Part shown: one piece after another, positions 1 through 64,000 of the stretch | How the letters are laid out: each line of letters starts with the position of its first letter | Numbering within the stretch: position 1 is the stretch's first letter | Virus record (IMG/VR): IMGVR_UViG_3300006793_000013 | Direction: 5' to 3' (one strand) | DNA from: a virus | Length of the DNA stretch: 64,000 nucleotides | The notes under the pieces: model-generated | Database searches by the model: none | Told to the model about the DNA's origin: nothing | What the model saw: the letters and a program-made list of their open reading frames with translations, nothing else | Made by a program: the position numbers and the translations under genes

Positions 1-379
1 CAAACCCTAGCAGTGTAATATTATCTGATTCAAGAGTTGCTGCAAGTAAAACAGCATACGGACCACTTCCCCAATTGATTGGTTGATTGTGTTTTTGTTC
101 GTCTTTAGGTGTTATGTAAGGAACAGAATTTATTCTTTTATCTTTTCGAATTTTACGAAAGTATTGATAGTTTTCACCTCGAACATATATCTTAGTGTTC
201 TTTGTGTTCTCTCCATCGACTGCTTCAAGTACCATGCGCCTATCGCAACACACAAGATGATCAACAGCCATATCTCTATGTACTGCGTTGCAGCCTACTA
301 TTTCGTAATTTGGGTAAATGCGGGCGATATCTAGCCCTTTGCGACTTTCTCCGTTACCTAAAACTAAAGTCCCGGACAC
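1..379 (-). CDS. Conserved phage protein, 5' part only (runs off window); MAF/DUF115-like Rossmann-type fold
   Basis: Manually translated from GTG 379: MSGTLVLGNGESRKG...IVGCNAVHRD...DHLVCCD...GSGPYAVLLAA...ITLLGF, open to position 1. The GNGxS / GCN / SGxxAxxLA / LLGF pattern resembles DUF115/MAF-type proteins. Absent from ORF track because it is truncated. Confidence 0.6.
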   Translation of the reverse strand, partial: MSGTLVLGNGESRKGLDIARIYPNYEIVGCNAVHRDMAVDHLVCCDRRMVLEAVDGENTKNTKIYVRGENYQYFRKIRKDKRINSVPYITPKDEQKHNQPINWGSGPYAVLLAATLESDNITLLGF

Positions 380-385
380 TCCGTG

Positions 386-1201
386 TTACCTGATTTCTCC
401 AAACGGTGCCCATATGCCAGGGTTACCTGCTTGGATACAAACCCAACCAATGTATGACTTCTGTCTTGCTCTTGAGTTCCAGCAAATATCACCTTGATTG
501 AAGTTACCACCTTGTGGTGCTTCAACGCCATTGATATGAAGTGCATTGTTGAATTTAATTGCGCCCCTAACATGCAAGTCAACTGTGCTGTCTGGGTTGG
601 AAACTCCTACTGCTAGTTTGCCTCCAACAAAGCCGTCTTTAGCAATGCGTACATCACCACCAGCTTCTACAGTTATTCTAACTTGATTGTCTGTTTTTAC
701 GTCTAATTGATGACTACCAAATGTGCCAACAAATCCTTTTGTTGACTCATCTGTACCCATAATAATTTCTACACCATCTTCTGCTATACCTACAGCAGCA
801 TTTGGTTGTTCAGTACCAATACCTAATCTATCTGTACCTGAGTCAAAGTAAATGTATTGATTGATTGAAATATCGCCGTCTACTACTAAGCCTCTTAATC
901 TACCAACTGATTTTAAATTACTGTTTACTACACTAGTTCCTAGTGTGTCTAGTGATAGTACTTCTAAATTGTTTACTTTAATTGCTTTATTTTTTGCAAG
1001 GTCAATATTCTCTGTTGAAAAGATACTCTTTGTATCTTCCATATAAGATAATTGTTTAGTGTAGTCTTTACCCGCCCAGAAAAGACCTTTACCGTTGATA
1101 TCGGTAGTGAATTTAATTGACTGATTTGATGCCCATCCACCGTCTGATGTTAAAGCTGATTCTAGCTCAGTTAGGGCTTGATTAAGTCTCGTATTGTCCA
1201 T
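386..1201 (-). CDS. Probable virion structural / fibre-associated protein
   Basis: 271 aa, Gly/Val-rich beta repeats (DRLGIGTEQPNAAV, GKLAVGVSNPDSTVDLHVRG) typical of phage fibre proteins; late-type promoter upstream. Confidence 0.5.
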   Translation of the reverse strand: MDNTRLNQALTELESALTSDGGWASNQSIKFTTDINGKGLFWAGKDYTKQLSYMEDTKSIFSTENIDLAKNKAIKVNNLEVLSLDTLGTSVVNSNLKSVGRLRGLVVDGDISINQYIYFDSGTDRLGIGTEQPNAAVGIAEDGVEIIMGTDESTKGFVGTFGSHQLDVKTDNQVRITVEAGGDVRIAKDGFVGGKLAVGVSNPDSTVDLHVRGAIKFNNALHINGVEAPQGGNFNQGDICWNSRARQKSYIGWVCIQAGNPGIWAPFGEIR

Positions 1202-1206
1202 ATTAG

Positions 1207-1212
1207 TATTTA
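1207..1212 (-). promoter_or_regulatory. T4-like late promoter core TAAATA, 5 nt before ATG 1201
   Basis: Minus strand TAAATA-CTAAT-ATG, no SD. Confidence 0.65.
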
Positions 1213-1234
1213 TCCTTTATACAGAAAAGCCGGT

Positions 1235-2536
1235 TTATTGTACTTTCAGCAAGATTATATCATTATTTATCCGACCGTTGAGCTTTATGTCCACTGCTTT
1301 AATGTCATCTAGGAATGATCTCAACTTGACTTTACCACTATCTTTGAACTGTTTTAGTTGTTCTTCTGGTTTACGTAGTGTCTTCTGTATACTTTCAGAT
1401 TCTTTAAATCCTGTAATAGTTGTACCTTTTACACTAAGTCCACTGCCCTCACGCTGTAGTCCTTGTGGGTCTTGTATTTCTGCTATGTATTTCCCTATCT
1501 TACGTGTTTTACAGTTAAACACCCATAGCTCATTGCACTTGATAATATCCTCTGGATTAATACTAGCAAGTTGATATTTGTCATCTGATTTTTTGTACTT
1601 CAGTTTTGCTACCAGTTTGTCTGCACTGTACACTTTACGTTTACGTGGTTTACGTTTTGCTTTACTTGAATCAATAACAACCTGACAACCACCATATATT
1701 CTTTCTAGTGCTGTTAGTAAGTTCTTAAGTTCTTTTTTGTTCGAGAACTCATATGCTTCTTGTAATTGTTTTGCATAGTCAATTTCAAGTTCAGTTGCAG
1801 TTTTCTTTAACTTGGGTGGATTAAGTACTTCTCGTATTTCTTTAAGTTCAGGCTCATACAGATTCATAATTTTACGAGCATGTGCTTGTGTTATTTTCAT
1901 TTGAGCAAAATGTTTTGCAAAGTCAAATCCCTTAGGATCAAATTTTACTGTTTTATCTTGCTGACTTTCAGTCCAACCATCAAGCCATACATCAACTTTT
2001 TCACAAGCAGCAATTGCCTGCATCTCAATACGCTCTTGTATAGAAATTACTCTTTTCTCTGGTTGTTTCTTTTCTTTTTCTTCTTTCTCTTGCTTAACGT
2101 CTTTGCCTGCTTGGATTGCTATTTCAATTCTTTTTTCAAGAAACTCCATAGATGATTTTAATTGGCCCATTGTTCCAGGAAGTGATTCCCAATGATCTGC
2201 TTCTTTTTGTGAAAACCTTGGAGCACCTTTTGTATCCATACGTGCAACAATTCCAGCAGTAACACTAATAGCATGTTTAGGAGCGGCTTTGATCCATTTG
2301 ATTTGATCGCTAGTATACTTGCCTTCTTTTTCCATCCAGGCATATACGTTAGTATACAAGTCCTCTGGTTTAAAGTTTGCGTAATACCATTCGTGTGTTG
2401 CTCGACGATGCCTATGAATTTGCTCGCCATTCATTTCTTCCCAACCGTCCCAATTAGGTTCCGTGAGCTTTGCGCCACGCTGAATGCGAGGTGCTGCTCT
2501 TGGCTTTTTCTTCTTGGTACTCTTAGGCAATGCCAT
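1235..2536 (-). CDS. Conserved hypothetical phage protein (basic, 433 aa)
   Basis: Long ORF with AGGAG SD and its own sigma70 promoter; C-terminal LWVFNCKTRKIG...LSVKGTTITGF...KTLRKPEEQL...LNGRIN block recognised from T4-like phage hypotheticals. Confidence 0.65.
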   Translation of the reverse strand: MALPKSTKKKKPRAAPRIQRGAKLTEPNWDGWEEMNGEQIHRHRRATHEWYYANFKPEDLYTNVYAWMEKEGKYTSDQIKWIKAAPKHAISVTAGIVARMDTKGAPRFSQKEADHWESLPGTMGQLKSSMEFLEKRIEIAIQAGKDVKQEKEEKEKKQPEKRVISIQERIEMQAIAACEKVDVWLDGWTESQQDKTVKFDPKGFDFAKHFAQMKITQAHARKIMNLYEPELKEIREVLNPPKLKKTATELEIDYAKQLQEAYEFSNKKELKNLLTALERIYGGCQVVIDSSKAKRKPRKRKVYSADKLVAKLKYKKSDDKYQLASINPEDIIKCNELWVFNCKTRKIGKYIAEIQDPQGLQREGSGLSVKGTTITGFKESESIQKTLRKPEEQLKQFKDSGKVKLRSFLDDIKAVDIKLNGRINNDIILLKVQ

Positions 2537-2561
2537 CTGATGCTCCTATGATAAAAATATT

Positions 2562-2590
2562 ACTATATGATGATATATATCATTTGTCAA
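2562..2590 (-). promoter_or_regulatory. sigma70-type promoter TTGACA-N17-TATAGT
   Basis: Exact -35, 17-nt spacer, upstream of 2536 start. Confidence 0.7.
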
Positions 2591-2615
2591 GAAAAATCTG
2601 CCCTAAACGAAATTG

Positions 2616-3287
2616 TCATGTTAGATTTTTCGCAATAGGAAATATTTCTGAGATGACTTTAGCACACGCTATAGCAATGTCCATATGCTCTTTTTGTGTT
2701 CCGTTTGCACCTCTAAGTTGAATATAATGTACCCAACTTCTAATTGTTCCATTCATGTATAGGCGTGTTTTGGTTAGACCTTCTGGTAACACTACACGGG
2801 CTTGTTCTTTTGCAATACCGTTGTCAATTGCCCATTCGTAAACTTCCTTGGCTTTGTCAATGACACTTTGTTGTTTCATTTGCCATTCGTAGTGTAAGTC
2901 ACTTTCAGTATCGATCTCAATACTGTTTTGTCTGTTCTTTGTATCCTGTAAACGTGCTTCACGTGTTACAAACTGATTACCCATCTCTGCAGGATCAGCG
3001 TAACGTTGACTAAACTCTTGGAAAGCAAAACTACGATGTCGCACAATTTGATGTGCAATATCTCTAGTTGTGTTGATTTCTAGTACAGCATTAACCATTT
3101 CTAAAGGTGACCAATGTTGATGTTTAATTAGATATTTGATTAAGCGTTCGCTTGTTTCTGTATTAATTTGTGCTTGTGGATTTGATACCTTTGCACAAAA
3201 TGCAATTAGTTCTTGTAGGTCTGTTAACCCTTCGTTTTCAAATTCTTCTGTTGCTCGACTATACGATACTAGTTTTACTTCTGTCAA
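2616..3287 (-). CDS. thyX: Flavin-dependent thymidylate synthase ThyX
   Basis: HWSPLE and RHRSFAFQEFSQRY ThyX motif, ARVVLP, QKEH; TTG start after AGGAAA. Confidence 0.95.
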   Translation of the reverse strand: MTEVKLVSYSRATEEFENEGLTDLQELIAFCAKVSNPQAQINTETSERLIKYLIKHQHWSPLEMVNAVLEINTTRDIAHQIVRHRSFAFQEFSQRYADPAEMGNQFVTREARLQDTKNRQNSIEIDTESDLHYEWQMKQQSVIDKAKEVYEWAIDNGIAKEQARVVLPEGLTKTRLYMNGTIRSWVHYIQLRGANGTQKEHMDIAIACAKVISEIFPIAKNLT

Positions 3288-3313
3288 CTGTTTATTTCCT
3301 TATGTAAAATACT

Positions 3314-3338
3314 GTAGGGCTACACCACGTAGCCCTAC
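3314..3338 (-). terminator. Perfect 10-bp hairpin downstream of Hc1-like gene
   Basis: GTAGGGCTAC-N5-GTAGCCCTAC; only an interrupted T tract follows. Confidence 0.45.
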
Positions 3339-3349
3339 CAGTGGGTGGG

Positions 3350-3547
3350 TTACTGTGATACTGCTGCGTTTTTTCTAGCGTTTTTAGTATCAGTGATTTC
3401 TTTTCTACGTTCTTTTGCGGCTTTAGTCATTTCTTGTAATGCTTTACGGGCTCTGGTTCCTGCTGCTCCATTGCCGTTTTCAAATTTTTCGTTTTCTTCC
3501 AAAAACGTCTCAAATGCTGATTTTAGTGATTCTACGTGTGTACTCAT
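3350..3547 (-). CDS. Histone H1-like (Hc1-family) small basic DNA-binding protein
   Basis: ENGNGAAGTRARKALQEM...RKE matches the Hc1-family core (GNKAAGTRARK). Confidence 0.7.
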   Translation of the reverse strand: MSTHVESLKSAFETFLEENEKFENGNGAAGTRARKALQEMTKAAKERRKEITDTKNARKNAAVSQ

Positions 3548-3595
3548 AATTTATTTTTCCTTTTAATCTGTGCCGAGAGTCTTCTCAACAGTCAT

Positions 3596-3624
3596 AGTAT
3601 ATAAGCCTAGACTGCAAAAGTCAA
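3596..3624 (-). promoter_or_regulatory. sigma70-type promoter TTGACT-N17-TATACT
   Basis: Upstream of Hc1-like gene, divergent from the radical SAM island. Confidence 0.65.
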
Positions 3625-3651
3625 CTATTAAAGTGGTTAAATACGTACATA

Positions 3652-4641
3652 ATGAATGATTTTACTCTTATTCCGTTCCACAACATTGTTAAGTTCGGAC
3701 AAACTACAATGCTAAAACAGCCACTATTCAACGTTAGTTGGATACTTGGTCGCTTTTGTAATTACAGTTGTAGTTACTGTTGGCCGTATGCAAATTCAAA
3801 TGTTCCGGATCATCAAGACTTTGAAGTGTATACAAATGCAATAGATGAAATTAAAAGACAAGCGAGAGAAAACGGATTTACTGAGTTTCATTTTAGTTTC
3901 AGTGGAGGAGAACCAACAGCATATAAAAAGTTTGGTGACCTAGTTGAATACTATGCAAATGACGATGAGGCTAAGTATCAAAGCATACACCTTACAACTA
4001 ATTTAAGTCCAGGTGAGAAATGGTGGGCAAGATTTATAGACAACACCAGTCACTTAACACGTCGCAGCATCACTGCAAGTTATCACGCAGAATTTGCAAA
4101 CGAAAAAGACTTTGGTGATAGATGTTTGCAACTCATGGAGGGAGGAGTATTTGTTACAATTAATCAAGTTATGGTTCCTGAACACTTTGAAGAATACTAT
4201 GAGCGTTGTAGTAGATTCGCAGACAAAGGAATTAACGTCACTCTTAAACCGCAGTCCGACCCTACCGCGTCTAGAATAGTTGATGGTTATACAGATGAGC
4301 AAATTGATAAGTTACAAACAGGCTTTCCACAAAATTGGAAAGGCGAACAAGTCATGCAAATGTATTTGGAAGATGCCAAAGGAAACCATTACGGATTGGA
4401 TCAAGCAGAAAGAATGAATGCATTTAACTTCAACAAGTTTAAAAATTGGCATTGCAATGCAGGGTATCAAAGCTGCATTATAAGGGGTGATGAAGTTAAG
4501 AGAGCATATAGTTGCAGCGATATCCCTTTAGGAACGCTACAGGGCGGTTTTACGCTGTTTAAGACACCATCTAAATGCATTACTAGCTCTTGTGTAAGCA
4601 GTGCAGACAGCAAGATACCAAAGGTACTACATGAAAGTTGA
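3652..4641 (+). CDS. Radical SAM protein
   Basis: CNYSCSYC, SGGEPT, C-terminal CNAG...CSD...C Fe-S region; paralog of 7696-8613. Confidence 0.9.
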   Translation: MNDFTLIPFHNIVKFGQTTMLKQPLFNVSWILGRFCNYSCSYCWPYANSNVPDHQDFEVYTNAIDEIKRQARENGFTEFHFSFSGGEPTAYKKFGDLVEYYANDDEAKYQSIHLTTNLSPGEKWWARFIDNTSHLTRRSITASYHAEFANEKDFGDRCLQLMEGGVFVTINQVMVPEHFEEYYERCSRFADKGINVTLKPQSDPTASRIVDGYTDEQIDKLQTGFPQNWKGEQVMQMYLEDAKGNHYGLDQAERMNAFNFNKFKNWHCNAGYQSCIIRGDEVKRAYSCSDIPLGTLQGGFTLFKTPSKCITSSCVSSADSKIPKVLHES

Positions 4642-5236
4642 AATAGAAGATATAAAATTTTGGATGGATGCAGTTCGCAATAGCGAAGATAGAGATCGTA
4701 CACTTGAAAGTTTTTGGGGTGGACAATTAAAATCTAAAGAATGGTTAGTCGAAACATTACAAAGAAATCATCATGTGTCCAATATTAGTTGTGTCATATT
4801 CGGAGGATGGAACGGAGTATTAGCAAATTTATTGTTTAACAGCACAATAGGTTTCAAGCATATCACAAGTGTTGATATTGATCCTAAGTGTGCAGAGACA
4901 GCAACCACAATTAATAAACGTCAAGAAATGGAAGGGCGATTCACAGCAGTTACCGCTGACATGTGTGAGTATGAATATACCAATCAACCTTACATGGTTA
5001 TTAATACAAGTTGCGAACATCTTACACAGCAACAATATAACAAGTGGGCAAAACGTGTGCCAAAGAGTTCAGAAGTAATTTTACAATCTAATAACTACTT
5101 TGAACTAGAAGAACATTTAAATTGTTCAAGAGACCTTGATAGTTTTAAAAAGAAATCTAAATTAAACACTGTGCTAGTTAAAGATCAATTAGAATTACCC
5201 AAATATACACGTTACATGCTTATAGGAAGATTTTGA
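4631..5236 (+). CDS. Class I SAM-dependent methyltransferase-like protein
   Basis: VIFGGWNG motif I, ITSVDID, TADM, INTSCEH; ATG 4631 overlaps upstream gene end. Confidence 0.7.
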   Translation: MKVEIEDIKFWMDAVRNSEDRDRTLESFWGGQLKSKEWLVETLQRNHHVSNISCVIFGGWNGVLANLLFNSTIGFKHITSVDIDPKCAETATTINKRQEMEGRFTAVTADMCEYEYTNQPYMVINTSCEHLTQQQYNKWAKRVPKSSEVILQSNNYFELEEHLNCSRDLDSFKKKSKLNTVLVKDQLELPKYTRYMLIGRF

Positions 5237-6318
5237 TGTTTGACTTTTCAGATCTTAAAACAATACATATTGAGCTGACAACAAATTGCCAAGCCAAGTG
5301 TCCTATGTGTTCACGTAATATACACAGTGGTATTGAAAACCCATTACTAAAAATTGTTGGTTGGACATTAGAAGATTTCAAAACTATTATAAACAAAGAA
5401 GTATTAGAAACAGTAGACCGTATATACTTTTGCGGAAACTTTGGCGACCCTTTACTTAATGACAACCTTGTTGAAATGTGTAAGTACGCAAAAGAAACAA
5501 GTCCTAAAACTGCAATAGGAATTCACACAAACGGTAGTTTAAGAAATGCAAAATGGTGGACAGAACTAGCACAGTCTTTACCACAAGATCATTGTGTGTA
5601 CTTTGCACTTGACGGTTTAGAAGACACTCACAAATTATATAGAGTTGGCACTGACTGGAATAAGATTATTGAAAATGCAAAAACATTTATTGAAGCAGGT
5701 GGTCGTGCTAACTGGACTTATATCAAATTTAAACACAACGAGCACCAAGTAGAAGAATGTAGAAAGATTGCAAAGGAAGTAGGCTTTCAAGATTTCACAG
5801 TTAAGAACACATCAAGATTTTTAGTTGAACCTAAGTATGATGTGTGGGACAAAAATAGAATACCTATATACAGTTTAGAAGCACCATCTGATACTGAAAC
5901 ACATTTTTTACCTAAAGAAGTAATTGATGATTATAAGTCAGTGTTAGATGAAGCAGAGATAGACTGCCATGTACAAAAGATTAAAGAAATTTATATTGAC
6001 GGATTTAAAACTTTATTACCTTGTTGTTGGTTAGCACAAACGCCAATGACGTTTTACGATCCTACACATATTTGTGAAGATGTAGTAGACATGTTGCGTA
6101 ACCAATACAATAAAATGATAAGCGACTTTGGTGGTATACAAAATCTTGATGCAACAAAAGGAATAAAAAATATTATAAGTTCTGACGTATGGCAAAACAT
6201 ATGGAAGAAAAAGTGGAACGAAGATAAAATGCTTATGTGTGCAAGAACATGTGGTAAGTTTAAAACTTTTGATATCTCTCAACCACAAGATCAATTTATA
6301 GAAAGAGAAATGCTGTAA
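5236..6318 (+). CDS. Radical SAM/SPASM-like protein
   Basis: CQAKCPMC, FCGNFGDP, TNGS, C-terminal C...PCC...CARTC. Confidence 0.9.
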   Translation: MFDFSDLKTIHIELTTNCQAKCPMCSRNIHSGIENPLLKIVGWTLEDFKTIINKEVLETVDRIYFCGNFGDPLLNDNLVEMCKYAKETSPKTAIGIHTNGSLRNAKWWTELAQSLPQDHCVYFALDGLEDTHKLYRVGTDWNKIIENAKTFIEAGGRANWTYIKFKHNEHQVEECRKIAKEVGFQDFTVKNTSRFLVEPKYDVWDKNRIPIYSLEAPSDTETHFLPKEVIDDYKSVLDEAEIDCHVQKIKEIYIDGFKTLLPCCWLAQTPMTFYDPTHICEDVVDMLRNQYNKMISDFGGIQNLDATKGIKNIISSDVWQNIWKKKWNEDKMLMCARTCGKFKTFDISQPQDQFIEREML

Positions 6319-7721
6319 TGACTTGGTACTACGACAAAGAAGATACCAGACTAGGTAAGTTCCAAAGAGAACTTGCAGAAGCATCTACAAAATCATTTTG
6401 TGTGTTACCTTGGATACACATGGCAACTAGACCAAATGGTGATATGAGATTATGCTGTACATCTAATGCAAGTGGTGCAGGTGACGATCATGAAGTAGGA
6501 CTTGTAAAGATGGAAGATGGCAAGCCTGCAAACTTTGGTAAACACACTCCTATGGAAGCATGGAATAACGATTACATGAAAAGTGTGCGTAAAACAATGT
6601 TACGTGGAGAAATTCCTGCAAGTTGTAAAGGCTGTTTCAAAGAAGAATCACAAGGTATTGTTAGCAAACGTATATGGGAAAGTGCAACGTGGAAAAATGA
6701 CGAAGGTGTTGATATACCAGAGCTTATTGCACAAACACAAGAAGACGGAACCGTACCTGAACAATTACAATATCTGGATCTAAGATTAGGACATACATGC
6801 AATATTAAGTGTGTAATGTGTAGCCCTCACGACAGTAGTAAGTGGGTTGCGGACCATAAAAAACTTATTCCTGTGCTACAAGACCCAGAAGTTAAAAGAC
6901 AAATGCAGTGGGATAGAAAACTTTTTAATAATAAATGGCATGAAAAAGATACTTTTTGGCAAGAGCTTAATGCACAAATACCTTACTTGAAGCAAGTATA
7001 TTTCGCAGGAGGAGAGCCATTAATGATTAGAGAGCATAAACGCTTTCTAGAAGAAATTATTAAACAAGGGTATGCAGACAAAATATTAGTAAGATATAAT
7101 TCTAATGGTTTACTAGTTGACGAAGAACTAATTGATATATGGAGTAAGTTTAAGAAAGTTAAGTTTGCTGTAAGTATTGATTCATATAAAAAGCGTGATG
7201 AATATATTAGATTTCCAACAGACTTTAATCAAGTTGAAAAAACTTTACACATGCTAGACAACACACCAGATAACATTCATGTTAGTATTGCAACAGCAGT
7301 GCAAATATTCAATATAAAAACTATACCTGAATTTATTAAATGGAAAGTTAACAGTAATTTTAAAAAGATGAATGTTGGTTTAATTGACGGACATGTTATG
7401 GGTGGCGGTCTTGTAAATGCACATCTAGTACACATACCAACATTCTTAAATATTACAATACTGCCTGAAAAAGACAAGCAAGAAGTACGTGAAAAGTTTG
7501 CTGAACTAAAACAATGGTTATGGGATAACTTTACACAAGACGATGAGTTTTGGAAACACAATCCTAAAGGATGGCGTCAATGGGAAGGATTATTAAAGCA
7601 TATGGATAGTTGTGATAACAGTCATATGTTACCTGGCTTTAAAGAATACGTTAATAAGTTAGATGCAATCCGTGGACTAGATGCAGCAAAAATATTTACT
7701 GAACTAGATCACTTACTTTAG
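6318..7721 (+). CDS. Radical SAM protein with N-terminal twitch/SPASM domain
   Basis: FCVLPW...RPNGDMRLCC, CKGC; CNIKCVMC; FAGGEP. Confidence 0.9.
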   Translation: MTWYYDKEDTRLGKFQRELAEASTKSFCVLPWIHMATRPNGDMRLCCTSNASGAGDDHEVGLVKMEDGKPANFGKHTPMEAWNNDYMKSVRKTMLRGEIPASCKGCFKEESQGIVSKRIWESATWKNDEGVDIPELIAQTQEDGTVPEQLQYLDLRLGHTCNIKCVMCSPHDSSKWVADHKKLIPVLQDPEVKRQMQWDRKLFNNKWHEKDTFWQELNAQIPYLKQVYFAGGEPLMIREHKRFLEEIIKQGYADKILVRYNSNGLLVDEELIDIWSKFKKVKFAVSIDSYKKRDEYIRFPTDFNQVEKTLHMLDNTPDNIHVSIATAVQIFNIKTIPEFIKWKVNSNFKKMNVGLIDGHVMGGGLVNAHLVHIPTFLNITILPEKDKQEVREKFAELKQWLWDNFTQDDEFWKHNPKGWRQWEGLLKHMDSCDNSHMLPGFKEYVNKLDAIRGLDAAKIFTELDHLL

Positions 7722-8613
7722 TAAGGGGTATATCAGCAGCACAAGTACACCACTTACGAGTACAAGTTATCCACTCTTCCGGTTGTTCAAAACTGCCGTC
7801 ATAAATGTTACCTATACTTCCACCAACTCTACAAGTAGCACGATGAACTTCACCGTCCCAATTAATCATTAGGCTTTCGATACCTGCACTACATTTCCAA
7901 CCTTCAAATTGATTTAGATGTTTTTTGATAATATCGTTGGCATGCATTTTAGTTTTATCATCAATAATAACATTAGGTTCTACAGTAGATGTTTTAGACA
8001 ATATCCATTCTAAGTCTTTACCTTCATATTTTAAATCATCAAACACATCATGGTCACCTTCTGTCCATCTTATTCGTCTTACAACATAAGGAATACCGTG
8101 TCCGTCGAACATTGTAGCACACTCTTTTACTCTATCCATAAATTTATGATGTGCCATTAAGTTAACTTGAAATGGCTTTTGCGGAGATGCATATCCTTCA
8201 TTTATCTGAGAAAACATTAACACAGTTTCTGCACATCTTCTCCAATGCTCGTCATCTTCTACATGCAAACTAAACACAATATGATTTACGTTAAGGTCAC
8301 TGTAGTACTTTGCTGTACGTGTTCCGTTAGTAGTTACATTGATCCAATCAACACGCTGACTTGCATGATCAACTAGTTCTGTAAACTGTGGGTGTACACA
8401 CGGTTCACCGCCTGTAAAACTTACACGCATTGATTTACCAGTTTCAGCTAGTGCATCAACTGCATCTATTAATACTTTAATATTTGTGTGTGGACTAGTG
8501 TTATCGTGTATTTCTGCTGGACAATAACTACAATCAAAGTTACAACGTTTGCCAAGATTCCACTCAACATGAACGCTGTCTTGCCGATCATAACTAGACG
8601 CTATTTTAAACAT
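7696..8613 (-). CDS. Radical SAM protein
   Basis: CNFDCSYC, FTGGEP, TTNG, C-terminal CSAG...CR...CTC; likely start ATG 8613. Confidence 0.9.
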   Translation of the reverse strand: MFKIASSYDRQDSVHVEWNLGKRCNFDCSYCPAEIHDNTSPHTNIKVLIDAVDALAETGKSMRVSFTGGEPCVHPQFTELVDHASQRVDWINVTTNGTRTAKYYSDLNVNHIVFSLHVEDDEHWRRCAETVLMFSQINEGYASPQKPFQVNLMAHHKFMDRVKECATMFDGHGIPYVVRRIRWTEGDHDVFDDLKYEGKDLEWILSKTSTVEPNVIIDDKTKMHANDIIKKHLNQFEGWKCSAGIESLMINWDGEVHRATCRVGGSIGNIYDGSFEQPEEWITCTRKWCTCAADIPLTKVSDLVQ

Positions 8614-9877
8614 ACGGAGCAAACTCCGGATTAATAACTTCAAATGGTCCTTGTTTACGACTCTTATCTAAGTTGCGATTAAAATTAATGCAGTCTTGCC
8701 ATAGTTCGTTGTGTAGATCATCTGCTTCTAAGAAGTTAATATTATCCTGAATTTGCGTTAGTGTAAAGTCCTTAATACGTTCGTCACTTTTAACAAGTTT
8801 GTAATCTAACACTTTTGTTTTCATTGCTTCTAATTTAGCAATAACTTTTTGTTTTAGATCAGGCGGAATACATTGTGCTGATAACGCTCTTGGATATTGC
8901 ACCCTATGACTATAGAAAATAATGTCCATGTTTTCCATGAAGTATTCTATTACTTTATCTATTTGCATTATGTTGTTTGCTTGTACTGTAAATGCTCCAA
9001 CTATTCTACTTACTGTTGGTATAGTTTTCATTATCTTAATGTTTTCTTCAATCTCTTCAAACTTACCGTTTCCTCTGATGTATTCATATACATCATGTAC
9101 ACCATCAATTGAAACATTAACTGCAACACTTTTAAACTTAGGCCAGTAATCGTGTATTGTACGTCCGCCTTTGATTCCTAGTGTGGTGCCGTTTGTTGCA
9201 TACTTGATTTCGATATTTTTACCGTATGGTGCTAACATATCTAAAATTTTATAGTGCTGAGGATCCATTAAAGGTTCTCCACCTGCAAACTCTACACGTC
9301 TAAAGTGCGGCAGTAGTTTTTCAAAAGACTTCCACCAGTTATCTGTATCATTAAATGCATCAATATACTTGCCTGGTGTGTCTACTAATTTATTAACTGT
9401 AGGTATAAGAAAGTTATTTTCTTTTTTATAAAATTCTGTAACTTGGTCCCAGTCTTTCCATTGTGTACTATCTAATGGGTTACACATACGACACTTTAAG
9501 TTACATAGATTATTAAGTTTAACTTCCATAGTAGGCATTTCAAACGGCATACTGTAATCATCTTCTAGTGCGTCTAATGCGTCTGGGTATAAGTTGATCC
9601 TTGCTTCAGGTATTACTCCTGCTGTATGACGCTGTCGTAAGCTCTGTACACCCTGATCTTCTAATCTAAAGCAAGGCTCACAAACATCAGGACGTTCGTC
9701 ATTCATAACCTGTCGACGAACTTCTTTCATTTTGTCGCCGTTCCAAATCTCTTCTAGTGTGTTGTCTTTAATGTCTCCAATAGGAGCACTACGGCAACAG
9801 ATCTTAATTGCGCCATCTTCTCTTGTTGCTAATCCTGTAAAAGGATGCATACAAAATGTTTTACTTTTGCATGGCAT
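8606..9877 (-). CDS. Radical SAM protein with N-terminal twitch/SPASM domain
   Basis: FCMHPF...DGAIKICC, CEPC; CNLKCRMC; FAGGEP; paralog of 6318-7721. Confidence 0.9.
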   Translation of the reverse strand: MPCKSKTFCMHPFTGLATREDGAIKICCRSAPIGDIKDNTLEEIWNGDKMKEVRRQVMNDERPDVCEPCFRLEDQGVQSLRQRHTAGVIPEARINLYPDALDALEDDYSMPFEMPTMEVKLNNLCNLKCRMCNPLDSTQWKDWDQVTEFYKKENNFLIPTVNKLVDTPGKYIDAFNDTDNWWKSFEKLLPHFRRVEFAGGEPLMDPQHYKILDMLAPYGKNIEIKYATNGTTLGIKGGRTIHDYWPKFKSVAVNVSIDGVHDVYEYIRGNGKFEEIEENIKIMKTIPTVSRIVGAFTVQANNIMQIDKVIEYFMENMDIIFYSHRVQYPRALSAQCIPPDLKQKVIAKLEAMKTKVLDYKLVKSDERIKDFTLTQIQDNINFLEADDLHNELWQDCINFNRNLDKSRKQGPFEVINPEFAPYV

Positions 9878-10598
9878 TCATTACTCCCCATTGTCTTTCT
9901 TGACACCAAAAACATTTCTTACATGTTGGTACATATTGTCCGGGTGTGTATGTTTTATAATCTAGTCCTTTGAAGACTTCCGGATATTGATCGTTGTCAC
10001 CTTCGCAACTTCTAGTGATGTTTAACAACTCAGCAATATCATTTTTTATGTATTGTCCTATGACCCAATCTTTTTTACTAGCAATAAAAGGGTGACAAAC
10101 TGTTACGCCCATATGTGTCATTATAGCATCTATTGCCGGCTCTTGTCTATCACTCATTGCACCGTCAAATTCTACATCAGGATTTAGTGTAACGGCTGCA
10201 TACCATGCATCTAAGTTTACTTTGTGTGCAAGGTACTCGTTGAACGATCTTAGTATAATTCTGTTACCTGACTTCATTTTGCCATTTTCATCTTTAATCA
10301 TAGTGGTATGTGGCTCTTCAAGTTCAGGTGGAATAAAGTTAACGTGTCTTTCAAACTCAAGATCAGGAAAATGTCCTACAAACCAATCAAATACTTCTGC
10401 TGAAATATGCTCTTGCCATGGTCGTGATTTCCACATTCTAACCTGTGTACTAATGTGTACTTTACAGTTGTCATGTAGGTTTTGGCAAATTAAGTATGCA
10501 AGTAACGCACTATCTGCTCCACCACTTAAACTAATACCAACGTTTTTCCATTTTATATCCATTGGTAAGATCACATCGTCAATCTTTATTTTACGCAT
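9861..10598 (-). CDS. QueC-like PP-loop ATPase
   Basis: ISLSGGADS PP-loop; TRSC...CKKCFWC Zn-type motif; likely start ATG 10598. Confidence 0.75.
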   Translation of the reverse strand: MRKIKIDDVILPMDIKWKNVGISLSGGADSALLAYLICQNLHDNCKVHISTQVRMWKSRPWQEHISAEVFDWFVGHFPDLEFERHVNFIPPELEEPHTTMIKDENGKMKSGNRIILRSFNEYLAHKVNLDAWYAAVTLNPDVEFDGAMSDRQEPAIDAIMTHMGVTVCHPFIASKKDWVIGQYIKNDIAELLNITRSCEGDNDQYPEVFKGLDYKTYTPGQYVPTCKKCFWCQERQWGVMNAMQK

Positions 10599-10603
10599 AT
10601 TCA

Positions 10604-10609
10604 TATTTA
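10604..10609 (-). promoter_or_regulatory. Late promoter core TAAATA, 5 nt before ATG 10598
   Basis: TAAATA-TGAAT-ATG; back-to-back with 10642. Confidence 0.65.
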
Positions 10610-10641
10610 CCAAGTTATGTACACAGTTAATTTAGTTCCGG

Positions 10642-10647
10642 TAAATA
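10642..10647 (+). promoter_or_regulatory. Late promoter core TAAATA, 5 nt before ATG 10653
   Basis: TAAATA-TGCAT-ATG. Confidence 0.65.
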
Positions 10648-10652
10648 TGCAT

Positions 10653-11309
10653 ATGATCCAAAATACCAAATATACAGTATCTTTAGATGATATAGCAGGC
10701 GTAATGGGCGATGTGTATGATATTGGAAAGTTTGATATATCTGAGCAAACTGGCAGCTTCTTTTATGATCCTTGGCAGTTGAAGCCGGAGTTCTTAGGAA
10801 CAGCATGGGAAACTATTTGGAATAGTTTGCCAGAACCTAAAGGACAAGGAAGAATTATTATTTTAGAATCGCCTAGTTGTTATACTTCACATGCAGACAT
10901 TGACAATCGTTGGCATTTAAATCTTTGCGGAGATGAAGCCTACCTTATTGATTTAGAAAAAGAAGAAATGTTTAAGACTGTGCTTGACGGCAAATGGTAT
11001 GACATGGATGCTGGTGTTCCACACACTGCTATGAATATAGGTGCTGAGATAAGAGCGCAGTTAGTTGTAAGAAAATTACTACCTAAAAATATTATTAATG
11101 ATCCGCAACATGTTAGAATTGCAGGAGTCAAAGGAAACATACGATACGAGTTTGATAAACATTTAAGTCCTTGGTTAAACAGGGCAGCAAATAACACAAA
11201 AATTATTAGCAATGTAAAAGTTGTTAAGCAAGGCATAGAGTTTGATATTGAAAAGGGCTTGGTGCCAATAATCCCAGTACCACAACAAATGGAGTTAGTA
11301 ATACTATGA
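10653..11309 (+). CDS. AspH-like Fe/2OG cupin oxygenase with C-terminal extension
   Basis: SHAD...HL...PHTAMN facial-triad pattern. Confidence 0.65.
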   Translation: MIQNTKYTVSLDDIAGVMGDVYDIGKFDISEQTGSFFYDPWQLKPEFLGTAWETIWNSLPEPKGQGRIIILESPSCYTSHADIDNRWHLNLCGDEAYLIDLEKEEMFKTVLDGKWYDMDAGVPHTAMNIGAEIRAQLVVRKLLPKNIINDPQHVRIAGVKGNIRYEFDKHLSPWLNRAANNTKIISNVKVVKQGIEFDIEKGLVPIIPVPQQMELVIL

Positions 11310-12220
11310 AAATTTTAATGACAGGTTCCTCTGGATTTATCGGTCAAGCGTTAACTGAAAGGTTAAAACATTACGACATACATCACATGCGTAGTGACCT
11401 GAGAGATCATAAAGCAGTTGCAGACGAAGTACTTGCAGTTAACCCAGATCAAATTGTACACCTTGCTGCACGTACTGAAGTAGAACAAAGTTTTTATGAG
11501 CAAATTACATTTAGTGAAATTAACTATGTTGGAACTGTAAATTTAATTGAAGCAGCATCAAGGATAAAGCGTTTAAAGAATTTTGTGTTTGCTAGTACAA
11601 TGGAAGTATATGGTTGGCAACCTATTTCAGACGAAGTTGAAAAAGATGGTATACCAGAAAAATTTATAGCGTTTGACGAAAACACACAACCTAACCCTAA
11701 TGCACCATATGCGGTAGCAAAGTACGGGTGTGAAAAATATTTAGAATATGCAAACCGTTGTTTAGATCTACCTTTTACTGCATTTAGACAAACTAACTGC
11801 TATGGTAGAAAAGACAATGACTATTTTGTTACAGAGCAGATTATTAGCCAAATGCTTGAAGGTAAAGAATGTAACTTAGGTTATGCAGAACCTTATCGTA
11901 ATTTTATATATGTTACTGATATGCTTGATGCATGGGAAACTGTAATTACTAATCCAGACAAATGCAATAGCGGATTAATTTTTACAATTGGTCCTGACAA
12001 TCCTATTAAGATTAAAGACTATGCAGAGCTTATTGCAGAAAAGATTGGATACACAGGACCTATTAACTGGAACACAAAATTATTCCGAGCAGGAGAAATT
12101 TATTGGCTAAACTCTAACAATAAACTGATCAAAGAAAAACTAGGTTGGGAGCCTAAAGTTACGTTAGATGAAGGCTTAGACAGAACCATAGAATACTGGA
12201 GACAAAAACTTGAACGCTAA
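11306..12220 (+). CDS. NAD-dependent NDP-sugar epimerase/dehydratase
   Basis: TGSSGFIG, HLAA, STMEVYG, YAVAK (YxxxK), NCYG. Confidence 0.92.
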   Translation: MKILMTGSSGFIGQALTERLKHYDIHHMRSDLRDHKAVADEVLAVNPDQIVHLAARTEVEQSFYEQITFSEINYVGTVNLIEAASRIKRLKNFVFASTMEVYGWQPISDEVEKDGIPEKFIAFDENTQPNPNAPYAVAKYGCEKYLEYANRCLDLPFTAFRQTNCYGRKDNDYFVTEQIISQMLEGKECNLGYAEPYRNFIYVTDMLDAWETVITNPDKCNSGLIFTIGPDNPIKIKDYAELIAEKIGYTGPINWNTKLFRAGEIYWLNSNNKLIKEKLGWEPKVTLDEGLDRTIEYWRQKLER

Positions 12221-12902
12221 ATGGCAACCATATCTTAAACTAGATCCAGAAGGCTGGCCGTGTATGGCTCAGCAAACTTATGAACCTCTTATAAGTGAAG
12301 ACGGAACAACTTTTTGTAAGAATTATAATGTTGATAGCGAATATCAAAAGATGGAAAACAAACCAAGGCCACTTTACACTAAAGAAGTTGTTGATTGGTT
12401 TTTTCAAAACGAACTAACATACTTAGAGCTTTTTAAAGATAAAAAGTATGCACCAGAAGTTAAAGACATTGATTACAAAAATCAAAAGATTTATATTAAA
12501 TGGTATGGCAAGAGCTGTAACCAAATAATTAATGATCCTGAAATTAAAGAGTGGCCTGAGTATATGTGGCGTAGGCAAATTAGAGATATTATAGTTGACC
12601 AGTATGATGAAGGTATCTACAAGTTAACAATGTATCCACACTGTCACTATATTACAGATACAAAACAAATGAAAGCAATTGATTGGTACGGCTGTGTTCC
12701 TATTGACGATCCTTTCATTGAGCAAAAATATATGCAAGGTATTATACACGACACAGCACAATTTAGACTAGACGAAACAGGTGAGCCAATTGACGACAAG
12801 GTCAATTTAGAAATTATGTTTAAGCGTAGTCTAGGAGAACATGTTTTATGGGGAGATGAAAACATGAGTTACATATACAAGGAATTGTTTGGAGATGGCT
12901 AA
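12210..12902 (+). CDS. Kinase-like-fold hypothetical protein (paralog of 17138-17833)
   Basis: Shared blocks LISEDGTTFC / NEL...APEVKDID / YKLTMYP / KAIDWYGC; divergent catalytic motifs. Confidence 0.45.
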   Translation: MNAKWQPYLKLDPEGWPCMAQQTYEPLISEDGTTFCKNYNVDSEYQKMENKPRPLYTKEVVDWFFQNELTYLELFKDKKYAPEVKDIDYKNQKIYIKWYGKSCNQIINDPEIKEWPEYMWRRQIRDIIVDQYDEGIYKLTMYPHCHYITDTKQMKAIDWYGCVPIDDPFIEQKYMQGIIHDTAQFRLDETGEPIDDKVNLEIMFKRSLGEHVLWGDENMSYIYKELFGDG

Positions 12903-13473
12903 ACTAGTTGGTACAACTAAAGATGTTATAGACTGGGATCCTATAGTTGATCTGTGTGCTAAATGCACCACTGGCGATTATAATTCAGTTAAGACAGTTG
13001 TAGATCGTTCAGAAGGTAACTGGAGAGACAATCCAGAATTACTAGGCTCATATCACAATGTAATTGATACTTGGGATAAAGCAGGTTATAATTTAGATGA
13101 GATTCAATGGTGGGATTATTATCCAGGTGAACATTTCGATATTGAGATACAAAACAAGTTTGCTAAAATTATAGATGCAGAGCCTTTAAGAGTGTTTGTT
13201 AGTGATGTTGCTCCATGTAACAATGTTCCTTATCATTGGGACGTAGAAGATAAAGAAGAAGAATGGTTAAAACTAGGTGAACTTAAACGTTGGGTATGTT
13301 TTATGGACAAGCCACGTTGGGGTAATGTACTAGTGTTAGAAGAACAAGCATTTCATAATGTAGCACAAGGCGAAATATGGGAATGGGATAGTTATAGAAG
13401 CTATCATGCAGGAACTTGTATGGGTGTACATCATCAATACTTGTTTCATTTTTTAGGAAGGCCAAACAAATGA
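12889..13473 (+). CDS. Fe/2OG-type cupin oxygenase
   Basis: YHWD...YHAGT triad; tandem paralog of next gene. Confidence 0.65.
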   Translation: MEMAKLVGTTKDVIDWDPIVDLCAKCTTGDYNSVKTVVDRSEGNWRDNPELLGSYHNVIDTWDKAGYNLDEIQWWDYYPGEHFDIEIQNKFAKIIDAEPLRVFVSDVAPCNNVPYHWDVEDKEEEWLKLGELKRWVCFMDKPRWGNVLVLEEQAFHNVAQGEIWEWDSYRSYHAGTCMGVHHQYLFHFLGRPNK

Positions 13474-13997
13474 AGCATTTAGGTGTATGTAATACTATTG
13501 ATTGGGATAGTGTAATAGAACAATGTGCAAGTGTCGAACCTGAGTTTGTAGGACCTAGTCATAAGCGTGGTGACACTATTCCTGGACTAGATCCTATATT
13601 AGATATGTGGGAAGAAGCAGGCATTAAAACTGTACACGAAGGTGGCACAGCAGGTTGGGATATGTTTATTCCAGGTAAACAATTTGATCAAAGCATAGTT
13701 GATGCTTGGAACGAGTTTTACGGATTAGACTGTAAAAACGTGTGGATAAGTAGAATACACCCAGGACGTTTTGCACCTATTCATTGGGACGTACATGACA
13801 ACGAAGAAAACATTCCTGATTGTCCTAGATATCATTGCCATATAGGTAGTCCGCAATGGGGGCATATTTTTATTGCTGGTAATGATACATTTTATAATAT
13901 TCCACAAGGTGCAACTTACGAGTGGGAAGATAGAAAGATTTGGCACGCCGGAACAAATTGTGGAACAGTGCCTAAGTATATATGGAACGCATGGTAA
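13470..13997 (+). CDS. Fe/2OG-type cupin oxygenase
   Basis: IHWD...WHAGTN triad; ATGA overlap at 13470. Confidence 0.65.
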   Translation: MKHLGVCNTIDWDSVIEQCASVEPEFVGPSHKRGDTIPGLDPILDMWEEAGIKTVHEGGTAGWDMFIPGKQFDQSIVDAWNEFYGLDCKNVWISRIHPGRFAPIHWDVHDNEENIPDCPRYHCHIGSPQWGHIFIAGNDTFYNIPQGATYEWEDRKIWHAGTNCGTVPKYIWNAW

Positions 13998-14596
13998 TGG
14001 AAAACATTTTATATTTAGATCACCCGTGGATTTCTGTTTACACAGATGTTGTAGATAATGAAACCTGTGATAAGTTTGTTAAAAAATATACAGAACTAGG
14101 AATGAATCCTAATGCAGGGTTAGAATCTAGAGAACAAACATACGGACAAATTACTGAGGAAGTAGAACAACGTAGTATTAGTTGGGACACCTCAACTGAA
14201 GATAGACAATTTTTTAGAAATAAAATTTGTGAAGTATTAAAAATACCTGACAGTCATATTGAAGCTGGGGATATCTATAGATACGATACAGGCCAATACT
14301 TTGGACTGCACCACGACTTTCCATACACACCAGAAGACATTGCTTATTACGCAAAAGGAGGTGATAGAAAAGCAACTGCAATATTTTGGTTAAATGATGG
14401 ATATGACGGAGGCGAATGTAAGTTTCCAGAGTTAGGTGTTTGTGTTACTCCTGAAAAAGGAGGAATGATGTACTTTGAGTACGACTATGAAGATGAAAAA
14501 ATAAACAAAATGACAATACATGAAGGCATGCCAATTACTAAAGGAGCCAAGTGGATTGCTGCATTTTTTATTGCAAACGGTCCGAGGGTAGAATGA
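13997..14596 (+). CDS. Prolyl-4-hydroxylase-like 2OG-Fe(II) oxygenase
   Basis: YRYDTGQYFGLHHD, RKATAIFWLND...GGE..FP, IHEGMPITKGAKW. Confidence 0.88.
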   Translation: MENILYLDHPWISVYTDVVDNETCDKFVKKYTELGMNPNAGLESREQTYGQITEEVEQRSISWDTSTEDRQFFRNKICEVLKIPDSHIEAGDIYRYDTGQYFGLHHDFPYTPEDIAYYAKGGDRKATAIFWLNDGYDGGECKFPELGVCVTPEKGGMMYFEYDYEDEKINKMTIHEGMPITKGAKWIAAFFIANGPRVE

Positions 14597-15051
14597 ACGT
14601 TGTAGTATTAGGCGGAACAAAAGGAGTAGGGCAACTACTTTCAGCATATTTCAAACTTAAAAATGCTGATGTAAAAGAGTTTGGTAAAAACAGTTTATTT
14701 GATGAAGTAGTTGATGTTGCTAAAACTTGTGATGTTTTTATTTGCAATGCTTACGCAGATGGTAGGCAACTAAACTATATAGAAACACTAAAAGACTACA
14801 ACATAAAAATTATAGTAAGTGGTAGTATTGCAGCAGATTCACCTGATCCTGACATGCCTGTGTACAGTTTAGATAAAAAGAACTTACGTGAAAGAGTACT
14901 TGAGATATCTCAATCTCGTGATACATGCAAGGCAGACATATTACTACTAACACTAACAGGAACAGCAGTAAAAGAATATCAAACAATACATAACACAATA
15001 GACTATTGGCTAGAAAACAGTACAATCAACGAAATTAGATTTACAATATGA
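14593..15051 (+). CDS. Truncated SDR/Rossmann-fold oxidoreductase-like protein
   Basis: VVVLGGTKGVG, VFICNA, SGS, Y...K. Confidence 0.6.
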   Translation: MNVVVLGGTKGVGQLLSAYFKLKNADVKEFGKNSLFDEVVDVAKTCDVFICNAYADGRQLNYIETLKDYNIKIIVSGSIAADSPDPDMPVYSLDKKNLRERVLEISQSRDTCKADILLLTLTGTAVKEYQTIHNTIDYWLENSTINEIRFTI

Positions 15052-15623
15052 AAACAGTAATTACAGGACACACAAGCGGAGTTGGTAAAATACTTCATGC
15101 CTATTTTCAAGGAGAAGGTTTATCACGTTCTAATGGTTACGATATTGATAAAGATTTTGATAAAGTAGTTGAAGCAGCAAAAGGTGCTGACTTGTTTATT
15201 AACAATGCTTATAGAGATCAACAACAATTAAAACTGTTTCATGCACTAAAAGACCATGTAGGTAAAATGATAGTAATGGGTAGTATTAGTAGAATGTATC
15301 CTGAACTTATTCCTACTGACTATGTTCAAGACAAAGAAGCACTATACGAAGCATGTAGGTTACATAATTTACAACCAGACACTTGTCCTGTGTTACACCT
15401 TGATCTAAGTTTTATTGAACAAACAGATGTTAACTTCCAAGACCCTACAGCATTTACAAGCGATAACCATATTAAGTATACAGAGATTTTAGAAGCAGTT
15501 AAGTTTTGGTTAAAAAATCCTAATGTACAGAATATAGAATTTGTTTGGAAATGTACACCCTTTGTACGCAAAGAATTAGAAAGAATAAATCCTAACTTAG
15601 ACCCATCTCGGATAACGTTCTAA
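15048..15623 (+). CDS. SDR/Rossmann-fold oxidoreductase-like protein
   Basis: VITGHTSGVG, LFINNA, MGS, Y...K; paralog of previous gene. Confidence 0.65.
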   Translation: MKTVITGHTSGVGKILHAYFQGEGLSRSNGYDIDKDFDKVVEAAKGADLFINNAYRDQQQLKLFHALKDHVGKMIVMGSISRMYPELIPTDYVQDKEALYEACRLHNLQPDTCPVLHLDLSFIEQTDVNFQDPTAFTSDNHIKYTEILEAVKFWLKNPNVQNIEFVWKCTPFVRKELERINPNLDPSRITF

Positions 15624-16154
15624 GTTTTCCAAAAACTTATCAGCATGTATTTCCCATACAGTTTGATCTGTGTGTCTATAATGCACATCTTTTACTCTGC
15701 TAACAATTCCTATTTTTTCTAATGTAGGAAAGTAATAACTGTGAACTAGGCGTTGACTTGCTTCTTTGCTTTTATTACTTGTAGCATACATTTTTCCTCT
15801 ATTACCTACCCACTCTATACATTGTGGAAGTAAGAATTGGTCTGTTAGGTTTTGATGTTCAGCAACTAGTCTTTTAGGTGTAATAAGTCCTGTTGTTTTA
15901 CGTGCTTCAGCAAACGTACAAACTCTTGTAAGTATACGATAACCTCCAGGCATAACATCGTCAAAGCTGTGTGCGGCAACGCTTCCAATGGCTTTATCAT
16001 CTTGGTATAATATCCATGCTTCCCACTCGCGTTCATTGCGAAAGCAATCGATCATTGCTGCTTGACTACTGTTATTTTTAAATCCTCTACTCTCTGCTTC
16101 TGCGTAAAAGTCAGATAAGTCTAGTAGCTCGTTCCATTTAGATACTTTGTACAT
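15597..16154 (-). CDS. Hypothetical protein, possible GNAT-like fold
   Basis: WILYQDDKAIGSVAAH...RILTRVC pattern resembles GNAT beta-strands; weak. Confidence 0.4.
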   Translation of the reverse strand: MYKVSKWNELLDLSDFYAEAESRGFKNNSSQAAMIDCFRNEREWEAWILYQDDKAIGSVAAHSFDDVMPGGYRILTRVCTFAEARKTTGLITPKRLVAEHQNLTDQFLLPQCIEWVGNRGKMYATSNKSKEASQRLVHSYYFPTLEKIGIVSRVKDVHYRHTDQTVWEIHADKFLENLERYPRWV

Positions 16155-17148
16155 TTATTTTTCTCTTGTTAGGCAAAACCATCTCTGGTGTTTTAGTAAA
16201 GTCGTCACCGTTCTTAGGACACATTTGACATTGCTTAACTGATCTATATTTGTCTAAGTTAAATTGTGCTACTTCTTCGTCTGTACAAGTTTCTAAATCT
16301 AATGGTTTGTATTCTAAATACATTTGCCAATCAGGATCATCTAAACTATTATGATGTGATAAGAATCTATGCAGTGTTCCTAATGAACCACACTTCCATA
16401 ACTTCTTGTCATGCATATATGTACACCATGGACTACAGCAACCTCTTTTATATGATGATTCAGGATCGCCTTCGTTGTATGGTTTAGGTTTTCCAAATTC
16501 ATTAATGTAATGATGTTTTTGAAACACACCATACTGTTTATAGTATAAGCCGTGTCTTTCTTTTAAGAAAAACAAATCGTTTTCTAATCCATAGTTTACA
16601 TCTTCGTGTGTAATACTTAACAAGTCAAGCCAACCTTGAAACAAAGGATCTTGCTTTTCATTATTAAAATCAAATATTTCGTAAAACCAGTCTACAGCAT
16701 CTAACTGCGGGAATTGAATTTTCTCTTGAACTTCTATCGCTGCCTGCCTAACTCTATTTGATAATTTCTTATCTTCAAACTGTGCAAAGTGATCGCTAAC
16801 AATTAGTAATACTTTATATTTTTCAATTAACTCTACACACCATTCTTTATTCTTTGATAATAATGCTCCATTGGTAGGACACATGATAACTGTGTTAGGT
16901 GCAATAGACCTAATGTATTTTGCTAGTTCAACAATACGGTCCATATACAAAAGAGGCTCTCCACCTAGCAATGTATAGTTTTCAATTTCAAACTTCTCAC
17001 TTGCAAGTCTTATACCTTCTTTGATATTTTCTAAATCTTTGTCATACTCGCCTTTCCTAAATATATCGCTACGCACATCACATTGAGTACAGGTAAGGTT
17101 ACACATGTTTCCATAGAACACATCAAGTATTTTTAATTTAGGCTGCAT
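16138..17148 (-). CDS. Radical SAM protein
   Basis: CNLTCTQC, LLGGEPLL, TNG, LWKC, CQMC; likely start ATG 17148. Confidence 0.9.
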   Translation of the reverse strand: MQPKLKILDVFYGNMCNLTCTQCDVRSDIFRKGEYDKDLENIKEGIRLASEKFEIENYTLLGGEPLLYMDRIVELAKYIRSIAPNTVIMCPTNGALLSKNKEWCVELIEKYKVLLIVSDHFAQFEDKKLSNRVRQAAIEVQEKIQFPQLDAVDWFYEIFDFNNEKQDPLFQGWLDLLSITHEDVNYGLENDLFFLKERHGLYYKQYGVFQKHHYINEFGKPKPYNEGDPESSYKRGCCSPWCTYMHDKKLWKCGSLGTLHRFLSHHNSLDDPDWQMYLEYKPLDLETCTDEEVAQFNLDKYRSVKQCQMCPKNGDDFTKTPEMVLPNKRKINVQSI

Positions 17149-17833
17149 ATATTTGTTTTGCCTTTTCCATAGTACTATCTGGGAAGTTTGTTTTAAAACT
17201 GTCAAATGCTAGTTGTTGTATTTTAACATGTTCAGTAGGAGTATTAACATCAATACCTGCCGCTGTCATTTTAGGAAACAAGTCTGCTTGACGATCCTCA
17301 CTAATATGACTCATTACACTGCGTAAACTTATTGCAGGATCATTATCCTTATAACAGAAAAAATAGTTAATACTTTTTAATGTTCCGTCTACTACAAAGT
17401 AACTGCTAGGGTGCATACTATACTTGTATATACCTAAGTTTTTATGTGCTTCGATAATATCAAGCATTTGCTGTTCCCAATTGTCAACTACACTATAGTC
17501 TTTTCCTTCACAGCCGGCAAGTTCCCACATATCAGGACCGTCAATCTTTAAAAATAATTTTCTATTAACAAAGTCAATATCTTGTATTTCTGGAACATGT
17601 TGTGGATAGTGCATTTCCATTTCTTGTATAAAGTTAATCTCACGTAACCATTTTTCTTCCATTAGGTCAGGATCAACTACTTGATTGTGTCCGCCATGAT
17701 ATTGCTCATCATTATAGTACCATTGGCAAAATGTCTTTTTATCCTTACTAATCAAACTAGTGTATATTAGATTATTTCGGCATTGACCTTTTCCGGGAAC
17801 TGTGTTATAGTAATATTCAAAGTTGTTACTCAT
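17138..17833 (-). CDS. Kinase-like-fold hypothetical protein (paralog of 12210-12902)
   Basis: LISKDKKTFC / REINF...VPEIQDID / YKYSMHP / KSINYFFC. Confidence 0.45.
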   Translation of the reverse strand: MSNNFEYYYNTVPGKGQCRNNLIYTSLISKDKKTFCQWYYNDEQYHGGHNQVVDPDLMEEKWLREINFIQEMEMHYPQHVPEIQDIDFVNRKLFLKIDGPDMWELAGCEGKDYSVVDNWEQQMLDIIEAHKNLGIYKYSMHPSSYFVVDGTLKSINYFFCYKDNDPAISLRSVMSHISEDRQADLFPKMTAAGIDVNTPTEHVKIQQLAFDSFKTNFPDSTMEKAKQIYAA

Positions 17834-17838
17834 AGCTA

Positions 17839-17854
17839 TATTTAACGGTAAATA
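17839..17854. promoter_or_regulatory. Back-to-back divergent late promoter cores (TAAATA at 17839-17844 minus, 17849-17854 plus)
   Basis: TAAATA-TAGCT-ATG(17833) and TAAATA-TCTAC-ATG(17860); only 26 nt between the two start codons, no room for SD leaders. Confidence 0.75.
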
Positions 17855-17859
17855 TCTAC

Positions 17860-18675
17860 ATGATTAGAGGAATTGGCGGAAAGCCTTACATTAACTTAGA
17901 TCCATATTTAGATACATCATCTTTCAAAGATCTACATCCTGAGATTTCTAAAGGATTTGCACTAGCAAGAGACTATGCAAAAGAAGGAACTTGGATGGCA
18001 CCTGGCTTTGAATGGAAAGATTCAAGTTATATATTGAATTGGAAACCAATATACAAAGCTATGGAAGAATATGAAGCATTGCCTGATGACGATCCTATTA
18101 AAGTACATGGGCAGACAATACTTCCTAAAGATTTTGGCGACTATAAACAGCGTAATATCTTTACTCGTTACCTTAAAGCAACAATGGGTGCTAATGATCC
18201 ATACATTTATTACTTCCTTTGGAATGAAGGTGATTGGAATGAGCGTAATGCTGAAAGGCAGAAAACAGAAGAAAGCAAATACTTTACAGGTGTTGTAAAA
18301 TGGGTTGAAGATTTACAAACAAATAACATTATTGATCGTATAGGTAGAGTAATATTTTTTCATTGTGATCATAATGGCAGAGCATTTGAACACAGAGACT
18401 TAGACGCTAATAATGGAGTACATGATGATAAGCAATACAGTCCGCACAATAATGAATTTATACATATACGCTATCGCACAAAAAGAGGATTCTATATTTG
18501 GGATCCAGAGTCAGAAAACAAACATTACTTAAACTGTAATGCAGCATTTTGGAATGACCAAGACTGGCATGGCGGAGAAAACAGTGTAGAAGTTGAATAC
18601 GGTTTGCGTATTGACTGTAAGTTTACAGATGACTTTAGAAAGAAGTTAGGTATCGACCACTTGGAGAATTATTAA
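17860..18675 (+). CDS. Cupin/AspH-like oxygenase-type hypothetical
   Basis: EHRD...WHGG putative triad, LRID end motif. Confidence 0.55.
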   Translation: MIRGIGGKPYINLDPYLDTSSFKDLHPEISKGFALARDYAKEGTWMAPGFEWKDSSYILNWKPIYKAMEEYEALPDDDPIKVHGQTILPKDFGDYKQRNIFTRYLKATMGANDPYIYYFLWNEGDWNERNAERQKTEESKYFTGVVKWVEDLQTNNIIDRIGRVIFFHCDHNGRAFEHRDLDANNGVHDDKQYSPHNNEFIHIRYRTKRGFYIWDPESENKHYLNCNAAFWNDQDWHGGENSVEVEYGLRIDCKFTDDFRKKLGIDHLENY

Positions 18676-19175
18676 TGAAGTGGATTGGTAACTTTGAAAA
18701 AGATTTTAACCCAGCTCTAAATAAACTTGTAATGGATGCAAAAGGACAAGCCCGCCCTGGAGATTGGAAACCAATTAATGATGTTGAAAAAGAGCTTTGG
18801 GAAAAAGGCAAATCAACATTTGACTTTGGTAAAACAATGTGGTATGTTTACGAGCAACAAGATCTACAAATAGATTTAAAGTTTCCATGGACGTTTGGTA
18901 AATGCCATTGGTGGATTACTAAACTGCTACCTGGGCAAATGATGCCTATGCACACAGATCCTCTTACACACGAAGATCAAACATGTAAACGTTTTTGGGT
19001 ACCTTTACAAGATTATGTAGCAGGACATGTTTTTCTATACGGTAATTCAATGATAGCAAATTACAAAAGAGGTGATGTGTTTGAATATGAGCATTCGCAA
19101 GACGAACACGGTGCTGCTAATCTTTCTTTTGAACCAAGGCTTGTATTACAGGTTACTGAGTATACCAGTCACTAG
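18675..19175 (+). CDS. Fe/2OG-type cupin oxygenase
   Basis: MHTD...EHGAAN..RLVLQ. Confidence 0.65.
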   Translation: MKWIGNFEKDFNPALNKLVMDAKGQARPGDWKPINDVEKELWEKGKSTFDFGKTMWYVYEQQDLQIDLKFPWTFGKCHWWITKLLPGQMMPMHTDPLTHEDQTCKRFWVPLQDYVAGHVFLYGNSMIANYKRGDVFEYEHSQDEHGAANLSFEPRLVLQVTEYTSH

Positions 19176-20385
19176 AATGCCATGTAGGGCATTTAAAGTT
19201 TTCAATTTCATACACAACTATATCTCTTACAGACCCATATAAGTTATAATATGTAAATGCTTCGGAAGTTCTTGAGCTGAAATTTATCTGTGCAGCAGGC
19301 ATTTTTTCCTTCAAATAATTAATTAAATGGTTCTCTTTTTGCAGTTTATACTTGATACTGTATAGTGTATTAGTACCCTCATAGCAAAAAATGTTGCTTA
19401 AATTAAACAATGTAAACTCTTGTTTACTTAAATCAAGGTGATCACATATATTATAATGCTCTGCTAGTAAGTCCCATTCAATAAATTCATATTCTACATT
19501 AGGTAAACGTTCAACATTTTCTTTCCAATAGTCTAAACTTTGCTTGTTGTAATCATACATAATAACCTTAACAGGAAGTTCTTTATGTAACCAGTCTTTG
19601 TAATTTTCTCCGCTGGCAGGTACAACTACTTGCTGTAAGTCTTTGTATTTTCTATTAGGGTGTTCGGTATGATCTGTATGTACATGTTCGGTTCTACAAA
19701 ACCCGTCTTTGTAATATGCATATTCTATCTGCTTGTAAAAGTCTTTAGGTGATTCAGGATACAGATGATACTTGTTATTTCTAACACTGTCATCAAAACT
19801 GCGTATACCGTAACCTGCATCTAAAGATTTTTGAATAATGTTCCAACCATGCCTTTTATGATTGTATGGTTGAAACTCACAACCGGGTGCAATCCATACA
19901 GGTGTGTACTCGTCATGATAATTTTCTTGACTTCTTACAGGCTGTCTTGTAAAAAAGTCTTCACCCATACTTTCATCACCGATAGTAGGCATTCCTAGCT
20001 CACGCCATTTTTGTAAATTAATTAGATAGCACTGTTGATGTAGCTCATAGTATGCATCACCTCTATCCAAAATATGTCCTGTTACTACAAAGTCATCTTG
20101 GCATAATTTAGCAATAGCATCAATACCTGCTGTGCCGTTAGTGAATTCTGTACCCGTAGACAGCACACAAGCGTATTTAAAGCGGTTTTGTGCCTCAAGT
20201 AGTAGTAAGTACTCATTCGTACCTTGAAGTACGCTGTAGCCTTTGCTAAACAAGTTTTGTAGTGTGAAATCTGCTTGGTTCTTAGTAAGCTCTTTTATCC
20301 ATGGATCTGTAATAGTTGTAGTTGTATCTAGAATACAAAATACTAATTCTCTATCGTCTGTGTTGTTGTATTCAACTATATTCAT
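19153..20385 (-). CDS. Hypothetical protein, 410 aa (possible GT-like N-terminus)
   Basis: Long ORF embedded in the island; no firm motif. Confidence 0.5.
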   Translation of the reverse strand: MNIVEYNNTDDRELVFCILDTTTTITDPWIKELTKNQADFTLQNLFSKGYSVLQGTNEYLLLLEAQNRFKYACVLSTGTEFTNGTAGIDAIAKLCQDDFVVTGHILDRGDAYYELHQQCYLINLQKWRELGMPTIGDESMGEDFFTRQPVRSQENYHDEYTPVWIAPGCEFQPYNHKRHGWNIIQKSLDAGYGIRSFDDSVRNNKYHLYPESPKDFYKQIEYAYYKDGFCRTEHVHTDHTEHPNRKYKDLQQVVVPASGENYKDWLHKELPVKVIMYDYNKQSLDYWKENVERLPNVEYEFIEWDLLAEHYNICDHLDLSKQEFTLFNLSNIFCYEGTNTLYSIKYKLQKENHLINYLKEKMPAAQINFSSRTSEAFTYYNLYGSVRDIVVYEIENFKCPTWHSSDWYTQ

Positions 20386-21103
20386 ATTGTTTTCGATAAC
20401 TCCTTGCTACAAGCTCTGCAAATTCTTTTTTACTTTTTCCTGGAATACCATGTGAAATTAAATGTATCCTTGATTGATTAGATGGATTAATAACACTATG
20501 ATAGTTTCTAATGTTTATAATAAATGCCTTGCCTTCTTCAAAAGGTACACAACCATATCCTTCAAGAGTCATTACACAATCTTTAGGGTGTATAATTGCT
20601 ACATTGATAGGAACACCAAACTCTAAAATATCTAAATTATCCTCACCTGGTAACTTTCCAGGTGCGTCACTGTGTGGACTAATATAACCTTCTGGCTCTA
20701 TTTGCATAAGTCGTATTCTTCGATAAGTTTCATAAGGAAAACGTTGCCAAAAACTTTTTATACTTGGTGTAGATTCACTTAGTGTAGTCCATTTGTAAGG
20801 AACATCTTCTTCACGCTCATAGCCGTAATTTGTCCATGCACCGGTTTTGTCAACATCAATGCCATGAATACAAGCACTGTTCCAACCTGGGTGATCATTT
20901 CCTCTATGGTTATAGAATTTAGTATGCTGTATATCTGACTTCCATAAGTCTATAGGAATATCTATGTCTAATTCTAACCAACCAAAGTTGGCTTTGTTCA
21001 ACAACCAATGTGCTAGTTCTACGTCATTGCTGCAATCAGCAGGAGCCGCAGGCATTTTCCATATACAATCTTTGTTTTTTTCATAGAAATCTACAGCATT
21101 CAT
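20372..21103 (-). CDS. AspH-like Fe/2OG oxygenase
   Basis: RIRLMQIEPEGYISPHSD...HSVINPSNQSRIHLI; likely start ATG 21103 (TAAGTA-N5-ATG). Confidence 0.8.
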   Translation of the reverse strand: MNAVDFYEKNKDCIWKMPAAPADCSNDVELAHWLLNKANFGWLELDIDIPIDLWKSDIQHTKFYNHRGNDHPGWNSACIHGIDVDKTGAWTNYGYEREEDVPYKWTTLSESTPSIKSFWQRFPYETYRRIRLMQIEPEGYISPHSDAPGKLPGEDNLDILEFGVPINVAIIHPKDCVMTLEGYGCVPFEEGKAFIINIRNYHSVINPSNQSRIHLISHGIPGKSKKEFAELVARSYRKQYEYS

Positions 21104-21130
21104 ATAGTTACTTATGCAGTTATATGCTCT

Positions 21131-21138
21131 TATAAATA
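21131..21138 (+). promoter_or_regulatory. Full T4 late promoter TATAAATA, 5 nt before ATG 21144
   Basis: TATAAATA-GTAAT-ATG. Confidence 0.75.
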
Positions 21139-21143
21139 GTAAT

Positions 21144-22100
21144 ATGGATAATAGATTAAGCCTACCCAGTGAAAATCCTGTATGCATTATTATAAACAAT
21201 ACCTGTAATCTTACATGTAATGCATGTGGTACATTGCAGAATTATAATTTTGCAGGAGTAATGTCTTGGAAGGAAGAAAAGCATCTTTATGAAGAATGGG
21301 CTAAGAAAGCAAACTTCCCAGAGATTGACATACTAGGAGGAGAGCCATATCTTAATCCTGAACTGTTAGACTGGGCATTAGGTATTAAAAGCCTATGGCC
21401 AGACAGCCAAGTGAACGTTGTAACTAACGGAACATTATTAGGATTGAAAAAGAATGTTGAAACAACTCGTACATTTTTAGAAGCAGGTGTATGTTTAAAT
21501 TTATCAGGACATGATCAAAAAGATATTCCTAAATTTAAAATGTTCATTGATAAAATTCTAGAACCATTCGGCGACAGAGCTGAAAGGATAAATCCAGATT
21601 ATGATGATCCATACGGATTTGAACATTTAGATATGTGGCAGATTGATGGAAAGTATGCTATTGGACATACTATTGTAGATAAGATGTTTCCTAACTATGT
21701 AAAAGAAGTAAAAGACAATACAATAATTTTAGATGATGGCGACAGAGAAGAGAGTCATGATGCATGTTTATACGGACAACACTGCCATACACTACAACGA
21801 GGCAAACTATTTAAATGTCCTCTAGTGCTAAACTATGATGAATTAAAAACACAAACATATTACGAAGAAAGAGCATACCCATTATTAGAAGATTATAAGC
21901 CATTAACAGTAGACCAAGACAAAGAAACAATGCAAGACTTCTTTAACAATATAGGAAAGTCAATTCCAGCATGTTCTTTGTGTGCTATGCACAAAAAACC
22001 AAAGCCAAAAGAACTTTCAGTTGATGTACAATTTGATAAAAACAGAAAGAAAGCATTCAAAGGAGTAGACCTTGTCAAAGTTAAAAATCTCACATCTTGA
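21144..22100 (+). CDS. Radical SAM protein
   Basis: CNLTCNAC, ILGGEP, VTNG, LFKCP, CSLC. Confidence 0.9.
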   Translation: MDNRLSLPSENPVCIIINNTCNLTCNACGTLQNYNFAGVMSWKEEKHLYEEWAKKANFPEIDILGGEPYLNPELLDWALGIKSLWPDSQVNVVTNGTLLGLKKNVETTRTFLEAGVCLNLSGHDQKDIPKFKMFIDKILEPFGDRAERINPDYDDPYGFEHLDMWQIDGKYAIGHTIVDKMFPNYVKEVKDNTIILDDGDREESHDACLYGQHCHTLQRGKLFKCPLVLNYDELKTQTYYEERAYPLLEDYKPLTVDQDKETMQDFFNNIGKSIPACSLCAMHKKPKPKELSVDVQFDKNRKKAFKGVDLVKVKNLTS

Positions 22101-22908
22101 GTGGCATGTAGCTCACTCATGTAATCTTACATGTGTAGGGTGTGGGCATTTTAGTAATCATAGACATACAGGTATAGTGAAGTATGACGAGTTAGAATCT
22201 TGGTATAAGAGCTGGGCTCATAGACTTGATCCAGAAACCATTGATATACTAGGAGGAGAGCCTCTACTAAACAAAGACATTTATAATATTCTTTTCTTAA
22301 CAAGAAAGTACTGGCCCGACTGCGAAAACTTAAATTTACAAACTAATGGCTTTCTGCTTTACAAGTATCCTGACTTACCTAAAGTGTTAGAAGAAACTAA
22401 TATATCTATTAGTCTTAGTAAGCATAGTACTAAAGAAGCATATATGAAAAAGTTTGCTCCTGCAGAAGAATTACTATTACAATGGAAAAAAGATTATAAC
22501 ATTAAAGCAGAAGTTGCTCCGTGCCATACATATTGGTTTGAAATATACAAAGGGTATGGAAACAATATGATGCCTTATGAAGACAATGACGCACAGAAGA
22601 GTTGGGACAATTGTATTACAGGACAAGATTGTTTCCAACTACTAGATAACGAAATATACAAATGTGCGCCACTAGCATATCTACCATTCCAAAAGAAATT
22701 ATACAACTTATCTCCTAAATGGGATCCCTATTTAAAGTATAAGCCAATAACAGCAGATTGCACAGATCAAGAACTAGCAGAGTTTTTTGCTAGAGGATGT
22801 GAAAGTTTTTGCTCAATGTGTCCTTCCAATCCAAAGCGTATGGATCAACAAGGCGATCCGACAACTCCAAGATCACACTACGAAAACATAAAAATTCAAC
22901 AGGTATAA
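22072..22908 (+). CDS. Radical SAM protein
   Basis: CNLTCVGC, ILGGEP, TNG, IYKCAP, CSMC; TTG start with AGGAG. Confidence 0.9.
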   Translation: MSKLKISHLEWHVAHSCNLTCVGCGHFSNHRHTGIVKYDELESWYKSWAHRLDPETIDILGGEPLLNKDIYNILFLTRKYWPDCENLNLQTNGFLLYKYPDLPKVLEETNISISLSKHSTKEAYMKKFAPAEELLLQWKKDYNIKAEVAPCHTYWFEIYKGYGNNMMPYEDNDAQKSWDNCITGQDCFQLLDNEIYKCAPLAYLPFQKKLYNLSPKWDPYLKYKPITADCTDQELAEFFARGCESFCSMCPSNPKRMDQQGDPTTPRSHYENIKIQQV

Positions 22909-22916
22909 ACTGCGCA

Positions 22917-22924
22917 TATAAATA
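22917..22924 (+). promoter_or_regulatory. Full T4 late promoter TATAAATA, 5 nt before ATG 22930
   Basis: TATAAATA-CTAGT-ATG. Confidence 0.75.
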
Positions 22925-22929
22925 CTAGT

Positions 22930-23865
22930 ATGCAAAAGTTTCCATACGATAAAAAACATTTACCATTTGGACATTCAGGAGCAGTCCTCGATCAAGAAGT
23001 AATGAACTTTTTGAACATGATGCCTCTTAGATTCACAGAACATATGTATGATGTAAATGTAACTGAAGAATATTTAGAAAGATATCATGCTTGGATTAGA
23101 ATGTCAGCTCTAAATTTAATGGCAGGCATAGATGATTTTCCTTACAAATGTTACTCTCATGGTACTACTGAATCATTTGATAAATTTTACATGAAGCATA
23201 AGGATAGAAGATTCAGATGTTTTAGAGGTGAATATCTTTATCACCAGTTAGCATGGCGTGATAAATTTAATTGGTTGTATGCCGATGATGATTGTTTAGA
23301 TGCCAATGACGCACTAGTTATTAGTTTACCTTTTAGTAATACAGGAAACAAACACAAGTTACACGAAGCAGCATTAGATGAATGTGATAGACTAGGTATA
23401 CCTGTTTTACTTGACTGTTGCTATTTTGGTATATCGTCTGCTATAGAATTTAACTTTAAGCACGAATGTATAACTGATATTGTTTTTAGTTTATCAAAAA
23501 CATTTCCAGTAGCACATGCAAGGATAGGTATGCGTTTAAGCAAATACGATGACGATGATACTTTATTTGTTTATAACAAAAATAGTTACGTGAATAGACT
23601 AGGTGCTTATATAGGTTTACAATTAATGGAAAATTATAGTCCTGACTTTATCTATAAAAAGTATAAATCACAACAATTAGAATTTTGTAAACATTTAGGT
23701 GTCGAGCCTAGTAGCACGGTATTATTTGGTATTGCGCCTCAAGACAAGTATGTAGAATACGATAGAGGTGGCGGCAGTCCTGATGCTGAACTGAATAGGC
23801 TCAGTTTTCATAAATTTCTACCTATGTCAATTGAGGAGTTCGCACAGTGCATAAAGCAAGAGTAG
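22930..23865 (+). CDS. PLP-dependent aminotransferase class I/II-like enzyme
   Basis: LLDCCY, FSLSKTF...ARIG PLP-lysine motif. Confidence 0.75.
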   Translation: MQKFPYDKKHLPFGHSGAVLDQEVMNFLNMMPLRFTEHMYDVNVTEEYLERYHAWIRMSALNLMAGIDDFPYKCYSHGTTESFDKFYMKHKDRRFRCFRGEYLYHQLAWRDKFNWLYADDDCLDANDALVISLPFSNTGNKHKLHEAALDECDRLGIPVLLDCCYFGISSAIEFNFKHECITDIVFSLSKTFPVAHARIGMRLSKYDDDDTLFVYNKNSYVNRLGAYIGLQLMENYSPDFIYKKYKSQQLEFCKHLGVEPSSTVLFGIAPQDKYVEYDRGGGSPDAELNRLSFHKFLPMSIEEFAQCIKQE

Positions 23866-25043
23866 TTAATATAGAATGGACGCCTGATAATAATAGGTGG
23901 AATCTTGATAAACAAGTATTCAGCAAATTAAAACTAAAGTGGATATTCAAAGAACTTAAACAAGCAGCCAAAGACGGGTGTGATACTGTCATTGCAGTAA
24001 TGATGATTGATGGTGTTTTAAATCTAGAGCCGAATATATGGCCAGGTGAAGTTGCTAAGATGAAAGAGCGTTGTACAAAACTAGGAATAGAAAAACTAGT
24101 GTTTGTTTCAGGCCATGGTGGACACGAATGGATTATGCCTGTAGCATTTGATAAAATGTATTCTATTGATTACACACTTCAATTCACTTATAAATCTTAC
24201 GAAGATAGAATTAAAAAAAATAAACTAACTGAATACAATCCACATGCAAATAAATTTTTATTCCTTGGCGGTGTGCCATCGAGAATGAATCGTATAGGAT
24301 TGCTTTACAAGTATTATAAACTTGGAATGTTAGACTATAATGCTATTTGGACATTCTTTGTTCCATGGACAGAAGAAGAACGTAAAGTATGCAAGGATAT
24401 AATGCATATTTTATCAGAAGAAGAATTTAACGAGTTTTGTAATTTTGCTGATAGAAGAATAGGTGATGAATACGAAAATGCTAAAAAGTTTTTTGCAGAA
24501 GAATATTATCAAACAGGTGATTGGCATGATGTTGGTGATACTGATTGGGCTAAAGCACCTGCACTAATTGACAGTAGCATATTTCCAGAAACGTGTTTAA
24601 GCATTATTAGTGAAGGCCCTAACTATTGGAATTATAGTACAAACAATTCTTTTGTGACAGAAAAATTTTGGAGAGCAGTATTTCATAAACACCCGTTCTT
24701 GTTTGCAGGCGACATAGATCAGTTCAAATATATGGAAAATCTTGGGTTCAGAACATTTACAGAATACATGACTATACCAGAGTATGCACACCTTGAAACA
24801 GAGGAGCAACGTCTTGATGCAATTGTAACTAATACAGCAGACTTTTTAAAACTTAAGAAGCCGCAAGGACTAATTGATGATATAGAACATAACTATCAAT
24901 TAGCAAAGCGTTATCTTGATAAACAACATTTACTTTTTGATTATTTGGTTGAGCATTATGGTGCACCAAGAGAGGAAGTAAACTATTATCTTAATCAAAC
25001 AGGATATAGTAATCTAGTACAGAGACCGCCATCGTATGAGTAA
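23847..25043 (+). CDS. Putative glycosyltransferase (GT10-like motif)
   Basis: LSIISE...FVTEKFWRAV..KHPFLFAG resembles the GT10 E(N)...YxTEK donor-binding motif. Confidence 0.45.
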   Translation: MHKARVVNIEWTPDNNRWNLDKQVFSKLKLKWIFKELKQAAKDGCDTVIAVMMIDGVLNLEPNIWPGEVAKMKERCTKLGIEKLVFVSGHGGHEWIMPVAFDKMYSIDYTLQFTYKSYEDRIKKNKLTEYNPHANKFLFLGGVPSRMNRIGLLYKYYKLGMLDYNAIWTFFVPWTEEERKVCKDIMHILSEEEFNEFCNFADRRIGDEYENAKKFFAEEYYQTGDWHDVGDTDWAKAPALIDSSIFPETCLSIISEGPNYWNYSTNNSFVTEKFWRAVFHKHPFLFAGDIDQFKYMENLGFRTFTEYMTIPEYAHLETEEQRLDAIVTNTADFLKLKKPQGLIDDIEHNYQLAKRYLDKQHLLFDYLVEHYGAPREEVNYYLNQTGYSNLVQRPPSYE

Positions 25044-25950
25044 ATGTGCAGCATTTTATAAGCATACTAATGTGCGTAGTGGAAATAGAATATTTCCTTG
25101 CTGTCGCTACAAAGAACCTGTTGCTGTTTTTGACGGTAATCTAAATAAGATACTTGACTTACCAGAAATGCAAAAGTTAAGAGAAACGCCGGTTGAAGAT
25201 AATCCTAATTGTGCAAAATGCATACACGAAGAGTCACTAGGCAAGAATAGTTTGCGTGAACGCTTTAATGCTGAGTATGACACAGAAGAAGTAAAATTAG
25301 AATATTTAGAAATAGGGTTTGATAATATTTGTAATGCAGCCTGCGACGGTTGTTATCCAGAGTTTAGCAGCGAGTGGGGTAAGATACTAGACCCAAATAA
25401 AAAGAAACATATTGTAAGCAGTGATGAAATAACTTCTATTCCAGACACTGTAACAAAGATATTATTCTTAGGTGGCGAACCGTTAATGACTAACAGGCAT
25501 AGACGCTTACTAGAAATGGTAAACGATCTAAGTAAAATGACAGTGATATACAACACTAACGGTACATTTATGTTAGACAAAGAAACAATAAGGCAACTTG
25601 AAAAATGTAAAAGTGTTGAATTCATTCTAAGTCTTGACGGCTATGGCGAACTAAATGAGCGTGTAAGAAAAAACTGCGAATGGAATAAGATAGAACGCTT
25701 TATCGATCAAGTAAAGATATGGGGTTACAAATTAAGTGTAAACACTGTGCTACATAGAAATAACTATCACGGACTTGTTGATTTAGAAAACTATATTAAC
25801 AGTTTAAAAGATGTTGAGTGGTCAGTAAACATACTTACATTTCCTAAACAATTAGACGTTAACACAGTTGAAAATAAACAAGAAGTAATAAACAGTATAG
25901 CAAAAACAAATATAGCAAACAAGGAAGCACTTATTAACCATGTTGCATGA
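25036..25950 (+). CDS. Radical SAM protein with N-terminal twitch domain
   Basis: KCAAF...PCC...CAKC; CNAACDGC; FLGGEP; NTNG. Confidence 0.88.
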   Translation: MSKCAAFYKHTNVRSGNRIFPCCRYKEPVAVFDGNLNKILDLPEMQKLRETPVEDNPNCAKCIHEESLGKNSLRERFNAEYDTEEVKLEYLEIGFDNICNAACDGCYPEFSSEWGKILDPNKKKHIVSSDEITSIPDTVTKILFLGGEPLMTNRHRRLLEMVNDLSKMTVIYNTNGTFMLDKETIRQLEKCKSVEFILSLDGYGELNERVRKNCEWNKIERFIDQVKIWGYKLSVNTVLHRNNYHGLVDLENYINSLKDVEWSVNILTFPKQLDVNTVENKQEVINSIAKTNIANKEALINHVA

Positions 25951-26488
25951 TATTAAAACATACGTTGACCATGATAAGTTTTTACAAGCAGTAGAAGCAG
26001 CAAAGACTGCTATACCTAATAAGTTTTGTATTGTAGAACATCTAGTTGATGTAACAGAATATGATGACAGTCCTGACTTAACAGAAATACATCCAAAAGA
26101 TAGAGATAACGTAGACTTCCGTATTTGTATATTTCACCCAGATAAAGATAATCGAATACCAAGACTAAAACCTGTTTGTGATATACTTGAAAGTATGCAA
26201 GGTGTTGAACGTGCTGCTATTATAAACATAGGCCCTAAGTCTATTATGCCAAAGCATATTGATGATATGGAAAGGCCGTTGTACGAAGAAACTCCATTCT
26301 ATAATGTGTTTACAGGTTTCCATATTCCACAAGGAGAGTTAGGTGTTAAAGTTGGAGAAGATATAGCAGACGTTAGCAAACCAATTGTTTTTAATGCACA
26401 AATACCACACGAAGCATGGAACCACACTTCGCAAGACTGGCTGTCTTTGCTGATATATATTAACAAAGATACATTTAAAAAGGAATAA
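25940..26488 (+). CDS. AspH-like Fe/2OG oxygenase
   Basis: IGPKSIMPKHID...PHEAWNHT. Confidence 0.75.
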   Translation: MLHDIKTYVDHDKFLQAVEAAKTAIPNKFCIVEHLVDVTEYDDSPDLTEIHPKDRDNVDFRICIFHPDKDNRIPRLKPVCDILESMQGVERAAIINIGPKSIMPKHIDDMERPLYEETPFYNVFTGFHIPQGELGVKVGEDIADVSKPIVFNAQIPHEAWNHTSQDWLSLLIYINKDTFKKE

Positions 26489-26489
26489 C

Positions 26490-27542
26490 ATGAAAGTATC
26501 TACTCACAACCATTGGGATCCCTTAGAAGAGATAGTAGTTGGAATAGCTGATCATGCTAGAGTACCAACTGTTGATCGTAGCACTATGAGTATGAGCTAC
26601 ACTAATCATCCTATAGATTTAATTAAGCCTTTAGAAGGCGCATACCCAGAATGGCTTATTGACGAAGCCAACGAAGATTTACAAGGACTGAGTGACGTTT
26701 TATCTAAAGAAGGTATAAAAGTACACAGACCTATTCCTATTGATCACAGTGTAGAATTTAGTACACCTGAATGGAAAACTACAGGTTGGTATACGTGGTG
26801 TCCTAGAGATTTACTATTGCCAATGGACAACTTAGTAATTGAAACTCCAAGTGCTTGTCGTGCAAGGCAATATGAAACAAGAGCATACAGAAACATCATG
26901 TTAGAAGCAATTGACGATGGTGTTGAATGGATTGCTGCACCTAAGCCAATATTGCCAGATGAAGGATATCAATTTGAAGATATTGAAGGCAAGCCTAGTT
27001 TGCTAAACTTAGAACCTATCTTTGATGCACCAAATTGTGTACGTTTAGGTAAAGACATATTATTCCAAATTAGTAACACAGGTAACCACTGGGGACTGAA
27101 ATGGTTACAAAATGTTTTAGAGCATAGAGGTTATCGTATACACCCTGCAGAACATATTTACAGTTACGGACACTTTGATAGCACAATAGTACCTTTACGT
27201 CCTGGATTAGTATTACTAAACAGTTCAAGAGTAACCGCAGAAAACTGTCCTAAGGTATTTGAGAAATGGGATAAGATTTGGTTTGATGATTGTGTTGCTC
27301 AAGGAAGTAAGATACCAGGAGGTGTTGCTCCTTGTAGTCCTTATATAGGAATGAATATTTTAAGTATTAATCACGATACTGTTGTGGTAGATGATACTCA
27401 AGAACCTTTAATGAAAGAATTAGACAAGCATGGTATTACTAGTGTACCTGTACGCTTTAGACATGCTATGACTTTAAGTGGTGGTTTGCATTGTGCAACA
27501 CTTGATTTAAAACGTAAAGGTGTATTGGAGGATTATACATAA
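26490..27542 (+). CDS. Amidinotransferase (StrB1 / glycine amidinotransferase family)
   Basis: WDPLEEIVVG, CPRD, FDAPN, GHFDST, SGGLHCAT (catalytic D/H/C present). Confidence 0.92.
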   Translation: MKVSTHNHWDPLEEIVVGIADHARVPTVDRSTMSMSYTNHPIDLIKPLEGAYPEWLIDEANEDLQGLSDVLSKEGIKVHRPIPIDHSVEFSTPEWKTTGWYTWCPRDLLLPMDNLVIETPSACRARQYETRAYRNIMLEAIDDGVEWIAAPKPILPDEGYQFEDIEGKPSLLNLEPIFDAPNCVRLGKDILFQISNTGNHWGLKWLQNVLEHRGYRIHPAEHIYSYGHFDSTIVPLRPGLVLLNSSRVTAENCPKVFEKWDKIWFDDCVAQGSKIPGGVAPCSPYIGMNILSINHDTVVVDDTQEPLMKELDKHGITSVPVRFRHAMTLSGGLHCATLDLKRKGVLEDYT

Positions 27543-28036
27543 TGCTAAAGTACTGGGGCAAAGTAGATGACTTCTGGAAAGAAGATTTACAGAATTACAA
27601 ATGGCCCGAATCTGTAAGCACAGGACAGAATGAAAATTTTCATGATGCTTACTTTGATGAAACAAATAATTTAATGCAAGGGTTTGATGGACAATTACCA
27701 AAATGTTATGGTAGGTTCTTTAAAGAACTATACATTGAAGATGAAGCAGTCAGCAGTATAAGCTGGACACAAATTAAGCCGTCAGGAACTATTCCTGTAC
27801 ATGCAGACAAATTTTTTAAACTTAGAAAAAAGCATAATGTGGACATTGATGATTGCTTAAGATATCTTATATTTTTAGAAGATTGGACATTAGGACATCT
27901 TGTTGAGTTTGAGCAACAACCTATTACTAAATGGGAAAAAGGTGATGTATGGACATTTACACATGAAGATATACACTGTGCTGGAAATGCCAGCAACTTC
28001 AACTTTAATACTTGCCAAGTAAACACGAGGAAATAA
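27542..28036 (+). CDS. Fe/2OG-type cupin oxygenase
   Basis: VHAD...IHCAGN. Confidence 0.7.
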   Translation: MLKYWGKVDDFWKEDLQNYKWPESVSTGQNENFHDAYFDETNNLMQGFDGQLPKCYGRFFKELYIEDEAVSSISWTQIKPSGTIPVHADKFFKLRKKHNVDIDDCLRYLIFLEDWTLGHLVEFEQQPITKWEKGDVWTFTHEDIHCAGNASNFNFNTCQVNTRK

Positions 28037-29163
28037 TGGAACTAACATCACTTCAAAAAGAATTTAATAATTGTACATTAGAATACGATCTAGAAAAATT
28101 CAACTGGCCTGCATGGGCGTTAAGTGTTGTACAAGAAGTAGCACCACAGGTTACTAAACTAGAAACACTACACGAAGTACTATCTCCTAAAGAAATTGTA
28201 ACTGTTAGTAGACATGTACAAAATGCATGTAGTCGTAAAGACTTTATGGAACGCTTTGATGCTTTTGTTGCTGAATATATTCCGCAGCGTATCGATAATA
28301 AAAGATACATGATCCAGCGTCAAGGAACGTTGCGTGTTGTTATTCCTAATCAAGCAAGTGTAGGACGAAGACTTGCTTTCCATCAAGGTATCTTTGTAGG
28401 TAATGGCAGAGGTTGTAGAACTATATGGACACCGTTTACAGAAGCACGTGGTACTAACACTATGTGGATGGTAGATGTAGAAAATAGTAGAAGAATTACA
28501 AAACAAATTATGGCTGAGAAATGGAGTTTGGAACAGATAGAAGATGAATGTTTGAAACATGCGTTTCCCATTACACTAAAGCCAGGACAAAGCCATTTGT
28601 TCTTTCAAGAGATGTTACATGGTAACGTAAACAACGAAGAAGGTTATACACGGGTAAGCATGGACATGCGTATCCTTATTGAAGGTGAAGAATACGGTAG
28701 AAGACATCCAGGAGGATTTATGCGCTTACCAGGCGATCATGAAGTTGCTGGAGAAGCAGACTATACAGGAAAAAGTGCTATAACATATGCAGGCTGGAAC
28801 AGTAAGTTTTCAAATCAAATTCCGTTACCTATGCAAAGAGCAATTATTGAGCCATACTGCATTAAAAACAAAATTGAATATACAAGTTACGAATTTGAAA
28901 ACGAACACCTAGACTGGATGCCTGGTTTAGAATTTTATATTAATGAACAACCAGATGTTATTGTACTATGCAGTATCTATTCAATGACTGATGATGTTGA
29001 AAGACGTAAAGAGCTTTTTAATCTAGCATTAGAGAAAGGTGTTGAACTACACTTTGCAAATGAATTGTGTTCTATAAAGACAGTTAAAGACCTTGACAAA
29101 ATTGAAACTTATCTCAACTTTGCTGTTGCTAAAAAAGATCCTTATGTTTGGGAATTAGTGTAA
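28036..29163 (+). CDS. StrG-like Fe/2OG enzyme (HxG) fused to a sporadic-carbohydrate-cluster (LIC12192-like) domain
   Basis: QRQGTLRVVIP...FHQG...IWTPFTEARGTNT...LHGNVNN..GYTRVSMDMR; C-terminal IPLPMQRAII.PYC.KN..Y...IVLCSIY...LHFANE. Confidence 0.7.
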   Translation: MELTSLQKEFNNCTLEYDLEKFNWPAWALSVVQEVAPQVTKLETLHEVLSPKEIVTVSRHVQNACSRKDFMERFDAFVAEYIPQRIDNKRYMIQRQGTLRVVIPNQASVGRRLAFHQGIFVGNGRGCRTIWTPFTEARGTNTMWMVDVENSRRITKQIMAEKWSLEQIEDECLKHAFPITLKPGQSHLFFQEMLHGNVNNEEGYTRVSMDMRILIEGEEYGRRHPGGFMRLPGDHEVAGEADYTGKSAITYAGWNSKFSNQIPLPMQRAIIEPYCIKNKIEYTSYEFENEHLDWMPGLEFYINEQPDVIVLCSIYSMTDDVERRKELFNLALEKGVELHFANELCSIKTVKDLDKIETYLNFAVAKKDPYVWELV

Positions 29164-30648
29164 GTCTACCCAACTACTACCAGCATACGCTTGTATTTTA
29201 GAAGTAGAAGTATTGTAAATCATCTGTCCAGCAACTGCTGTAAGAGCATCACGTTGTGTTGTAGTGTATGATTTAAGTTGAGCTGGCCCACCAAATACTG
29301 TTTCTTGTTTTGAATTGAATCTAACAGCTTCATCTAACCCACCTGCGGCTGTTGCTGTACGTACAACATATCTACCTGGAACCTGATTAGTTGCAATAGT
29401 TCCATCAGCTTCAGCATCAACAACAACTGCTACACCAATTGATCCTGCTGTTGTTCCACCGTACCCCATATAAGCAATTCTAAATATACCATCGCCATTT
29501 TGAATAGCAGCTGGACTTGCTTTTGTACCACGAGTTTTAACAACCTGTTGTGCTGGTGCATCTGCACCATCGTTGTATGCTTGTACAGTGAATAGATCGT
29601 AATCATCTTCACCGTCACCTTCTGTTTCAAGGAATAAGCCGCCTGTTGTTAAATTTTTATTAAGAATGATATTACCTGTATCAACAGTATCATTATTCAC
29701 ATTACCTTTGATTTGACTTGCAATAGCATCAACAAGTATAGTTGAGTCATCACCTGACACGCTACCTCTTAGGTCACCTGTAACTGTTTCTGCAATAATT
29801 GCTTTAGTAATAGAGTTAACAATAACAGTACTATCGTCAGTGAATACACTTCCTTTTAAATCACCGTCAATTGCTGCTGCTGTTACAGAACTTGCTGAAA
29901 CTGAGTTTGCAGTAACGGAGTTGTTTGAAGTATTAACAATTGTGCTAGAGTCATCACCAATGATGTTTGCATTTACGTTTGCTCCCGGTTCTGCAACACC
30001 GCCAAGTGTTAGTCCGCCTACTGTTGAACCTGCTGGAAGTTCAATAGCGCCACCGTTATTCGTAATTGCTGCACCATCAACCCATACGCCGTTTTTAACA
30101 TAAACGTTGTTAAATTGTGTGCCAGGTGCACCAACGTTATGTGTGTCTGCTGTACCAGGTACAATGTTATCTTTTACTGTACCGGATAAGTTAACAGCAC
30201 CTTCTACTGCGTTTACTAGTATAGTTGAGTCATCGCCAAATACAGAACCATTGTAGTCTGCTACAATTTTACCTTCAACAGTCAAGTTGCCATTAATTGT
30301 GCTGTTTCCAGTTATGTTCAATCCACCACTGCCAGTAATGTTGAATGAGTTTAAGTCTAAATTCTGTAGCAACTGCGGTTGATTTGCTGTTGCGGAAATT
30401 GTGTTGGCCCCATCGTTATATGTAAAACTAATACCTGTATTGGGTCCTGCTACAAGCATGTTTGCAACTGCGTCTTGTGCATCTTCTGCATTAAAACCAG
30501 TTACTGCTTCTAAATCTTTTAGTAAGGTTGTTCCGTCACCTACGTACAGTTTGGCTTGATCTGTAACCCAAATTAGCTCACCCGCTTGTGGAGCGGTCGC
30601 TAGTACTTGGCGTTCAGCGTCGGTTCCTCTTCTTATCTGTAATGGCAT
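29155..30648 (-). CDS. Tail fibre-like virion protein
   Basis: N-terminal LQIRRGT..ER...GELIW.TD..KLYVGDG (Mtd/hyaluronidase-type fibre N-terminus), G/N/T-rich repeats, C-terminal GQMIYNT; AGGAG SD. Confidence 0.75.
   Translation of the reverse strand: MPLQIRRGTDAERQVLATAPQAGELIWVTDQAKLYVGDGTTLLKDLEAVTGFNAEDAQDAVANMLVAGPNTGISFTYNDGANTISATANQPQLLQNLDLNSFNITGSGGLNITGNSTINGNLTVEGKIVADYNGSVFGDDSTILVNAVEGAVNLSGTVKDNIVPGTADTHNVGAPGTQFNNVYVKNGVWVDGAAITNNGGAIELPAGSTVGGLTLGGVAEPGANVNANIIGDDSSTIVNTSNNSVTANSVSASSVTAAAIDGDLKGSVFTDDSTVIVNSITKAIIAETVTGDLRGSVSGDDSTILVDAIASQIKGNVNNDTVDTGNIILNKNLTTGGLFLETEGDGEDDYDLFTVQAYNDGADAPAQQVVKTRGTKASPAAIQNGDGIFRIAYMGYGGTTAGSIGVAVVVDAEADGTIATNQVPGRYVVRTATAAGGLDEAVRFNSKQETVFGGPAQLKSYTTTQRDALTAVAGQMIYNTSTSKIQAYAGSSWVDLH
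29730..30250 (-). repeat. Four degenerate GSVxxDDSTILV repeats within the fibre gene (boundaries approximate)
   Basis: GSVFGDDSTILVNAV, IIGDDSSTIVNT, GSVFTDDSTVIVNSI, GSVSGDDSTILVDAI. Confidence 0.75.
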
Positions 30649-30722
30649 ATTCTTTTAAACTCCTGGCAATATTCGTTTCTATACTTAGTATTTATGCCTG
30701 TACGCTTATTCGTGCATAATTC

Positions 30723-31295
30723 CTAAGTTGTGATTTCAACGTCTGCTGCTATTATATATCTATATTTATCACTTTGTGGCGCCGCTGGCCGATGCCAGTA
30801 TTCGCTTGGGTATATTAACCACGTATATTCGTCAGGTTTAACAAAGAATTTACCGTCATTATTGGGTCCGTTAGGAGCGAATTCTGTACCACATAAGTTT
30901 TTGTCCTGCACATCGTCGGGTATTTCTAAGTACATAATACCGCTCATGCTTTTAGGCTCTGGTTTGTGTTGATGATGGTGCCAAAGTCTTTCTCTATCTT
31001 CTGCACCTTCTTTGTTTGTCATAAAACTCCAAGCCTGCATGTTACCTACTTGCACTTCACGTCCAAAGTACATAAACACACTAAACAAGAAGCTCATACG
31101 ATACTTCAACCATAGTGGCTCTGGTCTACTAAAAATGTTTTCTTTTGTCTGATACTTGGGACTATTTTCCCAGTAGTTGCCACTATCAATAATATGCTTT
31201 ATAATAGCAATAGCATTTTGATTATCTTCAGCAGTTATAGTACTGCTAAAGTTAAACTTTCTGAATACTTCGTTTTGATCTATAATGTTACTCAC
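30723..31295 (-). CDS. Putative 2OG-Fe(II) oxygenase
   Basis: WHHHQH...SGIMYL...IYPSEYWHRP...RYIIAAD. Confidence 0.7.
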   Translation of the reverse strand: MSNIIDQNEVFRKFNFSSTITAEDNQNAIAIIKHIIDSGNYWENSPKYQTKENIFSRPEPLWLKYRMSFLFSVFMYFGREVQVGNMQAWSFMTNKEGAEDRERLWHHHQHKPEPKSMSGIMYLEIPDDVQDKNLCGTEFAPNGPNNDGKFFVKPDEYTWLIYPSEYWHRPAAPQSDKYRYIIAADVEITT

Positions 31296-31845
31296 TGTAC
31301 AATCCTGGCACAATCTCAGTATCCATATTCCATGATATGATTGTTTTTATTTTATCATTATTATTTATGGGAGCTCTGTGTACAACAAAACTAGGAAATG
31401 TAATAGTTTGTCCTTCTTTTATGTCAAACGTTTGTACATCTGTTTGTTCATAAGGAACTATATATTCTGTTTGTGGACTACCGTCTGGTAAGTCTAAATA
31501 ATAAACACTGGTCCAGTTAGCACCATGTACATGCCAACCATGATAGCTCTGATCAGCATATTGCTGGAACCATATTTCTTTTAATCTATAAAACTCGTAC
31601 CCTAACTCTTTAGAAACTTTTAGAAGATGATTGTGGAAATGGTCTCCTAGTAAGTGCAACCACTTCTTGTTGTAATCCCATCTTGCAGATTCCCAATCGG
31701 ATCTCGTGATGTTTACAGCATCTTCAGATTCTTGTAATCCTTGTACTTCTTGTTCGTTAATAGCATTAAGAACATCTTGCTTTAGTTCTGCATGTTGTTC
31801 AAACTCACCAATAACATAAGGACAGTTAATAGGTAACTTTATCAT
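31288..31845 (-). CDS. Putative 2OG-Fe(II) oxygenase (TIGR02466-like)
   Basis: WFQQY...HGWHVH...VYYL...FPSFVVHRAP...IISWN. Confidence 0.8.
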   Translation of the reverse strand: MIKLPINCPYVIGEFEQHAELKQDVLNAINEQEVQGLQESEDAVNITRSDWESARWDYNKKWLHLLGDHFHNHLLKVSKELGYEFYRLKEIWFQQYADQSYHGWHVHGANWTSVYYLDLPDGSPQTEYIVPYEQTDVQTFDIKEGQTITFPSFVVHRAPINNNDKIKTIISWNMDTEIVPGLYSE

Positions 31846-32537
31846 TCCTGCTCGTCAAACCCTTCCCAATATTCGTTTTCTTTTAAATATTCTGGTGTGT
31901 ACATATCTTCTTTGTCATGCCACTTAGGATTGAAGTAACCAACACTAGCATAATAGCCTTTGCCTGTTGTGTCATTATAGTCAAAGTCTGCTTCAAGTTC
32001 TACTTTATCATACCAAACGTTTTCGACAATTTCAGACACACTAGTTTCAACTGAACTAAATGCTAGTTTCTTAGGATCAAAGTCTTCACCTTCGGTTTCA
32101 ACAAACCACGAACCGAAGCCACCCTTCTCTCCACTATGAAAACAAAGGACTGGAATCAATCCTTCTTCTTCTTTGTCTTGATGATATGCTTCTCTGCCAT
32201 ACAAGTGATACGGTTCAAACCTAAGTTCATTTTCGTCCCACCCGTAATCATCACTACCGTCTGCAGGTACTTCGTTAACAAACCATTCACCGTCAGCATA
32301 AGAGTTATTAAGATGTTCTAGTTCATCACACTCATGCCATGCATTAAAATCTTCTGCAATTTTAGGTGCATCTTTGTCGCCCATGTCTTCATCGTCCCAT
32401 TCGTAACTAGTTACAGTTTCAATAAGGTCCGATTCGTCTTTGTCAATAAAGTAATCTACAAACTCTTTACTAACCTCTCCAATGGTAAGTTCTCCACCAT
32501 AGTTACTTGCTTGAATTCTAAATCTACGCTTTGCCAT
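31842..32537 (-). CDS. Acidic hypothetical phage protein
   Basis: 231 aa ORF in operon context. Confidence 0.6.
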   Translation of the reverse strand: MAKRRFRIQASNYGGELTIGEVSKEFVDYFIDKDESDLIETVTSYEWDDEDMGDKDAPKIAEDFNAWHECDELEHLNNSYADGEWFVNEVPADGSDDYGWDENELRFEPYHLYGREAYHQDKEEEGLIPVLCFHSGEKGGFGSWFVETEGEDFDPKKLAFSSVETSVSEIVENVWYDKVELEADFDYNDTTGKGYYASVGYFNPKWHDKEDMYTPEYLKENEYWEGFDEQE

Positions 32538-33255
32538 CTATAATACCTCTTTTTATTTCTTTTAGAATGAGTGATTTCATTCTACTATCTTTAAACCGTT
32601 TATACCTATCTGCTAACGGCACCCAAGATTCCCAACTAGTTGCTGTACTACATGCAACTGAATAGCGTTTAAGTTCTTCATTCATCTTAAAACGCACAAA
32701 TTCTATAGGACGATCTGTGCCAAAACTAAAATAGCACAACGGCTCGTCTTTCTTAATTGTAAACTTTGATACATTAGGATCTAACATAAACTCTACATTA
32801 ACAGCTCTAAACCATCTGCCAACATCATACCTTCCAGGTACAACAGTTGCAGTCTTTTGCCAAGGTGAATTATCAAACCATGGAGCAGTTAATGTACAAT
32901 CTAGTTCGTCTGCTTCTGTAAAGAAGATGTAACGTAAACCATATTCTAAAAGTGTTTGATCTTTTAGATTAGGTCCACGTACAACATTAGCAAATACACC
33001 TTGTTGTTTTTGAGGAGGGATTAAGTTTCCGTTGTCAAACTCAAAAGTAGATGTTAACGGATTCTTAAAAACAAGTGTATTCTTTGCTAGATTTTTATAT
33101 GCAGGACAATAAAAGAAACTATCGTATTTGTCAATGTCAGTCTTACGTTTGTATGACTTATCAAATACAGTAGTAGGATCAGAATATAACATATTCCAAT
33201 CGATATTACCTGCTTCGTAATCAGGTGCCCAGTATACTTTTAGGGCCTTTGACAT
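32524..33255 (-). CDS. Hypothetical phage protein
   Basis: 243 aa ORF, translationally coupled. Confidence 0.6.
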   Translation of the reverse strand: MSKALKVYWAPDYEAGNIDWNMLYSDPTTVFDKSYKRKTDIDKYDSFFYCPAYKNLAKNTLVFKNPLTSTFEFDNGNLIPPQKQQGVFANVVRGPNLKDQTLLEYGLRYIFFTEADELDCTLTAPWFDNSPWQKTATVVPGRYDVGRWFRAVNVEFMLDPNVSKFTIKKDEPLCYFSFGTDRPIEFVRFKMNEELKRYSVACSTATSWESWVPLADRYKRFKDSRMKSLILKEIKRGIIDGKA

Positions 33256-33810
33256 TTACAGTAGTCCTTCTTGACCTAAAATTGCAACATTATCGTCTGT
33301 GATAGGAATCTCTGTCTTAACCATTAGTTCAAAGATTTCTTCTTCTAGTTGCTGTCTATTAATTTTTAAGTTTGCCAACTCTGCTTTTGCTTGTTTGATT
33401 TGGTCTAAAGAAACAACACCAGTTGAAACACTGCCTGTTACTTCTTTTAGATATCCTGCAAGTGCATCAGGGTCTGTAAGCGGAACTGCTTTTGCAATTT
33501 GCTCTACCTGTGTAATCCTATTGTCAACAAAGCCAATTTTTGCTTGTGCTGTAGTGATACCACAACCTGCATTTGCTTGTGCAATAAGTGCCGCAATGTT
33601 GTAATAGATAGTTAATAGTTTATTCCTACGCTCGTCAGTCTTAAACAATAACTCATTTGAGTCCTGTAAAGTCTTTACAATGTCGTCATCAGTATTAACT
33701 TCTTTTGAAAACTCAAGAGTAATTGCATCAATATAACGCTTAATGTTATTCTGTAAGTGTGTTGCTTTGCGGATGTTCATTTGCATCTGCTCGGTTTTCT
33801 TCTCTTCCAT
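33256..33810 (-). CDS. Coiled-coil hypothetical protein
   Basis: 184 aa helical ORF; true start may be 33783/33777. Confidence 0.55.
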   Translation of the reverse strand: MEEKKTEQMQMNIRKATHLQNNIKRYIDAITLEFSKEVNTDDDIVKTLQDSNELLFKTDERRNKLLTIYYNIAALIAQANAGCGITTAQAKIGFVDNRITQVEQIAKAVPLTDPDALAGYLKEVTGSVSTGVVSLDQIKQAKAELANLKINRQQLEEEIFELMVKTEIPITDDNVAILGQEGLL

Positions 33811-34096
33811 ATTGCTCTTCCTCCTCTTGGAATCGTTTTGCCATTAATTCATCTTCAGCACTTTTAATTTTACCGTTGTAATGATCTTCAGTATAAAATC
33901 CTAGTGCGATTTCCTTAATTGCTATTTTAGTAGTTTTTTGCCCTTTCTGATATTCAACTAAAGGTTTGGATCCTTGTTGTATTTCTCTTGCTCTCTTACT
34001 TGCCATTAACACTAGCAAGTGTTGTGAATTTATTAAATCGTGTGCCTGTTGGTGGTATCCGTATTGCTCTTTTTGCTTATCATCAAGTTCGGGCAT
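33746..34096 (-). CDS. rpoZ: RNA polymerase omega subunit homolog
   Basis: INSQHLLVLMASKRAREIQQGSKPLV...TTKIAIKEIALG matches the omega core (xSRYxLVxxAAKRARQL..G..PLV...ALxEI..G). Confidence 0.8.
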   Translation of the reverse strand: MPELDDKQKEQYGYHQQAHDLINSQHLLVLMASKRAREIQQGSKPLVEYQKGQKTTKIAIKEIALGFYTEDHYNGKIKSAEDELMAKRFQEEEEQYGREENRADANEHPQSNTLTE

Positions 34097-34130
34097 AAAT
34101 TTTCCTATCGTTATTTTTGTTTATATCATC

Positions 34131-34159
34131 AGTATAGCATCTACAGTACCTTTAGTCAA
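34131..34159 (-). promoter_or_regulatory. sigma70 promoter TTGACT-N17-TATACT (TGC before -10)
   Basis: Directly upstream of rpoZ. Confidence 0.7.
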
Positions 34160-34163
34160 CACC

Positions 34164-34775
34164 TTATTTTGCTATAAGTTTAACGTCCCAAGCCAAAATA
34201 GTTCTACTTCCTTGGCCTTTCCACGGATAAACAGTATGCGAAACATAACTTGGAAATATAATCATCTTTAAAGGTTCTGGCTTAAAACGCCACTGATCAG
34301 TAAACACAAAATGAGCAGGGTTTCTAATTACTGGTAATCTAAATTCAATATTTGCATCACTGCTTTTTGAACCTTCATCAAGTAATGGAACGTCCAAATA
34401 GATATTCCCACTAATATGTGCTTCGTGGTTATGTAATGCTTGGTAGTCGCCTGCTGTTTGCTTAATAGTCCATGCTGATACAAGCATTGGCTTATAACCA
34501 TTTAAATCACTAACACCACTTGTTTTAATAATGTTGTCAATATATGCTTGGCATCGTTCTTCAATGTATTGAGATAAAAAAGAAGTATCAAGTTTAAATT
34601 CATTTGGAACAACTTGTACTTGCTGACCTCCCCTAATGCTAATATTAGGATCGCCTTCATCATTGTGTTCGTTATGTTCGTGAGCAGCATTTACTATTTC
34701 ACGTAACCTACTGTATTGTTCAGCAGTAACATCATCTACGGCCATTACCGTAGGATTAAAATATGCAAATTTCAT
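34164..34775 (-). CDS. Putative 2OG-Fe(II) oxygenase
   Basis: AWT...LHNH..ISGNIYL...IFPSYVSHTVYP...RTILAWD. Confidence 0.8.
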   Translation of the reverse strand: MKFAYFNPTVMAVDDVTAEQYSRLREIVNAAHEHNEHNDEGDPNISIRGGQQVQVVPNEFKLDTSFLSQYIEERCQAYIDNIIKTSGVSDLNGYKPMLVSAWTIKQTAGDYQALHNHEAHISGNIYLDVPLLDEGSKSSDANIEFRLPVIRNPAHFVFTDQWRFKPEPLKMIIFPSYVSHTVYPWKGQGSRTILAWDVKLIAK

Positions 34776-35374
34776 TATACTTCTAACCTTGTTAATGTTT
34801 GTTGATTTAATTTGCCTCTTACAAAAGTATTAAAACTTAATGATATGCGAGGCTCATCACCATCGTATGGTTGTACTAAGTGTTCTACGCTCGATGGAAA
34901 AATTAACATTGTTCCAACAGCAGGATCTACAGACCAACTTTTGCTGTTGTAAAGATTTGCTTCTGTAATATCAAATTCAAGTGTATCGTACTGACTTGTA
35001 ATAAAACTAGTATGTCCGCCTTTGTCTGCTTCGCCTGACATAAACACAATTGCTGAAAGTGTTGAGTTAGGATGCCAATGCCTATGATGTGTTTGTCCTT
35101 TGTTAGTTTTATTAAACCAAGACTCTGTAATGTAAATTTCTGTATCTTCTGATACTTTCATTACACCATGAAAGTAATCGTTAATACCTTTCATACATTC
35201 TTTTTTAAGTTTAGTAAAGTGAGGATCATCTAGTACTGCTTGACTAGTACTAATATTGTTTTGATAGTTTTGCACCCATTCAATCTTACTTAAATCTGTG
35301 CCTTCTAAATCTACTTGAGTGCGTATAATTGTTTTAGCAAACAGTGGATATACTTCTAAGTTCTCGTTGTTCAT
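34775..35374 (-). CDS. Putative 2OG-Fe(II) oxygenase (TIGR02466 family)
   Basis: SWFN...HHRHWHPNSTLSAIVF...IFPSSVEHLV...RISLSFN; start ATG 35374. Confidence 0.85.
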   Translation of the reverse strand: MNNENLEVYPLFAKTIIRTQVDLEGTDLSKIEWVQNYQNNISTSQAVLDDPHFTKLKKECMKGINDYFHGVMKVSEDTEIYITESWFNKTNKGQTHHRHWHPNSTLSAIVFMSGEADKGGHTSFITSQYDTLEFDITEANLYNSKSWSVDPAVGTMLIFPSSVEHLVQPYDGDEPRISLSFNTFVRGKLNQQTLTRLEV

Positions 35375-35381
35375 GCTTTTC

Positions 35382-35573
35382 CTAAGTTGATAAAGAGTTA
35401 ATAGGTTTACACTGGTACTGTATTGTTGACCAATCTCCATCAGGTGGAAGAGTTTCAAATACGGCTAGCATTTTAAAACACTCCTCTTCAGTTTCAAACC
35501 ATTGTACATCTTGTTCAACACATGTTGAACCTAAACATACTGTTAATAATATATGCCAGATAAATTCCATCAT
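35382..35573 (-). CDS. Small hypothetical protein
   Basis: 63 aa, hydrophobic N-terminus, CxxxxC...C...C. Confidence 0.5.
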   Translation of the reverse strand: MMEFIWHILLTVCLGSTCVEQDVQWFETEEECFKMLAVFETLPPDGDWSTIQYQCKPINSLST

Positions 35574-35585
35574 ATATCCTGTACG

Positions 35586-35661
35586 TGGTGGAGCCAGAGG
35601 GAATCGAACCCACGACCTCCTGAATGCAAATCAGGCGCTCTCCCAACTGAGCTATGGCCCC
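35586..35661 (-). tRNA. tRNA-Ala(TGC)
   Basis: GGGGCCATAGCTCAG...CCTGA-TTTGCAT-TCAGG...GGTTCGATT...GGCTCCACCA; 76 nt, G3:U70, encoded CCA. Confidence 0.97.
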
Positions 35662-36173
35662 TATTCATGTTCGCCACCTGGATCGTTTTTGTCTAAAGGC
35701 ACTTTATGGGCGTTACCTTTTTCATCTCTCCAAATAGTATAAGTTCTTCCTCTACCATATGAAGTATAGCCGCTGACAAAATTAAAGGCGCTCGGCTTTC
35801 TATGAGCTGTTTCAAATGTTGCTACTGTGACAGCAATAGCACCTAGGAGTAATACGTGTAGCACCATACTAAACACTCCCATATACATGCTACCTACAAT
35901 AATACCAAATACTGTACACCACATCCATGCTAATACTTGCATAATCATATGGCGTGTACTAAAGTCTGGAATTTTACTCAGTGGATTCTTTTCATAATCC
36001 ATTACTACATTCCAACAATTATATACCCATTCTCTCATATCTCTTACTTTCTCAAATGTTACTTCTTTAGGATAGTTTGCATCTGCACTATCTCTAAAAT
36101 CTATTGCATCATATAAGTCATGAAATTTTTGCACAACTTTATAATTCTTAAAATATGCAGTGACCTTATACAT
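35661..36173 (-). CDS. Conserved marine-phage membrane protein
   Basis: 170 aa with two TM segments (QVLAWMWC...AVTVATF). Confidence 0.6.
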   Translation of the reverse strand: MYKVTAYFKNYKVVQKFHDLYDAIDFRDSADANYPKEVTFEKVRDMREWVYNCWNVVMDYEKNPLSKIPDFSTRHMIMQVLAWMWCTVFGIIVGSMYMGVFSMVLHVLLLGAIAVTVATFETAHRKPSAFNFVSGYTSYGRGRTYTIWRDEKGNAHKVPLDKNDPGGEHE

Positions 36174-36188
36174 TGCACCCTCTAAATT

Positions 36189-36264
36189 TGGTGCTGGATG
36201 TCGGATTCGAACTGACCACCTGCTGATTACAAATCAGCTGCTCTACCAAATGAGCTAATCCAGC
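36189..36264 (-). tRNA. tRNA-Thr(TGT)
   Basis: GCTGGATTAGCTCA...GCTGA-TTTGTAA-TCAGC...GTTCGAAT...ATCCAGCACCA; 76 nt; one A.C mismatch in T stem. Confidence 0.95.
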
Positions 36265-36271
36265 GTATGTT

Positions 36272-36961
36272 TTATTTAACTTCCACACCATGCTTGTAGT
36301 TCCATAAGTGAACATCTTCTTTCGTGTTAATCTCAACTCCGTCGAAGTCAACATGCGAACATCCAATGTCCCAACCATTCTTTAACCAGCGTAGTTGTTC
36401 AAGTTTTTCTACATCTTCCTCGATTGGAATCTCTAGATTTGGATACATTTCCAAAGCATTGCGTTTGTATCCATAAACACCTAAGTGCCATTCTCCATAC
36501 CCGGTCATGCCTCGTCCGAACCACAGTGCTTTATCTCCAGCTCTTACCATTTTAACACTTTCGGGTCTGTTCTGTTCTTCTTCACGCATTGTTGTATAAA
36601 CAGTACTAACAGAATAATACTGTAACCATTCTTCACATCGATCAATCATTGTTTCTGTAATGTCTGGCATGTCGCCTTGTACATTTATAAATGTATCGTA
36701 TGCTTTAAAGAAATTACTTGAAGCGGCTCCTGCACATCTTGCAGTTCCATTTTCATATGGAGTTTCCTCAATCCAACAACTGTCTGAACCGAACAAAGGA
36801 AAAATTTTCATACTGTCTGTTAACACAAAAGTATCACGTCCAGTTGCTACACAAGCATCATACACACGTTTAATCATAGGCTTGCCGTCTAAGTCTATAA
36901 GAGGTTTGCCTGGATAACGTGTACTGCCATATCTAGCAGGAATTAAAATTGCTGTTGTCAT
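36272..36961 (-). CDS. kdsB: 3-deoxy-manno-octulosonate cytidylyltransferase
   Basis: IPARYGSTRYPGKPL, INVQGDMP, HLGVYGY, EKLEQLRWL, INTKED. Confidence 0.9.
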   Translation of the reverse strand: MTTAILIPARYGSTRYPGKPLIDLDGKPMIKRVYDACVATGRDTFVLTDSMKIFPLFGSDSCWIEETPYENGTARCAGAASSNFFKAYDTFINVQGDMPDITETMIDRCEEWLQYYSVSTVYTTMREEEQNRPESVKMVRAGDKALWFGRGMTGYGEWHLGVYGYKRNALEMYPNLEIPIEEDVEKLEQLRWLKNGWDIGCSHVDFDGVEINTKEDVHLWNYKHGVEVK

Positions 36962-37108
36962 TGCTGAACTCTCCATATTTCATACATCTTCCAGAGTTCC
37001 CAGGTAACAAATAATACAATACCTCCAACGAATCCTCCGTATATTAATCCTATGACGCCATAGTAAAACAACTGCGTGAATATTACTATAGCGACATAGT
37101 CATACAAT
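36958..37108 (-). CDS. Small membrane protein (~49 aa), boundaries approximate
   Basis: Manual translation from TTG: MYDYVAIVIFTQLFYYGVIGLIYGGFVGGIVLFVTWELWKMYEIWRVQQ; fills gap, overlaps kdsB start. Confidence 0.45.
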
Positions 37109-37498
37109 CTAAACACTCGCTACCTCAGTAACGTTTGCCCAACGGAAACTTCGCCAACCTTTTGCATTGACATCCCATACTACCTGTACTTCTTCGTTGA
37201 TCTTTTGCACTTTCTTTTGAGATGCAGGATCTTTAGTTGCTTTAGGCACAACACCTTCTTGCAACGTACAAGTCATTACACGTTTATCTCCGTTAATTTT
37301 ATTGAATGTAACTACCACTTCACCTTTAACAAGTTTTGCAATAGTACTTTCTTTTAAGATTTTAAGAACAGATGGCATCTCCTCTTTTAAATCTTCTCCA
37401 TAACGTCCACGGTCTCTGTTTCCGTCACCGTTTAGTTCAGTAAGGTCTTGTTGCTTTTCTTTAAAATCACTCATTCTGGCACCGTCCATGGATAGCAA
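37109..37498 (-). CDS. WYL_2/DUF2693-like SH3-fold phage protein
   Basis: VVVTFNKINGDKRVMTCTL...VWDVNAKGWRSFRWANV. Confidence 0.7.
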   Translation of the reverse strand: MLSMDGARMSDFKEKQQDLTELNGDGNRDRGRYGEDLKEEMPSVLKILKESTIAKLVKGEVVVTFNKINGDKRVMTCTLQEGVVPKATKDPASQKKVQKINEEVQVVWDVNAKGWRSFRWANVTEVASV

Positions 37499-38099
37499 GG
37501 TACAATACTTTGCTTACAATACTTTGCGTTGTCTACCAATAACAACGGTACACCTACGATAAAAAAGGTAATGATAAGAAATGCTGGTAGCAATCCTTTT
37601 GTTGTGCAATAATTAGTTTGTTCACTCATTATAAGCACCCACTTACACAGACCATGCCGTCCCATATACTAAGAGACTCCATAACCTTCATAGCAATTAC
37701 CAATCCGAATAAAATTTCCATTTGCTTAGTTCCTTACGTTTGATTTAATACAAATCAAGTTTTGATTAATTGGCGGATATCCATCTATTGATCCCATATC
37801 TGCCAACGCTACTTCACGAGCCATAAAACATTTCTCCATAGAGTTAAATGATGCTTTCTCATATGCAGAAATCTTATATGGCAAGACACTTATTAATACT
37901 AATACCCACATTGTCATAGTCCTATTAACCTCCAACCATGATTAGCTATTGCGTTTAAGATGATAGCAAGGCAAGTAAGAATGTGCAACAACACCCACCC
38001 AGAGCGTATAATTGCCACTCTGTCAGACCGATTGTTATCTTCTTCATATGCTTTCTCCCCAATTGCCTTGCACCATAGTTCCCACAGTTTTGCACCCAT
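37471..38099 (-). CDS. Three small hypothetical/membrane ORFs (37471-37629, 37726-37935, 37914-38099)
   Basis: Short co-oriented hydrophobic ORFs filling the operon. Confidence 0.45.
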
Positions 38100-38101
38100 A
38101 C

Positions 38102-38623
38102 CTACTCCTTATTGTCTGCATGGTACTGATCCACGATTTTCATTGCGTGGTTCCTTAGAGTTGCGTTACCTTTCGTCATTCCGTCAAGTAACAGTTTCTT
38201 TTCTTGCATGTAAACCTTTGCAAACCCCGGGTCGTGTTTTATAATACTTTCGGAGTTAGAAATTAGGTCTGCATACTTAATTGTCTGCGCTTGTGCAGAC
38301 GCATTGATAGAATGCTCTCTATCTTTTGCTTTACGGAATGCCCTGTTGCCATCTTCAGGATCTGAAATATCTGTAAGATCAGATACTAACGATTTTACAA
38401 CTTTTCCAAACTGAATTTCGATGTCATCAAGTGTGGCTGCCGTATCTTCTACAGTATCGTGTAGAACTGCCGCTATCAACATTTCTGTTGTATGTGGTAC
38501 AGTCTTTACAATACCCATCACCTCTATAGGGTGTCCGATGTAAGGAGCGCCAGTGTATTTTCTTTTCTGACCTTTGTGGGCAAGAGTAGCATAAGCGATT
38601 GCTCTGTCTAATGGCCTGTCCAT
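38102..38623 (-). CDS. Stand-alone HD-domain hydrolase of RelA/SpoT (Mesh1-like) type
   Basis: AHKGQKRKYTGAPYIGHPIEV, AAVLHDTVED, IKYADLISN. Confidence 0.88.
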   Translation of the reverse strand: MDRPLDRAIAYATLAHKGQKRKYTGAPYIGHPIEVMGIVKTVPHTTEMLIAAVLHDTVEDTAATLDDIEIQFGKVVKSLVSDLTDISDPEDGNRAFRKAKDREHSINASAQAQTIKYADLISNSESIIKHDPGFAKVYMQEKKLLLDGMTKGNATLRNHAMKIVDQYHADNKE

Positions 38624-38651
38624 AATTGTCCTCCTTCTTTATTATGTTTTA

Positions 38652-38680
38652 ATAATAGCATCTTTGTATTACTTTGTCAA
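38652..38680 (-). promoter_or_regulatory. sigma70 promoter TTGACA-N17-TATTAT
   Basis: Upstream of HD gene, followed by AGGAGG SD. Confidence 0.7.
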
Positions 38681-39200
38681 GTATTTTAGTGCATAAAATG
38701 TAAGTTCTTTATCTTCAAAATCAGCAAAGACATCTACTTGAAAGCCGTAACCAAAGTCGTCTTGTGAAATTTTTCTAAATAGATTTTTTGAGTTGTCTTT
38801 GCAGTATCGACCAGCAGGAGATTTTTCCATCCATTCAAAGATTGCTGTGTCGCAATATATTTCTGGATCTTCTACGTCACCTAACGTAAATCTATGAACG
38901 CAAAATCTATTCTGGGGTGAAGTCAAAGCCATCGTGCTCTGGTGCGTACTGTGTCATTAAGATATGCTTACCAATCTCAAATAATCCTACACCGGCTGCA
39001 ATGTCAGGTACATTAGACCAAATAACAGCATTACCATCTGCAGATAAACTTGTAGTTACAAACTCTGTAATCTCACCATCGGCAACACGTTTACGAAACG
39101 CATCAACAATGTCTAGTCGAGATTGAATCTCTTCTGATACTTCTTGCTTCTCGTTAGGCTTAAAGTCAACTACCTTCATTCCTTTATATTCCTTTTCCAT
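38669..39200 (-). CDS. Two small hypothetical proteins (38669-38932, 38907-39200)
   Basis: 87 and 97 aa overlapping co-oriented ORFs. Confidence 0.5.
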
Positions 39201-39209
39201 TTCTCAATC

Positions 39210-39773
39210 CTATAAAATGTGATCCGCAATATTGAGCTTGATCAGATCTTTTGCGGTGAAGTACTGATCACTCGGACTGTCAAAATACTTTTTAACCTGT
39301 GCTAAAGTATAACCAGTCGCTTCTCGTAAAACTTGATATGCACGTTGTTCGCAGTTTTGATTCTCATGCATTGCTGCTTTCATGTCGTGCATCTTAGCGT
39401 CCATAGTATCGCTATGCTGATGATTCATTATACCTGTATTCTTTCCTATATACCTTTCGCCTTGCTTACCACTTGCAAAAATTAAAAATCCTGCACTCAT
39501 AATTGCACCAACACCTATTGTTCTTATATGATGATAACTTTGTTTCATAACATCAATAAGTGCAAACGCTTCGTATAGGTCTCCACCATATGTGTTTACA
39601 TATAAGGTAAGTGTTTTCTTTGGCTTCTTGTTTAAATTGGCAGAAACAATCCACTTAATAGTTTGACTGACGTTGTCATTAGCAATATCTCCACTTAGAT
39701 AATGAATGTCATTATCGTGCAGACTCTTGTCTATTGCATCACTGGCTGTCCAATTCTCGTACTTTGCTGGCAT
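39210..39773 (-). CDS. clpP: ClpP-family protease subunit
   Basis: LYVNTYGGDL, GAIMSAG (Ser), IMNHQ (His), DQYFTA (Asp). Confidence 0.85.
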   Translation of the reverse strand: MPAKYENWTASDAIDKSLHDNDIHYLSGDIANDNVSQTIKWIVSANLNKKPKKTLTLYVNTYGGDLYEAFALIDVMKQSYHHIRTIGVGAIMSAGFLIFASGKQGERYIGKNTGIMNHQHSDTMDAKMHDMKAAMHENQNCEQRAYQVLREATGYTLAQVKKYFDSPSDQYFTAKDLIKLNIADHIL

Positions 39774-39837
39774 AGAAATTACTCTTTAATTATTAAGTAT
39801 ACACATATTTATAGGTTGTGTCAAGCACAAAATACCA

Positions 39838-40032
39838 TTAGTGATTGCTTGAGTTTTCACCATATTTTAGAGCGAACATTTGTGCATCTCTATCGTCCTT
39901 AAAAAACCAGCGTTCTCCACGGTTATAAAACTTGTCTACACAAGACTCTAAGCACCAAACTAGTTTTTCTTCAGAATATTTGGATGATAAAGTTGTCCAA
40001 TCGTTAACCACCGCATAAATGTCATGACTCAT
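39838..40032 (-). CDS. Small hypothetical protein
   Basis: 64 aa, directly below a consensus promoter. Confidence 0.5.
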   Translation of the reverse strand: MSHDIYAVVNDWTTLSSKYSEEKLVWCLESCVDKFYNRGERWFFKDDRDAQMFALKYGENSSNH

Positions 40033-40038
40033 AATAAC

Positions 40039-40067
40039 ATTATAGCATATAACAAAAACCTTGTCAA
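40039..40067 (-). promoter_or_regulatory. Perfect sigma70 promoter TTGACA-N17-TATAAT
   Basis: Exact consensus with TGC extension. Confidence 0.8.
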
Positions 40068-40124
40068 ATAGTTTTATGCTCACAAAATGACTAAATAGTA
40101 GTAAGTAGGAGCGAAAATACTATT

Positions 40125-40403
40125 ATGGACTTTTTAACATTTGTAAGCGAAGTTGGATTCCCAATTGCAGGCGCAATAGCCGCAGGCTTCTTTGTATTCA
40201 CTACATTAAAATTTATTTTGGCTAGTGTAACAGGAAGTGTATGTGGCCTGCAGAATATGATTTCAGCATTAGATAATCGTGTACAAACAATGAATAACGA
40301 TCTTGTTAAGATTGATGCATTGATGAGTTATGCTTTAAACGTAAAACCTAACATAGATCGTATAGCTGCCAATGAAGGCAAAGAAGACGCAAGACGAGAC
40401 TAA
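40125..40403 (+). CDS. Single-TM coiled-coil membrane protein (paralog of 41012)
   Basis: GFPIAGA...TM...LDNRVQTMNNDLVKID. Confidence 0.65.
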   Translation: MDFLTFVSEVGFPIAGAIAAGFFVFTTLKFILASVTGSVCGLQNMISALDNRVQTMNNDLVKIDALMSYALNVKPNIDRIAANEGKEDARRD

Positions 40404-40422
40404 CAGAAGAAAGGGTATTACC

Positions 40423-41003
40423 ATGCTATGGAAAGATTTACTACTAACAAAATTTGAAAACGGTTTTCGCATTCTAAAAGACAAGGACCCAGAAGATAAG
40501 TTCTTTGTTATTGACGAAGTAGATATTAAAATTGGTGATGAATATAGAGTAGGACCAAACGGATATTTCGAGTTGATAAAATCTGTCGAAGCAGGAGTGG
40601 CAATTGAAAATAACACTTGACGGAACTGAATACGAAGTTGACGCAGGTAGCGTCGGCGAAGGTATAAAAATCATTCGTGAGGAACAAGAAGCCGAAGCGA
40701 AAGGTTTTTTAAGTGTCCAAGAAATGCATTGGGCAAAAGCCAACGGTTTTGCTAACAAGGCAGAATGGTGGGCAGCAGAGCAGAAGAAAGGATAAAATTA
40801 TGATGTGGGTTGACTATGCAATTGACCAAGTTGGACCAAACTTCAAAGTAAAAGGAGATTGGGAAGGCGAAGTAATGGGCGTCGCTAAAGACGGCACTCA
40901 AAAAGAACATTTTTTGTATAAGCCAGGAGACCGTTTCATTGTAAATGAAAGTGGTTGGTTATGTAAAGTAGAGGCTAAAGCAGCCGAGGAAACGGATAGA
41001 TAA
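40423..41003 (+). CDS. Three small hypothetical proteins (40423-40620, 40604-40795, 40800-41003)
   Basis: First and third share a Y/F(K/R)xGDxFxV...GxL beta pattern. Confidence 0.5.
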
Positions 41004-41011
41004 TAGCAAGT

Positions 41012-41332
41012 ATGACAGCAGAATTAGCAGCAGCGATAAAAGACTTCGGCTTTCCTATAGTGGCTGCGATGGGTCTCGGATATTTTGTCTACTACGTATG
41101 GAAGTGGGTAACTACCGAGATTAAACCTGTACTGGGTGAAGCATCGGGTAAACTAGTAGGATTGATAGATCGTATTCGTATGTTAGACAATGACATGATT
41201 AGACTTAATCAAAAGTTAAACATGGTATTAGAATTTAAAGAACAATACGAAAAAGTTACAGGTAAAAAACTAGATCTTGATGCAGATGAAATTGAAAAAG
41301 CTGTAAAAGCAAAACCTAGAAAGAAGAACTAG
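41012..41332 (+). CDS. Single-TM coiled-coil membrane protein (paralog of 40125)
   Basis: GFPIVAA...TM...LIDRIRMLDNDMIRLN. Confidence 0.65.
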   Translation: MTAELAAAIKDFGFPIVAAMGLGYFVYYVWKWVTTEIKPVLGEASGKLVGLIDRIRMLDNDMIRLNQKLNMVLEFKEQYEKVTGKKLDLDADEIEKAVKAKPRKKN

Positions 41333-41710
41333 GTGGAACTATTTTTACTGTCATTACTACTTGTTAAACACACTGTAGTTGATCTTGCTTTACAACATTA
41401 CATTGTTGGGCAGCAAAAACTAAAGTGGTTAAATCCTAAAGCACACTGGCATTATGCACAACACGGTATAGGTACAATGATTGTTGTGCTTCCTGTTACA
41501 GGGGATTTGCTGGTCGCTGCATCAGTTTCGCTTTTAGATTATTTAATTCATTGGCACGTTGACTGGGCGAAACATCATTGGATTGCTCGACACGGTTGGA
41601 GCTCTGCTGATAGTGGCTTTTGGTGGGCTGCTGCAATTGATCAGACTTTACATTATCTAACTTACTGCGTAATTGTAATGCTAGTTGCAAGTCATGTATT
41701 CGTTGCTTAA
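41333..41710 (+). CDS. DUF3307-like membrane protein
   Basis: KHTVVD..LQ, HxxxHG, IHWHVDWAK, IDQTLH. Confidence 0.75.
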   Translation: MELFLLSLLLVKHTVVDLALQHYIVGQQKLKWLNPKAHWHYAQHGIGTMIVVLPVTGDLLVAASVSLLDYLIHWHVDWAKHHWIARHGWSSADSGFWWAAAIDQTLHYLTYCVIVMLVASHVFVA

Positions 41711-41751
41711 TGTTAGTAACTTTATCTTCTATGCTTAAATTTTTAAAGTAA

Positions 41752-43812
41752 TCATTTTGTTGTTGCAATGAACACTCCATTCCAATCTTTAGGTAACTTT
41801 TGTGTTTTCATATATTCACAACGTTCAATCCACATAGTATAATATCCTTCCATCTTAGCATCAAAGTGTCTCATTAGTTTTTCACAAATCCATATTGCTT
41901 CATCAAACTTTTGTTTTTGATACAAATCATGCATTTCTTGATGATGGCGTTGTGCTGTACGCCATGCTGGTTTAGGATTGTCTAGTACTGTCCAAATACC
42001 AATACCAACTGTTTTACCTTTAACTGCTAGGTCGTCTACTTTTAAGTAGAAGAAGTCGTCTTTAGTTTGTTGATATGTTGCATCTCCTACTAGTAATAAG
42101 CAACCATATTCTTTACACTTAGATTCTATTCTTGCTGCTGTACTTACAGAGTCGCCAAGAACGTCATAAGAGTGCCTTGCGGTGCTACCCATTTCGCCAA
42201 GGTAACCAAGGCCAGTATTAATACCGGCACCCATACCAACGGGAGGACGTCCTTCATTTGTAATTTGTTCATTAAATTTCTCCACTGCCTTAAGCATATC
42301 TAATCCACATTGCACTGCGGTCTTTGGATGTTCTGGATCTTCAATTGGTGCATTGTGTACATGCATACTTGCATCACCAATGTACTTAATTACCATACCA
42401 TCGCTGTCTAATATAGGTTGTGTAATAGCATCCATATAGCCATTCATAATTTTGGTTAAGCCTTTCACGTCATCGCCAAATGATTCGCCCAAAGGTGTAA
42501 ACCCACGCAAGTCTGAAAATAGAATACTGACCTCTTTCTTCATACCGTCTTTGATAAGTGCAGGATTTTCTTGTAGCATACGTACTACTGTTGGTGATGC
42601 ATACCCTGCAAATTGCTTCTTAATCTTTTGTTTTTCAAAGAATTCTACTACAAAACGGTTAAATGTAGCATGGAAACCTACTGCTGTGCCTACTAGCAGT
42701 ATCCAGCTCACATCCCATAGCTGTAAGTGCCCTTTAAACAGCGTATAAGCGCCGTACAAGCACGTTGCGTACATAATAAGTACCAATGCACCCACTACGT
42801 AATATGGTGCTAAAACCGCCGCAATTATAAGAATAAGCCCAATTACGATACTAGCAGCATACTCTACAAATGTAGCATAATCAAAACGTACAATGTTATC
42901 GCCATTTACGATAGTCTGTAATGCTGTTGCAGTCATTACATAACTGTATTGTTCTCCGTTTGGAGTAGCAATAACTGGTGCAAGTCCTTCTGCTGTAATA
43001 CCAATAATTACAATTTTGCCTTCCATTCCCCAAAAGAAATCTTCTTCTGATGCACTGTATACATCAAAGTCTTTGTTCCAACGCAACCAAATTCTACCAT
43101 TTGGATCTGTTTGAATAGTTTGATACGCAGGCACACGCATAGCAATAATACCGCCCTCGCCTGCTTTAACTTGATAACTAGGATCACCTACAGCAACACG
43201 TATTGTTTCCATAGTAATACTTGGATATACTTCGTCACCTACACGCATTAGCAATGGTAAGCGTCTTACAACACCATCTATTTCAGGTGCAGTATTAATT
43301 ACTCCAACGCCTGCTGCGTTTTCACCTAGTAAAGGTATAGGACCTAACATGCCCGGCCATTCAAATAACCAAGGCATAGGATCACCTATTTTAGCAACAC
43401 CTCTTGGTACTGCATTTTTATTTGTTTGTGTTGTTCCTGTTTGTGCGATAACAACACCATTGTTTAGCAACATCTGTGCTAGTTCAGTATCTCCACCTAG
43501 TCTATCATTCTCAGAAAATAGGATAGGCATAACAATAACGCCAGCACCATGCGCTCTTAAGTTTTCAATAATACTTGCTAATACATCACGCTTCCATGGC
43601 CATTGTCCGTACTTTTCTATAGATGCTTCGTCTATTTCTAATATAGCAATGTCGTTGGATAGTGGTTCTACTGTGTCATAACTTTGAATAAGATCAAAAG
43701 ATTTGAGTCTTAAAGTCTGTTTTACATAGGGATCGTTGAACCCTAATATACTAATAACTGCTAAGGTTAGAAGTGCTGTAGACCAATGTGTTATAATCTT
43801 TGACAGTTTCAT
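41752..43812 (-). CDS. CHASE2-domain class III adenylate/guanylate cyclase
   Basis: CHASE2 (IDEASIEKYGQWPW.R, DGVVRRLPL), 3 TM helices, FSDLRGFT, KYIGDA, YDVLGDSVSTAARIE. Confidence 0.93.
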   Translation of the reverse strand: MKLSKIITHWSTALLTLAVISILGFNDPYVKQTLRLKSFDLIQSYDTVEPLSNDIAILEIDEASIEKYGQWPWKRDVLASIIENLRAHGAGVIVMPILFSENDRLGGDTELAQMLLNNGVVIAQTGTTQTNKNAVPRGVAKIGDPMPWLFEWPGMLGPIPLLGENAAGVGVINTAPEIDGVVRRLPLLMRVGDEVYPSITMETIRVAVGDPSYQVKAGEGGIIAMRVPAYQTIQTDPNGRIWLRWNKDFDVYSASEEDFFWGMEGKIVIIGITAEGLAPVIATPNGEQYSYVMTATALQTIVNGDNIVRFDYATFVEYAASIVIGLILIIAAVLAPYYVVGALVLIMYATCLYGAYTLFKGHLQLWDVSWILLVGTAVGFHATFNRFVVEFFEKQKIKKQFAGYASPTVVRMLQENPALIKDGMKKEVSILFSDLRGFTPLGESFGDDVKGLTKIMNGYMDAITQPILDSDGMVIKYIGDASMHVHNAPIEDPEHPKTAVQCGLDMLKAVEKFNEQITNEGRPPVGMGAGINTGLGYLGEMGSTARHSYDVLGDSVSTAARIESKCKEYGCLLLVGDATYQQTKDDFFYLKVDDLAVKGKTVGIGIWTVLDNPKPAWRTAQRHHQEMHDLYQKQKFDEAIWICEKLMRHFDAKMEGYYTMWIERCEYMKTQKLPKDWNGVFIATTK

Positions 43813-43817
43813 ACACC

Positions 43818-43823
43818 TATTTA
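43818..43823 (-). promoter_or_regulatory. Late promoter core TAAATA, 5 nt before ATG 43812
   Basis: TAAATA-GGTGT-ATG. Confidence 0.6.
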
Positions 43824-43831
43824 TCTACGGA

Positions 43832-44829
43832 TCAATGATCGTAAATATTCGGACCGTCTTGCATTTTTACAGGTTTGCAATATGCTGTTATTCTATGTTC
43901 TGGCGGAACTAAGTATTTGTTTCCGTAATTACCATACTGCATAGGTATACGTTTAGCGTAATATTGGCACACATCTATGCTTCTAAAATACATAGGTGAA
44001 GGTTGCTGTACATCTGCTATTAGTACCACTAACATAAAGGCATGTATCAACGTACTAATCTCCTGTCGCTGCGTCCTGGTCTTCTAATGGCAGGTTTCTT
44101 TTCTTCCTCAACAGGAAGAGGTGGCGGGTCTTTAGGCTTCTTTGATTCTGCTCTAAGTCTAATCTCTTGTCTTTGAGAAAGTTGTGACTTGAACATGTCT
44201 TTAACTTCTTGTGCTTGGTCTGTAGAAATTATAAAGTAGTTTATAGCACTCCAGGAATTACCCATAAAAAGTAATTTACCTGCTTTATAAAGTATACCTT
44301 TGTTATTATCATTTACAAAAACATAGTCTTTATAAGCATACCTCAACTACATCATACCTCTCGCTTTTGCTGTCAATACTACTATAAAGATTGCAAAGCC
44401 GCCGACAACAACTATGCCAAGAGCTATAGCAATACCTTCTAACAATTTACGTCTACGTTCTTCTTGATCGTAAATTGCTTTTTGTCTTTTCTTTCTAATA
44501 TCACCTTCAGTTTTTAAAAGCTCATCCCATGCACTTGGACCTCTAGTAAAACTAATAATCTGTTTTAGTTCAGCTCTCATATCTTCTGCTTTTTTCTTAG
44601 CCATAAAGATTTGCATAGCCTCTTCTTCAACTGATCCTGCTTGGAATAGTTTTTTAAATAATGGCGGTTTCTTATTATACTCTTCTGCTTTTTTAATATC
44701 TGAAACAGCACCCATCCAACGACCTAAGTCGCCTGCCATGGATTCTATTTCACGTCCGGCTGCGAAGCCGGCTTTGATTGTGTTAAATGCGCCGGTCGCC
44801 ATAGCGACGGCAGAGATGGGATCTATCAA
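43832..44829 (-). CDS. Three hypothetical proteins (43832-44050, 44047-44346, 44347-44829)
   Basis: Coupled ORFs; 44347 has MIDPISAVAMA N-terminus and a C-terminal TM. Confidence 0.55.
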
Positions 44830-44872
44830 AGTTTCGCTCCTTTGTTATATTCACCAGTATTTATGCGAGATT

Positions 44873-46351
44873 TTAGTTTTGTGTTACTGTAGTTGTACCA
44901 CAACCATTTGCGTTTGCGCAATTTTGGTTTATTGAATAAACTTGATTGTTTGAACTATCTTGTGTAAGGTCAAGTGTTGCACTGTGACCTGTCATGCTAA
45001 CACTTGCATTGTGATTGCCTGTGCCATCTTGTGTAATACCAACAGTTTGATCGCTACCTACTGCAATTTCTGCATAGTGTGATCCTGATCCTTGCTGATA
45101 TAAATCGATATCATTGTCGTCACCTTGAACACTAAGGAATGCTTTTTTATCTCCGTCATTAAGTTGACTTGATAAAATGTTATTAGTATCTCCGTCTAAG
45201 TCTATTGCAAGAAAGTGTCCGTTGTTTCCTATACCGTCGTTATGATTTTGTGTAATACTTAATATGTTAGAGTCGCCATTAACATCAAACTCAAGCCTAT
45301 TATCATCTGCTCCAGATGATCCACCTTGACTTACAGTTGTTGTATTAGTATCTCCTGTAACATCAAACAGTATTACATTGTTGTCACCTCTTTGTGTTAA
45401 TGTTGTATCATTGTTATTACCAATGATGTCAGCGTTTACTATGTTGCTAGATGTTGAACCAACACCTGCTACAAGGTTATCACTTCCGTCTTGAACTATA
45501 TCAAGCTCGTTATCATTACCAACCTGGTTAATATATATGCCACTACCATTGTGTGTTACTGCTCTTGATGCTGTAATCTGATTAGTCTGTGCTGTGCTTA
45601 TGCTTGATGTATATGATGATACACTGTATAATCCTGCTTGAACCATTGAACGAGTTAGGAAGTCCACCATGTTATTACTATATTGATGTGTTGATAGTAA
45701 CTGTCCATAACCAAATGAAACTGTGATTGATCCACCATTACTACCATACTCCCAATTATACCAAGTGTTCCAACTACTGGCACTGCTATTTTTGGCCATT
45801 GCTGTACCGCCACTTGCTGTAAACAATTTGTCTGGTCCTGGTAATGTGTTTTCACTTGATGTGCTTGAAGCATAATCGCCTACTGCATATGAAGCCCAAC
45901 AGGTATTACAACTACCTGCTATTGACATACTTCCTACACTTAATTTACTTTCAACCAACGATTCAATGTTACCTATTCTATTGGTTGCTCCGTTGGGTGC
46001 AAGAATAACTACGTGTCCTCCGTTGCCTATAAAACTTTCATAGTTTGTTTTACACGTACTGCCACAGTTTGAAGTTCCTGCTATATCAATTACAAGTTCT
46101 TTGCCTGATAGATCACTTGAACTTACTGTGCCACTTGTACTTCCTGTAACTGTAAATCCTAAATCTTCAAGTTCACTTTTTAAATGATTGTAGTGTGAAC
46201 TTGTGTTTGTTCCACCTGTGCTGTAATATATAATAACATCATTTGCAAAGGCTGGAGTTACAGCGAACAATAGAAAAAGGAAAAATAAACTATTTCTGAA
46301 TAATGTCAATATCATTACTGCCATCTCCAAGTGAGTAGTCTCTGGTTTCAA
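44873..46351 (-). CDS. Secreted protein with C-terminal curlin-like (QxGxxN) repeats, CsgB-like
   Basis: Signal peptide (..AVTPAFA|ND); INQVGNDN, VQDGSDN, TQRGDNN, YQQGSG, TQDGTGN. Confidence 0.75.
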   Translation of the reverse strand: MKPETTHLEMAVMILTLFRNSLFFLFLLFAVTPAFANDVIIYYSTGGTNTSSHYNHLKSELEDLGFTVTGSTSGTVSSSDLSGKELVIDIAGTSNCGSTCKTNYESFIGNGGHVVILAPNGATNRIGNIESLVESKLSVGSMSIAGSCNTCWASYAVGDYASSTSSENTLPGPDKLFTASGGTAMAKNSSASSWNTWYNWEYGSNGGSITVSFGYGQLLSTHQYSNNMVDFLTRSMVQAGLYSVSSYTSSISTAQTNQITASRAVTHNGSGIYINQVGNDNELDIVQDGSDNLVAGVGSTSSNIVNADIIGNNNDTTLTQRGDNNVILFDVTGDTNTTTVSQGGSSGADDNRLEFDVNGDSNILSITQNHNDGIGNNGHFLAIDLDGDTNNILSSQLNDGDKKAFLSVQGDDNDIDLYQQGSGSHYAEIAVGSDQTVGITQDGTGNHNASVSMTGHSATLDLTQDSSNNQVYSINQNCANANGCGTTTVTQN

Positions 46352-47423
46352 AATCTGATTGTTGTAAATTTATGTTATATCCGTTTTGTTGATCTAATGT
46401 TAATTCTACTTGCATACCTGTTCCGCTATCACGTCTAAACACCCAGTTAGGATTTTGATTGTATAACTCGATACCTGTAACAGGATCTTTTCCGTATATT
46501 TCTTTTGCTTTTGTTTTAGATAGTTGTCCACCTAGTACCTTTGCTAACATTTGATTAAGTTGATCAAGTACATTAGCAAGGAAGTTTTGATCCAAATAGT
46601 TTGCATCTAATTCTGTTTGCCACATTTCCGGATCCTCATCAAGTTGGTTTACATCTAATCCGTCGTACTCTAGGAAGTCAAATCCTAAGAAGTCTGCTAG
46701 TTCTACTGCTCTTTTTCTTTCTATCTCGTACTCGACTTCTTTAGGCCTACGGATAATAAGCAGGTTATCAATAAGTGATTCATTGATGTCAATTATAATA
46801 GGATCTAAAGGACTTGTCTCTGGTACATCTACTACTGTTGCTTGAAATGCTTTGTTTAGAATAACCTGACCAGCATCTGATTCTACTGATATTTCTCCTA
46901 CAACACAGATACGCTTTGTTCCTACTGCCGAACAACTTGGTAAAAGAATAATTGTTGAACTTCCTGTTTCATCAACAGTCATTGTAAAGTCAGTACCGCG
47001 TACACCAATAGTAGCGGTTGGTGTAGTGATTTTTATATCTTGCCTACTGTTCTTTGCAATCTGTCCTGATGCATATCTAATAGTTCCAAAAGATGCTTTG
47101 AGGGCAAGTTTACCTTTTGAAGTATTAGGATCATATACAAATTCATCAATAACTAGTTTACTGTTTTGTGTTACATCAACTCTAGTTTCATCCACAAATT
47201 CTATAGCAGTTTTACCCTGACCTGTACGAACGGTATCGTAACTTACTATAGTACTACCTTTTTCAGAAGTTAGTTTTTCTCCTGCTTGTCTTTCGATAAT
47301 AGTATTACCAACCTGCTGGGTTACGTTTCCGATAGAAGCAACATTTGCCATCGCGGGTACGGTGATAGTTAGACAAACCATCATACCTGCACGGAGCAGC
47401 ATTTTGTCCAGCAGCCGGATCAT
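46290..47423 (-). CDS. FecR-domain periplasmic protein
   Basis: YDTVRTG...IEFVDETRVDVTQNSKLVIDEFVYDP...TPTATIGVRGTDF. Confidence 0.88.
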   Translation of the reverse strand: MIRLLDKMLLRAGMMVCLTITVPAMANVASIGNVTQQVGNTIIERQAGEKLTSEKGSTIVSYDTVRTGQGKTAIEFVDETRVDVTQNSKLVIDEFVYDPNTSKGKLALKASFGTIRYASGQIAKNSRQDIKITTPTATIGVRGTDFTMTVDETGSSTIILLPSCSAVGTKRICVVGEISVESDAGQVILNKAFQATVVDVPETSPLDPIIIDINESLIDNLLIIRRPKEVEYEIERKRAVELADFLGFDFLEYDGLDVNQLDEDPEMWQTELDANYLDQNFLANVLDQLNQMLAKVLGGQLSKTKAKEIYGKDPVTGIELYNQNPNWVFRRDSGTGMQVELTLDQQNGYNINLQQSDFETRDYSLGDGSNDIDIIQK

Positions 47424-47427
47424 ATAG

Positions 47428-48195
47428 TTAATCCGTTTGCGTAATATCTATTTTAGCATCGTTTCCTACAGTAGTAAGACTCAACACTTTATCTTCAACA
47501 CCTGTTTGTGTAATGTTCGCAATCGAACCACCACCTTTCATATCAACTGTCATACTGTGACCGTTAGCATCGCCAGCGCCTGATTGTGTAATTGCAACTG
47601 TGTTAGCAACACCACTTTCAACTGATGAACTTGATGATGTAGTACCGCCAGCGCCAACACCTGTTAGTGCTGTTGAGCCATCGTTACCCATGTCAAAGTT
47701 TAAATCAGCATTTTTAGCATTAAGTGTAAAAGTTAGAGTATCTGCATTACCATTGTTATCTAGATCAATTGTACCCACAAAGTTCTGTGCATCTCCTGAT
47801 CCGCCAATTGTTGCTGTAATGTCAAATGAATCACCTACTGCATCAATGCTTAATGATACTGTTTCACAGTTATCTGCTCCACCTGCATCACAGTCTAAGT
47901 CAACTGTACTGCTATCACCAGTTAAGTTAATGTTACCGGTATAGGTATTACCTTTAATGGTAGTTTCAATGATGTTAGAGTCACCTGTTTGTACTACAGA
48001 AAACGTCATGTCATTACCTTGTAACGTAACTCCTGTTGTATTATTACCTAATACGTTATTTGTTCCGTCTTGTGTTATATCTAAGTCTAAGTCATTACCA
48101 GACTGCTGTATGTATATGTCATTCGCATACGCTGGGAATATCAGCCCTAAACTTAATATAAAAAGACTACTTGCTACTATTGTCTTTATCTTCAT
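47428..48195 (-). CDS. Curlin-like secreted repeat protein, CsgA-like
   Basis: Signal peptide (AYA|ND); IQQSGND, TQDGTNN, VQTGDSN, TQSGAG, TQTG repeats. Confidence 0.75.
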   Translation of the reverse strand: MKIKTIVASSLFILSLGLIFPAYANDIYIQQSGNDLDLDITQDGTNNVLGNNTTGVTLQGNDMTFSVVQTGDSNIIETTIKGNTYTGNINLTGDSSTVDLDCDAGGADNCETVSLSIDAVGDSFDITATIGGSGDAQNFVGTIDLDNNGNADTLTFTLNAKNADLNFDMGNDGSTALTGVGAGGTTSSSSSVESGVANTVAITQSGAGDANGHSMTVDMKGGGSIANITQTGVEDKVLSLTTVGNDAKIDITQTD

Positions 48196-49201
48196 TATCG
48201 CTCCCTTGACTGTCTATTTCATCAGCCAACTTTTTAATTAATGGATCGTTATGCCAACACATGTTGTCTGCGTCACAATAGTAACCTGTTACACCTGGAT
48301 ACTGCTTAATAAATTCATCTTCTGGTAATTTAATAATAGCATCATGTCTCTGGTGTATGGTCGGACGCGACTCCGGTATAGGCATACTCTCTAGTTCATC
48401 TTCCCTCACGAACTTCCAAAGTTTCTTCTCTTCACCTTTCATTATCAACTCAACTATTGCTGCTTCAATTGCTGTACGAACTGCATAGTTGGTTGGCTCA
48501 TTTACTGCTGCGCCTACTTCAATTTCAAGTGCCTTAGTGCCTAAATCTAAGAAACGAAATACATCGCCTCCGCTACTATAACTTGCAATTTTCTTTTCAG
48601 TTGCCACGCTTAGGAGTACTTCTCCTGTTTGTGTACTGATAATGCGCATCGCCACAGTAACTTGGTCTGTTCTATAAGATGTCTGACCGCCAATGCCAAA
48701 ATATCTAGCACCAACACCCCCACTCTCCATATTAGAATCGTAGCCAACAACTCCACCTTCTAATATCAGCCCCGCAAAGAGCAGTGGTTTTAAATCAGTC
48801 GGATCGTTTTCGTAAACTTCTCTAGTTGATCTAATTAACTGTCTTTCTTTAACTAGATTATCTAAGCCTACTCGTTCCACAACTTGGAACCACTTTCCTC
48901 CACCCACTTCTTTCAGAGCATTTATAACCCAAACCTCAGCACCTTGAGTAACCGCACTACTGAGCTGACTAAAACTGTCATTAGGCTTACGTTGCCCTGT
49001 TTTGTCTAGAAAACTGTAAATTGCAATTGTTATTTTTGGTCCATCGATAGCTGGCACGGTCTCCAATACACTTTGGTATGGACTTTCCGCTTTCACGGGT
49101 GGTGTCCAATCCTTCTTTGTATAGGTGGCCGCGCAACCTGTTATTGCTATAGCCAGGACCACAAATAACAAACTTCTAATTAGCTTTTTCAATCCTGTCA
49201 T
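48167..49201 (-). CDS. csgG: Curli secretion channel lipoprotein CsgG
   Basis: Lipobox ITGC; IYSFLDKTGQRK, LSSAVTQG, VERVGLDNLVKERQLIR, EGGVVGYD. Confidence 0.93.
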   Translation of the reverse strand: MTGLKKLIRSLLFVVLAIAITGCAATYTKKDWTPPVKAESPYQSVLETVPAIDGPKITIAIYSFLDKTGQRKPNDSFSQLSSAVTQGAEVWVINALKEVGGGKWFQVVERVGLDNLVKERQLIRSTREVYENDPTDLKPLLFAGLILEGGVVGYDSNMESGGVGARYFGIGGQTSYRTDQVTVAMRIISTQTGEVLLSVATEKKIASYSSGGDVFRFLDLGTKALEIEVGAAVNEPTNYAVRTAIEAAIVELIMKGEEKKLWKFVREDELESMPIPESRPTIHQRHDAIIKLPEDEFIKQYPGVTGYYCDADNMCWHNDPLIKKLADEIDSQGSDNEDKDNSSK

Positions 49202-49656
49202 TAAAATCCAAATCCTGTCAACGGTACAGTAATTGTCGTAACGGTTCCATCTTCTTCTGTAATGGTGATGCTAATAGTATCTGTGGTAGTATCTTTTACC
49301 CAGTATATTATAGCACCTTCGATTTCAGCTGTGCCACTGTTAGCACCAGTATCATCGAACATACCGTCGACCAATTGCTTAGAAAGTTGCGCATAGATTC
49401 TACTCTCAACGTTGTTAAGAAACTTCGCTAAGTTAGTAGACTCTGCTTCACGCTTTGCTCTCGCAGCATCTGATTCAGCCTTGTCCTCAATATCTTTTTT
49501 ACGAGTGAACTGTAATTGTTCAATACTCAAGACATGGCTGGAGTACCCTTGACCTGAAAATGATGGATTCTTAAATTTAAAGACTTCATCGCCTGCAAGG
49601 GCAGGTGCTGTAGCCAGTAAACCCAGAATGATAGCTGTAGAAATTACATTTTTCAT
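49201..49656 (-). CDS. csgF: Curli assembly protein CsgF
   Basis: Signal peptide then VFKFKNPSFSG..., F..NVESRIYAQLSKQL; adjacent to csgG. Confidence 0.85.
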   Translation of the reverse strand: MKNVISTAIILGLLATAPALAGDEVFKFKNPSFSGQGYSSHVLSIEQLQFTRKKDIEDKAESDAARAKREAESTNLAKFLNNVESRIYAQLSKQLVDGMFDDTGANSGTAEIEGAIIYWVKDTTTDTISITITEEDGTVTTITVPLTGFGF

Positions 49657-49839
49657 AGATCGCTCCTAGTAGTTGTCGCGTCAACACTATTTATTAAGTT
49701 ATAGTCTAGGCAACATCTACGTACATATTTATCAATCAGGTGTAAAAATTTTTACACTAGCTATTGAAAAATGCCAAGTTTTCCAATGTTAACGCTACGT
49801 TATAAATACAATATCATAAGCACTGAGAAGGGAACATTT

Positions 49840-50082
49840 ATGAGCAAGGAACTTACTGAACAGGACGCGATGTGGGAGCTACTAGAAGAGACATTTCCAG
49901 GTAGCAAAGAACACAATTTAGTAATTAACTTACCTAACGAAATAGCAGAACTTGAAAAAACTAAACTTATACAAGTTTTAGAGTTTCACGATTGGAATAA
50001 ATCAAGAGCAGCCAAAGATTTGGGCATAGGCCGAACAAATCTAATTGCTAAAATAAAGAAATATGAGTTAGAGCAGGATTAA
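49840..50082 (+). CDS. Stand-alone Fis/NtrC-type HTH protein
   Basis: LEKTKLIQVLEFHDWNKSRAAKDLGIGRTNLIAKIKKY (HTH_8); TATAAATA at 49801-49808. Confidence 0.8.
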   Translation: MSKELTEQDAMWELLEETFPGSKEHNLVINLPNEIAELEKTKLIQVLEFHDWNKSRAAKDLGIGRTNLIAKIKKYELEQD

Positions 50083-51161
50083 GCAGATCCTGAAGATCTA
50101 GTAATATGCGTTTGCGGATATAGATTTCTAAATTCGCCGCTTATCGGATATGCTGTTGACATGTGTAATCTTAATCCACCTGCATTAAGAGAAGCATTGT
50201 CTGTGAAGTATACAAATTCGTATGGATTTTTAGTAAGATCAATCATTAAAATACCATCGTCATCTTTTGCTTCAATGTAGTTGTTCAATGCCATAACTGC
50301 ATAAATTTGTTTAGCAGGTTTTTCATTTCCTGCTACTACATTATCAACAAACTTTCCTTTCAATGAATCGTCTGGTAAGTTAGTAAAGATTTGATCTAAT
50401 ATATTTCTTAAATTGTTTTGAAAGCTCGGCTTCATGTTTGGCTCAACACTTTGACCAATTCTAATAATACTTGATAGACTAATACCTGTTCCAGTTTCTA
50501 ATTTCTGTGAATCAATAATGTCTTTGTATGCTTGTTTAAAATTATTTGCTGCTTGTTGATATCCTGATCCAGGTTTAACCTGTTGATCCATAAAGCGGCC
50601 TGCGCCACCCTCTCTAGTTTTAACTTCAACCATTTTACCATCAACTGATAAATCGCCTTTACCTGCTTTAGTAATACTTTTACTGAATACACTTAATAAG
50701 AATTCACCCTTACCTTGACCTAAGAATGAAATCATTGACAGGTCATCTGTCATTTCTTTAATAGCAGGATTAGAATCGTAGCCGTTAATAATATCTGCAA
50801 TAGTGTGGGCACCTGGTTCAGTAAGTTTATTGATGTTAACTAGTTTGTCGTTTTTCCAAGCAGTTAGTAGTGCGTTTTTATCTGTTTGACTTGCTTCTAA
50901 ACTTAAGAAATACTTTGCTAAGAGCTTTTGTGCTTTGTTAACTTCAGCATCATTAATTTGCTGTAATGCACCTTTTACAACTTCTACTCTACTACCAGCA
51001 CCAATGTTCGCTAATAGCTCTTCAATTTCCTGTAGTAATCCCATAGTCTTAGGATCAGTAGGAAGTTGCTTGATCTTAGATGCTAAGACCTTCTTTAGAT
51101 TCTCGACGTCTGGGTTTTCTGCCGGTTCTTCGTCTTCAAGTAAAAATTCAAATGCTCTCAT
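50079..51161 (-). CDS. Hypothetical protein with possible PD-(D/E)xK nuclease-like motif
   Basis: GKGEFLL...KGDLSVDGKMVEVK; TAAATA-TTAGT-ATG upstream (51167-51172). Confidence 0.5.
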   Translation of the reverse strand: MRAFEFLLEDEEPAENPDVENLKKVLASKIKQLPTDPKTMGLLQEIEELLANIGAGSRVEVVKGALQQINDAEVNKAQKLLAKYFLSLEASQTDKNALLTAWKNDKLVNINKLTEPGAHTIADIINGYDSNPAIKEMTDDLSMISFLGQGKGEFLLSVFSKSITKAGKGDLSVDGKMVEVKTREGGAGRFMDQQVKPGSGYQQAANNFKQAYKDIIDSQKLETGTGISLSSIIRIGQSVEPNMKPSFQNNLRNILDQIFTNLPDDSLKGKFVDNVVAGNEKPAKQIYAVMALNNYIEAKDDDGILMIDLTKNPYEFVYFTDNASLNAGGLRLHMSTAYPISGEFRNLYPQTHITRSSGSA

Positions 51162-51169
51162 ACTAATAT

Positions 51170-51868
51170 TTATCCAAGTTTAGGAAATAACATATCTGTG
51201 CAAAACTTGTCTACGTCTGCTTCGTTAAGTCCTAGGCTCTTCATAGTACGTGGAGTATGTGGATTTTGTTGCTGATTATGGCAGTAATAATCTTGTGAGG
51301 CTTGTACTAATGCAATATCGCCTTCACCTTTAGTAAGACCTACTTCAGCAAAATATGTATGTAAATTATCTAATGCAAGATCGATTATAGCAACTGCTTC
51401 TTCTTCTGTGCTTACATTGCCGGCAGCAATCATGCTTGGACTAAAAATGTTCTGAGCCCATTCAGGTAGTTCACGTTTTTTGCTAGGAATAAAATCTTCT
51501 ACTGCTTCTGCGTAACCTTGTATCATAGGATGATTAGGATCACTACTAGCACTAACATCATGAAATGCACCAGTCATTTTCTTCTTACCTGCTATAACAT
51601 CAAAGCCGTAAATAGGTGCTGGGTTATCTAATGTTGGAAAAATGCACACATGCATCATCCAAAGGCCTTTTGTATCGCGAGCGTCTACAACATCAATATG
51701 AGCCCTACGAATATCGTCGTTACGCCAAACACGGTTAATCCAACTACCGTCTGGTTTATTAAAGTAATCAAGTCCGGGCTCTTCGAACTCTGTTGCTTTG
51801 TCATCAAAAATTTTGATAATCTCATTTTGACAGTCAATTAGTCTGTCCCATATAACACTATCTGTCAC
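51170..51868 (-). CDS. pcyX: Ferredoxin-dependent bilin reductase, PcyX/PcyA type
   Basis: RRAHIDVVD..GLWMMHVCIFP, PIYGFDVIAG, GAFHDVS, LPEWA.IFS, YC..QQQNPHT; coupled to heme oxygenase. Confidence 0.85.
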   Translation of the reverse strand: MTDSVIWDRLIDCQNEIIKIFDDKATEFEEPGLDYFNKPDGSWINRVWRNDDIRRAHIDVVDARDTKGLWMMHVCIFPTLDNPAPIYGFDVIAGKKKMTGAFHDVSASSDPNHPMIQGYAEAVEDFIPSKKRELPEWAQNIFSPSMIAAGNVSTEEEAVAIIDLALDNLHTYFAEVGLTKGEGDIALVQASQDYYCHNQQQNPHTPRTMKSLGLNEADVDKFCTDMLFPKLG

Positions 51869-52406
51869 CTTTATGCTCCATCAACTCTTTGAAAAGTTCA
51901 GTAGCAAAGTCAAAGCAAACTTTTGCTTCGTCTGCCATATTATCATTACACTTCGCTCTAATCTTATCTTTGTAATCGTTGATGTCAACATCTCCAAACT
52001 TATACATTTCACCATTACCTGGTATACGTTTTGCAATCATCTGTCCGCCGCTTAGGTCTCCCATGTGTCTAACATAAACATGAGCCATTAACCTATTAGG
52101 GTCATTCATGATCTCTTTCAAATACATTACATACTTGTGAGTAGTTTTTAGTGTAGGTGGCCTGTCTTCTTTTTTCCATAGTTCTAAGAAGTCAGTCATA
52201 ATTCTTTTTGAACGTATTAGTTCAGGTACGTCATCTAGTAAGCCGTGTTGTTGGGCCATTATCTCTAGTAGTTCATAGGCTGGAAATTGATTCCACAAAT
52301 AAAGAGCATAAAACTCTGGATCAATTTTTCCAGAGAACATAACCTTTACAAATTCTTGGCGTTCTGCGTTAGTATGATTTTCTTTTGTTAATTCTTTTAA
52401 GCTCAT
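51858..52406 (-). CDS. hemO: Heme oxygenase
   Basis: LKELTKENHTNAE (proximal His), AHVYVRHMGDLSGGQMI, EAKVCF. Confidence 0.92.
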   Translation of the reverse strand: MSLKELTKENHTNAERQEFVKVMFSGKIDPEFYALYLWNQFPAYELLEIMAQQHGLLDDVPELIRSKRIMTDFLELWKKEDRPPTLKTTHKYVMYLKEIMNDPNRLMAHVYVRHMGDLSGGQMIAKRIPGNGEMYKFGDVDINDYKDKIRAKCNDNMADEAKVCFDFATELFKELMEHKGDR

Positions 52407-52443
52407 CTGTGACTACTCCTGTACTTTGATATTATAGTAGTAG

Positions 52444-52767
52444 TTATCCACTCTGTTCCTCAAGGGTGAGTTTAAGTGGCGAGCCATTTATCCTAGCAAT
52501 CTTAGTTGCTTCTAATGCTTTTTGTTCGGCAATTTCAAAAACGTATTGACCAACAACTGCTGCACCATGGTTGTGTACTTCTAAAGTTTTCTTTTTAGCA
52601 CTTTCTTCATCATGTTTGAACACTGCCTTTAAAATGTCAATAACAAGTTCCATTGGTGTAAAGTCGTCATTCATAACAAGGACATGCCACATCTTAGGTA
52701 TTGAAACATCAATATCTATTTTTTCGTCAATGACTGCGTCTGTTTTAGTACTCATTACTTTCTCCAT
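52444..52767 (-). CDS. clpS: N-degron adaptor ClpS
   Basis: WHVLVMNDDFTPMELVIDIL, TLEVHNHG.AVVG, AEQKA, PLKLTLE. Confidence 0.93.
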   Translation of the reverse strand: MEKVMSTKTDAVIDEKIDIDVSIPKMWHVLVMNDDFTPMELVIDILKAVFKHDEESAKKKTLEVHNHGAAVVGQYVFEIAEQKALEATKIARINGSPLKLTLEEQSG

Positions 52768-52771
52768 AATC

Positions 52772-52793
52772 GGGGGAGTTGTTACACTCCCCC
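52772..52793 (-). terminator. GC-rich hairpin between hsp20 and clpS
   Basis: GGGGGAGT-N6-ACTCCCCC; weak U tract, may be a stabilising/processing hairpin. Confidence 0.4.
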
Positions 52794-52803
52794 TAGACAG
52801 TTG

Positions 52804-53265
52804 TTACTTGTCAGCTACTTTACCATCAATTGTAAGACCGTCATTGATCTTAATTTTCTTAGGTTGTAGCTCTTCTGGAACTTCACGTACTAAGTGAATG
52901 TTAAGCATACCTAATTCAAGGTTTGCATCTTTCACATCTACGTGTTCTGCAAGTGTAAACTCTCTACGGAAGTTTCTTCCGCCGATACCTTTGTGTAGGT
53001 AGTTTACTTTTTCGTCACCTTTAGGTGCAGTTCCTTCAATCTTAAGGACGTCTTTATCCTTTTCAATTGTCAAGTTATCCATACCAAAGCCAGCGACAGC
53101 GATACTAATCATGTATTCATTATCGTTGATCTGTGCTACGTTGTATGGGGGATACCCTGATCCTTTAGAATTTTCAAACATTCTGTCCATATCTTCGAAC
53201 ATTCTGTCGAAGCCTACAAAGTGTCTGTGGATTGAGGGTAAGTCTAGAGTTGTTATTCTTGTCAT
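52804..53265 (-). CDS. Small heat shock protein (IbpA/Hsp20)
   Basis: VGFDRMF, GYPPYNV, IAVAGF, YLHKGIGGRNFRREFTLAEHV, GMLNIHL..EVPEE. Confidence 0.95.
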   Translation of the reverse strand: MTRITTLDLPSIHRHFVGFDRMFEDMDRMFENSKGSGYPPYNVAQINDNEYMISIAVAGFGMDNLTIEKDKDVLKIEGTAPKGDEKVNYLHKGIGGRNFRREFTLAEHVDVKDANLELGMLNIHLVREVPEELQPKKIKINDGLTIDGKVADK

Positions 53266-53320
53266 AGTTTTTCTCCTTTAATAAGCAAGATTTAATTTAG
53301 GTTCCCTAATGGGCAACCAA
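53266..53320 (-). promoter_or_regulatory. ROSE-like RNA thermometer in hsp20 leader
   Basis: UCUUGCUU-AUU-AAAGGAGA hairpin places UUGCU opposite the SD; upstream hairpin GGTTGCCC-ATTA-GGGAACC. Confidence 0.65.
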
Positions 53321-53401
53321 CTCTGCACAAAAGAATCTGTCTTTCGTACACATTTATTTATCATTGAAAAATGATAAATCCGGTAAAATGGGCATAAAAA
53401 A

Positions 53402-54445
53402 TTATCCAAATGAACTAAACACCTGATTAACTTGTTGCGTACAACGTACAAAGGTAGTACATTTTGGCATATCTTTAATACGTCTAGCGCCAATGTATGT
53501 ACATGCACTACGTACACCACCCAAAATTTCAATTAGTTGCGGTGCTACTGGTCCTCTATGCGGTAGTTGTACTACCTTACCTTCTGCACCACGATATCCG
53601 TCTTTTCTGCTTCCGTGTTTAGCCATGGCAGCATCTGAACTCATACCGTAAAACTGTATTTTTCCATCTACTACTTTGCCTTCGGACTCGTCATATCCTG
53701 CTAACATACCGCCTAGCATAACAAAGTGTGCGCCAGCACCAAATGCTTTTGCTACATCTCCTGCATATACACAGCCGCCATCAGCAATAATGTGTCCACC
53801 AATACCGTTGGCTGCATCAGCACATTCAATAATGCCTGATAGTTGCGGAACACCAACACCTGTTTGCAATCTAGTTGTACAAACACTTCCTGGACCAATA
53901 CCGCATTTAATAATGTCAGCACCTCTAATGATAAGTTCTTCTGTCATTTCTCCTGTAATAACATTACCTGCGATAATAGTTTTATCAGGATACTGATCAC
54001 GAAGTTTCTCAATAAAGTCACCGTAGTTTTCATGATATGCATTTGCAACATCTACAGTAATAAATGGAATATCTGGATACATCGCAAGTACTGCTTTCAT
54101 AGTAGCAAAGTCTGGTGCATCAGGATCCCATATAACTCCTGTTCCTGTACAAACACTAAGGTTCTTTAATTTTAGTCCTTTGGCATTCTTTTGCCAATCA
54201 TCAATAGTGTAGTGCTTACGCATTACAGTAATCATGTTTTGTTCTTGTAATGCTTTTGCCATAGAAAAGGTACCAACCCCATCCATGTTTGATGCCATAA
54301 TAGGAACGCCAGTCCATGTTTGGCCACTATTGTGAAATTTAAATTCTCTGTTTAGATCGACGTTTCTTCGACTTTCTAATTTTGACCGCTTGGGCTTAAA
54401 AAGGACGTCTTTGTAATCCAATTTAATGTCTTGTTCGATTCGCAT
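53402..54445 (-). CDS. guaC: GMP reductase
   Basis: LDYKDVLFKPKRS, SNMDGVGTF, DVANAY, KCGIGPGSVCTTR, FYGMSS, EGKVV. Confidence 0.95.
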   Translation of the reverse strand: MRIEQDIKLDYKDVLFKPKRSKLESRRNVDLNREFKFHNSGQTWTGVPIMASNMDGVGTFSMAKALQEQNMITVMRKHYTIDDWQKNAKGLKLKNLSVCTGTGVIWDPDAPDFATMKAVLAMYPDIPFITVDVANAYHENYGDFIEKLRDQYPDKTIIAGNVITGEMTEELIIRGADIIKCGIGPGSVCTTRLQTGVGVPQLSGIIECADAANGIGGHIIADGGCVYAGDVAKAFGAGAHFVMLGGMLAGYDESEGKVVDGKIQFYGMSSDAAMAKHGSRKDGYRGAEGKVVQLPHRGPVAPQLIEILGGVRSACTYIGARRIKDMPKCTTFVRCTQQVNQVFSSFG

Positions 54446-54454
54446 ATTTGACAC

Positions 54455-55038
54455 TTATCCTCTCATGTTAGCGTATGGCTGAATAAACTTGCCATCGATG
54501 GTTGAACTTGATCTTAGTGTACGTAAAACATTTTGTACACCGACTGCTTGATTCCATGCATCTTCAAGTGCATGGTGTGCAAGTACTGGTGGCCTGTGAG
54601 GATTGATACCAATGTCAAACAATGTTCTCGTATCTCGCACTTGCCAAAAATTCCAAGGGCATAACTTTTCTAGTTTTTGAAATATGTGTTCACAGATTAC
54701 TACGTCAAAACTAGCACCATGACTCCAAACACGTTGGGCACCCCAACAAAATTTGTATAGTCCATTCATTGCTTCAGCGATAGGTATTCTCCTTCTGTAC
54801 TGAATGCTTCTTCTTGTGCGGCCTTACTCTGTTGACCCCACCATGCTAGTGTTGATTCTGATGTTGTAAGACCGAGTGCATCACAACTGTCCAAGTCAAC
54901 TTTTACGTAGAACTTTTCTGCTGATTTTTGTACTTGATCTTCTCCGAACGGATCGAACTTAACTGCACCAATTGTTAGTACGGTCGCAGTTGGAAGTACA
55001 TCAAGTGTTTCCAAGTCGATCATTATATCTGTTCTCAT
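54455..55038 (-). pseudogene. DEDDh 3'-5' exonuclease split into two ORFs (54766-55038 and 54455-54769) by a 1-nt frameshift near 54791
   Basis: ExoI IDLET in ORF1; ExoII SHGASFD and ExoIII HHALEDA in ORF2; shifting frame after ...AFSTEG gives RIPIAEAMNG continuity. Confidence 0.75.
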
Positions 55039-55073
55039 TTTATGCCTTTGTGTGTATGTTAATTTACTGTATA

Positions 55074-55102
55074 ATTATAGCAGAGAGTTATGGCGTTGTC
55101 AA
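55074..55102 (-). promoter_or_regulatory. Perfect sigma70 promoter TTGACA-N17-TATAAT
   Basis: Upstream of exonuclease/guaC. Confidence 0.8.
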
Positions 55103-55115
55103 CCGGTAAAGTTGA

Positions 55116-55436
55116 CTAATGTCCTCTTTTTCTTTTGGGAGTACCTTGCTCTAATTCACGCTCTTTTCTACGCCAACGTGCAACTGCTGCCGCTTTGGCC
55201 TTTTTGCGTTTTTCGCTAGGTTTTGTATAATATTCACGTTCACGGATTTCTTGCATTAATCCATCACGTTCAATCTTCTTTTTTAATCTACGGAGAGCCT
55301 TGTTGACATCTTCACCTTCTCGCACTGTAACAGCCAATCCTTCAGGATCAGGTGTCCACTGTTTTCTAGGTTTATTTTGATGGCCTTTATTTTGCCATTG
55401 CTTATTTACGTGCTTTCGGTTTCTATCATATGCCAT
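55116..55436 (-). CDS. rpsU: Ribosomal protein bS21 with N-terminal extension
   Basis: VTVREGEDVNKALRRLKKKIERDGLMQEIREREYYTKPSEKRK..KAAA..R. Confidence 0.92.
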   Translation of the reverse strand: MAYDRNRKHVNKQWQNKGHQNKPRKQWTPDPEGLAVTVREGEDVNKALRRLKKKIERDGLMQEIREREYYTKPSEKRKKAKAAAVARWRRKERELEQGTPKRKRGH

Positions 55437-55806
55437 AACTGTTTTTTGCTTTCTCCATTAAATTGTTTATATGTTGTTGTTCCAGAATCTCTCTATTGTT
55501 AGCCGTGGATAATTTTGTACTGCCAAAATAATAACTATTAGGCTGAGCCAAAAAATATCCTGCTGTCTGTTGATCTTCTGAATTTGCATTTAGTATTACT
55601 ATAACACATTTATGTTTTTTGTCAACCACCCATTGCGGGTCATCGCTCGGTTTGGCAACATAAATTATTGTGTTAGGTAAGTCCAAAGTTTGAATAGTAT
55701 TACTTACCATTTGACTTTGTTCTGGTGTGAGGTCATACGTTAATATTCTTAATGCGTCTGTTTGAATATCGTCTGGGTATGTTACTATGCTTACGGTGTC
55801 ATTCAT
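55426..55806 (-). CDS. Hypothetical protein
   Basis: 126 aa ORF coupled to rpsU. Confidence 0.55.
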   Translation of the reverse strand: MNDTVSIVTYPDDIQTDALRILTYDLTPEQSQMVSNTIQTLDLPNTIIYVAKPSDDPQWVVDKKHKCVIVILNANSEDQQTAGYFLAQPNSYYFGSTKLSTANNREILEQQHINNLMEKAKNSYGI

Positions 55807-55869
55807 TCGATGTTGCTTTTATGCGTTGCCATACTGAGTTAGGATTTTGTTCTGCATTTTGTATATATC

Positions 55870-57840
55870 CTAAACTTCCTTCTCTATTGTTTTCTTGACT
55901 TGCTCCGCTCCATCTTTCTCTATCCAGCTTAAAGATTCCTTTTTTTTTGAAATCTCTTCTTCTAGTTCTGGAAACACCTTATAGTCTGCTTGTGCTTTCA
56001 AATACTTTGCCCAAGGTAACTGTTTAATTTTACCTTGTTCATGTTGTTGTCTTGTTTCTTTAATTTTGTTATTTGTTGGATCTTCCATTTTCCAAAGTTT
56101 CATTGCTTCTTTTTCTTCGGAATCAACACCATCGAATAAGTCTTCGTCTTCGTCAGCAAGATCTATTTTATTTTGAAGTTCTTTTCCAAACTGTTCACCT
56201 GTTGCTTTTGCTTTTGCTTCTTCTTCAAAGTCATCATCTTCATCTTCAAAGTCATCGCCTTCGTCATCGAAGTCATCATCTTCATCGCTGTTTGGATCTT
56301 CTTCTTTTGCTGCTTTGTTGGCTGCTTCTACCCAATCGTTCCATTTTTCAAGATCTTCGTTATCTTGTTTTTCTTCTTCAAACCCTTCCATTAGCATTTC
56401 GTGAGTAGTCTTTTCGTTTTCAGGAACGTCTTGTTGCTCTTCGTCAGCAAGTCTAACTGGTGCAGTTTCTATTTCTGGGGGAATATTATCAGCAATCTTT
56501 TGAGCTCTAGCATTTTCGTATTTCTTACGATCAAACTCTTCATTGTCTTTTAATGCTTGTTCGTGGTCTCTATCTATATTTGCTTTCCACGCTTCGTCAT
56601 ATTCTTCATCCGTAAAGGGTGGCTTAGGTTTTGGATCTAACTTTGGGGAGCCGTTATCATCTCCTCCTGGACCAAACCTTCTGTTCCATTCGAATGTGTA
56701 TTGTGATGCAATAAGCAATAGTACTGCAAGTGGATCAAATACAAATATGATAATTATAATGACCCAACGTACTGCTTCTTCTAACATGTTTTGTGTAGCA
56801 TTTTCACCATACACAAATTCAGCAATATATTTAATTGGTCCTACTTCTGCTTCAAGTTTACGATACTCACTTTGAATAGAATATTTTTCTTCAGTAAGTA
56901 CATCAATTTGATTGTTTGCATCTTTAATTCTTAAATTTTGTTCGTCAACTTGTGAATCAATATCAGCAATTTTACTTGTATCACCTAATTGTTTACGTAG
57001 TCTATCAATAAGTTCATTAGACTGTGCAATTTGCTTTTCAACTGTAGTACGTAGACGTTTAATTTCTTCTCTTGCTGCCTGTGCTTGAGGATTGTTTGAT
57101 GCTTGTTCAATCTTAGATATTAATTCAGCACGTTCTTGTTGTCTTATTTCTTTCCAATCGCCAATCTTTTCAGCTGTCTTTTTACCAAAGATACCGTCAG
57201 CACTAGCACCAATCATTTGTTGTGCTTTTTTAGTTTCGCCGTTGTCTACATAAGTTTGTAGTGTTTTTAATTCTTCATCTATCTTAGCAAGTTCTGTTTT
57301 GTATAAGTCTGCTTGGCTATCGATAATTTTTTGTTGTTCATCAATTGCAGGCTGAACACGGTCATATGCTTTATCAATACGATCTTGTTCTGCATCAATC
57401 TGTGATTGTACGTTAGCATCACTACCTGTATTACTAGTTTCTAACTTTTTAATTTTGTTTTCTGCACGAGTAATTATGTCTTCGTAACGTGTAATTTCAT
57501 TTTCTATACGTTCTACTTGAGCAACATTCTCGTCACCTGCACTAGTTTGTTCAATGTGTGCTTTACTTAGGAAACCAAAAATACCCATGCTTGTAATAAA
57601 CATAAGAACAACTACAGCAGTGGAGAGATAAGTTCTAAGCCACCAGGTAGCTTTGCTCCAATACTTGTGTAACCATACAGCAGTTACTAGTTTACCTATT
57701 TCTAAAGCAGTACCCATTATAATAATAGGAAGTGCAGCCGCCGCAAATATAGCAACCAAACCTGCTACAGAATAGTAAATCGCAATAGCACTAATACAAA
57801 GTGCTGTGAGTAGTGTTAGTAATCCATAAATCATATACAT
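55870..57840 (-). CDS. Multi-TM, long coiled-coil membrane protein with PG-binding-like motif and acidic tail
   Basis: 3 N-terminal TMs, coiled coil, QQMIGASADGIFGKKT, TM (IIIIIFVFDPLAVLLLIA), D/E-rich tract. Confidence 0.7.
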   Translation of the reverse strand: MYMIYGLLTLLTALCISAIAIYYSVAGLVAIFAAAALPIIIMGTALEIGKLVTAVWLHKYWSKATWWLRTYLSTAVVVLMFITSMGIFGFLSKAHIEQTSAGDENVAQVERIENEITRYEDIITRAENKIKKLETSNTGSDANVQSQIDAEQDRIDKAYDRVQPAIDEQQKIIDSQADLYKTELAKIDEELKTLQTYVDNGETKKAQQMIGASADGIFGKKTAEKIGDWKEIRQQERAELISKIEQASNNPQAQAAREEIKRLRTTVEKQIAQSNELIDRLRKQLGDTSKIADIDSQVDEQNLRIKDANNQIDVLTEEKYSIQSEYRKLEAEVGPIKYIAEFVYGENATQNMLEEAVRWVIIIIIFVFDPLAVLLLIASQYTFEWNRRFGPGGDDNGSPKLDPKPKPPFTDEEYDEAWKANIDRDHEQALKDNEEFDRKKYENARAQKIADNIPPEIETAPVRLADEEQQDVPENEKTTHEMLMEGFEEEKQDNEDLEKWNDWVEAANKAAKEEDPNSDEDDDFDDEGDDFEDEDDDFEEEAKAKATGEQFGKELQNKIDLADEDEDLFDGVDSEEKEAMKLWKMEDPTNNKIKETRQQHEQGKIKQLPWAKYLKAQADYKVFPELEEEISKKKESLSWIEKDGAEQVKKTIEKEV

Positions 57841-58283
57841 TATTTACCTGAAAACCAGGCCCAAGAATTAGTACTATTATAATGACAAGCGGTTACAGAC
57901 ATAACTCGTTGTTTATTATAGGCAATAGCACTCAGATGAAGCCTCCTACAATAACCCGACCCTGTGGGCCAAGTTGCTACTGGAGTTGAAACACCACTTG
58001 CATTTGCTCGATACCAACTAACTGCTTCACCATTTTCTGCATAATGTAATGCGTGTACCACACTTGCCATGTATGCATTCTTTTGTTCTACATTTAGTTT
58101 CTTATACCAACCAAACGACCATTCAAGTACTCTTGATGCAGGGTGATTAGATGAGTAATCAAAAAACTTAGGATTAGTAAAGTCTTGAGCAACTGCTGGT
58201 GTACATGCACTAATACTGATCAGTATGCACAATTTCCCAACTACCATCAGGTTTTTGACAGCTGATACCTTTGCGTTGAACAT
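57840..58283 (-). CDS. 17-kDa surface-antigen-like envelope protein
   Basis: ALHYAENGEAVSW...G...P..T....GYCR...TAC. Confidence 0.6.
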   Translation of the reverse strand: MFNAKVSAVKNLMVVGKLCILISISACTPAVAQDFTNPKFFDYSSNHPASRVLEWSFGWYKKLNVEQKNAYMASVVHALHYAENGEAVSWYRANASGVSTPVATWPTGSGYCRRLHLSAIAYNKQRVMSVTACHYNSTNSWAWFSGK

Positions 58284-58536
58284 TATGTCCTCCTACTTTC
58301 ATCCAGTAATTAAATTCACCACAGTTAGGAGCCATTCCAGATCTTTTAGCAAACAGCCTTTCAATCTGACTATCAGTACATTGTACCCTTGTCTTACTGT
58401 CGACAGTGGTTCCGTTCTGTACGATAATGTCTTCTGATGTGTGGCAATAATTTGGCTTTTGTGCAGTCACAGGGGGCGTTGAAGCACACCCTGTAATCAC
58501 AATAGCCGCGCCTACTATTGCAAGTAGCCTAAACAT
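58210..58536 (-). CDS. Lipoprotein
   Basis: Lipobox ITGC; C-terminal GISCQKPDGSWEIV. Confidence 0.65.
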   Translation of the reverse strand: MFRLLAIVGAAIVITGCASTPPVTAQKPNYCHTSEDIIVQNGTTVDSKTRVQCTDSQIERLFAKRSGMAPNCGEFNYWMKVGGHNVQRKGISCQKPDGSWEIVHTDQY

Positions 58537-59030
58537 TATGCTGGGTCTTTCGCTTCAGCGATCAGACGATCAAATGTTTCCAGCGGCATCTTAATTCTTA
58601 CATACGTATGCACGTGACCTGTACTTGCCAGTTCATATGAATACTTCTTAACTTCAAGATGCTCTCTAATTGTAGTATTCTTAACAAGGTGTTCTACAAA
58701 AGTTCTTGTATCACGACTGTTGTTCTTAATATCTACAGTTGTTGATGAGTTAACGGTACCATTAATACGTTCTGCAAAACCTTTTACAGCAAATGCATAC
58801 GCTTGTGATTCTGACGCTTGTTCAAACTTACTTTCACCCATGCCACATGCATAAGCATAGTCGTCTTTCCAAAACAAGAAACCCTCTGAACCAATTTGTT
58901 CACAATCCATGTACCAATTTGGATTTGCTTTCGTTTCTCGAACGTCGATTGTCTTCATTGAGCTACACGCACCCAATCCGAGTATCAGTGTGCCTACAGT
59001 CAATGCCTTCATTGTTGCCTTCATTTTCAT
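58536..59030 (-). CDS. LPP20-like lipoprotein
   Basis: Lipobox LGAC; P.WY, YACGMG, AERING. Confidence 0.65.
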   Translation of the reverse strand: MKMKATMKALTVGTLILGLGACSSMKTIDVRETKANPNWYMDCEQIGSEGFLFWKDDYAYACGMGESKFEQASESQAYAFAVKGFAERINGTVNSSTTVDIKNNSRDTRTFVEHLVKNTTIREHLEVKKYSYELASTGHVHTYVRIKMPLETFDRLIAEAKDPA

Positions 59031-59064
59031 AACAGCCTCTCTGTATGTGTGTTAATGTACTTAC

Positions 59065-59093
59065 AGTATACTAAATTATACTGCATAAGTCAA
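59065..59093 (-). promoter_or_regulatory. sigma70 promoter TTGACT-N17-TATACT
   Basis: Upstream of lipoprotein operon. Confidence 0.65.
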
Positions 59094-59321
59094 GTATATT
59101 TTATTATTTTGGAAGTCTTTTTTCTCCAAAATAGCCAGTGTATTTTTGCACCGTCTCTATCCCAATCTAAAAACTTTAAAGGAATAAAGCGATACAGTAA
59201 TGGAGAACGACTAATCATATCGTTCCACACTTCAGTTGTTACCCAGCCTACTCTTGATAATCCTACACAGGCCGGATACTTTGCATTCTTAATTAATGAG
59301 TCAATGTAATCGGACAGTTAA

Positions 59322-59927
59322 CTACCTTTGCACATAGAATATATGCAAACCAATTCTTCCGATTAGTAGCATATCCTTGTTCCATTTAGGGTTGACATAA
59401 GTTGCATGGTAGTGTGTTGCGCCATCAGCAATACCAATTAAGTAATCTGAATTAACCATGCGATACGCAATAGTCTGTGCTTGTCGCCATTCATCGCCAA
59501 TTGGCGGCTCATCTGACTTGCCGTCACAGAACCAACTAAACTGACATTGATTTCTAATAGGTATCATAACACGTTGATCATCTGGCAAGTCTGGATACTG
59601 TTTAGTTTTCCAACTTTCCTTCCAACGTGCTTGATAAACTACTTCACAAATTGTATTAGGATAGTATGTAGATTTTACTCTGTTCATAACTACATCACTA
59701 ACAGCCGCTTTACCTGCTAGATTATCTCCTCGTGATTCGTAGTAAATGTTTTGTGCCAAGCAGTATTCTTGTGGATGTGTATCTTTTGAATACAGCTCTC
59801 CAACTGACACTGATTCTTTATCATTCATCAGTGTTGATGCTTGAAGGTGTTGCCCGCTTTGCGCTGTAGATACTACCACAAACGCTAGTATTGTAAATGT
59901 AATTAATGATCGCATAAATCTGTTCAT
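59322..59927 (-). CDS. Cell wall hydrolase, SleB/Hydrolase_2 family
   Basis: CLAQNIYYESRG, VVMNRV, YPNTICEVVYQ, CQFSW.CDGK, ATHYHA.YV.PKW, IG.HIFY. Confidence 0.93.
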   Translation of the reverse strand: MNRFMRSLITFTILAFVVVSTAQSGQHLQASTLMNDKESVSVGELYSKDTHPQEYCLAQNIYYESRGDNLAGKAAVSDVVMNRVKSTYYPNTICEVVYQARWKESWKTKQYPDLPDDQRVMIPIRNQCQFSWFCDGKSDEPPIGDEWRQAQTIAYRMVNSDYLIGIADGATHYHATYVNPKWNKDMLLIGRIGLHIFYVQR

Positions 59928-59967
59928 CCTTTATTTAGATACTGTTGTTCATACTAAACATAGTACT

Positions 59968-60426
59968 TTAGTTCCGCCTCATTTGTGCAATTTCTGTCGC
60001 TTGTTTCTTTCCTGTCTTATCATCATCGTCCGCGAACACAGGAACCATATTACTTTTGTGCATTGTAGCAATACCTACAAGTCTACGTTCTCCTGTATAC
60101 TGCAACGGCTCTTTCTTAGTGCATGGTGCGAATGTATTCTTAGAAACGTAACTAGGAATTTTATCTGACTCTCTAGCAACAGGAGTAGAAGTAGTACGTA
60201 AAGGAGCAACAACAGGTGTTGACTTAGGTTTGTACTCGCCTCTACAATATGCAATGTAATCTTCAACAGTATCAAACTGATGACTGTGTAAATGCTTTCG
60301 ACGCATTGCTTTATTATGCTGTCTCCACTTCACAGTATATTCTTCAATCTTCTTGTCTGTTAGTTTCTTCTTCTTACGTTTCTTTGTGTTCAATGTGGTT
60401 AAGCCACGAGCTAAATGCATTGTCAT
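59968..60426 (-). CDS. Conserved T4-like phage hypothetical protein
   Basis: YTG...GIATMHKSNMVPV signature. Confidence 0.65.
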   Translation of the reverse strand: MTMHLARGLTTLNTKKRKKKKLTDKKIEEYTVKWRQHNKAMRRKHLHSHQFDTVEDYIAYCRGEYKPKSTPVVAPLRTTSTPVARESDKIPSYVSKNTFAPCTKKEPLQYTGERRLVGIATMHKSNMVPVFADDDDKTGKKQATEIAQMRRN

Positions 60427-60427
60427 A

Positions 60428-60673
60428 TTAGGCTCCTAGTGCAAAGTTAGGATCACAGGCTTGTTGCCAACGTTCGGCAATTGCTCTAGTGTGTTTACAT
60501 TTACCATGCATTGTCATACCCATACAATCACAAGTAAAGCCTTTCGATGTCCACTCAACAGTATAGTCATCACCACGACTACCTTTTACTGGCCACTGTG
60601 TGCCAACTGCCCAATGGTCTTTCATATCCATAAAGTCAGGCTTGAAGTATCTAGGTCCATATTTGCTTTTCAT
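60428..60673 (-). CDS. SWIM zinc-finger protein
   Basis: YTV...FTCDC.G....KCKH. Confidence 0.8.
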   Translation of the reverse strand: MKSKYGPRYFKPDFMDMKDHWAVGTQWPVKGSRGDDYTVEWTSKGFTCDCMGMTMHGKCKHTRAIAERWQQACDPNFALGA

Positions 60674-61332
60674 TATGGTAACTCCTTACTTGCAATAGTG
60701 TTTACAATCATATTACTATACTTCTCATTAGTACTCCAAGGAGAAATATGAAATGCTAATTGATCGTAATCCCATATATCTAATGCAATTTGACGTTTAC
60801 GCTCAATACGAAAGTTTTCATATGCATGGTGTGTATTAAGAATGTTAATAGCATCTTGTACACTAGCACATTTTGTAGGATAAGTCTTTACACCAAACTC
60901 TGCGTTTGGTAAGTCTAGAGGCTTCATCTGTGGTGTATCAGGATCCCATGTTCGTATACCAAAAAGATTGTTACCGTCTCTGGTAAACCTACTAGTACCC
61001 CAACCACTTTCAATACCGGCCATAGCAATAATAATAGAGCTAGGAACACGCTGATCACGTGGAGTTGTAAAGTTTATAAAGTCAACGCATTGTCCTACTG
61101 CGTCCATGAATGAGTTTGAATCTGTATACACGAAATCAGGTTCATGCATACCGAGGGCGATTGCCTCTTTTAAGAACTTGTTCTCAATTTTCTTTGTGTA
61201 GTCGCTTGTTACAAAACCATTTGGATTAAATGTACCAACACCAAATGCAAATGCTACAGCAGCTACCGAAATACCTGTGATAATTGCCTTACGCTTTATG
61301 CCTGTCCAATTCATTTTATGCCTCTGCTTCAT
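60673..61332 (-). CDS. Glucosaminidase (GH73, Bax-like)
   Basis: IAMAGIESGWGTSRF...NNLFGI, LNTHHAY..FR..R, WST..KY. Confidence 0.88.
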   Translation of the reverse strand: MKQRHKMNWTGIKRKAIITGISVAAVAFAFGVGTFNPNGFVTSDYTKKIENKFLKEAIALGMHEPDFVYTDSNSFMDAVGQCVDFINFTTPRDQRVPSSIIIAMAGIESGWGTSRFTRDGNNLFGIRTWDPDTPQMKPLDLPNAEFGVKTYPTKCASVQDAINILNTHHAYENFRIERKRQIALDIWDYDQLAFHISPWSTNEKYSNMIVNTIASKELP

Positions 61333-61345
61333 TAGTTATAGTAAT

Positions 61346-61374
61346 ACTATAGCACCTTTAGAAGCAAAGGTCAA
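61346..61374 (-). promoter_or_regulatory. sigma70 promoter TTGACC-N17-TATAGT
   Basis: Upstream of glucosaminidase, TGC extension. Confidence 0.65.
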
Positions 61375-61376
61375 GA

Positions 61377-61411
61377 AAAAAGGTGCCAAAATGTTGGAAT
61401 TGGCACCTTTT
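61377..61411 (-). terminator. Rho-independent terminator after porin gene
   Basis: AAAAGGTGCCAA-N10-TTGGCACCTTTTTT. Confidence 0.75.
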
Positions 61412-61422
61412 GGATAGTTTTA

Positions 61423-62046
61423 TTAGAAGTTTACGTTAAATGTTAACGCTATTTCTCTATCAACTGAATTCAAGTCTGAATCTAAATCTTGCATTAAAGC
61501 AACTTGTACAGATGCTTTATCGCTTACTGGAACTGCAACACCTAGTTCTGCATATGCGTCTGCTCTAGAAAAGTCAAACAAATCACCTTCTACTGATGAA
61601 ATGTCATATCCTAGTTCTGCATAAGGAACTACTAGTCCTGCATCAAATGCAGCACCAATTGATGGACTAATTCTTAACTCGTCTTTAGTAAAAGAATCGC
61701 CTACAGTATAGTGTACTTCTGGAGCAGCATAAAAGGTTACACGTGGTGCTTCACCTGTTACGGGGTCTGCTACAGCAGTTGTATAAAGTTTACCAACAGT
61801 AAAACGATAGTCATCGTTTACATCATCGTCAATAAACTCGACTTGGCCGTAAACAGTACCAAAGTCGTGCTTGATGCCATAAACGTTTGCTGTATCAGCA
61901 AAGTCATAACTAGCACCAGTGCCTGCAGATAAAGTAGTTTTATCTGATGTTATGTTAATGTTCATGCTGGTATCATCGAAGTTGTCAGCATAAGCAGTTG
62001 ATGCTAACGCCACAGCGAAAGCAAAAGATAGTATTAGTTTTTTCAT
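61423..62046 (-). CDS. Outer-membrane beta-barrel (porin-like) protein
   Basis: Signal peptide (AYA|D), alternating amphipathic strands, terminal ..LTFNVNF (BAM signal Phe). Confidence 0.7.
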   Translation of the reverse strand: MKKLILSFAFAVALASTAYADNFDDTSMNINITSDKTTLSAGTGASYDFADTANVYGIKHDFGTVYGQVEFIDDDVNDDYRFTVGKLYTTAVADPVTGEAPRVTFYAAPEVHYTVGDSFTKDELRISPSIGAAFDAGLVVPYAELGYDISSVEGDLFDFSRADAYAELGVAVPVSDKASVQVALMQDLDSDLNSVDREIALTFNVNF

Positions 62047-62142
62047 TTTTATTATTTCCTATAATTTTGAAGAACGCGATATGCGCCCCTTTGTCCAACA
62101 CTGATTTTATTTAAAGAATACATAGATAAACTTATATGCTCT

Positions 62143-62721
62143 TTAAACTTCAGTGCCTTTGATGTCTTTAATAAAGGTGAATTTTTCTGTTTGGCTGCTT
62201 AGATATTCAATAACTTTCTCAGGTGTTGTTTCACCATAAGGGTCGCTATCGGCGCCATCGCAGTTTTTGCCTGGCTCTTCAAACCATGCTTCAACTACAC
62301 CGTCATTAATGACAGCCGCATATCGCCATGAACGTTGCCCAAAACCTAAATGCCGTTTATCGACTAGCATTCCCATCATTTGTGTAAACAGTGCATTGCC
62401 ATCTGGAATGACCTTTACTCTTTCTACACATTGGTCTTTAGCCCATTTGTTCATAACAAATGCGTCATTAACAGAAATGCAGTAAATTTCATCTACTCCC
62501 ATTTCTTTAATCTTGTTGTAATTCTCTTCAAATCCTGGTAGCTGGTATGTGCTACATGTTGGAGTGAACGCTCCTGGTAAGCTGAATAATACTACTCTCT
62601 TTCCAGCGAAGTAGTCGCTGCCGTTGACATCTTGCCAACGATAAGGGTTCGGTCCTTCAATGGATTCATCTCGGACTCTAGTTTTAAAAACCACGTTAGG
62701 TATTTGTACACCTTCTCTCAT
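62143..62721 (-). CDS. Peroxiredoxin (Prx5/AhpC type)
   Basis: FSLPGAFTPTCS, ISVNDAFVM, DGN..F, RSWRYA. Confidence 0.93.
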   Translation of the reverse strand: MREGVQIPNVVFKTRVRDESIEGPNPYRWQDVNGSDYFAGKRVVLFSLPGAFTPTCSTYQLPGFEENYNKIKEMGVDEIYCISVNDAFVMNKWAKDQCVERVKVIPDGNALFTQMMGMLVDKRHLGFGQRSWRYAAVINDGVVEAWFEEPGKNCDGADSDPYGETTPEKVIEYLSSQTEKFTFIKDIKGTEV

Positions 62722-62808
62722 AGTGTGTTAGTTCCTTTATGTTATAATTGTATTACAGATATTATTTAATTTATTTTAACAACCTGTCTGCTAGATCTGA
62801 GTGCATTT

Positions 62809-63090
62809 TTAATAATATGGATTATTAAAGTTGGGGTCATCCATTCCGTCTACGCCTGTTACTTCTGGAATGTAATGTTTCAGCATGTTTTCTACACCCA
62901 TCTTAAGTGTTATTGTGCTACTTGCACAACCAGAACACGATCCTTGTAGTAAAACACTTACACGACCTGTTGACTGATCAAAGTCTTCAAACTTAATAAA
63001 GCCTCCGTGTTGCTCTACTGCCGGTTGAACTTGTTCATCAATTAAGGTATTGATTCTTTTTACTATTTCGTCGTATTCTTCTTTATTCAT
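62809..63090 (-). CDS. NifU C-terminal/NfuA-like Fe-S carrier
   Basis: VQPAV..HGG.I, LQGSCSGCASS..TLK.GVE. Confidence 0.92.
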   Translation of the reverse strand: MNKEEYDEIVKRINTLIDEQVQPAVEQHGGFIKFEDFDQSTGRVSVLLQGSCSGCASSTITLKMGVENMLKHYIPEVTGVDGMDDPNFNNPYY

Positions 63091-63095
63091 GTCAT

Positions 63096-63103
63096 TATTT
63101 ATA
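63096..63103 (-). promoter_or_regulatory. Late promoter TATAAATA, 5 nt before ATG 63090
   Basis: TATAAATA-ATGAC-ATG. Confidence 0.7.
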
Positions 63104-63111
63104 AAGTTTAT

Positions 63112-63185
63112 TGGCAGGCGAACAAGGAATCGAACCTCAAGCTACGGTTTTGGAGACCGCCGTGTTACCACTACACCATTCACCC
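63112..63185 (-). tRNA. tRNA-Trp(CCA)
   Basis: GGGTGAATGGTGTAG...GCGGT-CTCCAAA-ACCGT...GGTTCGATT...TTCGCCTGCCA; 74 nt. Confidence 0.95.
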
Positions 63186-63199
63186 TTTGTCAATAAAGG

Positions 63200-63362
63200 C
63201 GCAACTTTTCTGTTGCCAGGTAAGTTGCCAACCCCGTTACCTAGTTAACTAGGCTGCAAGAGCAAAATTATCGTTTGCGTCTATAAAGTTGCTTGATTTA
63301 CGGTCATCGCCTACCGGTAACTCCACGTTCTCTCATACATCAGTCGATCCTAGTTCGCCCCC
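63200..63362 (-). ncRNA. ssrA: Two-piece (permuted) tmRNA, coding piece; tag ANDNFALAA at 63249-63278 (3' end approximate)
   Basis: 5' GGGGGCGAACTAGGATCGAC; GCA AAC GAT AAT TTT GCT CTT GCA GCC TAG; 3' hairpin GCAACTT...AAGTTGC. Confidence 0.92.
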
Positions 63363-63506
63363 ATCATAAGCACACTTGCGAAGTCTTTTGTTATAACCAC
63401 GCTTAATCTTCTTACGTTCACCTGGTCTCCAATGAAGTAAATTTTTAGCCTTTTTGCTTAGAGCATCAAACTCATCGCCGCTAATCATTTTAATACGTGT
63501 CTTCAC
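63333..63506 (-). CDS. Small basic protein (57 aa) encoded mostly inside the tmRNA intervening sequence
   Basis: GGAGA SD (63511-63515), GTG 63506, MKTRIKMISGDEFDALSKKAKNLLHWRPGERKKIKRGYNKRLRKCAYDGGELGSTDV*. Confidence 0.7.
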   Translation of the reverse strand: MKTRIKMISGDEFDALSKKAKNLLHWRPGERKKIKRGYNKRLRKCAYDGGELGSTDV

Positions 63507-63526
63507 TGTATCTCCAAATGTGCTTA

Positions 63527-63588
63527 TGGTGGAGGCGCGGGGTACCGCCCCCCGGTCCTGTCTGTCGTTGATTGGCTTCAACGTTACA
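63527..63588 (-). ncRNA. ssrA: Two-piece tmRNA, acceptor piece (5' end approximate)
   Basis: ...GACAGGACCGGGGGGCGGTACCCCGCGCCTCCACCA; CGCCTCC pairs with GGGGGCG of coding piece including G3:U70; alpha-type GGCRGUA T-loop; lies upstream of the 5' piece. Confidence 0.92.
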
Positions 63589-63592
63589 TGTA

Positions 63593-63623
63593 TATTTATA
63601 CTACCATTTAATTGGTTTGTCAA
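63593..63623 (-). promoter_or_regulatory. Overlapping sigma70 (TTGACA-N17-TATAAA) and T4-late (TATAAATA) promoter for the tmRNA-tRNA-Trp unit
   Basis: TTGACA 63618-63623; TATAAATA 63593-63600. Confidence 0.75.
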
Positions 63624-63636
63624 CCTTTTTTTGAAA

Positions 63637-64000
63637 TTAATAAGGATTAATATCTAAGTACTTGCCCCATTCGCTGTAGTAATGGCGCATACCAACTTCA
63701 TCATGAATTGTTCCATTTTCATGTCTACCATGCAATATGTTACGTGCTTCTGTGCCTTCACGCATTGTGGTTCCTTGTCCTGCTACACCAATTAGGTCTT
63801 CGTGTAGGTTACGTCCAAACGGTCCCCATATGCTGTTGTGATGATTGATACGTGTGCGTCTTTCTTCTGGTGTGTCTTTGCGTAGTCCATATCCCCTAAA
63901 TTCAATAAGCACTTGATTACATCCTAATGGAGTAACACTATCTGAACGATAAGCACTACCACGTAGGTTAAAGTTGAAGCCTGGAAACAAGTCTACCATA
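63637..64000 (-). CDS. msmA: Rieske oxygenase alpha subunit, C-terminal part; MsmA (methanesulfonate monooxygenase)-like
   Basis: DLFPG.N.NLR...PLG.N.VLIEFRG.GL..DTPEER...HN.IWGPFGRNLHEDL.GV.GQG...HGR.EN.TIHDE.GMRHYY.EW matches my recollection of the MsmA C-terminus; 5' part outside window. Confidence 0.7.
   Translation of the reverse strand, partial: MVDLFPGFNFNLRGSAYRSDSVTPLGCNQVLIEFRGYGLRKDTPEERRTRINHHNSIWGPFGRNLHEDLIGVAGQGTTMREGTEARNILHGRHENGTIHDEVGMRHYYSEWGKYLDINPY

Follow-up and report, generated by a model that had tools for sequence, protein, structure and literature searches.

The permuted two-piece tmRNAs known from Caulobacter and other Alphaproteobacteria, with phage copies in the OM43 phage Melnitz and in pelagimyophages, are encoded in the order acceptor piece-CCA, intervening sequence (IVS), coding piece, and their described IVSs are short spacers. 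Two-piece tmRNAs are part of the literature on Melnitz/HTVC008M-like phages (PMC9004378). For inserts within an IVS, the tmRNA database paper of 2025 cites nothing beyond a tRNA-Ala gene or a repeat element (PMC11915505), and the literature searched yielded no account of a protein gene located in a tmRNA IVS. The window analyzed here, i.e. the whole 64,000-nt stretch of viral DNA from the IMG/VR record IMGVR_UViG_3300006793_000013, carries a tmRNA gene that shares with them the order of pieces, the tRNA-like domain, a tag with LAA at its end and the setting of a marine T4-like phage, but its IVS is occupied by a protein gene that is under selection and has its stop codon in the mature RNA.

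Several described systems resemble this arrangement in part. ArfA and BrfA are made from non-stop mRNAs and are controlled by trans-translation, tmRNA tagging leading to their degradation, which provides a precedent (PMC8012679). Like the protein of the window, they are small and basic, and their message loses its stop by RNA processing, as is predicted for that of the window, so that output should rise when trans-translation is limiting. However, the window protein has no sequence relation and no detectable fold relation to them, its stop is predicted to be lost through tRNA-type processing by RNase P, whereas theirs is lost through RNase III or a terminator, and most of its homologues have normal stops. 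Group I introns, including those of tmRNA genes that carry homing-endonuclease genes, likewise house ORFs in tolerant peripheral loops of an RNA that is removed, and these ORFs show variable presence and spread between divergent hosts of the same RNA gene. Nevertheless, such introns are spliced whereas the IVS would be removed by cleavage, and exchange of the IVS contents more likely involves homologous recombination through the tmRNA flanks. Furthermore, the window ORF encodes only 48 residues before the cut, with no endonuclease domain (Pfam finds no LAGLIDADG, GIY-YIG, HNH or His-Cys domain in it and none that is significant in 68 relatives). In the tRNA punctuation of mitochondria, ORFs also end exactly at the 5' cut of a tRNA-like structure, but there the stop is completed after cleavage, whereas A-addition in the window (GAU|AAA) gives none and the system is a bacterial/phage one endowed with trans-translation.

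The minus strand of the window carries a full-length permuted alpha-type tmRNA gene at 63198-63640 (Table 1). Two Rfam covariance models match it over their full length, RF01849 with 118.7 bits (cut-off 50) and RF04321 with 116.2 bits (cut-off 47), and ARAGORN locates a tag reading frame (63278-63249) that encodes ANDNFALAA followed by TAG. The gene is permuted, the 3' strand of the acceptor stem and the CCA (63529-63527) being upstream of the 5' strand that begins with the G at 63362. The tmRNA and the tRNA-Trp that follows it are probably on one transcript. The promoter-like site of the precursor was not listed by the promoter scan because the rule used requires a T at the last -10 position. 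Its TATAAA doubles as a T4-late-type TATAAATA (63600-63593), and this overlap between a sigma-70-like promoter and a T4-late-type TATAAATA suggests expression both early and late. No separate promoter precedes the ORF of the IVS, the best candidate being a weak 9/12 match at 63516-63487. The other genes near the tmRNA, all on the same strand, encode a NifU-like protein (62809-63090), a peroxiredoxin (62143-62721), an outer-membrane beta-barrel-like protein (61423-62046) and a glucosaminidase (60673-61332). A 686-aa protein with an adenylate-cyclase domain (41752-43812, minus strand) is 70% identical to its counterpart in Melnitz and 49% identical to that of HTVC008M; by homology, the phage is a Melnitz/HTVC008M-like marine myophage.

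Table 1. Features of the tmRNA locus in the window and other ORF cassettes carried by tmRNA IVSs of the same stem family
Feature	Position	Strand	Basis
Promoter-like site of the tmRNA precursor: TTGACA (63623-63618), 17-nt spacer, TATAAA (63600-63595)	63593..63623	-	read by eye
tmRNA acceptor piece (T arm, 3' acceptor strand, CCA ending at 63527)	63527..63587	-	RF04321 and RF01849 alignments; ARAGORN
IVS, 164 nt, predicted to be removed on maturation; hairpin with gene cassette in its loop	63363..63526	-	sequence, Rfam, fold
IVS closing helix, 5' strand	63515..63526	-	fold, covariation
Shine-Dalgarno (SD) sequence GGAGA, 4 nt before GTG; partly paired in the extended helix (pairing probability 0.3-0.8)	63511..63515	-	sequence, fold
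48 sense codons of the phrog_16066-family protein inside the IVS, conserved core complete	63363..63506	-	sequence, homology, profile
IVS closing helix, 3' strand; doubles as codons for ORF residues K-C-A-Y	63367..63378	-	sequence, fold, covariation
Read-through part of the ORF within the mature tmRNA: 9 codons and TGA (63335-63333)	63333..63362	-	sequence
tmRNA coding piece, holds the tag reading frame	63198..63362	-	ARAGORN; Rfam
tRNA-Trp (CCA), directly downstream of the tmRNA	63112..63185	-	ARAGORN; Rfam
Cassette in tmRNA IVS: 29-aa basic peptide	L140:1796-1882		
Cassette in tmRNA IVS: 37-aa transmembrane peptide	L136:3223-3333		
Cassette in tmRNA IVS: 41-aa ORF	L220:125-247		
Cassette in tmRNA IVS: 68-aa DUF2061-like membrane protein (below Pfam cut-off)	L141:6570-6773		
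Cassette in tmRNA IVS: 388-nt IVS with two ORFs	L193:2448-2684		

Since the Rfam alignments fix both the CCA end at 63527 and the mature 5' G at 63362, the limits of the IVS follow directly from them. The initial annotation, which was made from the sequence without any database search, had proposed a 164-nt IVS closed by a 12-bp helix with one G.U (63526-63515 paired with 63378-67), and all these coordinates hold. In the MFE fold, the closing helix reaches 3 bp further, into the SD, and the extended helix stacks on the acceptor stem, which generates a nearly continuous long helix in the precursor. The folding of the IVS has a z of -3.3 relative to shuffled sequences. Across 68 unique related IVSs, compensatory changes are found at helix pairs 8-10, and the IVSs of L109 and L231 display double compensations. 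Pair 4 is an A.C mismatch in 42 of these 68 IVSs, mostly short ones devoid of ORF, and is G-C in variants with longer inserts. The TTATGAT located just before the cut is also conserved in ORF-less IVSs.

The ORF carried by the loop starts with a GTG at 63506 and comprises 57 codons. The predicted RNase P cut (63363|63362) falls exactly between two codons (GAT|GGG), and the part of the ORF before it comprises 48 sense codons without any stop. Every detail given by the initial annotation for this ORF (the GGAGA, the GTG, the 57 codons, the stop within the mature tmRNA and the cut on a codon boundary that leaves 48 of them) proved correct. The same 164-nt IVS with its ORF is present in ten viral contigs, with 79-98% amino-acid identity (tblastn, E down to 3e-35), and purine-rich SD-like boxes precede all embedded homologues. 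The conserved core of the protein ends just before the cut and the read-through tails vary freely: they are short in most relatives but exceed 30 codons in L003, and neither their length nor their sequence is conserved. By these comparisons the ORF is a genuine gene, far beyond what chance would produce. Such loci are easily overlooked: ARAGORN missed the permuted tmRNAs with an ORF in the IVS in L230, L231, L040, L047, L058 and L061, which were found by Rfam or nhmmer profiles, and the IVS ORF itself will be annotated as an ordinary or over-extended CDS, as exemplified by a 96-aa ORF in the window (63333-63623). Routine annotation will under-count tmRNAs with IVS-borne ORFs.

Diverged IVS-borne lineages, with dS ranging from about 0.9 to saturated, exhibit dN/dS values of 0.06-0.25, and the comparison shows the window ORF to be under purifying selection. 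Close copies have few substitutions and are too similar for a clear estimate (pairwise dN/dS 0.2-2), although nearly all the changes in the C-terminal half of the protein are synonymous. Start codons alternate between GTG and ATG, and the length differences between lineages are mostly whole codons, the frame and the SD being kept through indels. A single frame-changing event, a 1-nt deletion, is found at the very 3' end in the MMG-tail type, whose frame nevertheless also remains open up to the cut. The stops or indels breaking the ORF and the lack of purifying selection, which had been named at the outset as arguments against the proposal, are therefore not what the IVS-borne copies display.

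The window protein matches the family phrog_16066 at E 2.6e-5, and its relatives do so at 2e-9 to 2.7e-9 (profile HMM). A profile derived from alignment A1 and searched against 1.8 billion representatives retrieved 1152 clusters at E<=1e-3, including 255 at E<=1e-10, nearly all of 45-90 aa. The conserved core seen in alignments A1 and A2 includes an N-terminal G-D-E-Y/F-D-A-L (4th position x), a W..PG turn and a basic K-K-I-K-R-x-Y-N-K-R-x-R helix; all of its columns, invariant or near-invariant, lie within the 48 codons that precede the cut. The AlphaFold (AF2) model of the peptide has a pLDDT of 88 and three small helices (10-16, 20-23 and 30-47), and the fold of the family, as modelled, is a small three-helix unit. 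One may guess that the protein binds nucleic acid or the ribosome by its basic C-terminal helix.

Searches for characterized relatives returned little. Pfam contains no family for the window protein, and 68 family members give only scattered single-member matches above E 0.001, none of them to an Arf family. The profile search of the PDB with A2 gave nothing significant, the best match being a 19-residue stretch of Rv1738 from M. tuberculosis (E 0.55). Rv1738 has been likened to ribosome hibernation factors. Foldseek found no match in the PDB, BFVD returned only an uncharacterized protein of the Mycobacterium phage Adawi (E 0.26), and the ESM Atlas yielded hypothetical viral clusters only. A helix-turn-helix fold was considered and not retained, as the VIA-align matches (Z <= 3.9, mostly to sigma region 4 or LuxR-type helix-turn-helix domains) are too weak to name a fold. 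Among cultured phages, tblastn gave no match with the window peptide and a single one with P0011, in an unannotated stretch of the SAR116 phage HMO-2011. The tails of some phrog_16066 proteins (L104/L094) and the unrelated 41-aa IVS ORF (L220:125-247; L193) have in common a motif H-R-(L/V)-H-(T/S)-x-K-Y-E-D-L-C. In L104, the codons of this motif fold into an 8-bp hairpin immediately ahead of the stop; this tail may be a shuffled module.

Comparison of related tmRNAs indicates that the loop of the IVS hairpin is an exchangeable slot. Among 112 phage tmRNAs that share the 3' stem and the tmRNA start, approximately two thirds have an IVS of 28-39 nt and the rest carry inserts, IVS lengths ranging from 28 to 388 nt among relatives with the same stem. 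Three contigs (L016-18) have a tmRNA 99-100% identical to that of the window and flanks 76-90% identical, but their IVS has only 45 nt and no ORF. Conversely, the cassette is 88-98% identical across phages that share just 58-87% identity in their tmRNA pieces and have flanking genes that cannot be aligned. These exchanges could result from homologous recombination through the conserved tmRNA flanks between co-infecting phages. The same IVS stem family harbours five other types of cassettes with SD-led ORFs (Table 1), each of which has its own stop 1-37 nt before the cut. The phrog_16066 family is enriched in the slot, 12 of the 108 unique family ORFs of the viral sample being located in a tmRNA IVS.

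None of these embedded family members has a stop before the cut. This holds for the window type, the MMG-tail type (L040/47/58/61/98), L109, L230 and L231, as well as for L037 and L232, whose IVSs belong to two types with ends unrelated in sequence and whose tags differ. The same layout recurs upstream of tRNAs. In L107, a family member reads through an entire tRNA-Gly. In L108, another one takes up the whole 164-nt spacer that separates tRNA-Glu from tRNA-Thr, and its stop is supplied by the D-loop of tRNA-Thr. This last member belongs to an array of 11 tRNAs (L108:225-3504) whose spacers are filled with SD-led ORFs of 60-208 aa; five other spacer ORFs stop 1-14 nt before the next tRNA and only the phrog_16066 member enters it. 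Overall, an own stop is found in 0 of the 6 embedded arrangements of the family (four tmRNA IVS types and two tRNA spacers) versus 5 of the 5 other cassette types (Fisher P ~0.002 by the authors' own arithmetic, a value that is valid only if the arrangements are independent). The family tree (43 columns) has unresolved forks that fit one capture as well as several, and is compatible with a single origin of the embedded lineages. In the sample studied, stop-lessness thus goes with the phrog_16066 family, and its presence before other tmRNAs and before tRNAs implies that RNA processing should render the message of its embedded members stop-less. The position of the cut on a codon boundary, pointed out by the initial annotation, stands for the window and is found in 5 of the 6 arrangements, but it is not a general rule, since the MMG-tail lineage passes the cut in a different frame; as the detection of read-through tails is biased, the codon-boundary pattern is not leaned on here. 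Just before the tRNA-Gly of L107, the last codons of the ORF (L107:205-224) are GCCTCCACCA, a sequence that is also found at the 3' end of the tmRNA acceptor piece. This GCCTCCACCA may be the scar of a recombination that joined tRNA-flanked and tmRNA-borne copies, or may be due to chance.

Most of the family is found in another context, 95 of the 108 unique ORFs (~88%) being free-standing genes with ordinary stops and often with acidic tails. More distant homologues (L011-L014) are also free-standing genes, of 50-60 codons. Free-standing members are located after a DNA polymerase gene, between those of the portal and of a minor head protein, or near baseplate, DnaB, primase and terminase genes, and this spread of sites has the distribution of a mobile accessory gene. 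As these sites are unrelated to translation, they indicate no general link of the family to translation, and the predominance of normal stops implies that the protein works without a non-stop message. The possibility raised at the outset that homologues are mostly elsewhere, with no link to ssrA, is thus borne out for the bulk of the family, but no IVS-borne copy has lost the stop-less run. The free-standing genes were also examined for terminators or hairpins of the ArfA/BrfA kind ahead of their stop; only 6 of 95 gave candidates, all weak, and the idea was rejected.

The preferred explanation combines these observations with the textbook tRNA-type processing of permuted tmRNAs, the cleavage sites being inferred from this processing and from tmRNA homology. 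Together with the sequence, such processing implies that maturation leaves a non-stop message. The lifecycle of the IVS gene could be pictured in this way. The slot in the hairpin loop holds an SD-led gene for a very basic, three-helix phrog_16066 protein of ~48 residues. Devoid of its own promoter and stop, this gene would be transcribed only within the tmRNA precursor, from a strong promoter of early/late type. RNase P and 3' trimming would then free both tmRNA pieces and turn the IVS into a stop-less message of 164 nt, in which a 20-nt leader precedes the 48 sense codons and the paired ends partly mask the SD. Ribosomes that translate the excised IVS would stall at its 3' end and have to be rescued, so that the product would be tagged with ANDNFALAA and degraded as long as trans-translation has spare capacity. 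The TGA inside the tmRNA would be reached only by ribosomes that outrun processing. Protein yield would therefore report a race between translation, tmRNA maturation and rescue capacity. Translation, excision, stalling and tagging are all inferred here from the layout of the locus.

That this stop-less layout is a selected regulatory design, in which maturation produces a non-stop message in parallel to ArfA and BrfA, is given an even chance. It retains part of the self-sensing module proposed by the initial annotation. All IVS-borne copies continue without a stop across the RNase P site, this layout recurs before tRNAs (L107, L108), and the other cassettes keep their stops; against the proposal, ~88% of the family has normal stops. 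Two further considerations weigh against selection for the layout. An RNA-level constraint near the cut limits where stops can arise, although other cassettes do have a TAG or TGA in this region, the TAG at the stem position that corresponds to the Lys codon AAG of the window (63377-63375), and co-transcriptional translation could reach the TGA before processing takes place.

This second consideration is central to the main rival, a tight packing of genes, which is possible though rather less than probable. According to it, the IVS is merely a well-transcribed slot, co-transcriptional translation ends at the TGA in the tmRNA and yields a 57-residue product, and the missing stop has no regulatory meaning. 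Many unrelated small ORFs indeed occupy the same slot, phage tRNA arrays place ORFs within 1-14 nt of the next tRNA, the family functions with normal stops elsewhere, and contigs from RNA libraries bridge the whole precursor. Two such contigs join the acceptor piece, the IVS and the coding piece, one of them, of 293 nt, being identical to the window, and others carry short-IVS variants. The bridging contigs, together with a further one that ends exactly at 63362, the predicted mature 5' end, also give hints in favour of the preferred explanation; all these hints are weak because they are contigs only, with possible DNA carry-over, and parts that they leave uncovered are uninformative. However, each of the five other cassette types ends with a stop of its own, as do the other spacer ORFs, while embedded family members never do. 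Read-through tails are conserved neither in length nor in sequence and exceed 30 codons in L003. Moreover, no stop has arisen before the cut across a divergence that saturates dS, though single substitutions could create one.

Two readings go beyond the selected layout by assigning a role to the protein. The broader one, which is unlikely, would make phrog_16066 a new phage-borne class of factors that bind the ribosome or the rescue pathway; the copies embedded in tmRNA and tRNA precursors would constitute a self-sensing circuit, in which every round of maturation frees a stop-less message whose product survives only when trans-translation is saturated, and by which the phage would measure and correct rescue capacity during infection. 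The other, put forward by the initial annotation and quite unlikely, holds that the peptide is a backup rescue factor like ArfA, BrfA or ArfT, or another ribosome-binding factor, that accumulates only upon saturation of trans-translation. Its size class, its basic C-terminal helix and its conserved acidic N-terminal motif, which could bind a partner, agree with this, as do the non-stop layout that embedded copies share with ArfA and BrfA and the location of the gene inside that of a ribosome-rescue RNA. Such factors are mutually unrelated in sequence, so that the lack of homology does not exclude this reading (PMC8012679). Nevertheless, by sequence the peptide is none of ArfA, BrfA and ArfT, as the window protein has no Pfam match (ArfA is PF03889) and the family only scattered single-member matches above E 0.001. 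No solved structure is significantly related, the weak fold neighbours are helix-turn-helix domains and not Arf proteins, and most family members, which have stops and lie between replication or structural genes, show no link to translation.

It is very unlikely that the basic protein acts like an intron-encoded maturase, binding its own precursor or tRNA-like RNAs and aiding their folding or processing. The location of the gene in a tolerant loop of a structured RNA, as for intron ORFs, the strong enrichment of the family in tmRNA and tRNA precursors and the basic helix would fit such a role, but ORF-less IVSs are the majority, so that processing does not need the protein, and most family members are at loci with no tRNA or tmRNA nearby. 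Finally, an untranslated relic or selfish insert, in which the ORF would be a decaying passenger of a conserved RNA, was already disfavoured and is most improbable: the few substitutions and pairwise dN/dS of 0.2-2 between close copies and the horizontal spread of the cassette would fit it, but not the low dN/dS at saturated dS between diverged copies, the frame and SD that survive indels, the alternation of GTG and ATG starts or the almost exclusively synonymous change in the C-terminal half.

Spacers of stable RNAs are treated as throw-away sequence and are skipped by annotation pipelines. In the present case, genuine protein genes can be swapped in and out of the spacer of a ribosome-rescue RNA, and one widespread family appears, from the arrangements compared, to have been repeatedly positioned in such a way that tRNA-type processing would remove its stop. 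If the selected layout works as proposed above, it would be a third, independent instance of the principle exemplified by ArfA and BrfA, i.e. an output gated by trans-translation, achieved in this case via RNase P and inside the tmRNA gene itself. The locus also offers a handle on an orphan family of phage proteins with over 1000 clusters and on the reasons for the presence of tmRNA in marine phages.
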